Shown here piece after piece: positions 1 through 45,902 of a stretch of 45,902 nucleotides of DNA; within the stretch, counting starts at the first letter, position 1; every line of letters begins with the position of its first letter. The notes beneath the pieces were generated by a model that had not been told where the DNA came from, ran no database searches, and saw nothing but the letters and a program-made list of their open reading frames with translations. Source of the DNA: a virus (taxonomy: Duplodnaviria; Caudoviricetes); IMG/VR virus record IMGVR_UViG_3300016474_000132, positions 1-45,902 of that record. One strand, given 5' to 3'. A program made the translations under genes and the position numbers.

Positions 1-74
1 TGGGCGGCGCCCGCAAGAAGGGACGCCCGGCCAAGCAGCCCAGCGTAGCCGCCCACAACCCGTTCAGACTCTGA
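1..74 (+). CDS. 3' end of a truncated hypothetical protein (..GGARKKGRPAKQPSVAAHNPFRL*)
   Basis: Open frame 3 from the window edge to TGA at 72-74, directly before the ATG at 77. Confidence 0.45.
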   Translation, partial: GGARKKGRPAKQPSVAAHNPFRL

Positions 75-76
75 CC

Positions 77-361
77 ATGCCAGTCGTCAACCACCCCACA
101 CACGAGCATGGCATCCGCGACGCGGACCACCGGTACGGCTGTTTCAACCGCAAGCCGTTCAAGAAGACCGTCGTGGTCGAGGACTGGCAAGGCGTCTACC
201 GCTGGCCATTCCGCATGTCCATGGAGTGCCGCTACGACAAAAGCCTGTCAGACACACGATGCAGCGGCTGCAAACACGCCGGCAGCGGCGAAGCCTACAT
301 CGAACAACAGAACCACTTGATCACTGAAAGCCAACATGCCAACCAGCAAGAAACCCCGTAA
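77..361 (+). CDS. hypothetical protein, Cys-rich (possible Zn-binding)
   Basis: 94-aa ORF with YGCFNR, ECRYD and RCSGC; tightly packed with neighbours. Confidence 0.65.
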   Translation: MPVVNHPTHEHGIRDADHRYGCFNRKPFKKTVVVEDWQGVYRWPFRMSMECRYDKSLSDTRCSGCKHAGSGEAYIEQQNHLITESQHANQQETP

Positions 362-830
362 GGCCTACCGCCCCAAGTCTCGCATCGTAAACCCGATCGA
401 GTACGTGATGGAGGGCTTCGCCCCGCTGACGGCCGTCGACAGCTACCTGACCGACCTCAAGCTGCACAACCACTCGGCCATGACCGAGCTGCTGGCTGGG
501 CGCGCGACCAAGAAGCACATGAACACACTGATCGCCATGTCCAACATCTGCGAGTCCCTGCAGCGCGCTGGGTTCGGCGACGAGTACAAGGACGTGACGA
601 CAGAGGGGCGCTTCGCCATCATCTCCATCGCCGTCCGTGCCGTGGAGAAGCTCAAGTTCATCCCGACTGGGACGGAGATCACCATGCTCAACCGGCTCAT
701 GGAGCTGCACGACGCCCAGATGGACATCATCACGGTGCAGGACATGGAGAAAGCCATCAAGCGCGCACTGACGGAACTGCGCAAGCGCCGCGCTGTCGTG
801 CTGCCCAAATTCCCAGAGGAGGTAGCATGA
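336..830 (+). CDS. conserved phage hypothetical protein (KKPRKAYRPK N-terminus)
   Basis: 164 aa, GC3-rich codons, ATGA overlap with the next gene. Confidence 0.75.
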   Translation: MPTSKKPRKAYRPKSRIVNPIEYVMEGFAPLTAVDSYLTDLKLHNHSAMTELLAGRATKKHMNTLIAMSNICESLQRAGFGDEYKDVTTEGRFAIISIAVRAVEKLKFIPTGTEITMLNRLMELHDAQMDIITVQDMEKAIKRALTELRKRRAVVLPKFPEEVA

Positions 831-1201
831 GCTGCACACCACCGGAATACGACTGCTTCGGCGCCTACCCCGCTGGAGCTTACCAGACCCTGGCCGAGCG
901 AGACTGCTTCCACTGCGTGTACGCCACCGGCTGCGCCAAGATCACCCCACAACCGAAGCCCACCATGACTGACGACACCACAACCAGCCCACTTGCTACC
1001 CAAGTCGGTGGCAACCACTACAAGGACTTGAAAATCCAACCGGTGGAGTACATCCACGCCAACAACATTGGCTACATGGAAGGCAACGTCATCAAGTACG
1101 TCAGCCGCTGGCGCGCCAAAAACGGCATCAAGGATCTCGAGAAGGCGAAGCACTACATCGAGTTGCTGATCGCGCTCGAGGCCGGCAACCATAAGGACTG
1201 A
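827..1201 (+). CDS. DUF3310 domain protein (T7 gp1.7-like putative nucleotide kinase)
   Basis: QVGGNHYK..IQPVEYI..GNVIKYVSRW..KNGIKDLEKAKHYIELLI signature; alternative start at 965. Confidence 0.85.
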   Translation: MSCTPPEYDCFGAYPAGAYQTLAERDCFHCVYATGCAKITPQPKPTMTDDTTTSPLATQVGGNHYKDLKIQPVEYIHANNIGYMEGNVIKYVSRWRAKNGIKDLEKAKHYIELLIALEAGNHKD

Positions 1202-1203
1202 TC

Positions 1204-3042
1204 ATGGACACGATAACGGTAGATTTCGAAACCTACTACGACAGGGGCTACTCCCTGTCGAAGATGCAGACCGACGCCTACATTCTGGACGACCGCTACG
1301 AGACCATCCTCGTGACGGTCATCACGCCGGACAACCAAGAGCACTGGTTCAGCGGTGACGAGCTGGAGACTGCCGGCTGGTTGCGCCAATTCCCATGGGA
1401 GGAGTGCGCGGTGCGGTGTCACAACACCCTGTTCGATGGGTTCATCCAGACCCAGCGGTTCGGCATCAAACCCAAGCTCTGGAAGGACACCCTTGGGCAG
1501 CTGCGCATGCTGTACCCCTACCTGCCGTCGCACTCGCTGGCGTCCATGGCCAAGCTGTTCGGGCTGGAGGACAAGGGCACCGAGGTGCAGGCTGCACTGG
1601 GCAAGCGCCGGGCTGACTTCTCCCGCGAGGAGCTGCTGGCCTACGCAGGCTACGGTATGAAGGACACCCGCATCTGCAAGGCGGCCGGCGAGCGCATGGA
1701 CCAGTTCACCCCGCCCCTGGCGGTCAAGCTCATCGACATGACCATCCGCATGTTCACCGAGCCGATGCTGGTGGGCGACAAGGCTGCCATGCAGTCGCTG
1801 TACGAAGACGAGGTGGTGCGCAAGCAGCGCCTGCTCGAGGCGGCGGAGGTGGATCGCGAGGTCATCATGTCGAACAACAAGTTCGCCGCCCGGCTGGAGG
1901 AGCTGGGTGTGGTGCCGCCCAAGAAGATCAGCAAGACCACCGGCAAGGAGACGTTCGCGTTCTCCAAGACCGACAAGGAGTTCACAGACCTGCAGGAGCA
2001 CGACCTGCCCGAGGTGCAGGCGCTGGTCGCCGCACGGCTGGGAACCAAGACGACGATCGCCGAGACCCGAGCGGCACGGTTCATCGAGATGGCAAGTCGA
2101 GGCCCGCTGCCGGTGGCACTGAGCTTCTGGGGTGCGAAGACGACCGGCCGGTACAGCGGCACGAACATGGTGAACTGGCAGAACCTGCCGGCCCGGGGCC
2201 CATCCGCCGGCCTGCGCAACACGCTCATGGCGCCGCCAGGCTACGTCGTGCTGGTGGGCGACTCATCAAACATCGAGCTGCGCACCGTTATGGCGCTGGC
2301 CGGGCAGGATGACGTGGTGGACAAGCTGCGCAGCGGCACCGACCTGTACTGCGACTTTGCCAGTCGGATGTTCGGGCGGCCCATCACCAAGGCGGACAAG
2401 CCGGAGCGCCAGCTCGGCAAGGTAGCCATGCTCTCGCTGCAATACGGCGCCGGGGCGGCGCGGTTCCAAGAGATGGTGCGCGTAGCGTCGCAGACCGACA
2501 AGTCCCTGCAGCCCATCACCCTGGACCGGGCGCACGAGATCGTCGACCTGTACCGATCGGTGCATTGGAAGGTGGTGGAGCTGTGGCGGCGCTGCGACAA
2601 GGTCGTCCTGCCGGACATCGCCGCTGGCTGCAGCCTCATGCACGTCGACGTCAATGGCTGGTTCATCACACAGAACGATGGCTTCGGTCGCCCCGGCGAG
2701 CCAGGAGTGATGTATCATGACCTCAAACACGACGGCAACGAGTGGACTTATCAAATGGGTCGCGGACGCGTAGGCATCCACGGCGCCAAAGTCGTCGAGA
2801 ACTTGAGTCAGCACGCAGCGATGCAGATCGTGATGTGGCAGACAGCTCGCATAAACGAGCGGTTTCCCGTCAAGTTGAGTGTGCATGACGAAGCGGTGTG
2901 CGTAGTACGTGAAGAAGAACTTGCTGAAGCGCGGGCCTACATGGAAGAGTGCTTGTCCATGGCGCCCAAGTGGTGCCGTGGCGTGATACCAGTGGCGTGT
3001 GAGACTGGCGCAGGAGAAAGCTATGGATCAGCTAAAAGTTGA
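1204..3042 (+). CDS. polA: family A DNA polymerase with 3'-5' exonuclease domain
   Basis: ExoI DFETYY, ExoII HNTLFD, TTGRYS, NWQNLP, motif A DSSNIELR, motif B RQLGKVAMLSLQYG, motif C VHDE. Confidence 0.95.
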   Translation: MDTITVDFETYYDRGYSLSKMQTDAYILDDRYETILVTVITPDNQEHWFSGDELETAGWLRQFPWEECAVRCHNTLFDGFIQTQRFGIKPKLWKDTLGQLRMLYPYLPSHSLASMAKLFGLEDKGTEVQAALGKRRADFSREELLAYAGYGMKDTRICKAAGERMDQFTPPLAVKLIDMTIRMFTEPMLVGDKAAMQSLYEDEVVRKQRLLEAAEVDREVIMSNNKFAARLEELGVVPPKKISKTTGKETFAFSKTDKEFTDLQEHDLPEVQALVAARLGTKTTIAETRAARFIEMASRGPLPVALSFWGAKTTGRYSGTNMVNWQNLPARGPSAGLRNTLMAPPGYVVLVGDSSNIELRTVMALAGQDDVVDKLRSGTDLYCDFASRMFGRPITKADKPERQLGKVAMLSLQYGAGAARFQEMVRVASQTDKSLQPITLDRAHEIVDLYRSVHWKVVELWRRCDKVVLPDIAAGCSLMHVDVNGWFITQNDGFGRPGEPGVMYHDLKHDGNEWTYQMGRGRVGIHGAKVVENLSQHAAMQIVMWQTARINERFPVKLSVHDEAVCVVREEELAEARAYMEECLSMAPKWCRGVIPVACETGAGESYGSAKS

Positions 3043-3508
3043 GTGGCGTAAAGTCGGGGTGTGGCCCTACGAGGTGTCTAGTACTGGTTTGGTGCGCAAT
3101 GCAAAGACGTTGCGTGTGCTAAAACCTATGAGAACGGGTACGAACAGGAAAGGTTCACAGCGCAGCAAGGTTAGGTTTTCAACTAAGCCGCGCGTAGACT
3201 TTGACGTCGCGCACCTAGTCTTGCATGCGTTTGTAGGCCCGCGCCCCCACGGCATGGTGGCTATGCATATGGATGACGATTCCACGAACAACGCTGTAGA
3301 TAACCTTCGCTGGGGCACGCAGTCGGATAACGCTAGAGATTGCGCCAGAAAATCTCGCGCAGCACGCCAAGTAGTTGGCCCTGAAGCTGTTGCTGAGATC
3401 GCGAGACGTCGAGTGGCTGGGGAGCGAGGGGCCGATTTAGCGAGAGAGTTTGGGATATCGCAACAACGCGTTTGTGACATATACAAGGGCCGCACGGCGC
3501 TGCTATGA
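3023..3508 (+). CDS. NUMOD4-HNH homing endonuclease with C-terminal HTH
   Basis: EWRKV..YEVSSTGLVRN (NUMOD4), VAHLVLHAFVGPRP..AMHMDDDSTNNAVDNLRWGT..N (HNH), LAREFGISQQRV (HTH); RBS AGGAGA; lower GC; overlaps the polymerase 3' end. Confidence 0.9.
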   Translation: MDQLKVEWRKVGVWPYEVSSTGLVRNAKTLRVLKPMRTGTNRKGSQRSKVRFSTKPRVDFDVAHLVLHAFVGPRPHGMVAMHMDDDSTNNAVDNLRWGTQSDNARDCARKSRAARQVVGPEAVAEIARRRVAGERGADLAREFGISQQRVCDIYKGRTALL

Positions 3509-3792
3509 CAACACAAAACCACGGATTTCACCAATCATTCCAGCCCAAAGACTCGACCGAGTTGCCGGAGTGGTTTGTCGTCGAGGCGTACAACGACTCC
3601 AGCAGAGGTGACTGGTCTCTACGTGCAGGCGTTCGGTGTCGCGACGGGGACCTCAAGATCTTCGACATGCCGATCTTCATCAACGTCAACCCGGGCCGCA
3701 GCCAGACGCTGGCGCTGCGAAGGCGAGATGTTCTGGAGGCGCTACGCGACCACATCGTGACTGAACTGGCAAAACTGGAACTTGAGGAGTAA
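3505..3792 (+). CDS. hypothetical protein
   Basis: 95 aa, ATGA overlap with the HNH gene, ends at the RBS of the next gene. Confidence 0.65.
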   Translation: MTTQNHGFHQSFQPKDSTELPEWFVVEAYNDSSRGDWSLRAGVRCRDGDLKIFDMPIFINVNPGRSQTLALRRRDVLEALRDHIVTELAKLELEE

Positions 3793-3794
3793 AT

Positions 3795-4502
3795 ATGTCA
3801 AAGGTGATGCCGCTGTCTTTCAGCAGGCTTTCGGTGTTCGAGCAGTGCGAAGCGAGGTTCGACTACCAGTACGTGTCCAAGCGCGTGCAGGATCAGCAGA
3901 ACGATGCGGCAGCCTACGGCGATCGGGTTCACAAGGTGCTGGAGGCCTACGGCAAGGCAGCGCCCGAGGAGCGCCAAGCGATGCACTCGGCAGACTCTGT
4001 CGAGGCGCGCCGCACCCTCGAGCAGTGGGGTCCCATGATGGACAAGCTGCTGGAGAAGCCCGGCGAGAAGTTGTTCGAGCACCAGATGGCGGTCAACGCC
4101 GATCTGCAACCAGTGGACTGGTTTGCCAAGGACGTGTGGATCCGGGCGATCGCCGACGTGCTGATCGTCGACGGGGAGACTGCCTACTGCCTGGACCACA
4201 AGACCGGCAAGGTCAAGGACAACCCGACGCAGCTCCAGCTCTTCGCGGCCATGACCATGTGGCACTTCCCCCAGGTGCAGACCGTAAAGACCTCGTTCAT
4301 CTGGCTCAAGTTCAACGAGCTGACCAACGCCACCTACGAGCGCCGCTTCCTCGAGCCGCTGTGGGCGGCGCTCAAGCCCCGGTTCACCAAGGTGCAGGAC
4401 ACCATCGACCTGGGGGTGTTCAAGACCAAGCCCGGACCGCTGTGCCCTTGGTGCCCAGCCAAGGACATCTGCCCCGATGCACGACTGAAAGGTAGGAGAT
4501 GA
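3795..4502 (+). CDS. PD-(D/E)XK (RecB/Cas4-like) exonuclease
   Basis: SFSRL..FEQC, GDRVHKVLE, IADVL..DHKTGK, QLQLFA, C-terminal CPWCPAKDIC. Confidence 0.9.
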   Translation: MSKVMPLSFSRLSVFEQCEARFDYQYVSKRVQDQQNDAAAYGDRVHKVLEAYGKAAPEERQAMHSADSVEARRTLEQWGPMMDKLLEKPGEKLFEHQMAVNADLQPVDWFAKDVWIRAIADVLIVDGETAYCLDHKTGKVKDNPTQLQLFAAMTMWHFPQVQTVKTSFIWLKFNELTNATYERRFLEPLWAALKPRFTKVQDTIDLGVFKTKPGPLCPWCPAKDICPDARLKGRR

Positions 4503-4810
4503 AGAAGACCTTCAACAAGGAAGAGGACGTCAAGGCCGCTGTTAAGGAGATACTCAAGGCCACGCCCAACTGCTACTGGTTCATGCCGCCAGCCAACGGC
4601 TTCGGTCGCGCCGGGATCCCTGACCTTGTCGGCTGCGTGGCTGGCAAGTTCTTCGCGGTCGAGACCAAGTTCGGCTACGGCAAGCCCACGGCGAATCAGA
4701 CGCGGGAGATCGCCAAGGTGAAAGCCGCAGGCGCTCCGGCCTGGATCGTCAACGAGAAGAACCTCGAAGCCTGGGCCGCTGAGTTCAAGGAGTGGGCAGC
4801 ATGCTCGTGA
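4499..4810 (+). CDS. VRR-NUC domain nuclease (putative Holliday junction resolvase)
   Basis: EEDVK..GIPDLVGC..GKFFAVETK...PTANQ motif. Confidence 0.9.
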   Translation: MKKTFNKEEDVKAAVKEILKATPNCYWFMPPANGFGRAGIPDLVGCVAGKFFAVETKFGYGKPTANQTREIAKVKAAGAPAWIVNEKNLEAWAAEFKEWAACS

Positions 4811-6357
4811 TGCCTGACAAGCGCCGCATCGTCATCAACAGCGACGCGAACGCCACGGTGGCCACGGTGATCCCGCACGCCAAGCAGATCGACCACGGCG
4901 GCGAGACGCTGCTGGCCATGCCCTACGGCGTGGAGGAGTCGATCGTCTTGAAGAACCTGGGTTTCAGCGTGCCGGCGCCGATCCTGCACTACTACGACTG
5001 GCCCGCGCGGTTCAGTCCGATGGAGCACCAGAAGGAGACTGCTGCGTTCCTCACCATGCACCGGCGCTGCCTGTGCCTGAACGCTCCCGGCACGGGCAAG
5101 TCGATCAGTTCCATCTGGGCGGCCGACTTCCTGCTGACCGAGGGTGTGGTGCGCAAGGTGCTGATCATCGCGCCGCTCTCCACGCTCAAGGTAGTCTGGG
5201 GGCGCGAGCTGCGGCACCACCTGCCGCACCGCTCCTTCGAGATCATCGACGGGTCCAAGACCAAGGCCAAGCGCCTGGAGCTGCTGGAGAAGCCTGGGCT
5301 GCAGTACGTCATCATGAACCACGACTGCTTCACCAACATGCGCGAGCATCTGGAGGGGTTCGACGTGGTGATCTACGACGAGGCCACGGCGCTCAAGACG
5401 CCGGGATCCCTGCGGTTCAAGCTGTTCTACAAGTGGGTCCAGCAGCACCAGCCCTGGCTGTGGCTGCTCACCGGCACGCCCATCTCGCAGTCGCCCTCGG
5501 ACGCCTGGACACTGGCTCGGCTGGTGGACTCGCCCTCGGTGCCCAAGAGCTTCACCACGTTCAAGGACTTGGTCATGCAGAAGGTCACCCAGTTCCGCTG
5601 GGTGCCGCGTCCTGACGCGCTGGAGACCTGTCGCCGGGTGCTGCAGCCCTCGATCCGGTTCTCGCTGGACGAGTGCAAGGACCTGCCCCAGACCAACTTC
5701 GTGGGCCGCAAGACCGAGTTGACGCCGGTGCAGGCCAAGGCGTTCAAGGAGATGAAGGAGGACGCCTGCGTGGCGTTCGCAGCGGGTGAGGTGACGGCGG
5801 CCAACTCGGCCGTGCTGTTGAGCAAGCTCCTGCAGATCGTCTGTGGCGTGGCCTACGCAGACACCGGCCCAGTGCTGGTCGATGCGAGCCACCGCTACCA
5901 GTCGCTGACGGAGCTGATCGACGAGGTCGGGGACAAGGTGATCGTGTTCGTGCCGCTCAAGGGCGTGCAACTCTGGCTCAAGGAGAAGCTCGTGGCCGAC
6001 GGATACGACGTGGCGCTGGTCAACGGCGACACTAGCAAGGCAGAGCGCGACCAGATCTTCAACGACTTTCAACACACGGATAGCATCAGAGTTTTGTTGG
6101 CCCATCCGAAAGTGGCTTCGCATGGTTTGACACTGACACGATCAAAAGACATAATTTGGTATGCGCCGATCTACTCATTGGAGTCATATGAGCAAGCCAA
6201 TGCCAGGATTCGTAGACTTTCTACAACAGGAAAGACAACGGTTTGGCATATATGGGCAACGACGTTCGAGCAAGAACTTTACAGACGCCTGAGAATGAAG
6301 CAAAATACACTCACTGAGTTCTTGAACTTGGTGCAAGGTGTAAACAGTGACGATTAA
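4801..6357 (+). CDS. SNF2-family (SF2) helicase
   Basis: HQKE, Walker A PGTGKS, IIAPLS, YDEAT, LTGTP, SHGLTLT, YEQANARIRR; RBS AAGGAG before the ATG at 4801. Confidence 0.92.
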   Translation: MLVMPDKRRIVINSDANATVATVIPHAKQIDHGGETLLAMPYGVEESIVLKNLGFSVPAPILHYYDWPARFSPMEHQKETAAFLTMHRRCLCLNAPGTGKSISSIWAADFLLTEGVVRKVLIIAPLSTLKVVWGRELRHHLPHRSFEIIDGSKTKAKRLELLEKPGLQYVIMNHDCFTNMREHLEGFDVVIYDEATALKTPGSLRFKLFYKWVQQHQPWLWLLTGTPISQSPSDAWTLARLVDSPSVPKSFTTFKDLVMQKVTQFRWVPRPDALETCRRVLQPSIRFSLDECKDLPQTNFVGRKTELTPVQAKAFKEMKEDACVAFAAGEVTAANSAVLLSKLLQIVCGVAYADTGPVLVDASHRYQSLTELIDEVGDKVIVFVPLKGVQLWLKEKLVADGYDVALVNGDTSKAERDQIFNDFQHTDSIRVLLAHPKVASHGLTLTRSKDIIWYAPIYSLESYEQANARIRRLSTTGKTTVWHIWATTFEQELYRRLRMKQNTLTEFLNLVQGVNSDD

Positions 6358-6378
6358 CACAACCCGGAGAAACAGTCC

Positions 6379-6771
6379 ATGAACTACGAAGAAGGCGCCG
6401 AGCGCTACCTCAAACTGCGCGGCCAAGTCGACGAACTCGATCGGCAACACAAGGCGGCCCGCGCCAAGCTGCTACAGGAGATGACCCTGCTGGAGAACTG
6501 GTTTACTGCAAAGGCCCAGGAAGACGGACTCGAGTCCGTGAAAACCCCGATGGGCACGGCATACTGGTCGACGCACAACACTGCCACGGTTGCGTCACGC
6601 GAAGAATTTTTTGATTTCTGTCGCGCACACAACCAGTGGGATCTTGTAGAATCCAGAGCATCCAAGACTGGTGTGAAAAGCTACATCGAAGCATATGGCG
6701 AAGCACCACCTGGGGTAAACTTCTCTTCCACGCGGGTATTCAACTTCCGCAAATCCAACGCAAAGGACTGA
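6379..6771 (+). CDS. conserved phage hypothetical protein (coiled coil plus beta domain)
   Basis: 130 aa, RBS GGAG, YLKLR..SVKTPMGTAY..PPGVN. Confidence 0.8.
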   Translation: MNYEEGAERYLKLRGQVDELDRQHKAARAKLLQEMTLLENWFTAKAQEDGLESVKTPMGTAYWSTHNTATVASREEFFDFCRAHNQWDLVESRASKTGVKSYIEAYGEAPPGVNFSSTRVFNFRKSNAKD

Positions 6772-6772
6772 T

Positions 6773-7024
6773 ATGTCGAACATCTACGCTGTCAAGAACA
6801 AATCCACCGGCGCCGTCGTCGCTCTGGTCCGTGCCGCCAACAAGGGCGCTGCCCTGCGTCACATCGCCGAGACCAGCTTCGACGCTGGTAAGGCCAAGCA
6901 AGACGAGCTGATCGCTGGTCTGCAAGCTGGTCTGCCGATCCAAGAGGTCGTCGTCGAAGCCAAGGCCGAAGGTGCAGAAGCTGCACCGGCTGCTGAAGAA
7001 GCTGTCGAAGCTGCTGCCGAGTAA
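6773..7024 (+). CDS. small acidic hypothetical protein
   Basis: 83 aa, RBS AAGGA, ALVRAANKGAALRHIA, Ala/Glu tail. Confidence 0.75.
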   Translation: MSNIYAVKNKSTGAVVALVRAANKGAALRHIAETSFDAGKAKQDELIAGLQAGLPIQEVVVEAKAEGAEAAPAAEEAVEAAAE

Positions 7025-7065
7025 GCACAGTGCCCCCGCGCTGGGGGGTCTTCAAGAATCCCGCG

Positions 7066-7255
7066 CTGACACCTCGGAAAGACGAGGATCATCAAGTGTG
7101 TTGTTTTGCTGTAGACTGCACTCTTGATGGTTCGGAGTGGATCGCGTAGGTCTTAGCCGCCTGCGTTTTCTCTTCCACGGTAGTTTGGAATCTTTCAGGC
7201 ATATGGTGCTTCATCCAGCCACTCCGAACCATCTGACACCCCGGAAAGACGGGGA
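7066..7255 (+). ncRNA. candidate structured RNA: cloverleaf flanked by two GAAAGA-loop hairpin repeats
   Basis: CTGACACCyCGGAAAGACGrGGA at 7066-7088 and 7233-7255; perfect 15-bp stem 7126-7140/7219-7233 enclosing internal hairpins. Confidence 0.55.
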
Positions 7256-7293
7256 CCTCAACTTCGTAACTCAGTGACTTTTTGGAGAACTCC

Positions 7294-8196
7294 ATGTCCA
7301 CCATCGCAAACGTCCCCGCCCATATCGCAGCGCGCATTGCCGCACGTCAACAATCTGGTCAGAAGTCTGCCATTGCCGAGGCCATCGGCGGTGACGGCGT
7401 CAGCATCCCGCGCATCAGCATCCGTGCTGGCCGCTATCGCCTCGTCGAGGGCGGCGTGGAGACCACTGTAGGCGTCACCCTGGACACCATCATCGTGGGC
7501 GCCAACCCCCGCGTCTCGAAGGTGTTCTACGGCAAGGCCTACGATGCCAGCTCGGAGAACGTGCGCCCTGCCTGCTGGTCCAACGACGGCCTCAAGCCTG
7601 ACGCCTCGGTCGATCGCCCGGTCCACACCGGCTGCGCCGACTGCCCCAACAACGTGCTGGGTTCCAAGATCCTGCCCTCGGGTGCCAAGTCCAAGATGTG
7701 CGCCGACCAGCGTCACCTTGCTGTCGTGCCGGCTGCTGACCCCACGAAGGTCTATAGCCTGACCGTGCCGGTCTCTGGCATGAAGGCGCTGCGTGAGTAC
7801 TTCAAGGAGCTGGGCAACTACGGCATCGGCCCGGAAGAAGCCATCACCGAGCTGGGCTTCGACGACCAAGCCAGCTACCCGAAGATCACCTTCAAGCAGA
7901 AGGGCTTTGTGCCGGAGAGCGCCATCAACCGCGTCGACGCCCTGATCGACTCCGAGCCGGTCAAGGTTGCCACCCGTCAGATCGCCGCCACGAGCGCAGG
8001 TCCGGCACTGGCTGCACCGGCTGTCAAGCCCGCACTACCCGCAGCGCCGGCAGTCGACGACGCCTATGAGGAAGAGGCCCAGGCTCAAGCCACGCAACCC
8101 ATTGCTGCGCCTGCAGGTAAGCCAGCGAAGCCCGTAGTGGCGCCGGTCAAGGCGTCCGACGAGCTGGCAGCGAAGCTCGACTCCCTGTTCGACTGA
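7294..8196 (+). CDS. conserved phage replication protein, putative ssDNA-binding protein
   Basis: RBS GGAG; PRISIR, PACWSNDG.KPD, CADCPNN, KMC; acidic flexible C-terminus; lies between helicase and primase. The SSB function is inferred. Confidence 0.6.
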   Translation: MSTIANVPAHIAARIAARQQSGQKSAIAEAIGGDGVSIPRISIRAGRYRLVEGGVETTVGVTLDTIIVGANPRVSKVFYGKAYDASSENVRPACWSNDGLKPDASVDRPVHTGCADCPNNVLGSKILPSGAKSKMCADQRHLAVVPAADPTKVYSLTVPVSGMKALREYFKELGNYGIGPEEAITELGFDDQASYPKITFKQKGFVPESAINRVDALIDSEPVKVATRQIAATSAGPALAAPAVKPALPAAPAVDDAYEEEAQAQATQPIAAPAGKPAKPVVAPVKASDELAAKLDSLFD

Positions 8197-8218
8197 GGCT
8201 AGAATCCTTGTCGTAGGC

Positions 8219-8243
8219 ACCCCGGCCCTAGCCGGGGTTTTTT
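8219..8243 (+). terminator. intrinsic terminator
   Basis: ACCCCGGC-CCTA-GCCGGGGT followed by a T run. Confidence 0.8.
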
Positions 8244-8255
8244 ATCTAGGGGCAT

Positions 8256-11216
8256 GTGTTGGACACTACAGACTTTTTCACTCGCATTTTTTCCAACCTT
8301 GACGAGATTATCATTTGTGGGTTGCGCCCTGGTGGAATTTTCTTCAATGATTCCACGCACAACTCTGTAGCCACTGCGGCTGCTCGCGCGTTGGAGCTGG
8401 ATGCTGAACCGTACACATCGGTGTATTTCAGCATTGGTTCGTTCGCTAACGCAGTGCAGATCGAGAATGGTAAGCCCAAGGTGCGCCGCACCAGTGACCT
8501 CGCGACGTGGTTCAAGACCCTGGCGCTCGACCTCGACATCGGGGAGAAGAAGCCATACGCCACGCAGAAGGAGGGCTGGCAAGCGCTCAACGGAGCCCTG
8601 AAGGCGATCGGCATGCCGACGCCCATGGTGGTCTCCTCCGGCAACGGACTGCACTGCTACTGGCCGATGACCGTGGCCATCAAGCGCGACGATTGGGTGC
8701 GGATCTCCAAGGCGCTGCGGCTGGCGCTGGAGGACCACGGCGTGCAGATCGACACGACCAAGATCCACGACGCCACCATGGTGCTGCGCCCGGTCGGCAC
8801 ACACCACAAGAAGCAGGAGCCATGGAAGCAGGTCCACGCGGTCATCGACTGCGACGACCACGACCCCAAGGTACTGGTCGGCATCCTGCAGCGTTGGGTG
8901 GATCAGGTGCAGGTCGCCAAGGCGCAGATCGCGCGCAGCGCCAAGGGAGCGTCCAGCATCGCCACGGCGATCACGCAGACCAACGACGTGGACCTCGACA
9001 AGGTCGCCAACCAGTGCGCGCAGGTCCATGGGCTGGTGTACACCGGTGGCGTCGAGGACATCGCCGGCAACCTCGTCGAGGAGCCGATGTGGCGCGTGTC
9101 GCTGGGGCTGGCCAAGTACGCCATCGACGTCAAGGAAGCGGTGATCAAGATCGCCGGCAAGCACCCTGACTTCGACCTCGACGCCAACATGGCCAAGATG
9201 AACGCGTGGAAGGGAAGTGGCCCACCAACGTGCGACGCCTTCGAGAACCTGTGCCCTAGCGGCTGCATTGGCTGCCCGCACAAGAGCAAGGTCAAGACGC
9301 CCGCATCGCTGACTCACTTCCAAGAGGTGGTAGCCGAGCCCGATCCGGTGACCGGAGAAGCCACCAAGCGCGAGATGCCGCCTGGGTACGAGCAGCGGGA
9401 GAACGGCTCGATCTGGAAGCTCGGTGCGTCCAAGACCGAGGAGGACGTCGATGAGCAGGGCAACGCCATCGAGAAGTCCAGCAAGGAAGACGACAAGATG
9501 GTGCTGGACCGTCCGATCCATGTGATCAACGAGTTCTACGACAACGCCAGCAAGAAGGCGAGCTTCCGCATGATCGTCAAGCAGCCGGATGGTCGCTGGG
9601 AGGAAGGAGACCACTCCGTCGATGTGCTGTCTACCCTGGGCAAGGACTTCTCGTCCTTCGTCCTGAACCGCAAGATCTACACCGCCAAGCATGCGGGTGC
9701 GCAAGAACTTCTACGAGGATACCTGATGGACTACCTGACTCTGGTTCAGAAGATGGCCCCCACCGGCCAGGACTTCTCTGCCTTCGGTTGGCAGGAAGAC
9801 GGCTCGTTCCTTTGTGGCGAGCGTGTACTCAACTCCCCAACCGGCAACACCCAGCGCCGCCTGAAGAAGCCGGCCGACCGCTTCGCGGACATCATCAAGC
9901 CGCACGGCGACCGCGACAAGTGGATCGAGGCCATGCGGATGCTGAACCGCCCCGGCTCGCAGACGATCCGCTCGGCAGTGCTGCTGGCGACGGCAGGCAT
10001 CCTGGGCCCGGTGGCCGGCAACGCGTCGATGGTGGTGTCGATCTACTCGACGGAGACCACGACCGGCAAGTCGCTGGCGCTCATTGCCGCCAACAGCCTG
10101 ATCGGCTCCCCCAAGGAGCTGTTCATGAACAAGAACGACACGGCAAACGCGCTGTTCAAGGTTCGCGGCATCCTGAACAACCTGCCCTGCACCATCGACG
10201 AGCTGACCTCGGCCGGCGACCACGACGTGGTCAACCTCGCCTACGACCTGAGCCAGGGCCGGGAGAAGCTGGCCATGTCCAAGGATCGCGACATCCGCGA
10301 GCCGGTGAAGTGGGATGGCCCCACGCTGATCACGACCAACATCTCGCTGCACCAGAAGTTCGAGTACGCCCAGGCCAACAACGACCCGCTCAAGGCCCGC
10401 ACGCTGGAGCTGCCGCACCACGACCGCACGTTCATCAAGACCGACGCCACTGGCTCGAGCAACGGCTATGAGTTCTTCGACCTCGTGGCCGAGAACAACG
10501 GCTGGGCATTCCCGGAGCTGGTCGAAGCTGTGTGCAACCTGGGTGGCGCCAAGGAGGTGTGGGCCAAGGGCGAGAAGGCGTTCTTTAAGAAGTTCAACTT
10601 CACCTTCGAGCCGCAGGAGCGCTTCTACCGCACCGGCATCATTGCGGGCTGGATCATCGGCACCATCGGCAAGCAGATCGGCCTGTTCCCGTTCGACGTC
10701 AACGACACCATCGAGTACCTGCTGGACCACGTCGTCAAGTTCCGCAAGGAGACCCTGAACAACCGTCAGGACGTGTTCGACGTCATTGGCCAGTTCCTGC
10801 AGGAGCACAACGACCGCATCATCGAGGTGTCGGAGGTCTATGGCTCGAAGAAGGAACAGGTCCGCATGCCGGCCCCAGAACGCGCCGTAGCGCGTCTCAA
10901 ACTCGTGTACGACACCAATACCCCGGTCATGCCCGGCAGCATGCTGGCGATCAACCTGGGCACGTTCAAGGCGTGGCTGCAGCGCGTGCGGGACTCCTCG
11001 GATCGGATCTGCCGCGAGCTGGAGCAGAACGGTGCATTGATCGCCGAGCGCGAGCGCGTTACCATGTTCAAGGGCTGCGCCAACCGCAACCCGGGCCAAG
11101 CCCACTGCATCCTCATCAACCTCAACCACCCGCGTTTCATCGACGCCCTGACCGGCACCAGCGCTCGCGTGCAGAGCCCTGTGGCGCTGGCCGTCCTCCA
11201 AGGAGATCAAGCATGA
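8256..11216 (+). CDS. primase-helicase (AEP/RepB-like primase, Cys cluster, DUF927, P-loop helicase)
   Basis: ALDLD, VVSSGNGLHCYW, VLRPVGT, PPTC..CPSGCIGCPH, FGWQEDGSF (DUF927-like), Walker A TTTGKS, Walker B TIDELT. Confidence 0.88.
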   Translation: MLDTTDFFTRIFSNLDEIIICGLRPGGIFFNDSTHNSVATAAARALELDAEPYTSVYFSIGSFANAVQIENGKPKVRRTSDLATWFKTLALDLDIGEKKPYATQKEGWQALNGALKAIGMPTPMVVSSGNGLHCYWPMTVAIKRDDWVRISKALRLALEDHGVQIDTTKIHDATMVLRPVGTHHKKQEPWKQVHAVIDCDDHDPKVLVGILQRWVDQVQVAKAQIARSAKGASSIATAITQTNDVDLDKVANQCAQVHGLVYTGGVEDIAGNLVEEPMWRVSLGLAKYAIDVKEAVIKIAGKHPDFDLDANMAKMNAWKGSGPPTCDAFENLCPSGCIGCPHKSKVKTPASLTHFQEVVAEPDPVTGEATKREMPPGYEQRENGSIWKLGASKTEEDVDEQGNAIEKSSKEDDKMVLDRPIHVINEFYDNASKKASFRMIVKQPDGRWEEGDHSVDVLSTLGKDFSSFVLNRKIYTAKHAGAQELLRGYLMDYLTLVQKMAPTGQDFSAFGWQEDGSFLCGERVLNSPTGNTQRRLKKPADRFADIIKPHGDRDKWIEAMRMLNRPGSQTIRSAVLLATAGILGPVAGNASMVVSIYSTETTTGKSLALIAANSLIGSPKELFMNKNDTANALFKVRGILNNLPCTIDELTSAGDHDVVNLAYDLSQGREKLAMSKDRDIREPVKWDGPTLITTNISLHQKFEYAQANNDPLKARTLELPHHDRTFIKTDATGSSNGYEFFDLVAENNGWAFPELVEAVCNLGGAKEVWAKGEKAFFKKFNFTFEPQERFYRTGIIAGWIIGTIGKQIGLFPFDVNDTIEYLLDHVVKFRKETLNNRQDVFDVIGQFLQEHNDRIIEVSEVYGSKKEQVRMPAPERAVARLKLVYDTNTPVMPGSMLAINLGTFKAWLQRVRDSSDRICRELEQNGALIAERERVTMFKGCANRNPGQAHCILINLNHPRFIDALTGTSARVQSPVALAVLQGDQA

Positions 11217-11701
11217 ACCAGTACATCGGCACCAAACTGATCCGAGCCCAGGCCATGAGCCGGGCCGAGTACAACGCCTATCGCGGCTGGACCGTGCCGG
11301 CCGACGAGAACGGCGAAGACGCCGGCTATCTGGTGGAATACCTGGACGGCGGCCAGAGCAATCACCCCAATCACGTTGGCTACATCTCCTGGTCGCCGGC
11401 CGATGTGTTTGACCGAGCATACCGGCCGACCACCGGCATGAGCTTTGGTTTGGCGCTTGAGGCGCTGAAGCTGGGTCGTTGTGTGTCGCGCGCAGGCTGG
11501 AACGCGGCAGGGCAGTTTGTGTATCTGGTCCCTGCAAACAGCTACCCTGCGCAGACCGATGTAGCCAAGGCGCACTTCGGAGCCGGCGCTCTGGTGCCGT
11601 ATCGCGCGTACTTGGCGCTCAAGACAGTGCAGGGGGACGTCGCCACCTGGGCCCCTAGCGGCAGCGACACGCTGGCCGAAGACTGGATGCTGGTTGACTG
11701 A
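11213..11701 (+). CDS. two-domain protein: unknown N-domain fused to DUF2829 (Tad2-like nucleotide-signal sponge)
   Basis: C-half MSFGLALEALKLGRCVSRAGWN..WAPSGSDTLAEDW is the DUF2829 signature; N-half YIGTKLIRA..GYLVEY.DG..YISWSPADVFDRAY; ATGA overlap with the primase stop. Confidence 0.8.
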   Translation: MNQYIGTKLIRAQAMSRAEYNAYRGWTVPADENGEDAGYLVEYLDGGQSNHPNHVGYISWSPADVFDRAYRPTTGMSFGLALEALKLGRCVSRAGWNAAGQFVYLVPANSYPAQTDVAKAHFGAGALVPYRAYLALKTVQGDVATWAPSGSDTLAEDWMLVD

Positions 11702-11710
11702 GGAGTAGAA

Positions 11711-12103
11711 ATGTTTCACATCGAATCCCCCCGCACCGGCGATCAAGCGGTAGATCAACTGATCAAGGCCAAGGGCGCAGACAAGGCGCCGCGCATCACG
11801 CCGGCAGACATCGATGGCAACATCGTGAAGGAGGTCTACTTCACTGCTGCCGAGGGCATTGCTGGGCACGCGACCATGACCGGCGATTACTCGAAGACGA
11901 TCACCACCGAGCACACGTTGCTGACCTTCTGCGTTTTGACCCTGCGCAACGGCTTCACCGTCACCGGCGAGAGCGCCTGCGCCAGCCCGGAAAACTTCGA
12001 CGCGGAGATTGGGCGAAAGATCGCACGTGAGAACGCTGTAAACAAGCTGTGGCCGCTGATGGGCTACGAACTGAAATGCCATCTGGCAAGGGGCGAAGCA
12101 TGA
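11711..12103 (+). CDS. Phage_gp49_66-family protein (probable Acb4-like anti-CBASS sponge)
   Basis: APRITPADID..LTFCVLTLRNGFTVTGESACASPENFDAEIGRKIARENAVNKLWPLMGYEL; RBS AGGAG. The Acb4 link is from recollection and needs HMM confirmation. Confidence 0.75.
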   Translation: MFHIESPRTGDQAVDQLIKAKGADKAPRITPADIDGNIVKEVYFTAAEGIAGHATMTGDYSKTITTEHTLLTFCVLTLRNGFTVTGESACASPENFDAEIGRKIARENAVNKLWPLMGYELKCHLARGEA

Positions 12104-12564
12104 GCATTGACACCATCGAACTCTGGCACCGCCGTGCCAGGAGCAAGCCCACGGCGCAGGACTTTCAGGTGCAGCTCGGCTGTCATCTGGAGGAGGTGGC
12201 GGAGATGTTGGCCGACCTGAAGTTCTGCTTCATGGACGACTCAGCAGCCACTACGCACGAGGGCAAGGACGTCGCGCTGTACTTCGGGCTGGTGGCGATG
12301 GCTGACATGCTCAAGAGCGGTGAGGTGTCCGTCATACTGCCGCCCGCGCGACGCGCCAACTTCGCCAAGGAGCTGGCCGATCAAGTGGTCACGGCCGTAG
12401 GCGTCGGCTACTGCGCTGGCATGGAGATGGAAGAGGCGGTCAAGCGGGTCAATCGCAGCAACTGGAGCAAGTTCGGCGACAATGGACAACCAGTCCGGGG
12501 CGAGAACGGCAAGATCACCAAGGGGCACAACTATGCCCCGCCGGACCTGACCGGGTGCTATTAA
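12100..12564 (+). CDS. MazG-like / PRA-PH all-alpha NTP pyrophosphohydrolase
   Basis: HLEEVAEM, KELADQVVTAVG, V.RSNWSKF, GKITKG.NY..PDL. Confidence 0.85.
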   Translation: MSIDTIELWHRRARSKPTAQDFQVQLGCHLEEVAEMLADLKFCFMDDSAATTHEGKDVALYFGLVAMADMLKSGEVSVILPPARRANFAKELADQVVTAVGVGYCAGMEMEEAVKRVNRSNWSKFGDNGQPVRGENGKITKGHNYAPPDLTGCY

Positions 12565-12577
12565 GGAGCGAACAACC

Positions 12578-12829
12578 ATGCCACGTGATTACAAGTCTGA
12601 GTATCAGAATTATCATTCAAAGCCCGAGCAGATCGCCAACCGGGCCAAGCGCAACGCCGCGCGTGCGGCCATGGAGAAGAAGGGCGTCGTGAGCAAGGGG
12701 GACGGCAAGGACGTCGACCACAAGACGCCGATTGCCAAGGGTGGCGGCAACGGTGCCGGCAACCTGCGGGCTGTGCCGGCGTCCAAGAACAGGTCATTTG
12801 CCCGCACCAAGAACGCCGGCATGAAGTGA
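12578..12829 (+). CDS. small HNH endonuclease
   Basis: RDYKSEY..RAKRNAAR..GDGKDVDHKTPIAKGG.N...NLR.VPASKNRS; RBS AAGGAG. Confidence 0.85.
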   Translation: MPRDYKSEYQNYHSKPEQIANRAKRNAARAAMEKKGVVSKGDGKDVDHKTPIAKGGGNGAGNLRAVPASKNRSFARTKNAGMK

Positions 12830-12838
12830 TCACTTCAT
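12821..12838. repeat. perfect 18-bp palindrome ATGAAGTGATCACTTCAT at the convergence of the two gene arms
   Basis: Read directly; formed by ATG-AAG-TGA ending both converging genes. Confidence 0.9.
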
Positions 12839-12988
12839 CTTAGGCTTGGCTTTGCCCTTGCCGTGGACGCCTTCCTTGGCTTCCATCTTCTTGTAGGCCA
12901 TGGGGCTCTTTGCCTTCATGGCCTTTTCCTTTTTCTCTTCCATCTTCGACTCTTTGCCCATGAACATGGGTGCTTTCTTCGTTGCCAT
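12830..12988 (-). CDS. 52-aa Lys/Met-rich protein (MATKKAPMFMGKESKMEEKKEK...)
   Basis: Not in the ORF track; TGATG coupling to the upstream gene; RBS AGGAG. Confidence 0.7.
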   Translation of the reverse strand: MATKKAPMFMGKESKMEEKKEKAMKAKSPMAYKKMEAKEGVHGKGKAKPKMK

Positions 12989-13146
12989 CACTTGGCTCCT
13001 TTCTTGGTTGGGGTAGTGGGTTTGCCTTTGCTGTCGGCCACCATCTTCTTGGCGGTCTTCATCGGCACACCGACCTTCTTGGCGAAGGCGGGGTCATGCG
13101 CAGCGGCGCGCATCATGTTGGCTTGCTTCTGGGATTTGAAGGGCAT
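12988..13146 (-). CDS. 52-aa basic phage protein (MPFKSQKQANMMRAAAHDPAFAKKVGVP...)
   Basis: ATG just after the upstream stop; resembles a recurrent small phage family. Confidence 0.75.
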   Translation of the reverse strand: MPFKSQKQANMMRAAAHDPAFAKKVGVPMKTAKKMVADSKGKPTTPTKKGAK

Positions 13147-13148
13147 GG

Positions 13149-13418
13149 TCAGCAGTTCCAGGCTTTGAGGGACTTGTTGATGCGGGAGTTGGGATCCTTC
13201 GCTGTTTTCTCGCTCGTGAGCTTTTCTTTCATCCCCTGCATTCTTGAGCAAAATGACTTGCGCCTTGCGGAGTCCTTCTCGTTCTTGGGGTTCGGCGCCG
13301 GGGGCTTGAGCCCGGGCTTGCCCGGGTTGGCCTTGTTGTAGCTAGTGCGGCCCTTGGCGTTCAGACCCCCTTTTTCAGACTGCCCTTCCTTGCGCTGCCA
13401 AGCGGGTGTCTTAGGCAT
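13149..13418 (-). CDS. basic phage protein, DUF6321-like
   Basis: AWQRKEG...GGLNAKGR.SY..RRKSFCSRM.GMK..DPNSRINKSL.AWNC. Confidence 0.75.
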   Translation of the reverse strand: MPKTPAWQRKEGQSEKGGLNAKGRTSYNKANPGKPGLKPPAPNPKNEKDSARRKSFCSRMQGMKEKLTSEKTAKDPNSRINKSLKAWNC

Positions 13419-16400
13419 TACTTGCCCTCCTGTACGTTGGTGATGTCTTCAACCATGCGAGCATGCAACTCGCGCAGCTTCTCGTCAAGGGCTGCGTAGT
13501 CCGGGGATCCTTCGCGGGCTTCCTTGCGGGCAGCGTCGCGCATGGCGGCGCGGTATTCGCGCTGCAGCTTCTGGATCTCGATGCCACGGTACAGGGTCTG
13601 GTCGTCGACGTTGAACGTGTTGAGCGACAGGCCCAGGGTGCGCAGCAGTGGTAGGGTGCTGACCGCCGAACCCGTGATAGTTTTGTCGCCTGTCAGCACA
13701 GCGCCAGCGGTCTCGAACTGCTTGGTCGACAGCGCCGGGGTCACTGCCGTGTTGTAGACGAACTTGGTCGAGGTCACCAACTTCTGGAAGTCGGTGTCGG
13801 TCACCTTGTGGATGTCCTTGCCGGTGTACGGGTCGACGCCCCCAACCAGCGCGATGGCCACGCTCAAGAACGGATTGCTCGGGGTGATCATGGACGGGAT
13901 CCAGTCGATGCCCATGAAGCCCTGTGGCTGGCCCTTGAGCGCCGATGCCATCGGGATCCAGTTGCCCAGCGGGTAGTAGACCGGGTTCTTCTCGTCGCCC
14001 AGGCCAGGGATGCGGACGTTGATGTAGGGGCCGATGCCGTACACGCGCTCGCGCATCGCCTCGGGGCCTTTCTTGCGCAGCTCCTCGTCGTCCTCGGTCT
14101 CCAGCAGCGCCGCCAGCACGTAGTACATGGTCAGCAGGTTGGCCAGACGCCACGGCGAGTGCAGGGCGATGCGGCCCAGCACCGGGATGATGCCGTAGGT
14201 GAACGAGATGAACGGGAAGAAGGTCTGGCGAGCCCAGCGCACTGCCTTGGAGTCGATGTCGTAGTCCACGAAAGCGCCAGCAGCGAACTTGCCTGCCATG
14301 CGCATGATCTCGGCATCGGCAACCGCTTTGCCTTGCTGGAGCTGCAGCTCGCCGGCCTTGTTCAGGAAGGCGGCCAGACGGAACACGTTGTCCTCGACGG
14401 CGTAGGCCTCCTCCATCACGCGGGCGGCGACCTTGACCCCGTTGACCACCTTCTCCGCACCGCCGCGCTTGTTGCCGATGGTCCGCAGGGCCATGGCTTT
14501 GGCCTTCTCGTAGTTCATCGCCGCCATGATGTCGCCAGTCAGAGATGTGGCCTCGGTGCGGTCACGTAGGGCGTTGTAGATGGCGTCCTTGACCTCGCTG
14601 CTCGAGTAGTCGCCCAGCATGGCGCCGGAGTTCATGAACGAGGAGATCAGCTTGCGCTGCTCGTCGGACAGCGTGTCCGGGCGGATGGAGAATGCGGCGT
14701 AGATCCTGGCGGCTTCGCCCAGCGCCTTGAACGAGATACCGTGCAGAGACATCAGCGCCAAGTTGGAGCCGATGTTGGTCAGGTGGGTCGACGGGTTGTA
14801 GACCGTCTTGGACTTCTTGAACCACTGCAGCCCTTGGCGATACATGCGGCTGTTGACCAGTGGGGTGCGGTCGCTCATGTCCTGCAGCGCGGTCCACGTC
14901 GGGCCCGGCATGAACTTGCCGGCGAGGTCGCCATAGGCCGGCTGGTCCGGCACTTTGACCCACATGCCCGGCTGGCGCAGCAGGTTGCGCACATCCTTGG
15001 CCTTGGTGGCGCCTTCGGACAGGTCGATGAGCTGCGAGTCGCGCAGCGCGTAGCCGCCGTTGGCGACCTTGGCTGCTTCCTGGCTGTCGAACGCGACCGA
15101 GATCTCGGTGGGTTGGCCGTTCTCGTAGCCGAAGCTGGCAGCCGAGGTGAAAAAGGTACGCGAAGCGTAGTTGCCGGCCAGTGCTGCCATGGTGTTGCGC
15201 AGCGCGTTGGCCAGATCAGCAGCCTTGCCTGCATCCAGCGCCTGGGCCGGCGTCATGTTCGACGTGTAGAAGTAGCCCTTGTCGTTGAAGTGCGTCATGC
15301 GCCAGACGCGGCTGCGGTCGATGGTGTACCCCGCTTGTAGCGGCACCGTGCCAGCGTCTGCAAGCTCGCGGCTGATGTAGCCCTGCAATGCGATAACGGT
15401 CTCTGCGCCTTTCGCGGCAGGGCCATAGACGCGGTAGTAAGTGTCCTTGTAGACCGGGGCGCCGTTGGCATCTTTTTTCACCCACGGGGCGTGTATGGTG
15501 TGCTGCTTGTCCTCTTGCAGACCGATGATCTCGCGCAGCTTGCGCGCACCCAGCGACGTGCTGGCGACTTGTGCCGAGCGGTCAGCATACAGCAGGGACT
15601 CGGACAGCTTGTGGCCTTGGAAGTATGCTTGGTCGCTGGCCGGCAGCAGGTCGATGTACTCGTCGAGCCATGCGTTGACCTTGTCGGCGATCTCGGCGTA
15701 GACCGCGCCTCCCTTGACGTTGTCCAGCGCCTGCTTGTTGCCGTCGAGGTAGTCGAAGATGGCCAGCACCGTGTCGCGATCCTGGGTCTCCACGAGGTGC
15801 GCGAGGTACTCAGCCTGCACGTAGCCGACGTTCTTGTTGTACTTGAACGTGTCCATGTACTCGGAGAAGCCCGGCGGGACGTTGATGCGGCTGTGGATCA
15901 GGCTCAGGTAGCCCGAGAGCGACGGGAACTTCTCTTGGATGTACTTGTTGAGCCTCGGCATGTGCTTGTTGAGTGCCGGGCTGATCTTGCCCCAGCCGAC
16001 CATGTCGAACATCCAGCGGGTGCTCAACAGCACTGGCGCGGTCTTGGTGGCGTACTGGCGCAGATCCTGCGGGGTCATCACCGGCATCGGGTTCTGCGGG
16101 GTGGGCTGGGCCTGCACGATCGGCGCGCCGCTGGCGATGGCTGCCTCGAGGATGTTGTAGCCTTGGCGCTGCAGGGTAGTCTCCTGCGCCTGAATATCCT
16201 TAACCAGCTTCACGTTGCCCTGCATCACTTGGTACGTGTTGCGGATCACGTCGGCGGCCACCGACCTGCTGGTGCCGAGCAGGCGCTCAACTACCGCCAC
16301 AAGGGCGTTCCAGACGTCATCTAGCAACCCATGGGTGTGGGTGGTGGGGTCAGCCGACGTAGTCATCTCCAGCACCGAGCGGAACTCGTTGTGGGTGTTC

Positions 16401-19384
16401 GTGTAGGAGATCAGCTCGAGGATCGCATCCGCTTCGCGGCCGGCGTCGGACAGGCGCTGCAGTTCAGCCTGCACGTCGAGGAAACCCTGCGCTGCACGGG
16501 CCGAGATGCCGTCTGGCACGTCGAACTTCAACACCCGGGTGAGTGTATCGCGCAAGGCTTTCACAGGAGCTGCGTTCGGCTGGTTGTACACGAACGCATG
16601 AGTCGCTGCGTGTAGGGCCTCGTGCAGCGTTACGCCGAAGCTCTCGTTCGCATGGATGTAGATAGTGTTGGTGTTGGGGTCGTATCGCGGGGTCTGGTTC
16701 TCTGCGTCAGCCTCGATGAACTCAAGGCCGGGCACGCCGATAGCGTCGAACGACTCGCGCAGTCCGACAGCCAGCATGCGCTCGTAGGGGGTGCCGTGGC
16801 GCCGAACATACCGCAGGACAGCATCAAGGCCGCCTTGGTCGTACCCAGGCCGCCCACCAGAGGCCACGTTCTTGAGCGTGCCGGCACCGCCGCGTTCAAA
16901 CGACTCACGCTTTTCTCCACCCGACACGTCGAACCGGTTGACCCCTTCGGTGGTGAGCGCGCCGCGCTTGGCCTTGGCCCAGCCGCTGGACTTGCGCATG
17001 TCGATCTTGGCCCACAGAGCTTTGGTTTCCTCCGACGCCGGGTATGCCGCGTTCAGCGCACGGTCCTTCATGAGGCGCACGATGACGTCGAGGTTCTTGT
17101 CAACGCTCTGCTCACCGCCCAGAGCTGCAACAGCTTGGCGCAGTTCTGCGTAGGCCTGCGTGAACTCGCGCTCGGCCGGCTCAAGGCCAGTAATCTGCCC
17201 CTTGCGCGCGCCCTTGTACGACATGCTACCGCCAATGCGGTTCTCGGCCAGTCGTATCGCTGCAATGTATTCTGCGTCCACGCCCAGTTCCTGCGCCGTC
17301 TTCCGCTCTTTGGTTGTCGGCTTAAGCGGCGCTTTCCCGGATGCCATGGGGTTTTCGCGCAGCAGGTTCTGCCCTTGGTTGAGCAGGTAGTTGTGGGCCT
17401 CGGCAAAGGCGCGTGCCGCACGGCCGATCGCCTTGATCAGCGGGCCGTACTGCTCGGTGGCTTCTCGGTCGATGATGGCAGACTTGGGTTTGCGCACCAT
17501 GGTGCCGCTGTTGGGACTCAGGATCGCGTTGCGGATGGCTGCAAACACCTGGGGCGACACGCTGGTCTTGCGCCCAGCCGCCTTCTGGTTGCCGGTGTAG
17601 GCCACGCCAGCTTCGAGCTTGTCGAGGTCTTCTTGGATCTTGGCTGCCTTCTCGGCAGCGAGTTGGTCTTGGGTCTGGGCCTCGGGGGTGTCCGGCGCCT
17701 GCTCGGCGTCCGCAACGGGCTGCTCTGTGGGGGAAACCTCGGCAGCGGGTGCAACTTCAGCCGCTGGTGCCGCTTCGGGTTCCACAGCGGGAGCAGGCTG
17801 CGCAATAGGTGCGACGGGAGCAGCAGCGGCAGGCACTACGGGCGGGACAGGCGGGACCACACCAGCGACTTGTTGCGTAGGCGCAACGGTAGCAGGCGCA
17901 GGGGCAGCGCCCGGAGTCGGCATGGTGTTGGCCGCACCAGTCAGGTCCACGGTGGCGCCGGTGTTGAGGTCGTCGGCGCGCTGCGCTGCGGAGGCCTGTG
18001 CCTCGATCGACTGCAGCAGGGTGCGGAACTCTTGGAGTTGCCGGTCGAAGTTGGGATCGTCGGAGCCGCCCTGCAGCACCGCCTCGACACGCTGCCGGGC
18101 TTCCAACACCTGCGGGGTCACCACTGGCTGGCGAGCCAGCTCGACATCTTGTTGGAAGTTGTCGACGAAGTTGGCTGCGCGGTTGTACTCCAGCGTCGAG
18201 GTAATGCCGCCGAACGCGGTGCCGCCCAAGCCGCCCTTGGCCGCGCCCATCAGGTATTCGTTGAGAGCGTCGGCACCGGTCAGTGGCTTGTAGGCGCCGA
18301 AGCGCTCAAGAGTGGACTGCAGGGGCTCCGTGATGGCTTCCGCCGCGCCGCCCAGTACAGCACCAGTGCCGATGGTCTTGGCCGCCTGCCGCGCGCCGCC
18401 AGCGCCCACCTGCTTGAGCAGATCGACACCTTGCCTACCGGCAGCGGTGGCCGTAGTCGTCGCGGTTTTGCCGACCAGTCGAGCCAGTGCAGCCTCGGGG
18501 CCCAGCATCTCCAGTGCGGCAGAGGCCGCGCCGGCCGCCAGCGCACGCCCCTTGTCGTCGATGCCCGCTTCACGCTGCTCACGCCGGATGCCGCCGTAGG
18601 TCTGGAAGAGGCGAGACAGCAACATGCCGCCGGCACCACCGATCAGCGCACCTGCAGGTCCAGCAACGGCGCCGCCCGTCAACGCACCGACTTTACCAGC
18701 TGCCAGGGTAGAGGCCACGTCGAACCCCACCTCGCCTGCGGTCTCAGCGGCGAACTGCCCCGGGCGCGATAGGATGTCGCCAGCTTGCGTCACCTGGGCC
18801 GGACGGTTTGCCGCCATCTCAGCGCCGTACTGCTCAACCGCCCGCGCGCCGGGCACGCCGATGTCGCGCAGCGTAGAACCCACGCCGGCCAGCGCCGTGC
18901 CGGCCTGCCGGCCGAACGCCGCGCCCATGCCCAGCGACTCGTACTCCTTCTGCACCTTGGCCTTGGCGTCTTCGGCGCGCACCTTGAGGAAGCCCTGCGG
19001 CACCTGCTGGTTGTCGGCGTCGAACAGGCCCCCCTGCAGCGCCGGCAGCGCCTCGCCCAACTCGGCGGAGAACGTGCGGCCACCGCTGAAGAACTGCTTG
19101 GTCTGGGGGTTGTACCCCACAACCGGCGTGGGAGCCGGAGCAGGTCGCTGCAGCCCTGCCATCATGGTGGCAGTCTGGCGCTCCATGTCCGCGAGCATGG
19201 CATCGGCCGCAGCGTTGGAAGCCGACGGCGCGAAGGTGCCCGGCAGGCCGAGGCCCGCCACAGGGCGGACGTCAGCCGGATTCGGGAGCATGCCGGGCAT
19301 GCGCAGTCCAGCAGCAGAGGTGGCAGTGTTGCCACCCACAAGTGCAGCGTTGGCGGACTCGTCAGTGTTGAAGGGGTTCTTCAT
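13418..19384 (-). CDS. very large internal virion / DNA ejection protein with a zincin-like metallopeptidase motif
   Basis: 1988 aa, last large late gene; hydrophobic Gly/Ala N-third; YDPNTNTIYI..TLHEALHAAT; LPD-like C-terminal region. Confidence 0.8.
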   Translation of the reverse strand: MKNPFNTDESANAALVGGNTATSAAGLRMPGMLPNPADVRPVAGLGLPGTFAPSASNAAADAMLADMERQTATMMAGLQRPAPAPTPVVGYNPQTKQFFSGGRTFSAELGEALPALQGGLFDADNQQVPQGFLKVRAEDAKAKVQKEYESLGMGAAFGRQAGTALAGVGSTLRDIGVPGARAVEQYGAEMAANRPAQVTQAGDILSRPGQFAAETAGEVGFDVASTLAAGKVGALTGGAVAGPAGALIGGAGGMLLSRLFQTYGGIRREQREAGIDDKGRALAAGAASAALEMLGPEAALARLVGKTATTTATAAGRQGVDLLKQVGAGGARQAAKTIGTGAVLGGAAEAITEPLQSTLERFGAYKPLTGADALNEYLMGAAKGGLGGTAFGGITSTLEYNRAANFVDNFQQDVELARQPVVTPQVLEARQRVEAVLQGGSDDPNFDRQLQEFRTLLQSIEAQASAAQRADDLNTGATVDLTGAANTMPTPGAAPAPATVAPTQQVAGVVPPVPPVVPAAAAPVAPIAQPAPAVEPEAAPAAEVAPAAEVSPTEQPVADAEQAPDTPEAQTQDQLAAEKAAKIQEDLDKLEAGVAYTGNQKAAGRKTSVSPQVFAAIRNAILSPNSGTMVRKPKSAIIDREATEQYGPLIKAIGRAARAFAEAHNYLLNQGQNLLRENPMASGKAPLKPTTKERKTAQELGVDAEYIAAIRLAENRIGGSMSYKGARKGQITGLEPAEREFTQAYAELRQAVAALGGEQSVDKNLDVIVRLMKDRALNAAYPASEETKALWAKIDMRKSSGWAKAKRGALTTEGVNRFDVSGGEKRESFERGGAGTLKNVASGGRPGYDQGGLDAVLRYVRRHGTPYERMLAVGLRESFDAIGVPGLEFIEADAENQTPRYDPNTNTIYIHANESFGVTLHEALHAATHAFVYNQPNAAPVKALRDTLTRVLKFDVPDGISARAAQGFLDVQAELQRLSDAGREADAILELISYTNTHNEFRSVLEMTTSADPTTHTHGLLDDVWNALVAVVERLLGTSRSVAADVIRNTYQVMQGNVKLVKDIQAQETTLQRQGYNILEAAIASGAPIVQAQPTPQNPMPVMTPQDLRQYATKTAPVLLSTRWMFDMVGWGKISPALNKHMPRLNKYIQEKFPSLSGYLSLIHSRINVPPGFSEYMDTFKYNKNVGYVQAEYLAHLVETQDRDTVLAIFDYLDGNKQALDNVKGGAVYAEIADKVNAWLDEYIDLLPASDQAYFQGHKLSESLLYADRSAQVASTSLGARKLREIIGLQEDKQHTIHAPWVKKDANGAPVYKDTYYRVYGPAAKGAETVIALQGYISRELADAGTVPLQAGYTIDRSRVWRMTHFNDKGYFYTSNMTPAQALDAGKAADLANALRNTMAALAGNYASRTFFTSAASFGYENGQPTEISVAFDSQEAAKVANGGYALRDSQLIDLSEGATKAKDVRNLLRQPGMWVKVPDQPAYGDLAGKFMPGPTWTALQDMSDRTPLVNSRMYRQGLQWFKKSKTVYNPSTHLTNIGSNLALMSLHGISFKALGEAARIYAAFSIRPDTLSDEQRKLISSFMNSGAMLGDYSSSEVKDAIYNALRDRTEATSLTGDIMAAMNYEKAKAMALRTIGNKRGGAEKVVNGVKVAARVMEEAYAVEDNVFRLAAFLNKAGELQLQQGKAVADAEIMRMAGKFAAGAFVDYDIDSKAVRWARQTFFPFISFTYGIIPVLGRIALHSPWRLANLLTMYYVLAALLETEDDEELRKKGPEAMRERVYGIGPYINVRIPGLGDEKNPVYYPLGNWIPMASALKGQPQGFMGIDWIPSMITPSNPFLSVAIALVGGVDPYTGKDIHKVTDTDFQKLVTSTKFVYNTAVTPALSTKQFETAGAVLTGDKTITGSAVSTLPLLRTLGLSLNTFNVDDQTLYRGIEIQKLQREYRAAMRDAARKEAREGSPDYAALDEKLRELHARMVEDITNVQEGK

Positions 19385-19442
19385 CGAATAGCCTCGAGGT
19401 GATCTGGGGCTATTCTACCGAGCGAGCCTCTTGCTGTGTAGC

Positions 19443-21116
19443 TTACTGCACGACGCGCATGCCGCCGTCTGTGGTCTGTTCGCCGCCACCAACTTGCTTG
19501 TACGAGCCGTCGTTGTAGACGATGATCGCGCCAGTGGTATTGCCGATGTTGTCCTTCAGTGCAACGACGTTGGCAGGGCGACGGCCCATGACTTCTGCCT
19601 TCGCAAGTTCTTGCTGGATGGCGGTGTTGAGCTTGGCCTGTTCCAGACGGATCTGCGCCGGCAGCTCGGCGGCTGCGCGAGCACCCGCACCTTGCGCCTT
19701 GATGAGTTCTTCCTGCTGCTTGGTGGCCAGCGCCTGTGCAGCGGCGCGACGAGTCGCAGACGCTTGGTTGAGCAGGTACTGAGCAACGTCCTGCGCAGTG
19801 CCGACTTGGTTGGGATTCGGCACGAACTGGCCTGTGGCGCGGTCCTGGGTAGCCAGCGCGTAGCGGCCGTCGCCAGTGCGAACGATGTACTGCTGCGCGG
19901 CCTGGGCCAGCGAAGACAGGGACTGCTCGTCGCCAGCCGACGCGCGCTGTGCGGCGGTAGCGAGTTGGGTCTCGTAGATCGAGTTTTGCAGTTGCTGGTA
20001 CTGCCCCATCAGGGCGCTACGCTGCGCCGGATCGCGTGTGGCGTTGAACATCGCCTGGATCTGCTGCAGACGCTGCTGGGCCACAGCCATCTCGCGAGGC
20101 GGCAAGCCCATGTACCCCTCCGGCATGGCGACCGGAGCGAACTGCGGCGCTGCGGCAGAGGCAGCGGCTTGTTGCGTGGGGATCCCTGCTGCAGGAGCAG
20201 CCGGCTGCGCCGGTGCAGCGGCTTGTTGAGTGCTGCCTAGCATCTTCTGCAGGTAGCCACGAGTCTCGGCCGGGAGTTGCGCCGGGTTGGCGCCGGCTGC
20301 CAGCCAGCGATCGGTGTTGCCTGGGCCCCAGTTGTACGCCACCAGCGCGGTAGCTACGTCGCCATAGCGGCGAGTCATGGCGCGCATATAGTCTTCGCCG
20401 ACACGCTGCAGCTCCGCAGGGGAGTTGTCACGGGCAGGCATCACGCCGAAGCCGGGGCTGCGCAGCGTACCCGGCATGGTCTGCATGGGACCGACGGCGC
20501 CCTTGGGGCTCACAGCGTTGGGGTCGCCGCCGCTCTCAACTTGCCGCTGGCGGGCGAAGAACTCCGGGGTGAGTTGTCGGTCAAGCGCCTGCAAATCAGC
20601 AGCCGTCTTCTCGATCACACCCGAGCGGCGGGTCTCAGCGACGCGGCGCTCTTCGTCGGACTGCCCCGGGAACATGCGCGCACCCACCGCTGCGCCGAGG
20701 CGGAGCGGGTAGGTCAACATGTCAGCGCCGGTGCCGAGATCAGGCCATGTCTGTTCGGCCTTTTGCTTGGCTGCCTTGCGACTTGCGCCACGCATCTTGT
20801 CGGTCTGCGCAGCAGCGGCGCTGGCTGCAGGGGGCATGGCAGCCGAGGGGAGTCCTGCCTGCGGTTGCGCTGCGGGTGCTGCAGCCGGCGCCGGCTGTGC
20901 GCCTTGCGCCGTGGGGATCGCCATGCCAGTGGGCAGGCCGGGCTCTTGGCCCAGCGTCTGTGCAGCGCGCAGAGCTTCCTGGGAGCGCAGGTTGGCCATG
21001 TCTTCGCCGAACTGCACATCGCGGCGCAGGCCGACATCACCGATCTGGGCGCGGCGGGCTTCTGCCTCCAGCAAGGCGTCTCGGTTGGGGAGGGCGAGGC
21101 CCAGGGTCTGAATCAT
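19443..21116 (-). CDS. internal virion protein with SLT lytic transglycosylase domain
   Basis: QVESGGDPNAVSPKGAVGPMQTMPGT..ALVAYNWGPG..ETRGY. Confidence 0.88.
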   Translation of the reverse strand: MIQTLGLALPNRDALLEAEARRAQIGDVGLRRDVQFGEDMANLRSQEALRAAQTLGQEPGLPTGMAIPTAQGAQPAPAAAPAAQPQAGLPSAAMPPAASAAAAQTDKMRGASRKAAKQKAEQTWPDLGTGADMLTYPLRLGAAVGARMFPGQSDEERRVAETRRSGVIEKTAADLQALDRQLTPEFFARQRQVESGGDPNAVSPKGAVGPMQTMPGTLRSPGFGVMPARDNSPAELQRVGEDYMRAMTRRYGDVATALVAYNWGPGNTDRWLAAGANPAQLPAETRGYLQKMLGSTQQAAAPAQPAAPAAGIPTQQAAASAAAPQFAPVAMPEGYMGLPPREMAVAQQRLQQIQAMFNATRDPAQRSALMGQYQQLQNSIYETQLATAAQRASAGDEQSLSSLAQAAQQYIVRTGDGRYALATQDRATGQFVPNPNQVGTAQDVAQYLLNQASATRRAAAQALATKQQEELIKAQGAGARAAAELPAQIRLEQAKLNTAIQQELAKAEVMGRRPANVVALKDNIGNTTGAIIVYNDGSYKQVGGGEQTTDGGMRVVQ

Positions 21117-21125
21117 GAGGGCTCC

Positions 21126-22313
21126 TTACTGTGCGGGCAGGCCGAGGCGCCTGCGGGTCGCAGCGGCCGAGGATTCTTGTGTGCGCTTCGTGGCTTCGTA
21201 GGTCGGGTTGCCCAGCAGACCGCCGAGCATGCTCGCGTAGTTCTGGCCTGCCTGCGTGCCCATGGTGCTGAGAGCAGTCGCAGCTTGCGACATATCGGCC
21301 GGCGTCGGAGCGGCACCGTACTGCTGGCCCAAATTCACCGCGCTGGTGAGCGCGCCCTGCTGCGCAGAGCGGCCGGTGTCGTAGCCCTGCATGTAGCCCT
21401 GGGTAGCATTGAGCGCGCCGCCGACTTGCGCGCGGCGCTTGGCTGCCGCGATGTCTGCTGGGCTGTAGCCGCGCGAAGCCATCTGCTGCTCGAGCTGCTG
21501 CACCTGCCGGCCGGTAGCGGCCTGCTGCTGGGCCATGCCACGCTGCCCAAGCTCCTGCGGGTTGTACAGGCTCAACGCTTGGTTGATCTGCTGCTGCGCG
21601 AGCTGGTTGCGCATGTCGGCGATGCCGGTGTTCTTGGCGAAAACCTGTTGCTGCTGCTCGTTCTGGCGCTGCTGCATGGCGAGCTGCTGCTTCATGAGGT
21701 CGTTGGCGCGGCGCTGTGCGGAGGCGTTGGCCAGCAGGCCCACACCCTGGGTCAGCAAAGAGGCCAGACGCGGATTCTGGCGACCCCAAGCCTCAATGCC
21801 ACCAAGAGCGCTCTCAGCGGTCTGCCCCAGGTTGCCAAAGTCGCCAGTAACGCCGGCGTTGCCCACTGCGGGGGTAGCAGACAGTTGCGGGCCAGCGCCC
21901 ATCGTCGGCCCTTGAAGACCAGCGGCGCCCGTGCCAGCCTGCAACGTCGGCGCGCCAGTGCCCGCCGAAAGGCCATAGTTGCCAACGGGAGAGCCTGCGG
22001 AGAACACCGTGTCCCAGTACGCGCCTTGCGTCGGCACGTAGTTGCCGCCTGCACCGGAGCTGCCAAAGTTGCCGTAGCTCGGCGTGTAGCCGAAGTCGTA
22101 GGACGGCGCCTGCAATCCTTGGCCGCCGGTTCCGCCCGAGGACGTGAACCCGTAGTCGGCGCCAGCCGAGTAGTCGCTGCTCGGGGTATAGCTCGGCGTA
22201 TAGTTCGGAGCCTGCAGGCCGTAGCTGCCGCCGGAGTCGAAACTGTAATCTGCGCCGGCCGAGAAATCTGTCGTGGGGGTGTATCCGAAGTCGAAGTCGT
22301 AGTAGTCAGCCAT
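21126..22313 (-). CDS. putative internal virion (ejection/pilot) protein
   Basis: Tyr/Gly/Ser repeat N-terminus, Gln-rich coiled-coil C-half; position among ejection genes. Confidence 0.65.
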   Translation of the reverse strand: MADYYDFDFGYTPTTDFSAGADYSFDSGGSYGLQAPNYTPSYTPSSDYSAGADYGFTSSGGTGGQGLQAPSYDFGYTPSYGNFGSSGAGGNYVPTQGAYWDTVFSAGSPVGNYGLSAGTGAPTLQAGTGAAGLQGPTMGAGPQLSATPAVGNAGVTGDFGNLGQTAESALGGIEAWGRQNPRLASLLTQGVGLLANASAQRRANDLMKQQLAMQQRQNEQQQQVFAKNTGIADMRNQLAQQQINQALSLYNPQELGQRGMAQQQAATGRQVQQLEQQMASRGYSPADIAAAKRRAQVGGALNATQGYMQGYDTGRSAQQGALTSAVNLGQQYGAAPTPADMSQAATALSTMGTQAGQNYASMLGGLLGNPTYEATKRTQESSAAATRRRLGLPAQ

Positions 22314-23863
22314 TATGCTTGCTCCTTCGGTGCATTTTCGTAGCGAGCCAGCAGCTTGTCAAAGAACTCGCGGCCTTTGATACGCACGACATGCTCGGGG
22401 ATAATGTACTCGTTGTTGGCCACGGACACGGGTTCGCCGCTGCTGCGGTTGATGGTGCCGATGGAGTCGCTACGGCCGGTGCCCGGGCCGTTGATGAGGC
22501 CACCCTGTTTCATGCCGGGCGGCGGGCTGACCTGGGCTTGCTCGACGGGAGGAACTTGGCCGGGCGGCGTAGCCGGCTGCACCTCCTGCAGCACGCGAGC
22601 GATCGCCATGATCTTCACGATGGTCGCCGGGTCATAGGCGGCCGGCAACGGGGTCATGCCCTGCTCGGCGACGAACTGGCGCAGTTGCGGGTAGAGTTGC
22701 TGGTTGTACATGGCAGCCTCTGCCACGCGGGCCATGATCTGCACCTCGTCGGTGGTCAGCTCGCCGGAGTCCATCAGTGCCTGGGCGCGGGCGGCGATTT
22801 CCTGCTTCAGACGCGGATCCCGCAGGATGCGGTTGACTTGCGCCGTCACGCTGGTGCTGCCCGGCGTCGGGCCCATCTGCACCGAACCGCCTTGAGCGTA
22901 GCCCATAGCCAGCAGAGGGCCACCGTCGGCGTAGCGCCGGGTCAGGCCAGGAACCTGCGAGAAACCAGTCGGTGTAGCGAGACCGCCATCAGCGGCGAAG
23001 CTGGTGCCAGCGCCATCAGAGTCAGTGCCAGTTCCAGACCCTGCTGAGTTACCTGCTTGGCCTGCGCCCGATTCCGCGCTGGTGCCGGCATTGGTGCCAT
23101 ACCCACCGCCACCCGTATCACCGGTCGGCGCGCCCAGAGGAGTACCTTCAACGGTGCCCACACTTACGGGGCTACTCACTGCCACGTCACCGAAGCTGGG
23201 GCCAGGGGCAGCGCCGAAGTTGCCGGTCAATCCCATCATGGCGTCCATCGGATCGACGTAGCCGAGAGACACGGTGTTGACTGCATTGGCCAAACTGGCT
23301 GCGACATCCGGGTTGTTCGCAAGCGCATCCTGCGCGAGGCCGCCAAGTTGGCTGCCGACGAACCCACCAACTGGTCCGCCCATCAGACCACCGACAAGCC
23401 CGCCGATATTGGAAGGCGTAGCGCTGAAAGTGCCCGTGGCCATCTGCGTGCCGAGGTTGGCCGCTGTTGCCAGCCCAGGATTACCCGTCATGAGGCCCGT
23501 AGCCATACCCACTGCAGGGCCGAAGTTCCCTTGCTGCCCCGCAGCCACAGCGCCGAGCGTGCCGCCAGCCATACTGAGGCTGGGATCGCCCATCACCTGC
23601 CCGGCGATGCCCAGGCCGTAGCCGAGGTTGCCAAGCGTAGCTGCAGACTCCGGAGTGCCGGGGGAAGTCACGGGCGCGGAGCCTCCTGAACTCCCTTCGC
23701 GCAAGCCAATGTCGTAGGGCTCGTCCTCAAACGTGAGGTCACCGGCGCCCGGAGTTATGTTGGCAGCGCCTCGGTATTCACCGGGGGCCGCAAAATAGTT
23801 GACACCGGAAGCGGGTCCACCTGCAGCGGCGGCGCCAGCAACGCGATCCATTCGAGTGGCCAT
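22313..23863 (-). CDS. putative internal virion protein
   Basis: Glycine-zipper segment; C-terminal GGLINGPGTGRSDSI..VANNEYIIP..VV...G..FF. Confidence 0.65.
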   Translation of the reverse strand: MATRMDRVAGAAAAGGPASGVNYFAAPGEYRGAANITPGAGDLTFEDEPYDIGLREGSSGGSAPVTSPGTPESAATLGNLGYGLGIAGQVMGDPSLSMAGGTLGAVAAGQQGNFGPAVGMATGLMTGNPGLATAANLGTQMATGTFSATPSNIGGLVGGLMGGPVGGFVGSQLGGLAQDALANNPDVAASLANAVNTVSLGYVDPMDAMMGLTGNFGAAPGPSFGDVAVSSPVSVGTVEGTPLGAPTGDTGGGGYGTNAGTSAESGAGQAGNSAGSGTGTDSDGAGTSFAADGGLATPTGFSQVPGLTRRYADGGPLLAMGYAQGGSVQMGPTPGSTSVTAQVNRILRDPRLKQEIAARAQALMDSGELTTDEVQIMARVAEAAMYNQQLYPQLRQFVAEQGMTPLPAAYDPATIVKIMAIARVLQEVQPATPPGQVPPVEQAQVSPPPGMKQGGLINGPGTGRSDSIGTINRSSGEPVSVANNEYIIPEHVVRIKGREFFDKLLARYENAPKEQA

Positions 23864-23864
23864 A

Positions 23865-24200
23865 TCAATTCCTCATGCTCTGTAGAAGCGCGTTGAGCGC
23901 ATCCTGTATTTTAGACACGTCGGTCGCCAACTGCTGCACATCATTGAGCAGCTTGACGTAATCTTCGATCACGGGCACACCGTACGAGCCAACAGTGACG
24001 TAGTCGCCCCGCGCAGACACCTGCCGCATGGATTGAAACTCTCCAGGCGCGGCGCCGACAGCGTCGTTGGTCAGCGCACGGCCGGGGCCACGGACGCCCA
24101 TCAAAATTTCGATGTTCTCTTTGAGTGCTGCCAGTAAGTCGTACTGCCATTGCGGCAGGCGCTCGTTGGGGATGGCGGGTATGCCTTGGAACTGCGGCAT
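23865..24200 (-). CDS. hypothetical virion-associated protein
   Basis: 111 aa, coupled to both neighbours. Confidence 0.7.
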   Translation of the reverse strand: MPQFQGIPAIPNERLPQWQYDLLAALKENIEILMGVRGPGRALTNDAVGAAPGEFQSMRQVSARGDYVTVGSYGVPVIEDYVKLLNDVQQLATDVSKIQDALNALLQSMRN

Positions 24201-26500
24201 CAGGTACCTTTCAGGCCTTGCATGGTCTCGGCCAAGTGGATGGCGCGAATGCGGACCTTCGTCGCCACGCGGATCTCAAAGGTGTCGGCCCTATACCCAG
24301 TAGGCATACGGAAGGGCTCACTGCTGGTCAGCGACCGCGTGAACACCAGCTCCTTGTTTACGAACAGCTGGAACAGCACATCCGGGTCGTCACCTATCAG
24401 GGGAGTCAAGCTGCTGGTAGCCAGGGTCAGCTCATTGGCCATGCTGGTGGCCAGCGCCCCCATCGGGTTGGTGCCGCCTGCGATCAGGGCGGCATTTGCA
24501 GCCACGATGGCCGCGTTCTGCGCAGCAATCTGCTCGGCGCTCTCGGTGTCGCCGTAATCTGCGATCACCCGAGCCGCGCCCATATTGATCGGGGATTTGG
24601 TCGTGAAGACCTTAGACTTCCAATCGAGAGTGGCTGCCGGAGCCTGTGGAGCGTTCCACAGGTACACAACCCCGTCGTGGGCGTAGTAGAACGCATCCTC
24701 CGCTGCCCGGTAGTGCGCAGCGGTAAACTGGATGTCTGTCTCGACGAGGTGCCCACCGATCTGGTCGTTGCGCTCGAACAGGAACGTGTTGGTGCCGTCC
24801 GACCCGAAGTAGCGACCCCGATAGTACGCACCGTAGAGCGCCGAAGGGGTCACCGCGATAGGCCATGTAGTCCAACTATGGACGTTTTTGGTCAGATAGT
24901 CAGTGCCTATCGACGTCGAGTACACCGCCAGACCGCCGGCCGATGACCACACCACACCAAAGCCGATGTTGATCACCGAACGCTTGGACACGCAGGGCAG
25001 GATGTAATCGGTGCGGGCGGCAGACATGGCTGCCGGGTTGTTGCCGTCGAGTTTCCACGGCGTGCGGTCGGTCAGCGCCAACAGCGTAGTGCCGAAAGCA
25101 GCCAGCGAGACGATCTCGGCATCCACCTGTCGGCGATACTTGATCGGCCACGCATGAGGCTTGCCGGGCTCGCTGAAGCAGATGGTGTTGCCGAAGAAGC
25201 CCACCAGCATGTTGTTGTGGATCGCCAGCAGCCCCTGCATATTGTCCGGCGGCGGGTCGTAGTCCTCGGATTCGAGCAGCTCATCCAGCGTCGAAACGTC
25301 GACGTCATCCACGAAGGTCGTGGTGCCCAGGTCGACTTCGCCCACCTTGAAGTAGAACGTACCGCTGACGCCTACGACCGAGCGGTAAATCCGCACCTTC
25401 ATGCCTGTAGTGTTGTAGCCTGCGCCGTGCGTCCAGCTCGAAGGCAGTCCAGAGATGGTGACGGTCTGTCCCTCCTTGACGAAGATGGTTTCCGAAGGCT
25501 CGGATGGCACCGACTCCTCATCCCACTGGGAGTAGTAGGTAAACACGTAGGTGCGAGGCAGCGTGCTGCCGGCCAGCTCGACAGTGCCTTGATTGACCCG
25601 GACGACTTGGCCCAGCGGAGCTGTCGTCTCACTTGTGGTGCTGACCACGGCGCCAGGGCTGGAATACGTGAACGACGACGTGGTAGGCGTCGACAACACA
25701 CGCGCGCTGGTGGTGTTAAACGAGGCGTTGTCTATGTTCGTCAGGGTGACGTAGTCCCCCACCGCCAGGGTATGCACAGCCGTGGTGACGATGGTTGCGA
25801 CACCGGAGGCATCCCGCGCATAGGACGAAACCGTCTTGGCGGTGAACCCGGAGTCGGTCGTCTCGGTCGTAGTCGCCACCTGCCCACCGAAGTTGAAGTA
25901 GGTGAACGTAGTGCTGTTGACGACCGTGACCGGCGTGTTCGTCAGGTTGAACGTGTTGTCATCCACCTTGCTGATGGTGACGTAGTCCCCGGTGGTCAGC
26001 CCGTGCGCAGCGGCCGTGACGATAGTGGCTGTGTTGCCAGCATCGCGTGCGTAGGTCGACACCTTGGCCGTCGTGAACGTGGTGGCAGTGGCCACTGGCG
26101 TGGCGGCCGGCAGGGGCAGGCCCAGCGTGTAGCTCTGCGTCGGGTACTGCGAGCCTGATGTGGCCAAGTCGTAATTGGTGACCTTGGGGGCGCCATCGCC
26201 GGTGTAGTAGATGCGCTGGGTCGTGTCGCCCTCGAGCTGTGCCCGAGCCACGTCGACGTCGGTAGTCCAGTGCAGCCACTTCAGCTCACCCGTGCTGGTG
26301 TCGACCAGTGGGTAGATCGTCTTGATCGTGCCGGGCTTGTCCAGCGCAGCAACCGGCGCAGGAAGCCGGTAGGGCTGCAGGTCGCCCGAGGAAAGCTCGA
26401 GGTTGAACGCGTACTGGCCGACGGTATCCGGCAGCAGCTCCGGGGATATCTTTGGTGCGACTCCGAAAAATTTTGCCAGTTTGATCGCGGTGCCGGCCAT
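24200..26500 (-). CDS. tail tubular protein B / stabilization (nozzle) protein with a duplicated inserted beta module
   Basis: F.GVAPKISPELLP, RTYVFTYYSQWDEESVPS, RIYRS, CFSEPGKPHAWP, WKSKVF; two copies of a HGLTTGDYVTI-type module. Confidence 0.75.
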   Translation of the reverse strand: MAGTAIKLAKFFGVAPKISPELLPDTVGQYAFNLELSSGDLQPYRLPAPVAALDKPGTIKTIYPLVDTSTGELKWLHWTTDVDVARAQLEGDTTQRIYYTGDGAPKVTNYDLATSGSQYPTQSYTLGLPLPAATPVATATTFTTAKVSTYARDAGNTATIVTAAAHGLTTGDYVTISKVDDNTFNLTNTPVTVVNSTTFTYFNFGGQVATTTETTDSGFTAKTVSSYARDASGVATIVTTAVHTLAVGDYVTLTNIDNASFNTTSARVLSTPTTSSFTYSSPGAVVSTTSETTAPLGQVVRVNQGTVELAGSTLPRTYVFTYYSQWDEESVPSEPSETIFVKEGQTVTISGLPSSWTHGAGYNTTGMKVRIYRSVVGVSGTFYFKVGEVDLGTTTFVDDVDVSTLDELLESEDYDPPPDNMQGLLAIHNNMLVGFFGNTICFSEPGKPHAWPIKYRRQVDAEIVSLAAFGTTLLALTDRTPWKLDGNNPAAMSAARTDYILPCVSKRSVINIGFGVVWSSAGGLAVYSTSIGTDYLTKNVHSWTTWPIAVTPSALYGAYYRGRYFGSDGTNTFLFERNDQIGGHLVETDIQFTAAHYRAAEDAFYYAHDGVVYLWNAPQAPAATLDWKSKVFTTKSPINMGAARVIADYGDTESAEQIAAQNAAIVAANAALIAGGTNPMGALATSMANELTLATSSLTPLIGDDPDVLFQLFVNKELVFTRSLTSSEPFRMPTGYRADTFEIRVATKVRIRAIHLAETMQGLKGT

Positions 26501-26967
26501 TACCCGTTCTCCCTAGCAGCTAGGTATGCCGCGTGTGCGGCTTCTGGCGTAGAGAAAGTGCCTAGTTTTTTGCACACCCCGCCAGTCGTTATCTGGGCTG
26601 CCCACTTTTTACCTGCGCGGATCACCCCTCTAAAGCCGCTTGTGTTGTTGGCATACATGCGGCAGTTGCGCTTGTTGACGCTCTGTGGCACATCCCGTAG
26701 ATTTTCGATGCGGTCGTCGGAAGGGTCGCGGTTGATATGGTCTATCTGATGCGCAGGCCACTCCCCGGTAACATACAACCACGCAAGCCTGTTGGTGCGG
26801 TAGGCTCTACCGCCAACTTTAAGCTGGTGATAACCTTTAGACACCTCGTATCCAGCGCGGCTCCACGGGAGCTGACCGCCCTGCGCAAAGCGACGGTAGA
26901 AGTGCCCGGTCTCGCGGTCGTAATAAAACCGTGCGCGTAGCTCGTCGGCGGTCAGCATATCGGCCAT
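26500..26967 (-). CDS. HNH-AP2 homing endonuclease
   Basis: FYYDRETGHF, RLAWLYVTGEWP..IDHINRDPSDDRIENLR, NNTSGFRGV..WAAQI..LGTFSTPEAAHAAY. Confidence 0.92.
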   Translation of the reverse strand: MADMLTADELRARFYYDRETGHFYRRFAQGGQLPWSRAGYEVSKGYHQLKVGGRAYRTNRLAWLYVTGEWPAHQIDHINRDPSDDRIENLRDVPQSVNKRNCRMYANNTSGFRGVIRAGKKWAAQITTGGVCKKLGTFSTPEAAHAAYLAARENG

Positions 26968-26975
26968 ACGTTACC

Positions 26976-27701
26976 TCAAGCCTTCTTGACCGGGCCGCCG
27001 CAGGCGTACTTGGTCGACTTCGGGGTGGACTTCACCATGCCGCCGTTGCGGAACTCCATACCCGACTCGTCTTGGTTGAAGCGGGTGCGCGAGCGCGGAC
27101 TGGCCTCTGCCCGGGACATCGGCGGCTTAGATGCTGCTGGCGGTGGGGTGTTACGGCCCAGGCGAGGCGCGGGCGGGTTGGTGCCCACACGAGGCATTGC
27201 AGGCGCAGGGGCGGGGCCGGGCAGACCAGCCGAGCGAGCAGTGCTGGGGCCGCCCAGACGAGCAGCCTGTTTCATACCCTGCAGCGCGCGGGGAACCGCT
27301 TCCAGCGCACGCCCACCGCCCATGACCGGGACAAACACCGGGCGGCCGGGAGCCGGGGTGTCGCTGTAGGTGCCCGCCTCGCGGATGCCCTGCATGGCGG
27401 CGTCGATGCGCTCGGCGCGAGCGTCGGTGTTGCGCATGGCGGCACCAGTACCAGCCGGGGTGCCCATAGAGTCAGCGCGGCGCATCGAGGTGCCAGTGCC
27501 TGCAGGTGTGCCCGTCGACGGACGAGCCATCGGAGTGGACTTGGGACGGGACGACACAACCGGTGCCGCCTTGGCGGCAGGGGCGGCGGTGGAGGGCGCG
27601 GCCTCGTTGGTGCGCATGAAGGCGCGTGCGCGCTCGTAGGTGTCGGAACCGAAGCGACCGCCTTCAGGGATCGTGCCAGCGGGTTCGTCGATAAAAGCCA
27701 T
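26976..27701 (-). CDS. low-complexity basic hypothetical protein
   Basis: 241 aa, RBS AAGGAG, Pro/Ala/Arg rich, duplicated GTPAGTG, ends YACGGPVKKA. Confidence 0.65.
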   Translation of the reverse strand: MAFIDEPAGTIPEGGRFGSDTYERARAFMRTNEAAPSTAAPAAKAAPVVSSRPKSTPMARPSTGTPAGTGTSMRRADSMGTPAGTGAAMRNTDARAERIDAAMQGIREAGTYSDTPAPGRPVFVPVMGGGRALEAVPRALQGMKQAARLGGPSTARSAGLPGPAPAPAMPRVGTNPPAPRLGRNTPPPAASKPPMSRAEASPRSRTRFNQDESGMEFRNGGMVKSTPKSTKYACGGPVKKA

Positions 27702-27727
27702 GGTGGAGCTCCTTTGTTGGATTGTAC

Positions 27728-27895
27728 TCAGCGAGCACGCTTGTCTGCAATGGACCAGATGAGCCCGGCCAGCGCAGCAATGCCGCCAGCGATGGTCTCA
27801 ATGGTCGCGCCGTCAACGCCGTACTTGACAGCGATGCCGCCGCCAACAGCGGTGAGGATGTGCCGCACGACTGCGGCAACGATAGAGGCGTTCAT
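27728..27895 (-). CDS. putative holin (55 aa, two hydrophobic segments)
   Basis: MNASIVAAVVRHILTAVGGGIAVKYGVDGATIETIAGGIAALAGLIWSIADKRAR; ATGA overlap with the endolysin; not in the ORF track. Confidence 0.75.
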   Translation of the reverse strand: MNASIVAAVVRHILTAVGGGIAVKYGVDGATIETIAGGIAALAGLIWSIADKRAR

Positions 27896-28278
27896 GGGTA
27901 GGCCTTTCGGTTGAGTTGGAAGTGGGGCATGTCAACGAACGAAGTCCATGTGCCACCCCACTCAAGTGCGACGTTGAACTCCTTGGCCGCCATCAGCATG
28001 GCCGTGGCGATCGGGGGAAACAGTGGGCCATCCCAGCGCAGCTTGCCGCCAATGACCGGGGCTAGGTCAACAGCGTGCCCGGTGAGGTGCCGGCTGTTCA
28101 GCGTGCGCGATGCCCCAGCCGCGACAAGCTCTTTCTGCCGCTGCAGGGTGCGCAGCCCCTCGACAACCATGAAGTCCGTCGGGGTGAGCTCGATGGCGCG
28201 CTTGACCACCTTGACTAGGTCTGGGTGGACCCCGACGAGTCGGCTCAGGGAGCGCATAGACAGTCGATAGGCGCGCAT
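27892..28278 (-). CDS. endolysin, peptidase M15 family (L-Ala-D-Glu peptidase-like)
   Basis: EGLRT..RQ..L, SRHLTGHAVDL, EWGGTW..FVDMPHFQL. Confidence 0.9.
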   Translation of the reverse strand: MRAYRLSMRSLSRLVGVHPDLVKVVKRAIELTPTDFMVVEGLRTLQRQKELVAAGASRTLNSRHLTGHAVDLAPVIGGKLRWDGPLFPPIATAMLMAAKEFNVALEWGGTWTSFVDMPHFQLNRKAYP

Positions 28279-28282
28279 AGCC

Positions 28283-29314
28283 TCACTCCCAATGGATGTT
28301 TACGGAGCCGCCATCAAATACGTCAGTTCCGTTTAGGGTGGTTATGCGGACCGTATCTAGCGCAGGCCCCAGTGACAGCGCGCCTGACGTCAGGAATGTC
28401 GTACCAGTTGGGGTTGATAGCGTACCTGTCGCAACCCACAGCGATGTGTCGTGCTGCGTCAATACGAGCGCACCGTATAAGGCGTCAGCGGCGACGATGC
28501 TTCTAATACCAAAACCAGCCGCAAACACGGTCGTGCCAACTGTAGACGCTATTCCAGACCCAGCGCCGTTATACCCGATGCTGGTGACCCCTGCGTGCCC
28601 AATCTGCACGAGCTTGCTCGACGTGCCGTTAGAGCTAACCCCCACAAACGTAACTGTTATGCGTTTAGCCCAGCTAGGAATATCAGTAAAGTCCACAAAC
28701 GTACCGCTAGCAGCCTTGCTTGTGCCAAACACAATGTTGGCAATCCGCAAGGCTGCCGGGGTCAGTACCCGCGTATTATCTGTGCCAATTATAACCTCTG
28801 CAGGGGTTGCCAACTCTACAACACCTGCGTAGGCGTCTGTGGCCGCCTGCTTCAGGTTGTCAAACGCCGTGGCGGCCGTGCCAGCCCCGGTGCCACCGTC
28901 GGCAATCGCCAGATCAGTTCCGAAGGTGGGCGCCGTGTTGAACGTGTTGGTGCCGGTGAACGTGTTGTTCGACGTGCGGATCAGGTTGGTGGCGTCGACC
29001 ACTTCGGTCTTGAAGTCATCCAGCGCGCCGGCATTGAGGCGCAGCGCGATGGAGTCGCCTGCGTTCCACGAGCGGGCTGTAGTGTTGTCCTGGCCTCGCA
29101 CAACGGTAATGGTGTCAGTCGCGCGGGACGTGACCTTGACGACCTCGCGGTCCAGGCTGGCGTTTTCCAGGGTGGCGTAGAAGTATTCGCCGGCAGCCAA
29201 CGTCGGGAACTTGGCGCCGGTGCCACTGGCCAGCGCCAGCGAGGTGGCTGTGGTGTTGCAGCCCACAGCCAAGGTGCTGAAGGCGAAGTTGGAAAACTTG
29301 ATTCCGATGGGCAT
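28283..29314 (-). CDS. tail fibre protein
   Basis: EVVKVTSRATDTITVVRGQDNT, LAIADGGTGA, AGVVELAT, C-terminal DFTDIPSWAKRITV..FDGGSVNIHWE. Confidence 0.8.
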   Translation of the reverse strand: MPIGIKFSNFAFSTLAVGCNTTATSLALASGTGAKFPTLAAGEYFYATLENASLDREVVKVTSRATDTITVVRGQDNTTARSWNAGDSIALRLNAGALDDFKTEVVDATNLIRTSNNTFTGTNTFNTAPTFGTDLAIADGGTGAGTAATAFDNLKQAATDAYAGVVELATPAEVIIGTDNTRVLTPAALRIANIVFGTSKAASGTFVDFTDIPSWAKRITVTFVGVSSNGTSSKLVQIGHAGVTSIGYNGAGSGIASTVGTTVFAAGFGIRSIVAADALYGALVLTQHDTSLWVATGTLSTPTGTTFLTSGALSLGPALDTVRITTLNGTDVFDGGSVNIHWE

Positions 29315-29322
29315 GGGTCACC

Positions 29323-30027
29323 TCAGACGAACGGTGTCATTTGCACGGACAACGACCGAGCGTTGTAGCCCGTGTTGGCGCGATGGCGGGCGGCGTTGAG
29401 TAGGAAAACCCACTGCTTGCCGTGGTAGGCCGCAGTCGCGGCGGAAGTCTTGTCGGCTTGCGACCAGCTACGCCCCGGCATCAGCAGCAGCTCGTGCAGC
29501 GTGCCATGGAACACCACCCGCCTGAACTCGTCGTGCAGGTAGGTGGGCCACTCAGTGGCGGTCGCCGTGGGGCGCAGGTTGGCGCGCAGGTACAGCGGCA
29601 TGGTGGCCTCTGGCACGGGCGCAACCAGCAGCTCGTCGGGTTCGGCCGTGGTGATGTACATCGGCTGGCCCGCGTCATCCGCAGGCCAGCTCGGGCGCGT
29701 CAGGCGCAGGCTCGACAGCGGGATCCAGCGCAGGGCGATCCGAGAGATGCCATCGGTGGAGATCGACGCCGTCTGCACGTCCGTCACCTCAGCGTAAGCG
29801 TAGGGAGACGCCAGGGGGTAGCTGTACGTCCCCGCTACCAGGGTCACTGGCGTGAGGTCAACCTCCCACACTTTCGCGCGTTGGCACAGGTCCGTGATGA
29901 TCTTGCGGATCGTGCGCTCAATGACCGGGCTGGGGCAGCCAGGGACGAACGCCGAGATGTCGTCGACCATGGTCGAGAACGCGGTAGTGGTTGGCGGAGT
30001 AACCAGCGAAGGGAGAATGATCGTCAT
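29323..30027 (-). CDS. head-tail adaptor / tail tubular protein A-like
   Basis: VPGCPSP.I...I..LC, LLVAPVP, LLLMPGRSWS; position in the tail module. Confidence 0.7.
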   Translation of the reverse strand: MTIILPSLVTPPTTTAFSTMVDDISAFVPGCPSPVIERTIRKIITDLCQRAKVWEVDLTPVTLVAGTYSYPLASPYAYAEVTDVQTASISTDGISRIALRWIPLSSLRLTRPSWPADDAGQPMYITTAEPDELLVAPVPEATMPLYLRANLRPTATATEWPTYLHDEFRRVVFHGTLHELLLMPGRSWSQADKTSAATAAYHGKQWVFLLNAARHRANTGYNARSLSVQMTPFV

Positions 30028-31280
30028 TACTGCACCCTGTAAGTGGCGAAGAACCGAATCGTGCGGGACTGCGCGGAGCCTACTGCCAAGTAGTCCAAAC
30101 GAATCTGATCGTTACTGATATCCTCGTACACAGCCACAGGACTGTAAGTTGCCGCTATTACACCGGCTCCGCCAACAGCTTCAGGGTTACCGTCAAAGTT
30201 GCTGGCAATAGGCAATGAGAACCGCACAACCGTTGGGAACGACGCGGACGCATGCGTTAGCGTCAGCGAACCAAACACCGTAACAACTGCGCCGAGGCCT
30301 CCATTGACCACCACGTAGTTGAACGTAGGCTGCGTGATACTCACGATGTTACTCACAGCCGTCACGGTAGGCGTGTACGTGCCGTGACTCGTGTGCAACA
30401 CGTTGGGGCGAACCATCAAGGTGCCGTTGTTGGCAGCATGCAGCACGATCGCGACCTGCACCGCGCGGCCGAGAGGCTGCACCTTGGTGAGCTTGCCGAC
30501 CTGACTCGGGTGGGCATACAAGACGTCGCCGTCTGCCCAGGTTTCCCCCACCGCGCTGCCCGTAGTGTCGATGCTCCGGACCTTGCCAAAGTGCGTCACG
30601 AAGCCGTCTGCGTTGTTGCCGATCGCTTCTGTGGCGATTCCCATGACATACTCACCAGGGATCGAAGCCATGTCCGCCAACGAGACTAGGATACGCCCTG
30701 AGTTGCCAGTAGTCCCGGCAGCAGCAACCACGGCCCCGTTGGGGATCGCAACGCCAGACTGATTCCGTACGCGGTACACCGTCTCCTGCCCGATTTGCAA
30801 ATTCGGTCCGCCCTCAATCAAGCGCAGGTCCACGGTGCGCTCGTCCGGGTTCCACACCATAGTACCCGGGGTTGTCGGGACATACCCCGCGAACGCAGTA
30901 TCAAAGTTTACGTACGACGTCTGCGACAAGAGCGACGCAGTTATGATGCCGTTGTCGAAACTGCTGCTGTTTATCGAGGTGTTGGCGAGCTGCCCACTGG
31001 AGTCCTGTGGATCTTCCAGCAGGACGTCGATGAGGTTGACAGTCTGGTACCCAACTTTTTCTACCGTTACGTCGTACACCCCGTCGGCTGCGTAGAACTC
31101 AAACGCGCCAGTAGCGCTGGTCAAGAACGGATTTGCTTTAGACGCTGGCGGATCGTCCACGGCGTATATGTTCGCTAGGGTCTGCGAGCCATGGTGCCGC
31201 ACGGTAACCGTAGCAGTGCCAAGCGGGACCAACGCCCCGTTGTAAATGGTTAGTGCGGTATCAGCATACTTCTGCATCAC
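30027..31280 (-). CDS. virion fibre/appendage protein
   Basis: LANIY..KANPFLTSATGAFEFYAADGVYDV N-terminal head-binding-like domain; beta-rich C-terminus. Confidence 0.65.
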   Translation of the reverse strand: MMQKYADTALTIYNGALVPLGTATVTVRHHGSQTLANIYAVDDPPASKANPFLTSATGAFEFYAADGVYDVTVEKVGYQTVNLIDVLLEDPQDSSGQLANTSINSSSFDNGIITASLLSQTSYVNFDTAFAGYVPTTPGTMVWNPDERTVDLRLIEGGPNLQIGQETVYRVRNQSGVAIPNGAVVAAAGTTGNSGRILVSLADMASIPGEYVMGIATEAIGNNADGFVTHFGKVRSIDTTGSAVGETWADGDVLYAHPSQVGKLTKVQPLGRAVQVAIVLHAANNGTLMVRPNVLHTSHGTYTPTVTAVSNIVSITQPTFNYVVVNGGLGAVVTVFGSLTLTHASASFPTVVRFSLPIASNFDGNPEAVGGAGVIAATYSPVAVYEDISNDQIRLDYLAVGSAQSRTIRFFATYRVQ

Positions 31281-31927
31281 TTGCTCCGTTCTTGCTGGCT
31301 GCCGCCAGATTCTGTGTCAGTCAGGGGGCGGTTGTTCACCCCAGCGGCCAGTGCCTCACGGAACGAGGTCTCAAAGGCCTTGGCCCGTGCGTTCTCCGAG
31401 TATTCGGCGTCGACAGACTCCACTAGCCAACCGGTGCCATCGACGATGCAGGGCATGAACGCGTCAGGCAGCGGCACCGTGCCGTCGATGGCCAGGGTGG
31501 CCGGGCTCTTGGCGTAGACAATCGTAGCGGAAGTGCCGAGCGCCACCGGCGCCGGGTAGACATAGAACCGGTTGGGATCACGCGGATACCGCATCCAGTT
31601 GGACGCCGTGGACGTAGCTGTGGCGTCGCTCGGCCAGCTCGGGAACATCAGGTCCAGCGTGTCCTGACTGATCTCCTTGGCCGCGATGCCACCGATTGTG
31701 GTGACGTCCATGAGCCGCATCGAGTCGGCCGGCGCCGACTGCAGCGCGCCAATGGCTAGCGTGATGCTAGCGTGGGTGGTGAACAGGTCGGGCCGCAAGA
31801 CGCAGGCCCGGCGAACCGCTTGGTTGACCTTGCGCACGAGAAAGTCGTCGCTGTAGCGGTACGGGGCCATGGAATCCGAGACCAGATCCCGGACTTCGGT
31901 GATGACTTCAGCGACGGTAAAGCTCAT
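31277..31927 (-). CDS. putative adaptor protein (DUF6682-like)
   Basis: EVITEVRDLVSD...YRYSDDFL...NQA..LRPD, DPNRFYVYP. Confidence 0.65.
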   Translation of the reverse strand: MSFTVAEVITEVRDLVSDSMAPYRYSDDFLVRKVNQAVRRACVLRPDLFTTHASITLAIGALQSAPADSMRLMDVTTIGGIAAKEISQDTLDLMFPSWPSDATATSTASNWMRYPRDPNRFYVYPAPVALGTSATIVYAKSPATLAIDGTVPLPDAFMPCIVDGTGWLVESVDAEYSENARAKAFETSFREALAAGVNNRPLTDTESGGSQQERSK

Positions 31928-31929
31928 GA

Positions 31930-32157
31930 TCAGGTCGGCAGGTTGAAGGAGGCGTCTGCGGACAGCGCCTCGACGTCGATCTTGGCAGGGGCCGGCTTGG
32001 CAGTCTTCTTGAGCTTGACCGGCGGGATGGTCTCGGGTGCCTTGATCTCCTCGGGCGTAGCCTCGACGACCTCTTCAAAGTCGTCGCGGAAGGCGAATGC
32101 CTCCTGCCACACATAGAGGATACCGGAGGGTTTGTGACGAAGCAAGGGTTGGCTCAT
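31930..32157 (-). CDS. small hypothetical protein
   Basis: RBS GGAG before the ATG at 32157; LLRHKPSGILYVW..FEEV. Confidence 0.7.
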   Translation of the reverse strand: MSQPLLRHKPSGILYVWQEAFAFRDDFEEVVEATPEEIKAPETIPPVKLKKTAKPAPAKIDVEALSADASFNLPT

Positions 32158-32173
32158 GGTGTTCTCCAGAAAC

Positions 32174-32195
32174 AAGGGGGCCAAGCGGCCCCCTT
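32174..32195 (-). terminator. hairpin terminator downstream of the capsid genes
   Basis: AAGGGGGCC-AAGC-GGCCCCCTT inverted repeat. Confidence 0.65.
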
Positions 32196-32213
32196 ATTCT
32201 ACGCCTTGGTCAA

Positions 32214-32672
32214 TCAGACCGGGGTAGCCGACGGGGCTTCCAGCAGGGTACCGAAGACGCGGACACGGATCTTGCCGTTGCCCAGGCCAGCGGTGTTCTG
32301 CTGCAGGCGAACGTAGGACGCGGCGCCAGCGTTGACGACGGTGTTGGCGGCGGTAGCCAGCTTCACCAGCTTGGTGCCAGCAGCGGCGTCGGTGGCCCAG
32401 CCAGTCAGGCCGGTGACGTCGGTGCCACCGATCTGGATGTCGACGGTACCGGTAGCGGTGCCCGGGCGGACCACGGTGACAGCGGCGCCCTTGACGATCA
32501 TGCCAGCCAGATTCGGCAGCTCGAAGAAGTCGACGGTGTCAGCAGCGGCGACGGTGTACTTGCCGCCGTCCAGTTCAAAGTCCAGAATGACGTCGCCGGG
32601 GAAGCCGGCTTTGTCGGTGGAGGCGGGGTTCACGCCCTTGGCGCGAAGTTGAGCGATGGTAATTGCAGCCAT
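32214..32672 (-). CDS. putative minor capsid / cement protein
   Basis: 152 aa beta-rich jelly-roll-like sequence, strongly biased codons, follows the MCP apart from the HEG. Confidence 0.65.
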   Translation of the reverse strand: MAAITIAQLRAKGVNPASTDKAGFPGDVILDFELDGGKYTVAAADTVDFFELPNLAGMIVKGAAVTVVRPGTATGTVDIQIGGTDVTGLTGWATDAAAGTKLVKLATAANTVVNAGAASYVRLQQNTAGLGNGKIRVRVFGTLLEAPSATPV

Positions 32673-32675
32673 TTG

Positions 32676-33545
32676 TTACTCCTTGGAGTCTTCAGATTTC
32701 GATTGTTTTGCTCGACCAAGCTGTTTCTCGGACGAACGCTTGTACCCACACAGCTTACACCCACGTTGCGAGTGGCGCAACTTTGCAATCGCCTGCCACT
32801 GCTCGTGGTTGTGCTCGCTGCAGAAAATCAGCACCTTGTCTTGGCTCCGCACCCCAGTCATGTCCTTGGCAGTCCAGCTCGGGTTCGTGTCCGAGACCAG
32901 CTTACGGATGTCGTCCTCGCTGACGGGAACACGCTCGGCCCATCGGGCCTTCTGTGCCTCTCCGCTGCGCTGACGTTCCTCGTCGGTCCAGATGCGATGC
33001 GTCCCGAAATGCACACCATCGACAATGTGAGACTGCCGCGCCTTCACAGCACGCCCAAAAGCCTCGCGCTTCTCCGGGGTCCATGCCGCACGAATCGCGG
33101 CAATGCGGGCTTCGCGATGCTCTGGGTCGGCCCACAGCTCGGCGTTGCGCACTGCGCGGGCGGCGACATGCGCCTTGCCCTCGGGAGTTTGGTTCCATTC
33201 GCGAAGCGAAGCGCTTTGCTTGGCCTTTTGCGAGGCCGAAAGCCGAAGCCCTCGATTGCTGGACGCGACCGCGCGCTTGTTGTACGCCGGGAGTAGCGTG
33301 TCAATCCAGTGTTGCTCGCAAGCCAGCAGGTCGTCGAACGACGGATCTACAAGCTCTTGGAGAACTTTGAATTGAAACACCTCGCCGCCATACTTGTTGA
33401 ACGAGGCTTGCAGGTGCTTGCTGGGGTGCTTGCCAGCACGTAGCTGCACAAAGTGCTTTAGCCGGCGGCGTTCCAAGTTTACCGAGGAGCCGACGTACAG
33501 CTTGCTGTTGACCGTGTTGACGATAGCGTAGATGCCGCTTGGCAT
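32676..33545 (-). CDS. GIY-YIG homing endonuclease
   Basis: SGIYAIVNTVNSKLYVGSSVNLERR..H..LQASFNKYG..EQHWID..YN; NUMOD-like repeats; C-terminal C..H / GCKLC; RBS GAGAGG. Confidence 0.92.
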   Translation of the reverse strand: MPSGIYAIVNTVNSKLYVGSSVNLERRRLKHFVQLRAGKHPSKHLQASFNKYGGEVFQFKVLQELVDPSFDDLLACEQHWIDTLLPAYNKRAVASSNRGLRLSASQKAKQSASLREWNQTPEGKAHVAARAVRNAELWADPEHREARIAAIRAAWTPEKREAFGRAVKARQSHIVDGVHFGTHRIWTDEERQRSGEAQKARWAERVPVSEDDIRKLVSDTNPSWTAKDMTGVRSQDKVLIFCSEHNHEQWQAIAKLRHSQRGCKLCGYKRSSEKQLGRAKQSKSEDSKE

Positions 33546-33576
33546 GATGGACCTCTCAGTGGTTAGACAGATCGGT

Positions 33577-33606
33577 ATCATACTACAGGTCTACGCTATT
33601 CGCCAA
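33577..33606 (-). promoter_or_regulatory. possible sigma70 promoter for the GIY-YIG gene
   Basis: TTGGCG-18 nt-TATGAT on the minus strand. Confidence 0.4.
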
Positions 33607-33615
33607 CAAAACAGC

Positions 33616-34533
33616 TTACTGCCTCACGTAACCCACTGCCAGAGCTTCGGGTTTGATAACTTTGCTACCGTAAATTTGCAAACCGCGAATAATGTTGCCG
33701 AATGTGGACTCAGCACGGATGCTTTCCATCTCGGTCATCTGCGAGGCGAAGGTCAGACCCATCTTGTGGCCAGCGATGACGTTGAAGCAGCGGTTGCCGC
33801 CGTCGACGACGCTGTTCAGGTTGTGGCTGACGTACAGGGTGAAGCGGTCGATCATGCCGATGCGGCCGTTACGCAGGATGGAGGTGGTGTCACCAGCCAG
33901 CGAAGCATCCTTCAGGTCGGACTTCTTGATCATGCCAGCCATCCAAGCCGGGATCACGATGAAGCGACCAGCTTCAGGAGCGTTGGCCTCGTCCAGCACA
34001 GTGCCCAGGTCGACGATGAAGTCGAGCACGTCAGTCTTCTGGACCTGACGAGCGGCGCCAGTGGTGCCCAGGTTGATGTTCTGAGAAATGCGGCCAGCGG
34101 TAGCGCCACGGTTCAGGGCGCTGATGTCCGGCAGCATGCTGGTCAGGATGTTCTGGTCGATACGGATCTTCATCTTTTCGGATGCGTCCTTGGCCCAGGT
34201 GTCCATCAGGTTGATGTCCGACTGAACCTTGTCCACGTCGTCTTCGATGGCAGCGAAGTACTCGCCTTGGTCGATCAGCAGTTGGATCTTCGGCTTGTCC
34301 GGGCGCTCGACGGTCAGGGTCATGCCCTTCTGGTACGGGCGGATGGTCAGCTCCGGGGTGGTGCGGATGTTGACGGTGTCGCCCATGCGAGAGATCTCGC
34401 CCTCGTAGTCGGTGTTCGAGATCGCTGCCAGAACGGTTGCGTCGTAGAAGTTCTCGATCAGCTTAGCCGCCCAAATTTCCGGGATAAAATTTCCACTGTA
34501 ATTTGCGGCGCCTGCGGCGGTGGGAAATGCCAT
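33616..34533 (-). CDS. major capsid protein (P22 coat-like, HK97 fold)
   Basis: FIPEIWAAKL..FY, NTDYEGEI..GDTVNI, G.IGMIDRFTLYVSHNL, RGLQIYGSKVIKPEAL. Confidence 0.92.
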   Translation of the reverse strand: MAFPTAAGAANYSGNFIPEIWAAKLIENFYDATVLAAISNTDYEGEISRMGDTVNIRTTPELTIRPYQKGMTLTVERPDKPKIQLLIDQGEYFAAIEDDVDKVQSDINLMDTWAKDASEKMKIRIDQNILTSMLPDISALNRGATAGRISQNINLGTTGAARQVQKTDVLDFIVDLGTVLDEANAPEAGRFIVIPAWMAGMIKKSDLKDASLAGDTTSILRNGRIGMIDRFTLYVSHNLNSVVDGGNRCFNVIAGHKMGLTFASQMTEMESIRAESTFGNIIRGLQIYGSKVIKPEALAVGYVRQ

Positions 34534-34565
34534 GATTTTTCCTTAGATAAAAATTGCTACAGCTT

Positions 34566-35600
34566 TCAGAGAACCACTCGGCCCTCGTTTTGCGCTGCGA
34601 AAATGTCACGTTCGAGGCTGGCTGCCTCCTGCTCGCGGCCCTTGTACACGCCACGCTGCTTGTCGGCGTAGAACTTCGTGATGTCTGCACGAGTCCAGCG
34701 CTTCTTCTCAGTCGCCTGCGGCGGAGTGCTACCAGTGGCTGCGCGGCCCGGAGCGATCTGCTTCTCGAGCTGGCTGGCCTTGGCTGCACGCTGCGGAGCG
34801 GGTGCTTGGGCTGCGGAGGGTGCGGCGGCCGGGGCCTGAACACCGATTGCCTGTTTACCCATCGCGAAGATGTTCACCACACGGTCGACGTCCAAAGCGC
34901 GGTGTGCGTCTTCCAGCAGGGTCTGACGGATCTGGCCCGACAGGGGATCTGCGGAAAGCAGCCACTCGTGGAACTTGGTGTTCTCGTTGACCGTCTGCCA
35001 GTCCGGGACGCGGCGGGCCAGGGCGTCATAGAACAGCTCATGCGCGGTCTTGGCCTGCGCGGCTGCGACGTTCTGAACCACAGGAACAACACCCTGGAGC
35101 TGGTCCAGGCGACCCATCAACATCTTGATAGCTTGCGCCAGCGGAGCGATCTCCTCGCGGGAGACGCGGCGGGCAAACTCGACCATGTCATCGCCGTAGC
35201 TGCTACGGTCTTGATCGGTCACATGCGTGGCTGCTTGAGGCATCGAAGCCTCCACACGCGCGTTGCTCAGTTGGGCGACCAGTTGCTCCAGATTCTGGAT
35301 GCGCGAGGACGACTCGTCGAGCTGACGCTTGGTGGCGTTGTACACGCCCTGAAGGGAGCGCCAACGCTGGGCGTAGGTGGTGTTGTTCTCGTCGTCGGAC
35401 GAGGGGGTGACAGCTTGTTGCTGGTGAGATTCAGGAGCGACAGGATCGGGCGTCTGCTCGGCAGCGGGCTCCGGGGTCGGATCTGCTGCGGTCTCAGGGT
35501 CAGCGGTGCCCTCCGGTTCTGTGGAGGCAGGGGCGTTGCGCTGCTCGAGGATGGCTTTCGCCTGCTCGACTTGCTTCTGAAGTTGCTCTGGTAGGCTCAT
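34566..35600 (-). CDS. capsid scaffolding protein
   Basis: Acidic Pro-rich N-terminus, QRWRSLQG, coiled coil, C-terminal IFAAQNEGRV; directly upstream of the MCP. Confidence 0.8.
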   Translation of the reverse strand: MSLPEQLQKQVEQAKAILEQRNAPASTEPEGTADPETAADPTPEPAAEQTPDPVAPESHQQQAVTPSSDDENNTTYAQRWRSLQGVYNATKRQLDESSSRIQNLEQLVAQLSNARVEASMPQAATHVTDQDRSSYGDDMVEFARRVSREEIAPLAQAIKMLMGRLDQLQGVVPVVQNVAAAQAKTAHELFYDALARRVPDWQTVNENTKFHEWLLSADPLSGQIRQTLLEDAHRALDVDRVVNIFAMGKQAIGVQAPAAAPSAAQAPAPQRAAKASQLEKQIAPGRAATGSTPPQATEKKRWTRADITKFYADKQRGVYKGREQEAASLERDIFAAQNEGRVVL

Positions 35601-35625
35601 TTCCTTGCTCTTTCGCTAAGGTCAA

Positions 35626-35823
35626 TCAGGGCTGAAGATGCTGCCGAAGTTCGGTCAGACACTGCACCCGCCCTTTGTAGGTGCTGAAGTGTTCGGGAGA
35701 ACAGAGCGCCATGGATTCCAACTCCGCTTGGCGCAGGCGCGTCAGCAGGTCCAGCAGTTCGGGGAACTGCCGGCTGGCCTGCTTGAGCAGCTTGGCTTCG
35801 TCGGGGTTGAGGGTGATACGCAT
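35626..35823 (-). CDS. small conserved head-module protein
   Basis: 65 aa ending YKGRVQCLTEL; typical small gene before the scaffold. Confidence 0.65.
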   Translation of the reverse strand: MRITLNPDEAKLLKQASRQFPELLDLLTRLRQAELESMALCSPEHFSTYKGRVQCLTELRQHLQP

Positions 35824-35848
35824 GGTGCAGAATTATCGGTTTCAATAG

Positions 35849-35876
35849 ATGATACACCACGCAAATGCCATGTCAA
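35849..35876 (-). promoter_or_regulatory. sigma70-like promoter upstream of the scaffold/capsid genes
   Basis: TTGACA-16 nt-TATCAT in an AT-rich gap. Confidence 0.6.
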
Positions 35877-35921
35877 CAAGTGCGTGAAAAGCGATCAGTG
35901 GCAGGAGCATCAGGAGGGCGT

Positions 35922-36119
35922 TCATCCCAGCTTCCCGTTGCCGCCTAACCAAGCAGCAAGTGCGAGAGTACCCGCCCCAACCAGCCATAAAACCTTGTTG
36001 ACCACGGACTTGCCAATTTGTGTGTACACGCGCTCGATGGCGACCTCGGCGGCTCGTTCTGCGATAGCTTCAATTTGGGCCTCGGTCAGTTGGGGGATGC
36101 TAGTTGAGGTCGGTGCCAT
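35922..36119 (-). CDS. small membrane protein
   Basis: IEAIAERAAEVAIERVYTQIGKSVV plus a C-terminal hydrophobic helix. Confidence 0.7.
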   Translation of the reverse strand: MAPTSTSIPQLTEAQIEAIAERAAEVAIERVYTQIGKSVVNKVLWLVGAGTLALAAWLGGNGKLG

Positions 36120-36134
36120 GTCAGATTCCGTAGG

Positions 36135-36419
36135 TTAGGCCTCAGTCGTTACCGGCACTTCCACCGGCTTCAGATTCAGGCTGTCCAGGGTCGCTTGCAC
36201 ATCCCCGAAATACACCTTGCGCGGCCAAGTGACATCGTTGACCACCTTGGACAGGTCTTCGTCAGTCCACAAGCCAGCGCAAACGTAGTTCGTGGCGACG
36301 GTCGGGTCAGCGCCTTCAGTGGCCTCGTAGAAGCCGCTGTTGAAGCTGCCGGGGAAATCGACTTGTGCAGCGGATTGGTCGGCTGCTGCGATGATGACGG
36401 TTGCTTGGGTGTAAGACAA
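36135..36419 (-). CDS. hypothetical protein (possible fibre chaperone/accessory)
   Basis: TTG start after AAGGAG; 94 aa; follows the head fibre gene. Confidence 0.6.
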   Translation of the reverse strand: MSYTQATVIIAAADQSAAQVDFPGSFNSGFYEATEGADPTVATNYVCAGLWTDEDLSKVVNDVTWPRKVYFGDVQATLDSLNLKPVEVPVTTEA

Positions 36420-36498
36420 TTTGATCTCCTTACGCCGCAACCGAGTGCGGGTTCAAGTTGGCAGGATCAACGCGATTTGTGTAGTAAATCATCAGCAT

Positions 36499-38700
36499 TT
36501 AGAAAGCTCCGGTTTTCTGGTTGAGGTATGTCTCGGTCGATGTGATCTCAGCAGCACTCGCCTGCTTGCCAGCGATGACCATCTGGTACAGCCTGCCGTT
36601 GAACCACAGCGAAGAACCTGCACGAGCGCCGATGTAGAGTGGGTAGTTGCCGAAGTTTCCGGTGCCTTTGTCTCCGGTTCCGTTTGTTCCTGAAACCCCA
36701 TTTACTCGCATAACGGATAAATCATCAGATATATCATGCAAAGCACTAAGAACAGCTGTCACCTGAGCATAATAACCTGATGAATACCCCTCCTGCGCGA
36801 CATTTCCTGTTGCAGCACCGCGAGACGACGTTCCAAATTTCCCTAACGGCTGTGAAGCAAAATAAAACGACCCGTTATATGAATTGAAGTTCTGGCTTAA
36901 TTCCGAAATAATTGCATCAGCATCACTCAACTTCCTCACCCCAGCAGACACAAACATCTTGTCGCCGTAGGTGAAATCAATGCTGTTGGTCTGCAGCCAC
37001 TGATTGGTGCCGTTGAAGCGCAGGTAGGGCTTGAACCCAACGGTGTCGTAGTCTGTTGCTGTGTTGACGCGCTGATAGGCAGGCTGGTTCAGGGCGTCGT
37101 TGGAGACGCGGAGGTCTATGTTACGCACCAAAACACCAGAAGTGCCATCTCCCGTATACGAAACAGTTCCGTTGGCGCTAGCCAAATAGAAGGTTACGTT
37201 GTCAGCGCCTGCCGTTGCTGTCACCGTTAAACTGCAACGGTAGTACCCATCACTAAGCGCCGTAATGGATCGGTCAACAATGACACCACTGGTATTACCT
37301 AAAGCACCTGCGCCGGACAGGTTGAAGTACGAAAAAATACCCCGAGCCTGCAAAACAACCCAAGTTCGACCGTTTGGCTTTATTTCTGCCGTCAGTTTGT
37401 AATCCGCAGCAACATAGGTCAACCCAGATTGGACTGCAACATGCGTACCCCCTGCTGTTGTTTCAGTGATCGAGGTTGCCGTTGCCGTGGTGTTTGTTTT
37501 GACCCAAGCAGCATCATCAAACTGCTCAGTCTTCGTCAGCAAGTTATACCTTGCCGACAGCACCGGGAAGTTCGCCGAGTTGCCAGAGCTGTTGAAGGCG
37601 TGGTTGCCTGGGAGTTCGCGGACGGAGATGTTGTCAAGGGTGATGTTACCCCCGCCGGAATTGGTGTAGACGAAAAACGAGCCGCTTGCCCCCGCCGCGA
37701 TGTAGTAAGTGTTCAGCCCGTTGACTATCGCGCCGCCACCAGAGCCGGGGCCAGTTCCGAAAAAGCTACCAGCGCCGCTGGTGATGGTAGCGTTGAATGA
37801 GACCTTGTAGAACCGGCCAGCCACCGCCCCAATGTTCTGAGAAAACGAACCCCGGTTACTACCATCAGTCCCGACAATCGTGGCTGCACCACTTGAGACA
37901 GTAAACGTGCCAGTACCCGTGCTACTGTTCGTCCAGCCAGTGCCGCCCTGGCTGAAGTCCCCGTTCGTCACCAACTCCGGCCCCAGCACCAACCCCTTGC
38001 GCTTATCCAGCATCAGCCCCACCGGCTGCTCGACAGCAGTGACTGGCGTAGTGCCTGCGGCGTCGAGGTAGAGAACAGGTCGAGGTTGGTAGCTCAGGTA
38101 GTCCTGAACGCCGTCAGTGATGCGTTGGTACGATGTGGCCGTGCTGCCTTGTTCGAGTTGAGCGCCCCAGATGTAAAACGTTTGCAATGCCACAGTATCG
38201 TTGACACCAACGTAATATGTTTGTGTCGTTGCTGGTGTGTATGTAACTGAATATCTAGTTAAACTAGCTGATGGTGTTATAATCGTAGCTGCAAGTGTTT
38301 CACCTCCCGCAGGAGAAACAGAAAATTGTAGTTTTACGTCATTTGTTGGAACATTGACATACGCCGAGAATGTATATGTTATACCCGCAGTAAGCGTTAT
38401 AGCTTGTCCAACGCCAGACCCACCTAAAGTAGCAACAACTTTGGTAACTGTTTGTGTATTGTCTGGTGCTGTAAATGTCGAATCGTTTGCGTAAATTGTA
38501 GCGGAACCACCCCATCTTGTATTCCACGCCGAGTTTGTAAACTGCTCCGAGTACGTCAGCAGATTCCTGCGCCAAGTCAGGTTGGTGTCGCTGGGGTCAT
38601 ACCAGACTCCGGTGGCGGTGCCGGTGAATAGGGCGAGTGGTGAATACGCAGGGACTCGGCCCAAGCGGGTAATGGCAAGCGAGAGAGCCGATAGCTGCAT
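36499..38700 (-). CDS. head spike fibre-like protein with repeated carbohydrate-binding-type modules and a LamG-like C-terminus
   Basis: RNLLTYSEQF / YNLLTKTEQF repeats, IWGAQLEQGSTATSYQ, ELVTNGDFS, PLYIGAR..FNGRLY. Confidence 0.75.
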   Translation of the reverse strand: MQLSALSLAITRLGRVPAYSPLALFTGTATGVWYDPSDTNLTWRRNLLTYSEQFTNSAWNTRWGGSATIYANDSTFTAPDNTQTVTKVVATLGGSGVGQAITLTAGITYTFSAYVNVPTNDVKLQFSVSPAGGETLAATIITPSASLTRYSVTYTPATTQTYYVGVNDTVALQTFYIWGAQLEQGSTATSYQRITDGVQDYLSYQPRPVLYLDAAGTTPVTAVEQPVGLMLDKRKGLVLGPELVTNGDFSQGGTGWTNSSTGTGTFTVSSGAATIVGTDGSNRGSFSQNIGAVAGRFYKVSFNATITSGAGSFFGTGPGSGGGAIVNGLNTYYIAAGASGSFFVYTNSGGGNITLDNISVRELPGNHAFNSSGNSANFPVLSARYNLLTKTEQFDDAAWVKTNTTATATSITETTAGGTHVAVQSGLTYVAADYKLTAEIKPNGRTWVVLQARGIFSYFNLSGAGALGNTSGVIVDRSITALSDGYYRCSLTVTATAGADNVTFYLASANGTVSYTGDGTSGVLVRNIDLRVSNDALNQPAYQRVNTATDYDTVGFKPYLRFNGTNQWLQTNSIDFTYGDKMFVSAGVRKLSDADAIISELSQNFNSYNGSFYFASQPLGKFGTSSRGAATGNVAQEGYSSGYYAQVTAVLSALHDISDDLSVMRVNGVSGTNGTGDKGTGNFGNYPLYIGARAGSSLWFNGRLYQMVIAGKQASAAEITSTETYLNQKTGAF

Positions 38701-38707
38701 AGATGCC

Positions 38708-38962
38708 TCAGTACAGGGCGACGATGAAGGTGGCAGTGGTGCCGGTAGCCAGCACGCGGGTGGCGTTCACCGGGAGGATGGAGCCCACCGGGACGTTCTT
38801 GAACGTGACGCTGGCCGAGTAGCCTGCGGGCATGACCACCACGTCCACATACTGGCCGCCGGCCGGGCCGCCGATGTACAGCGCGCGACAAGTGCCGCTG
38901 GGGATGTTGACCGTGTCGCTGGGGGTGACGGCGACTGCGCCGGCTGCGGGGGATGCGCTCAT
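38708..38962 (-). CDS. head spike base protein (RcGTA Rcc01079-like)
   Basis: SPA..AVAVTPSD..RALYIGG..VTFKNVPVGSILPV..TRVLATGTTAT.IVALY. Confidence 0.8.
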   Translation of the reverse strand: MSASPAAGAVAVTPSDTVNIPSGTCRALYIGGPAGGQYVDVVVMPAGYSASVTFKNVPVGSILPVNATRVLATGTTATFIVALY

Positions 38963-38999
38963 GATTTCTCCTTGCGAGTGTTTTTACCACGCCGGCCGC

Positions 39000-41063
39000 T
39001 TACGCGCCAGCTCCGGTGATCTGGTTGCTGACGGTATTGCTGCCCTTGCCGCCCGAGGGGGCGCCGCCGGGCGCCGAGACCTCAGCTTCTGGGTTGGGAG
39101 TCTGCTGGGCCATGACCGCCGCCTGTTGTTGCTGCGCAGCAGCCTGCATGCCGGCCTGGATGTCGATCTGCTCGTCGGTGGGGACGATGTTGTCCACCGG
39201 CATCGCGAGGCCCTTGGCGACTTCCCGCAGGATCGCTGCGCGACCCTTGGCACCGACGATCTGGGCGTCCAGCGGGTTGGCTGTCGCCTGCAGGAACTCG
39301 ACCCGGCGCACGTTGAGCTGCTCGCGGTTGGCCAGGGTGACAGCGCCACGCGGGATGACCTCGCAGTCGCCCTTGATGGTCATGTCGTCCACGTACTGCA
39401 TGTTCCAGTTGTACTGCGCGGTGACCAGCGGGCCGATGACGTCGAAGTCGATGTGCATCACGGTCTGGCGGATACCCTTGCCAGCGGAGCCCATCAGCAT
39501 GGACAGGCCCGACGCGGTGCGACCCGCGCCGCCCACGGCGCCGTCGCCGTAGACGTACGCCGGGATACCCGACTGCTCATCGGCCATGCGGGCAAACTGC
39601 TGGTACACGGCGAGCAGCGGGCCGCTGCGGTCGTCGGGCTGGTTGAACCGTACTGCCGGCTGGCCGGAGCCCATCGGGTCGGCCACGGTCTGCCACACCT
39701 TCCACGGGAACACCTGGGTGATCTTCTCGCCCTCGGCGAGGCGGTCCACCGAGATCTCGACCTGCGGACCCGAGGCGATGCCCATGTTGTTGGCCAGCGC
39801 CCGCGCGGCGGCGTTGCACATAGCCTGCACGTCCTCGATCAGCTCGGGGATGGACACACCCCACAGCGCGCCCGGGCGCTTGACGCACGAAGTCATTCGG
39901 TACGGCTTGTCGCCCAGCGGGTCGTAGTTGAGCGTGGCCTTGATGACCCACTTGCCCACCACCCACACGCAGGCGTCGTACATGCGCGAGACGTCCGGCA
40001 CCTCTTCGGCGTCGAGGCCGAAGTCGATCAGATCCTGGCCGCTGACGCGACCCCAGAACTCCAGCGCGTCGTACTTGTTGCTGTCCGAGCGCCAGATGTT
40101 GTACTTGTTCTCGAGTTCCGCCTTCGTGTGCTCGGCGCTCCACAGCCACTCGGACGATGCCCCCTCGGCCAGCACCGCCTTGATGGCGCCGTCGTCGTAC
40201 CCCGGCACACCGATGAGGTCGGACAGGTCAGCCTCCGACAGGCGATGGTGCTCGATGCAGTAGCCCTCTTCCAGACGGGTCAGGCCCGGCTCCGGGTAGA
40301 ACCTGAACGGATCCACACGCTGGTAGGTGGGGATGATGCGGTCCTCAGTCTGCGGCACGAACGCGCCGGTCTCGTCCTGAACCCACTCGAGCTGGCGACG
40401 GCGGCGCACCACCGGCCCCTTGACGATCGCTGCCGGGTAGGTCGCGAGGTCGCTGATGAACGCGCTGAAGTTCTCCACCATGCCGCCCTCGGCAAACTGG
40501 TCTTGGATGCGCTTTTTCATCCGCTCGGCGCGGTCAGTGGCCTCGGCCAGCAGCGCCTGCTTCATCTCGTCGCCGAGCTGTTCCTGCATCTGCTCCATGA
40601 CCATGGGGTCCAGCGGGATGCCGCTCTGGATCGCTCCGATGACCTTCTGCCCCATGGCGGCGGTGATGCGCTCTTCGTAGTCTGGCGGCATCTCGGGGAC
40701 GTGCGTGGGCTTCAGGTCGAACGGCACCATACCCTCATCGAGCAGGATGTCGCGCAGCCACGACTCAGCGCCACGGCATTTCGTCTCCGTGACCATCATG
40801 AAGATCTCGGAGCCACCGGTCTCGCGGATCTGCGCGAGCTTGTCGGCCTCGTACTCACCTCGGCGCTGTCGCAGCGCCTTGAGCATGATGCGCTCGATCG
40901 GCTGCTTGGCATCGCGTGCCGCCTCCCAGCACTTGCGCACATGCGAGGCGAGCCCGGTGAGCACCGGGATCTGTTGGCGAAGCGCAGCGTCACGAGCCTC
41001 CTGCGCGGCGGTATCCTCTGCGGTTAGCTGCGCGTTGGACTTGATGACGACGAGACCTGCCAT
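39000..41063 (-). CDS. portal protein
   Basis: 687 aa directly after TerL; VDPFRFYPEP, LWGVSIPE, RTASGLSMLM. Confidence 0.9.
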   Translation of the reverse strand: MAGLVVIKSNAQLTAEDTAAQEARDAALRQQIPVLTGLASHVRKCWEAARDAKQPIERIMLKALRQRRGEYEADKLAQIRETGGSEIFMMVTETKCRGAESWLRDILLDEGMVPFDLKPTHVPEMPPDYEERITAAMGQKVIGAIQSGIPLDPMVMEQMQEQLGDEMKQALLAEATDRAERMKKRIQDQFAEGGMVENFSAFISDLATYPAAIVKGPVVRRRRQLEWVQDETGAFVPQTEDRIIPTYQRVDPFRFYPEPGLTRLEEGYCIEHHRLSEADLSDLIGVPGYDDGAIKAVLAEGASSEWLWSAEHTKAELENKYNIWRSDSNKYDALEFWGRVSGQDLIDFGLDAEEVPDVSRMYDACVWVVGKWVIKATLNYDPLGDKPYRMTSCVKRPGALWGVSIPELIEDVQAMCNAAARALANNMGIASGPQVEISVDRLAEGEKITQVFPWKVWQTVADPMGSGQPAVRFNQPDDRSGPLLAVYQQFARMADEQSGIPAYVYGDGAVGGAGRTASGLSMLMGSAGKGIRQTVMHIDFDVIGPLVTAQYNWNMQYVDDMTIKGDCEVIPRGAVTLANREQLNVRRVEFLQATANPLDAQIVGAKGRAAILREVAKGLAMPVDNIVPTDEQIDIQAGMQAAAQQQQAAVMAQQTPNPEAEVSAPGGAPSGGKGSNTVSNQITGAGA

Positions 41064-41119
41064 GGCGTAGTGTGGGTGTGGTTATCCTGCCCGGATTCTA
41101 CACACCCTGTACGGAATTG

Positions 41120-43522
41120 CTAGGTCCACGCCCCCATAGGCACACGTTCAATGGTGTGCGCTCGGCGATTGGCGAACTTTCCACCCTGTTGAGCGTCAGC
41201 GTGCAAGCAAAGATATTGCAAGGCATCGCAGTTGCTCACCAACACGCCGTTGGCGTAGTACACCCCAGCGTCATCCACGGCCATACCGTAAACGTCTTGT
41301 CTCGGAGATTGCCGCTTTCCAACAATCCTTAGAGCAGGTCTTGACCTTCTTGTACTTGTTGATGAGGAACTCTGTCCCACAGACGGTGCAAGTTCGGAGT
41401 TCGTCGTCGACACCGGATGCGATACGAGCAGCAGTCTGGCAGGAAGGAGAACAGAATCCGCGCTTTCGCTTTTCGGCGTACCCGGAATACTGCTTACCGC
41501 AGTGCGTGCAAACAAGGTCAATAGGAGTCTGGTTCGCAGCGATTCGCTTGCCGTGCTCCACATGCCACGCACGTCCTTCGTCAGACGCGTGCCAAGCCTT
41601 CGCAGCTTCTCGGGCAGCCGCGAGCCACGGTTTCCAGCAATCGGGGTCTTTTTCGAGCCGCTCCCGCATGTGGTGCTTGTGGTGCGCAGATCTGCACATG
41701 AGTTCAAGGTTGCCGATGCAGTTGTTACTTCGGTCTCCATCTTTGTGGTGTACGTCGTGGCGGTCTGGTATTGGGCCGTTATGAAACTCCCAGACATAGC
41801 GGTGCATGTAGCAGGTTCCATAGCGATCGTAGTCGGCTTTGTAGTACCCACTTGGCTTGTGGTAGAACTTTCGGCCATCGAACTCTTGTACCGGATATTT
41901 CTTACGCATGATACGCCTTCAGGGTTGTTGATACCCATCAGTATATCAGTGTATTGGATGTCGTCAATAGCGACGAAGCCGCGCTGCGTAGCGACTGGAT
42001 GGTCCGGGGTCGCGATCATCGTAGTCCCGTCTGAGAGTACGTACTCGTAGACCACGGCGTTTTCCTGCGTCTTCGTGGCGCCAAGCACACGGCGAGGGCC
42101 GATGGGAGTAGATACCATATCGCCAGCGCGGACAGTCTCGATCGGCACGGAGCCGGACGGCGTCGCAATCAGCGTACCAGCGGCGAAGCAAACATGCGAG
42201 TGCTTGTTCTTTTCCGGCGTGTCCTCGTACTCGCCGTTCGTTTTCAGCTTGTACCGGTAACCCCCGCGCATGGCCTGGATGAGAATTTTGCACGATGGAT
42301 CCAGTAAAAACCCAGCACCAGCATCAACCTGCCGGTTGAGAAACTGCTCCACCGCCGTGATCCGCGCCACGATGCTGTTGGTGTAGGCCGGCACCGCCTT
42401 GAACCCCTCCGAACGCAACACGTCGTACACCGTCTTCTCGTCCGTCTGCGCCCGCGCCGTGCCAGCCGGGTCGCCAATCACCAGCACCGGAGCCCCTGGG
42501 AAGTCCTCCGCGAGGCAGGGCTTGAGCACCGTGCGCAGGAACCGCAGCAGGCCCATGCCGTCCGACGACATCGCCCGGTAGATCAGCAGGCGGCCCATGG
42601 CGTCGAGCTGCCCGAGGGTCGCGCTGGGGTTCAGGCCGAAGTCCATGCCGATGAGCAGCGGCCGCATCCCGTTGAGGATCGGATTCAGCGGGTTCTTGGC
42701 GACGTGAAACGTGGAGTCGAACGACCGGAACACCGGCTGGCCGGCAAGTGATTTGCCGAACTTGGCGTGGATGTAAACGTCGATGTAGTCCTGGCTCTTT
42801 CCTGCAGCCAAGTTCTCGTAGTAGTTACTCGGCAGCAAGTGAACCCAGTCCGCCTCCGGCGAAAGTCCAGATGGCTGTATGGTGACATGTGTGTTATCCG
42901 GCGGGTTGCTGAGAAACTCCTCGAAGTATGTGCCCTGATCCGGGGGGTTACTCATACCCCAAACGTGGATATTAGACTTGCCCTGATCCGTGACGCAGCC
43001 TTGGATTGGGTTTCCCTTGTCATCCGTGCCCCATTCCGGTCGGTGAGGGACCATGGAGCCATCAGGATAACGCCCGAGACGACCCTGAAGCGCTTCAAAA
43101 ATGTCCTTGTTCAGCTCCCGAAATTCCTCCACCACGGCAAATGAGGCCTGCAGCGAGAGCAGACGCCGCACGTCGTTGGAATCATCAAGGCCTCGGAACA
43201 GGATCTCGCACTCTACATCGTCCAGTTTCAGCACGTATTTGTACTCGGACTTCAAGAAGTAGCCCGCTTGTCCGTCCGGGAACCACTTCAGGAAGTCAGG
43301 GATCGACGTGTCCCGCAACTGCTCTCGCGTCTGACGAACCCAGATGCAGCGAGACCGCCTGATACCATCCTTGCACGGCGCCATCTTCTTGGCGTGGTAC
43401 AAAATCTTGACAATACCTGCTGTTGTTTTTGTGGAACCAACTGGTCCACAAACCAGTGAGATGAACTTCTCAGACAGAAAAAACGGTACCAATGACGGCA
43501 CCGGAGTGAACATGGTGCTCAT
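41120..43522 (-). CDS. terL: terminase large subunit containing an intein (800-aa precursor, 480 aa after splicing)
   Basis: Walker A GPVGSTKT, Walker B AVVEEFRE, SNPP, nuclease IGMDFGLNP, IGDPAG; KNKHSHV/CDALQY restored on intein removal. Confidence 0.93.
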   Translation of the reverse strand: MSTMFTPVPSLVPFFLSEKFISLVCGPVGSTKTTAGIVKILYHAKKMAPCKDGIRRSRCIWVRQTREQLRDTSIPDFLKWFPDGQAGYFLKSEYKYVLKLDDVECEILFRGLDDSNDVRRLLSLQASFAVVEEFRELNKDIFEALQGRLGRYPDGSMVPHRPEWGTDDKGNPIQGCVTDQGKSNIHVWGMSNPPDQGTYFEEFLSNPPDNTHVTIQPSGLSPEADWVHLLPSNYYENLAAGKSQDYIDVYIHAKFGKSLAGQPVFRSFDSTFHVAKNPLNPILNGMRPLLIGMDFGLNPSATLGQLDAMGRLLIYRAMSSDGMGLLRFLRTVLKPCLAEDFPGAPVLVIGDPAGTARAQTDEKTVYDVLRSEGFKAVPAYTNSIVARITAVEQFLNRQVDAGAGFLLDPSCKILIQAMRGGYRYKLKTNGEYEDTPEKNKHSHVCFAAGTLIATPSGSVPIETVRAGDMVSTPIGPRRVLGATKTQENAVVYEYVLSDGTTMIATPDHPVATQRGFVAIDDIQYTDILMGINNPEGVSCVRNIRYKSSMAESSTTSQVGTTKPTTIAMEPATCTAMSGSFITAQYQTATTYTTKMETEVTTASATLNSCADLRTTSTTCGSGSKKTPIAGNRGSRLPEKLRRLGTRLTKDVRGMWSTASESLRTRLLLTLFARTAVSSIPGTPKSESADSVLLPARLLLVSHPVSTTNSELAPSVGQSSSSTSTRRSRPALRIVGKRQSPRQDVYGMAVDDAGVYYANGVLVSNCDALQYLCLHADAQQGGKFANRRAHTIERVPMGAWT
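41231..42190 (-). mobile_element. intein (320 aa; Cys1 to Ser-Asn, +1 Cys) in the TerL nuclease domain
   Basis: Block A CFAAGTLIATPSG..PIETVRAGDMV, block B IATPDHPV, blocks F/G DVYGMAVDDAGVYYANGVLVSN|C. Confidence 0.9.
41271..41909 (-). CDS. HNH endonuclease with C-terminal Zn-finger repeats, nested in the -1 frame inside the intein
   Basis: YMHRYVWEFHNGPIP..DVHHKDGDRSNNCIGNLELM..HHKHH; CTHCGK, FCSPSC, CTVCG, TCSKDC; GAAGG Shine-Dalgarno-like sequence before the ATG. Confidence 0.88.
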   Translation of the reverse strand: MRKKYPVQEFDGRKFYHKPSGYYKADYDRYGTCYMHRYVWEFHNGPIPDRHDVHHKDGDRSNNCIGNLELMCRSAHHKHHMRERLEKDPDCWKPWLAAAREAAKAWHASDEGRAWHVEHGKRIAANQTPIDLVCTHCGKQYSGYAEKRKRGFCSPSCQTAARIASGVDDELRTCTVCGTEFLINKYKKVKTCSKDCWKAAISETRRLRYGRG

Positions 43523-44085
43523 TGGGTGAAGTCCTCATCAGCGTCAGCGTCGGGGTAGTCCGGGTCGATGTCGTCATCCAGGGCGATGGGTGTCTTTGGC
43601 GGGCGGCTCGGCAGCATGATGGTGGGTGCTTCCTCGATGACCTCGGCACGGTGGCTCTCGATCTGCTGCGGCACCCCGCCGGGGATGTTGATCGTGATGC
43701 TGTAGCCGTTGTTGCCCTGCGACGCGTCAATGGCCTTCTTCGGCTTCAAGTCAGCCCACTCGACGAGGTTCTCGATGATCTTGGCCCGCACGGCTGCCGG
43801 CGTCTCCTCGTCGCGCGCCATGTGATACGCCACCGGCAGAAGGTCTTCCGCCAGCACCTTGCTCTTGGCCGAGAACGAGAAGCCGTTCTCCTTCAGGTCG
43901 GCTGTGTAGGCCTCGACGTAGCGCTTGAACTGCGGGTTGTCGGCCAGCACGATGAACTCCTGCTCGGTGACGCCCTCGGCGGTCAGCACCTCGCCGATGG
44001 GTCTGTTGGCCCCCACCCGGTTGCGCGCCACGGACAGCGCAAGACTGCGCAGGAACTGGTCGGCACGGACGGCACTGGTACTCAT
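43519..44085 (-). CDS. terS: putative terminase small subunit
   Basis: 188 aa directly upstream of TerL with ATGA overlap; RBS AGGAG; helical, ends YSITINI plus an acidic tail. Confidence 0.7.
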   Translation of the reverse strand: MSTSAVRADQFLRSLALSVARNRVGANRPIGEVLTAEGVTEQEFIVLADNPQFKRYVEAYTADLKENGFSFSAKSKVLAEDLLPVAYHMARDEETPAAVRAKIIENLVEWADLKPKKAIDASQGNNGYSITINIPGGVPQQIESHRAEVIEEAPTIMLPSRPPKTPIALDDDIDPDYPDADADEDFTQ

Positions 44086-44312
44086 GGCTGGGACTCCTGG
44101 GAAGGTGGGTTTCGCTTGGCCGCCAGGATCTCTGCACGCAGGCACCCGCACGAGCGCTTGCGCCCCGACGTCAGGTTGCTCCAGTACTCCGAGATCTTGC
44201 TGCCGCACTCGCACAGGCACACGTACTTGCGCGGAGTCGGAGGGTCCGCGCGCCCTTTGACTGTCAGCCGGCCGAACACGCGACCGACTCGTGGGGGGTA
44301 TTTGGTGGTCAT
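44082..44312 (-). CDS. stand-alone Cys-rich domain of the type found at the N-terminus of HNH/AP2 endonucleases
   Basis: GRVFGRLTV...YVCLCECG......LTSGRKRSCGC; no nuclease domain follows. Confidence 0.65.
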   Translation of the reverse strand: MTTKYPPRVGRVFGRLTVKGRADPPTPRKYVCLCECGSKISEYWSNLTSGRKRSCGCLRAEILAAKRNPPSQESQP

Positions 44313-44524
44313 GTGGGGAGTATATAGGGCGGGCTGGGCCATTGGAATGGGGTATGTACTCCATACAAGACAAGCAACCGGGGCGTTTTTGGCTGGGGTA
44401 TATACTTTCAGATGCGAAAAATGGGGGGCGCTTTACGGTGGGGAGATCAGAAAGGGGGTGGGGGCCCCCCTATGGACGGGTGGGTGGGGGTACCTACACT
44501 ACTATCACCGCCGGCCGGGCTGCC

Positions 44525-44561
44525 TGGGATTAACTGGCGGGATTAGTGGCACAATGAAGGC
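44525..44561 (+). promoter_or_regulatory. putative early promoter 1
   Basis: TGGGATTA..CTGGCGG..GTGGCACAATGAAGGC; -10-like CACAAT; closely paralleled by promoter 2. Confidence 0.55.
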
Positions 44562-44593
44562 TCACCAACCGACTTGTTCACTAGGAGTTACAC

Positions 44594-44731
44594 ATGAAAG
44601 CTCGCATCTTCGCCGCTATCTTCGCCGCTGCACTGTTCGCACTGCCACTGTTCTGGGTCACTGGCTGGGCTCCGCTGCTGGCCTTGCTGCCGGCTGCACT
44701 GCTCGCCACCTTCGCCGTGTGCGGCGACTGA
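44594..44731 (+). CDS. 45-aa hydrophobic membrane peptide
   Basis: MKARIFAAIFAAALFALPLFWVTGWAPLLALLPAALLATFAVCGD; RBS AGGAG; own promoter and terminator; not in the ORF track. Confidence 0.7.
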   Translation: MKARIFAAIFAAALFALPLFWVTGWAPLLALLPAALLATFAVCGD

Positions 44732-44748
44732 CCCTCGCCACCCCGACC

Positions 44749-44771
44749 AGCCCGCTTCGGCGGGCTTTTTT
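44749..44771 (+). terminator. intrinsic terminator
   Basis: AGCCCGC-TTCG-GCGGGCT followed by a T run. Confidence 0.9.
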
Positions 44772-44924
44772 GCGTCCAGGCTCGGCCGAGCAGGCCCAGG
44801 GCGATCAGCTACTATCACCGCCGCCAGCCCGAGCATACCCCCCGTGGGTACCAGTCGCGACCATCCAAGCATACCCTCCCAGGGTACAGCGGCGCTGAAC
44901 TACTATCACCGGCGGCGGCTGGCC

Positions 44925-44972
44925 AATCCCATGGGATTAGATTTTCTGGCGGACATGTGGCATAATTGAGGC
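44925..44972 (+). promoter_or_regulatory. putative early promoter 2 with a 14-bp palindrome
   Basis: AATCCCATGGGATT, then CTGGCGG..GTGGCATAATTGAGGC; -10-like CATAAT. Confidence 0.55.
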
Positions 44973-45059
44973 ATCGGTTAGGGAAACAGCCCAGCCGATA
45001 CCGGCAGGGGTCGCCAGCCCCTGCAGGGTTTCACTTGATCACTTTACGGAGTGCATACC

Positions 45060-45764
45060 ATGGCAAACACCACCACCAAAAAGACCGCAAAGACTTTCCC
45101 CGAGCTGGGCGCCATCGTCGCGCCGGCCGCGCCGGCCGTGATTCAGGGCGGCCGCGATGCCAACGTCGGCAAGCTGATCGCCGCCGCCGCGAAAGCGGCC
45201 GGAACGATGCTGGCCAAGACAAAGGAGGCTGCCAAGCTGGCCGCGCTGCAGCTCAACCCCGAGGAGGCGGACGTGATGGCCCGAGTCGACGCTGTAGTGA
45301 AACTGTACGCCGACGACTTCGCGGCCGCCGGCCACAATATCCGGGCGATTTTCAAAGACGCGCTGCTGCTGCTGGCCTTGCCTGAGACGCCCGTGACCGT
45401 GACGCAAGGCAAGACGGACATTCACGCCAGCGCTGGCGAGTTCGTCGAGGCCAGCAAGCATGCAATGCGCGCTGCAGCGAAAGAGGTTCGCGACTCGATC
45501 GGCGCCGGCCGCAAATCTGGCGGTGGTCGCAAGGCTGCAGCGCCGAAGCAGGTCACGCCGACGGCGCCGGCCGTCCCCCAGGACGTCGTCACCCGGTCCG
45601 AAGTCGACGCCTTCACGGCATGGCTTGACGCCGCGCCGGACTACCTCAGCGACGCCGTGTACTTGCCGAAGATCCAGGCAAGGCTGTTGGAAGCTGGCTG
45701 GACCATCGGCAAGGCCGTGAAGGGCCGCAAGGTGGCCGGCAAGGCCCAGAGCGCCAGCGCCTAA
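45060..45764 (+). CDS. Ala/Lys-rich early hypothetical protein
   Basis: 234 aa, RBS GGAG, followed by terminators. Confidence 0.75.
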   Translation: MANTTTKKTAKTFPELGAIVAPAAPAVIQGGRDANVGKLIAAAAKAAGTMLAKTKEAAKLAALQLNPEEADVMARVDAVVKLYADDFAAAGHNIRAIFKDALLLLALPETPVTVTQGKTDIHASAGEFVEASKHAMRAAAKEVRDSIGAGRKSGGGRKAAAPKQVTPTAPAVPQDVVTRSEVDAFTAWLDAAPDYLSDAVYLPKIQARLLEAGWTIGKAVKGRKVAGKAQSASA

Positions 45765-45778
45765 GCGAAGCGCACCAC

Positions 45779-45839
45779 GGGCCCGCAAGGGCCTTTCTGC
45801 CCCCTCCCAGAGCCCAGGCCGCAAGGCCTGGGCTTTTTT
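45779..45839 (+). terminator. tandem GCAA-loop hairpins; the second is a strong intrinsic terminator
   Basis: GGCCC-GCAA-GGGCC-TTT and AGCCCAGGCC-GCAA-GGCCTGGGCT followed by a T run. Confidence 0.85.
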
Positions 45840-45902
45840 GCGCCCGCAGGGCGCCTACTATCATCGGCAGCGCCTACTATCACCCGCGCGGCGGGCGGCC
45901 CA

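Follow-up and report, generated by a model that had tools for sequence, protein, structure and literature searches.

A terminase intein of a tailed phage with a predicted HNH homing endonuclease encoded out of frame within it

Introduction

How can a single stretch of a phage terminase gene hold both an intein and a nuclease when the two are read in different frames, and are they the parts of one mobile element? The question is raised by the terL gene of IMG/VR virus record IMGVR_UViG_3300016474_000132 (Duplodnaviria; Caudoviricetes), of which positions 1 to 45,902 were analysed; this whole stretch is referred to below as the window. An earlier note, made from the letters of the sequence alone, had proposed that splicing and homing are here the tasks of separate polypeptides translated from overlapping frames, and it knew of no established description of such an architecture. 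The 45.9-kb phage contig also encodes a DNA polymerase, a helicase and primase-like and portal-like genes.

Results

The terL intein and the ORF nested in it

The terL precursor ORF (41120..43522, minus strand, as are all the features described below) encodes 800 aa, of which 480 aa would be left after the predicted splicing. Its N-extein (aa 1-444, 42191..43522) ends in KNKHSHV and matches the PHROG terminase large subunit with E=5.6e-21, and its 36-aa C-extein (41120..41230) starts with CDALQY, the Cys being the +1 residue. Deletion of the intein in silico yields the junction KNKHSHV/CDALQY (a slash marks a splice point throughout), in agreement with the earlier note, according to which the TerL nuclease motif is restored by intein removal. 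We take the Asp of CDALQY to be one of the acidic residues at the catalytic centre of the terminase nuclease, and since it is carried by the C-extein, splicing should be required for TerL.

The intervening segment, TerL aa 445-764 (320 aa, 41231..42190), is likely to be a class 1 intein and is probably cis-splicing. It opens with Cys1 in the motif CFAAGT, carries block B TPDH (42010-41999) and, from 41293, block F/G, and closes with ANGVLVSN/C, that is, with a penultimate Ser and a terminal Asn; the residues relevant to splicing, C445, TPDH (TxxH), N764 and C765 (+1), are present. The Pfam match is to Hint_2 (E=4.7e-9). In an AF2 model built from an 8-row alignment, without the last Asn, residues ~1-90 and 283-319 are confident and residues 98-282 have a pLDDT below 50, as a disordered linker would, and the model matched solved inteins in Foldseek with E=8.8e-7 and an rmsd of 1.7. 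Motifs, Hint_2 match and Hint fold model thus agree with the intein that had been called from the letters. The usual intein consensus has a penultimate His and an Asp at block F4, which are common but not universal; the intein in the window has Ser and Gly at these positions, and the criterion was treated as accessory, not as class-defining. The ending SN/C is frequent in the family, occurring in 26 of 84 parsed rows (a few of them mis-parsed).

In the -1 (=+2) frame of the intein lies an ORF of 212 aa (41271..41909), the 3' end of which overlaps intein block F by 23 nt. It has an HNH_3 core (PF13392, E=2.8e-16), a conserved WHxSxEGxxWH helix pair and two predicted four-Cys zinc modules, and it matches PHROG 15471 (E=1.9e-37), which bears out the complete HNH plus Zn-finger endonuclease, overlapping block F, of the earlier description. 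The AF2 model of the protein has a pLDDT of 95. The catalytic and metal-binding residues of HNH_3 correspond in the window to H54, H55, D57, N63, N67, H76 and H80, all 14 invariant residues are retained, and the residues of the HNH core and the first zinc module are conserved in 87-94 of the 96 representatives listed. The best solved relative is I-HmuI (PDB 1U3E), found weakly by a profile search with a 70-sequence alignment (E=7e-4) and as the top Foldseek row for the model (E=8.5e-3); the PDB profile search with a 10-sequence HNH alignment gave no match, and Foldseek returned nothing at E<=0.001. I-HmuI is the best match of the nuclease core by both profile and fold; this weak match is confined to the N-half of the HNH protein, and the C-half in the window consists of the two zinc modules.

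Distribution and layouts of the HNH family

Scanning of viral, metagenome, genome and cultured-phage collections at an HNH profile score >100 gave at least 204 loci. Among those listed, 138 are contiguous inteins, every one with the HNH at offset 2; the remainder have a stopped N-half (36), have no N-half upstream (26) or are edge-cut (4). The earlier note had conceded that its reading would suffer if the homologues all had the HNH in frame; an in-frame HNH was found in 0 of the 204 listed loci. A canonical full intein with an in-frame endonuclease was rejected on this count and on the disorder of the linker. Fused or in-frame forms in longer proteins were likewise absent at E<=1e-15 among 1402 candidates, which is weak evidence. 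Eight of the 204 loci were set aside because they were incomplete, cut by a contig edge or broken in frame (L095, L132, L136, L166, L191, L194, L208, L254), and 90% clustering of the rest left 96 contiguous, 26 split and 23 other representatives (145, all lower bounds). The homologue search for out-of-frame HNH genes in inteins that had been proposed earlier thus returned at least 96 distinct contiguous loci. Exteins were tested in 66 of the 96, and 64 of them match terminase families. The insertion junctions group at a few adjacent positions around the C-terminal D-x-x-D-A-x-x-Y motif of TerL. The cultured phages TJE1, LS06-2018-MD07, Highwayman and phiCDHM19 carry the element, and their records say only 'terminase large subunit'.

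In the 26 split-intein representatives, exemplified by Lactobacillus phage CL2, the HNH is flanked by an N-half and a C-half that are separate from each other, and the 3' end of the nuclease gene is overlapped by the C-half; in 22 of them the frame of the C-half relative to the HNH is the same as in the contiguous forms. By eye, 17 of the 23 other representatives directly follow the end of a gene bearing the D-x-x-D-A-x-x-Y motif; in SN1 and PAE1 a free-standing HNH comes after a gene annotated terL. Two more of the 23 are antisense beside terL, two are antisense within split inteins, one is elsewhere, and one (L264) resembles a group I intron placed 2 nt from the intein site. The exon ends of L264 rejoin the motif H-S-I-D-A-T-R-Y, and its HNH is likely to sit in a group I intron, a call made on what we take to be the R/S motifs of such introns; Rfam gave zero matches in the window, L256, L260, L262 and L264. 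In an unrooted FastTree phylogeny of 144 HNH rows (L200 left out) each of the three states forms clusters that alternate with those of the others, with 21 state changes, 6 of which are between contiguous and split.

Selection on the two frames

By synonymous resampling, 4.4 stops are expected in the intein frame of the window over the HNH, with P(0) ~0.007, and the openness of both frames that had been pointed out earlier is thus beyond chance. Since a contiguous locus is free of stops by its very definition, the independent evidence is in the control rates: the intein-side frame has 6.1 stops per 200 codons in split and 6.6 in other control loci, the third frame has ~20, and stop-free cases number 1 of 26 split and 0 of 23 other loci (1/49), while resampling would expect 2.8 chance-open intein frames of 96. 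The low stop load of the intein-side frame (~6 vs ~20) is also the likely reason for the fixed offset in the contiguous loci. This openness has a cost that is visible in the protein: the residue after a Met is I, M, T, N or K in 0 of 173 cases in contiguous loci versus 43 of 147 in controls.

All close pairs compared, 14 of 14, show higher conservation in the HNH frame than in the linker frame, and the substitutions, 548/469/1069 at HNH codon positions 1/2/3, fall mostly on the third. These comparisons indicate that the HNH frame is under sequence selection and that the intein linker is selected only for stop-free openness. A codon-usage argument of the earlier note fared less well: the HNH in the window has 8 Leu codons and no CTG, as listed, but CTG would create an intein-frame stop at only 2 of the 8, and with CTG making up 14% of Leu codons in contiguous inteins versus 17% in controls there is no family-wide depletion.

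Empty alleles and the question of homing

An almost identical empty allele was found in L013, where TerL is 98% aa identical, has 480 codons and lacks an intein; L013 is a 10-kb contig, and an HNH copy elsewhere in that phage is possible. The exteins are directly joined in 33 intein-less loci (L013 and 32 more), and contig joints of this kind also occur in X2 and X8. The +1 residue in the 33 loci is Ala (21), Ser (5), His (4), Gln (2) or Met (1), and in no case Cys. Around the junction, 9 of 14 bases differ between the window and L013 versus 104 of 1443 overall; we infer that this divergence, together with the missing +1 Cys, fits an element that takes a few flanking bases along when it is copied. 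A junction pattern scan recovered only the contig of L013, already found. On an N-extein tree of 32 rows (12 intein-bearing and 20 intein-less, the latter chosen from the 33 by omitting near-copies and partial loci), intein presence takes 8 changes (at least 6 of them forced), whereas shuffled labels take 10. The window is the sole carrier in a starred 12-row TerL clade, the 11 other rows being intein-less; this tree, like that of the HNH, is unrooted and does not separate gain from loss. Co-travel of intein and HNH beyond that with the extein was not seen in pairwise identities (rho of 0.30 for intein and HNH vs 0.36 and 0.22 with the extein).

These data bear on whether the element is still mobile in this phage. 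An element that splices but no longer homes here, its intact HNH being a recent relic, is in our view unlikely. In its favour, split and frame-broken relatives exist, such as L213, in which a single stop separates the N-half from the HNH, and L208 with a frameshift in the N-half. On the other hand, a relic has to be reconciled with the full set of 14 invariant HNH residues in the window and with the intein-less neighbours of the window, which are what one would expect after a recent gain.

We give somewhat less credence again to the HNH being a domesticated terminase helper of the HK97 gp74 type, merely sheltered by the intein and not homing. The close TerL alleles that lack an HNH at the site (L013 at 98%, a 10-kb contig, and the X8 contig) argue against this role, as do the patchy distribution of the gene, the homing enzyme I-HmuI as its best solved relative and its occurrence at this motif in other settings, namely split inteins and a likely intron; at the terL site the HNH is absent from 33 intein-less loci, the contigs of which are partial genomes. 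What speaks for a helper is that the HNH is almost always found in or beside terL. Such a reading is raised for the brucellaphage HNH in PMC4422536, and in the account of collaborative homing in PMC10448857 the helper and homing readings are seen as non-exclusive.

Expression signals and integrity of the frames

An in-frame TGA (41921-41919) closes the HNH frame 4 codons before its ATG and is overlapped by a weak SD-like GAAGG (41920-41916) 6 nt before the ATG; the ATG, GAAGG and TGA described in the earlier note are all present. The SD of the window amounts to -3.8 kcal/mol. Values <=-4 kcal/mol were found in 62 of 95 relatives versus 41 of 164 internal ATGs, in a test that took the best of several start candidates and is thereby biased towards the test set, and 33 of the 95 have a weaker SD. 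A start codon is present near the first conserved residue of the HNH in 95 of 96 representatives and is ATG in 76. There is no significant hairpin over the HNH start of the kind seen in T4 nuclease genes (z=0.78), and terminator-like sites are not in clear excess (4 found vs 2.5 expected).

A sigma70-type promoter is predicted inside the coding sequence of the intein N-half (41940..41967; TTGACG-16 nt-TATACT with an extended -10 TG, TGaTATACT), 30 nt upstream of the HNH ATG. It is the sole sigma70-like site in 41000-43600 (2.6 kb); because 1.0 such site is expected by chance, its position is what counts. A hand-entered scoring matrix was applied to the window and 88 relatives. Against synonymous resampling, the site in the window has p ~0.01, and only 26 of 88 relatives have a significant promoter there, versus 2 of 88 in a control segment, the first 40 intein codons; this stricter comparison supersedes a first test (43/94) that relied on extein codon usage. 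In 73 of 88 relatives the region beside the HNH scores higher than the start of the intein, and the score reaches >=10 in 10 of 23 listed loci without an upstream N-half. The predicted internal promoter strengthens the idea that HNH expression is uncoupled from that of the terminase.

Production of the HNH by -1 ribosomal frameshifting on the terL mRNA, as a fusion to the N-extein and the intein N-half, would account for the -1 offset in 138 of 138 listed contiguous loci and for the weak SD of the window. The fixed offset is, however, more simply due to stop load (~6 vs ~20 per 200 codons), and a ribosome changing frame would meet a stop in the HNH frame, which lies 4 codons before the ATG in the window and at most a few tens of codons before the start in the majority of relatives. 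With a start codon in 95 of 96 representatives (ATG in 76), no X XXY YYZ run visible by eye between TGA and ATG, and the start region shared by split and free-standing relatives, we regard frameshifting as very improbable.

The overlapping-frame layout is genuine and not an assembly error. A contig from an independent study (X2) spans 41075-42133 with 28 substitutions and 0 gaps, a further contig (X3) spans 41420-41949 with 3 substitutions and 0 gaps, and a third (X1) is identical to the window and may be its source. Compensating indels that shifted an in-frame HNH out of frame, named as a danger in the earlier note, are of negligible probability: the window is a metagenomic assembly and was compared with other contigs, but the independent contig crosses the element without gaps and the same offset recurs in 138 listed loci, four cultured phages among them.

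Discussion

The terL locus of the window very probably harbours a two-gene mobile element composed of a cis-splicing intein and a separately made, out-of-frame, I-HmuI-like homing HNH endonuclease. That splicing and homing belong to two polypeptides from overlapping frames, the linker being excised as a passenger, is a well supported reading of the sequence comparisons. This part of the earlier proposal is favoured by the comparative data; the claim that the architecture is undescribed has to be abandoned, as brucellaphage, actinobacteriophage and cyanobacterial cases have been published.

In the mechanism that we propose, the Hint halves would fold together, with the disordered linker of ~190 aa between them, and would join HSHV to CDALQY to yield the 480-aa TerL. 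The sigma70-type promoter in the coding DNA of the N-half would drive a short-leader HNH mRNA, and the HNH would nick or cut intein-less terL close to where the C-terminal D-x-x-D motif is encoded. Repair would then copy the 960-bp insert and a few flanking bases, bringing the +1 Cys codon along. As to origin, a free-standing HNH already aimed at the terL 3' end may have entered a mini-intein there.

An intein-encoded HNH gene lying out of frame within TerL is reported for all brucellaphages in PMC4422536. The element of brucellaphage Tb/Pr (NC_019446.1) resembles that of the window in its contiguous TerL intein and its same-strand out-of-frame HNH with zinc-binding Cys motifs. It differs in its site, which is in the ATPase region (GNRAD/C...HN/CVIIDD) and not at the C-terminal nuclease motif, in its frame offset (+1, versus +2 in the window) and in its nuclease, a PF01844 domain at the C-terminus, whereas that of the window is PF13392 at the N-terminus. 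Between the two HNH proteins 11 of 28 motif residues align (E=0.002), and the two elements are likely to be of independent origin.

In 10.1101/2025.01.02.630785, inteins of actinobacteriophages are described whose frame 3 holds a gene for an endonuclease VII-like protein; they share with the window the strand, the frame (frame 3 = +2) and a featureless in-frame linker, and that report proposes the entry of a free-standing nuclease into an intein, the same origin as here. In its account the nuclease is EndoVII-like, whereas for the window Pfam gives HNH_3 only and I-HmuI leads the fold matches; its second ORFs as a rule stay clear of the splicing domain, whereas the HNH of the window overlaps block F. 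Its survey presents HNH inteins as in frame, and its main text has no mention of 'promoter' or 'TJE1'. A cyanobacterial dnaX intein with a +2-frame LAGLIDADG gene and a putative SD is the subject of 10.64898/2026.09.14.751524. The overlapping +2 ORF, the purifying selection on the nuclease frame and the relaxed intein frame recall the window; unlike in the window, the host gene is cellular, the nuclease is a LAGLIDADG enzyme and no free-standing ancestor was found in that study, whereas the HNH of the window has plentiful free-standing relatives.

Two other arrangements are related in part. Fractured genes and split inteins with free-standing GIY-YIG and Vsr-like nucleases, presented in PMC2677866, are like the split representatives of the HNH family, at least 26 in number, whereas the intein of the window is contiguous. 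In phage ShiLan (PMC11855218) an out-of-frame HNH is hidden on the same strand of a methylase gene whose own frame stays open, as in the window; unlike the window, it has no splicing domain, its host gene is non-essential and no SD was seen. A literature search that covered few subscription papers found neither the HNH-intein family of the window nor an intein-internal promoter. The family thus differs from the published out-of-frame cases in nuclease, site or frame, and the layout itself was already known.

For the family as a whole we lean slightly towards the view that a single HNH family, which targets the codons around the catalytic Asp at the terL 3' end, has repeatedly been captured in every known shelter, its own promoter being rewritten into intein DNA. 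The shelters would be the free-standing downstream position, the group I intron, the split intein (sense and antisense) and the contiguous dual-coding intein. Published accounts hold out-of-frame intein nucleases to be rare and prone to being filed as decayed or mini-inteins; the present family has at least 96 distinct loci, including cultured phages annotated plainly as terminase large subunit. Free-standing, split and likely intron-borne relatives at one motif, a predicted promoter that would account for expression of the hidden gene and a near-identical empty allele (L013) that could serve as substrate have no counterpart in the published cases. They open two matters to direct testing, the model of 'splicing first, nuclease invades later' and the relation of contiguous to split inteins. 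If our view is correct, no larger family of out-of-frame inteins is known, and this one would provide a living series for the gain of nucleases by inteins and the rise of split inteins, with cultured phages for each main state.

Insertions in and around terL

In two HNH-bearing loci (L008, 2086-2934; L010, 2594-3421) the nested HNH protein has an additional, duplicated-looking N-terminal domain and no second zinc module, and the intein is 365 aa long. The intein site of the window is empty in a close TerL relative (L035, 3402-3979), the terL gene of which has a different insertion of about 890 nt close to the TerL N-terminus, and in another locus a transposase-like frame (L254, 3560-3830) lies immediately 3' of a frame-broken copy of the element.

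In the window itself, an 86-aa ORF on the minus strand (44082-44342) matches phrog_374, an HNH endonuclease family (E = 3e-12). It covers this family's N-terminal portion, lacks the nuclease core and runs into the start of the gene preceding terL; it looks like what is left of a second gene for a homing endonuclease. A terminator-like hairpin with a T run lies just within the start of terL (43484-43503, minus strand), but it may be a chance occurrence, because four terminator-like sites were found against 2.5 expected.

Split inteins and a likely intron

In loci L192 and L199, each taken whole, the HNH family is antisense to split TerL inteins at the same motif as in the window. Other split forms (L213, 1758-2760; L188, 1227-2110; L257, 2700-3949) have N- and C-halves that retain the frame of the contiguous form, with only one stop in L213; they possibly represent a route from the dual-coding to the split intein, or else a sequence error in L213. 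In three further split inteins (L102, L193 and L203), 400-750 additional bases, possibly a further passenger gene, separate the N-half from the HNH gene downstream.

An HNH of the window's family is also present in a terL insert of Exiguobacterium phage EauM-23 (L264, 2760-3665), 2 nt away from the intein site. In the record, TerL is annotated as truncated and the HNH as a separate gene. The insert, which has no Rfam match, looks like a group I intron.
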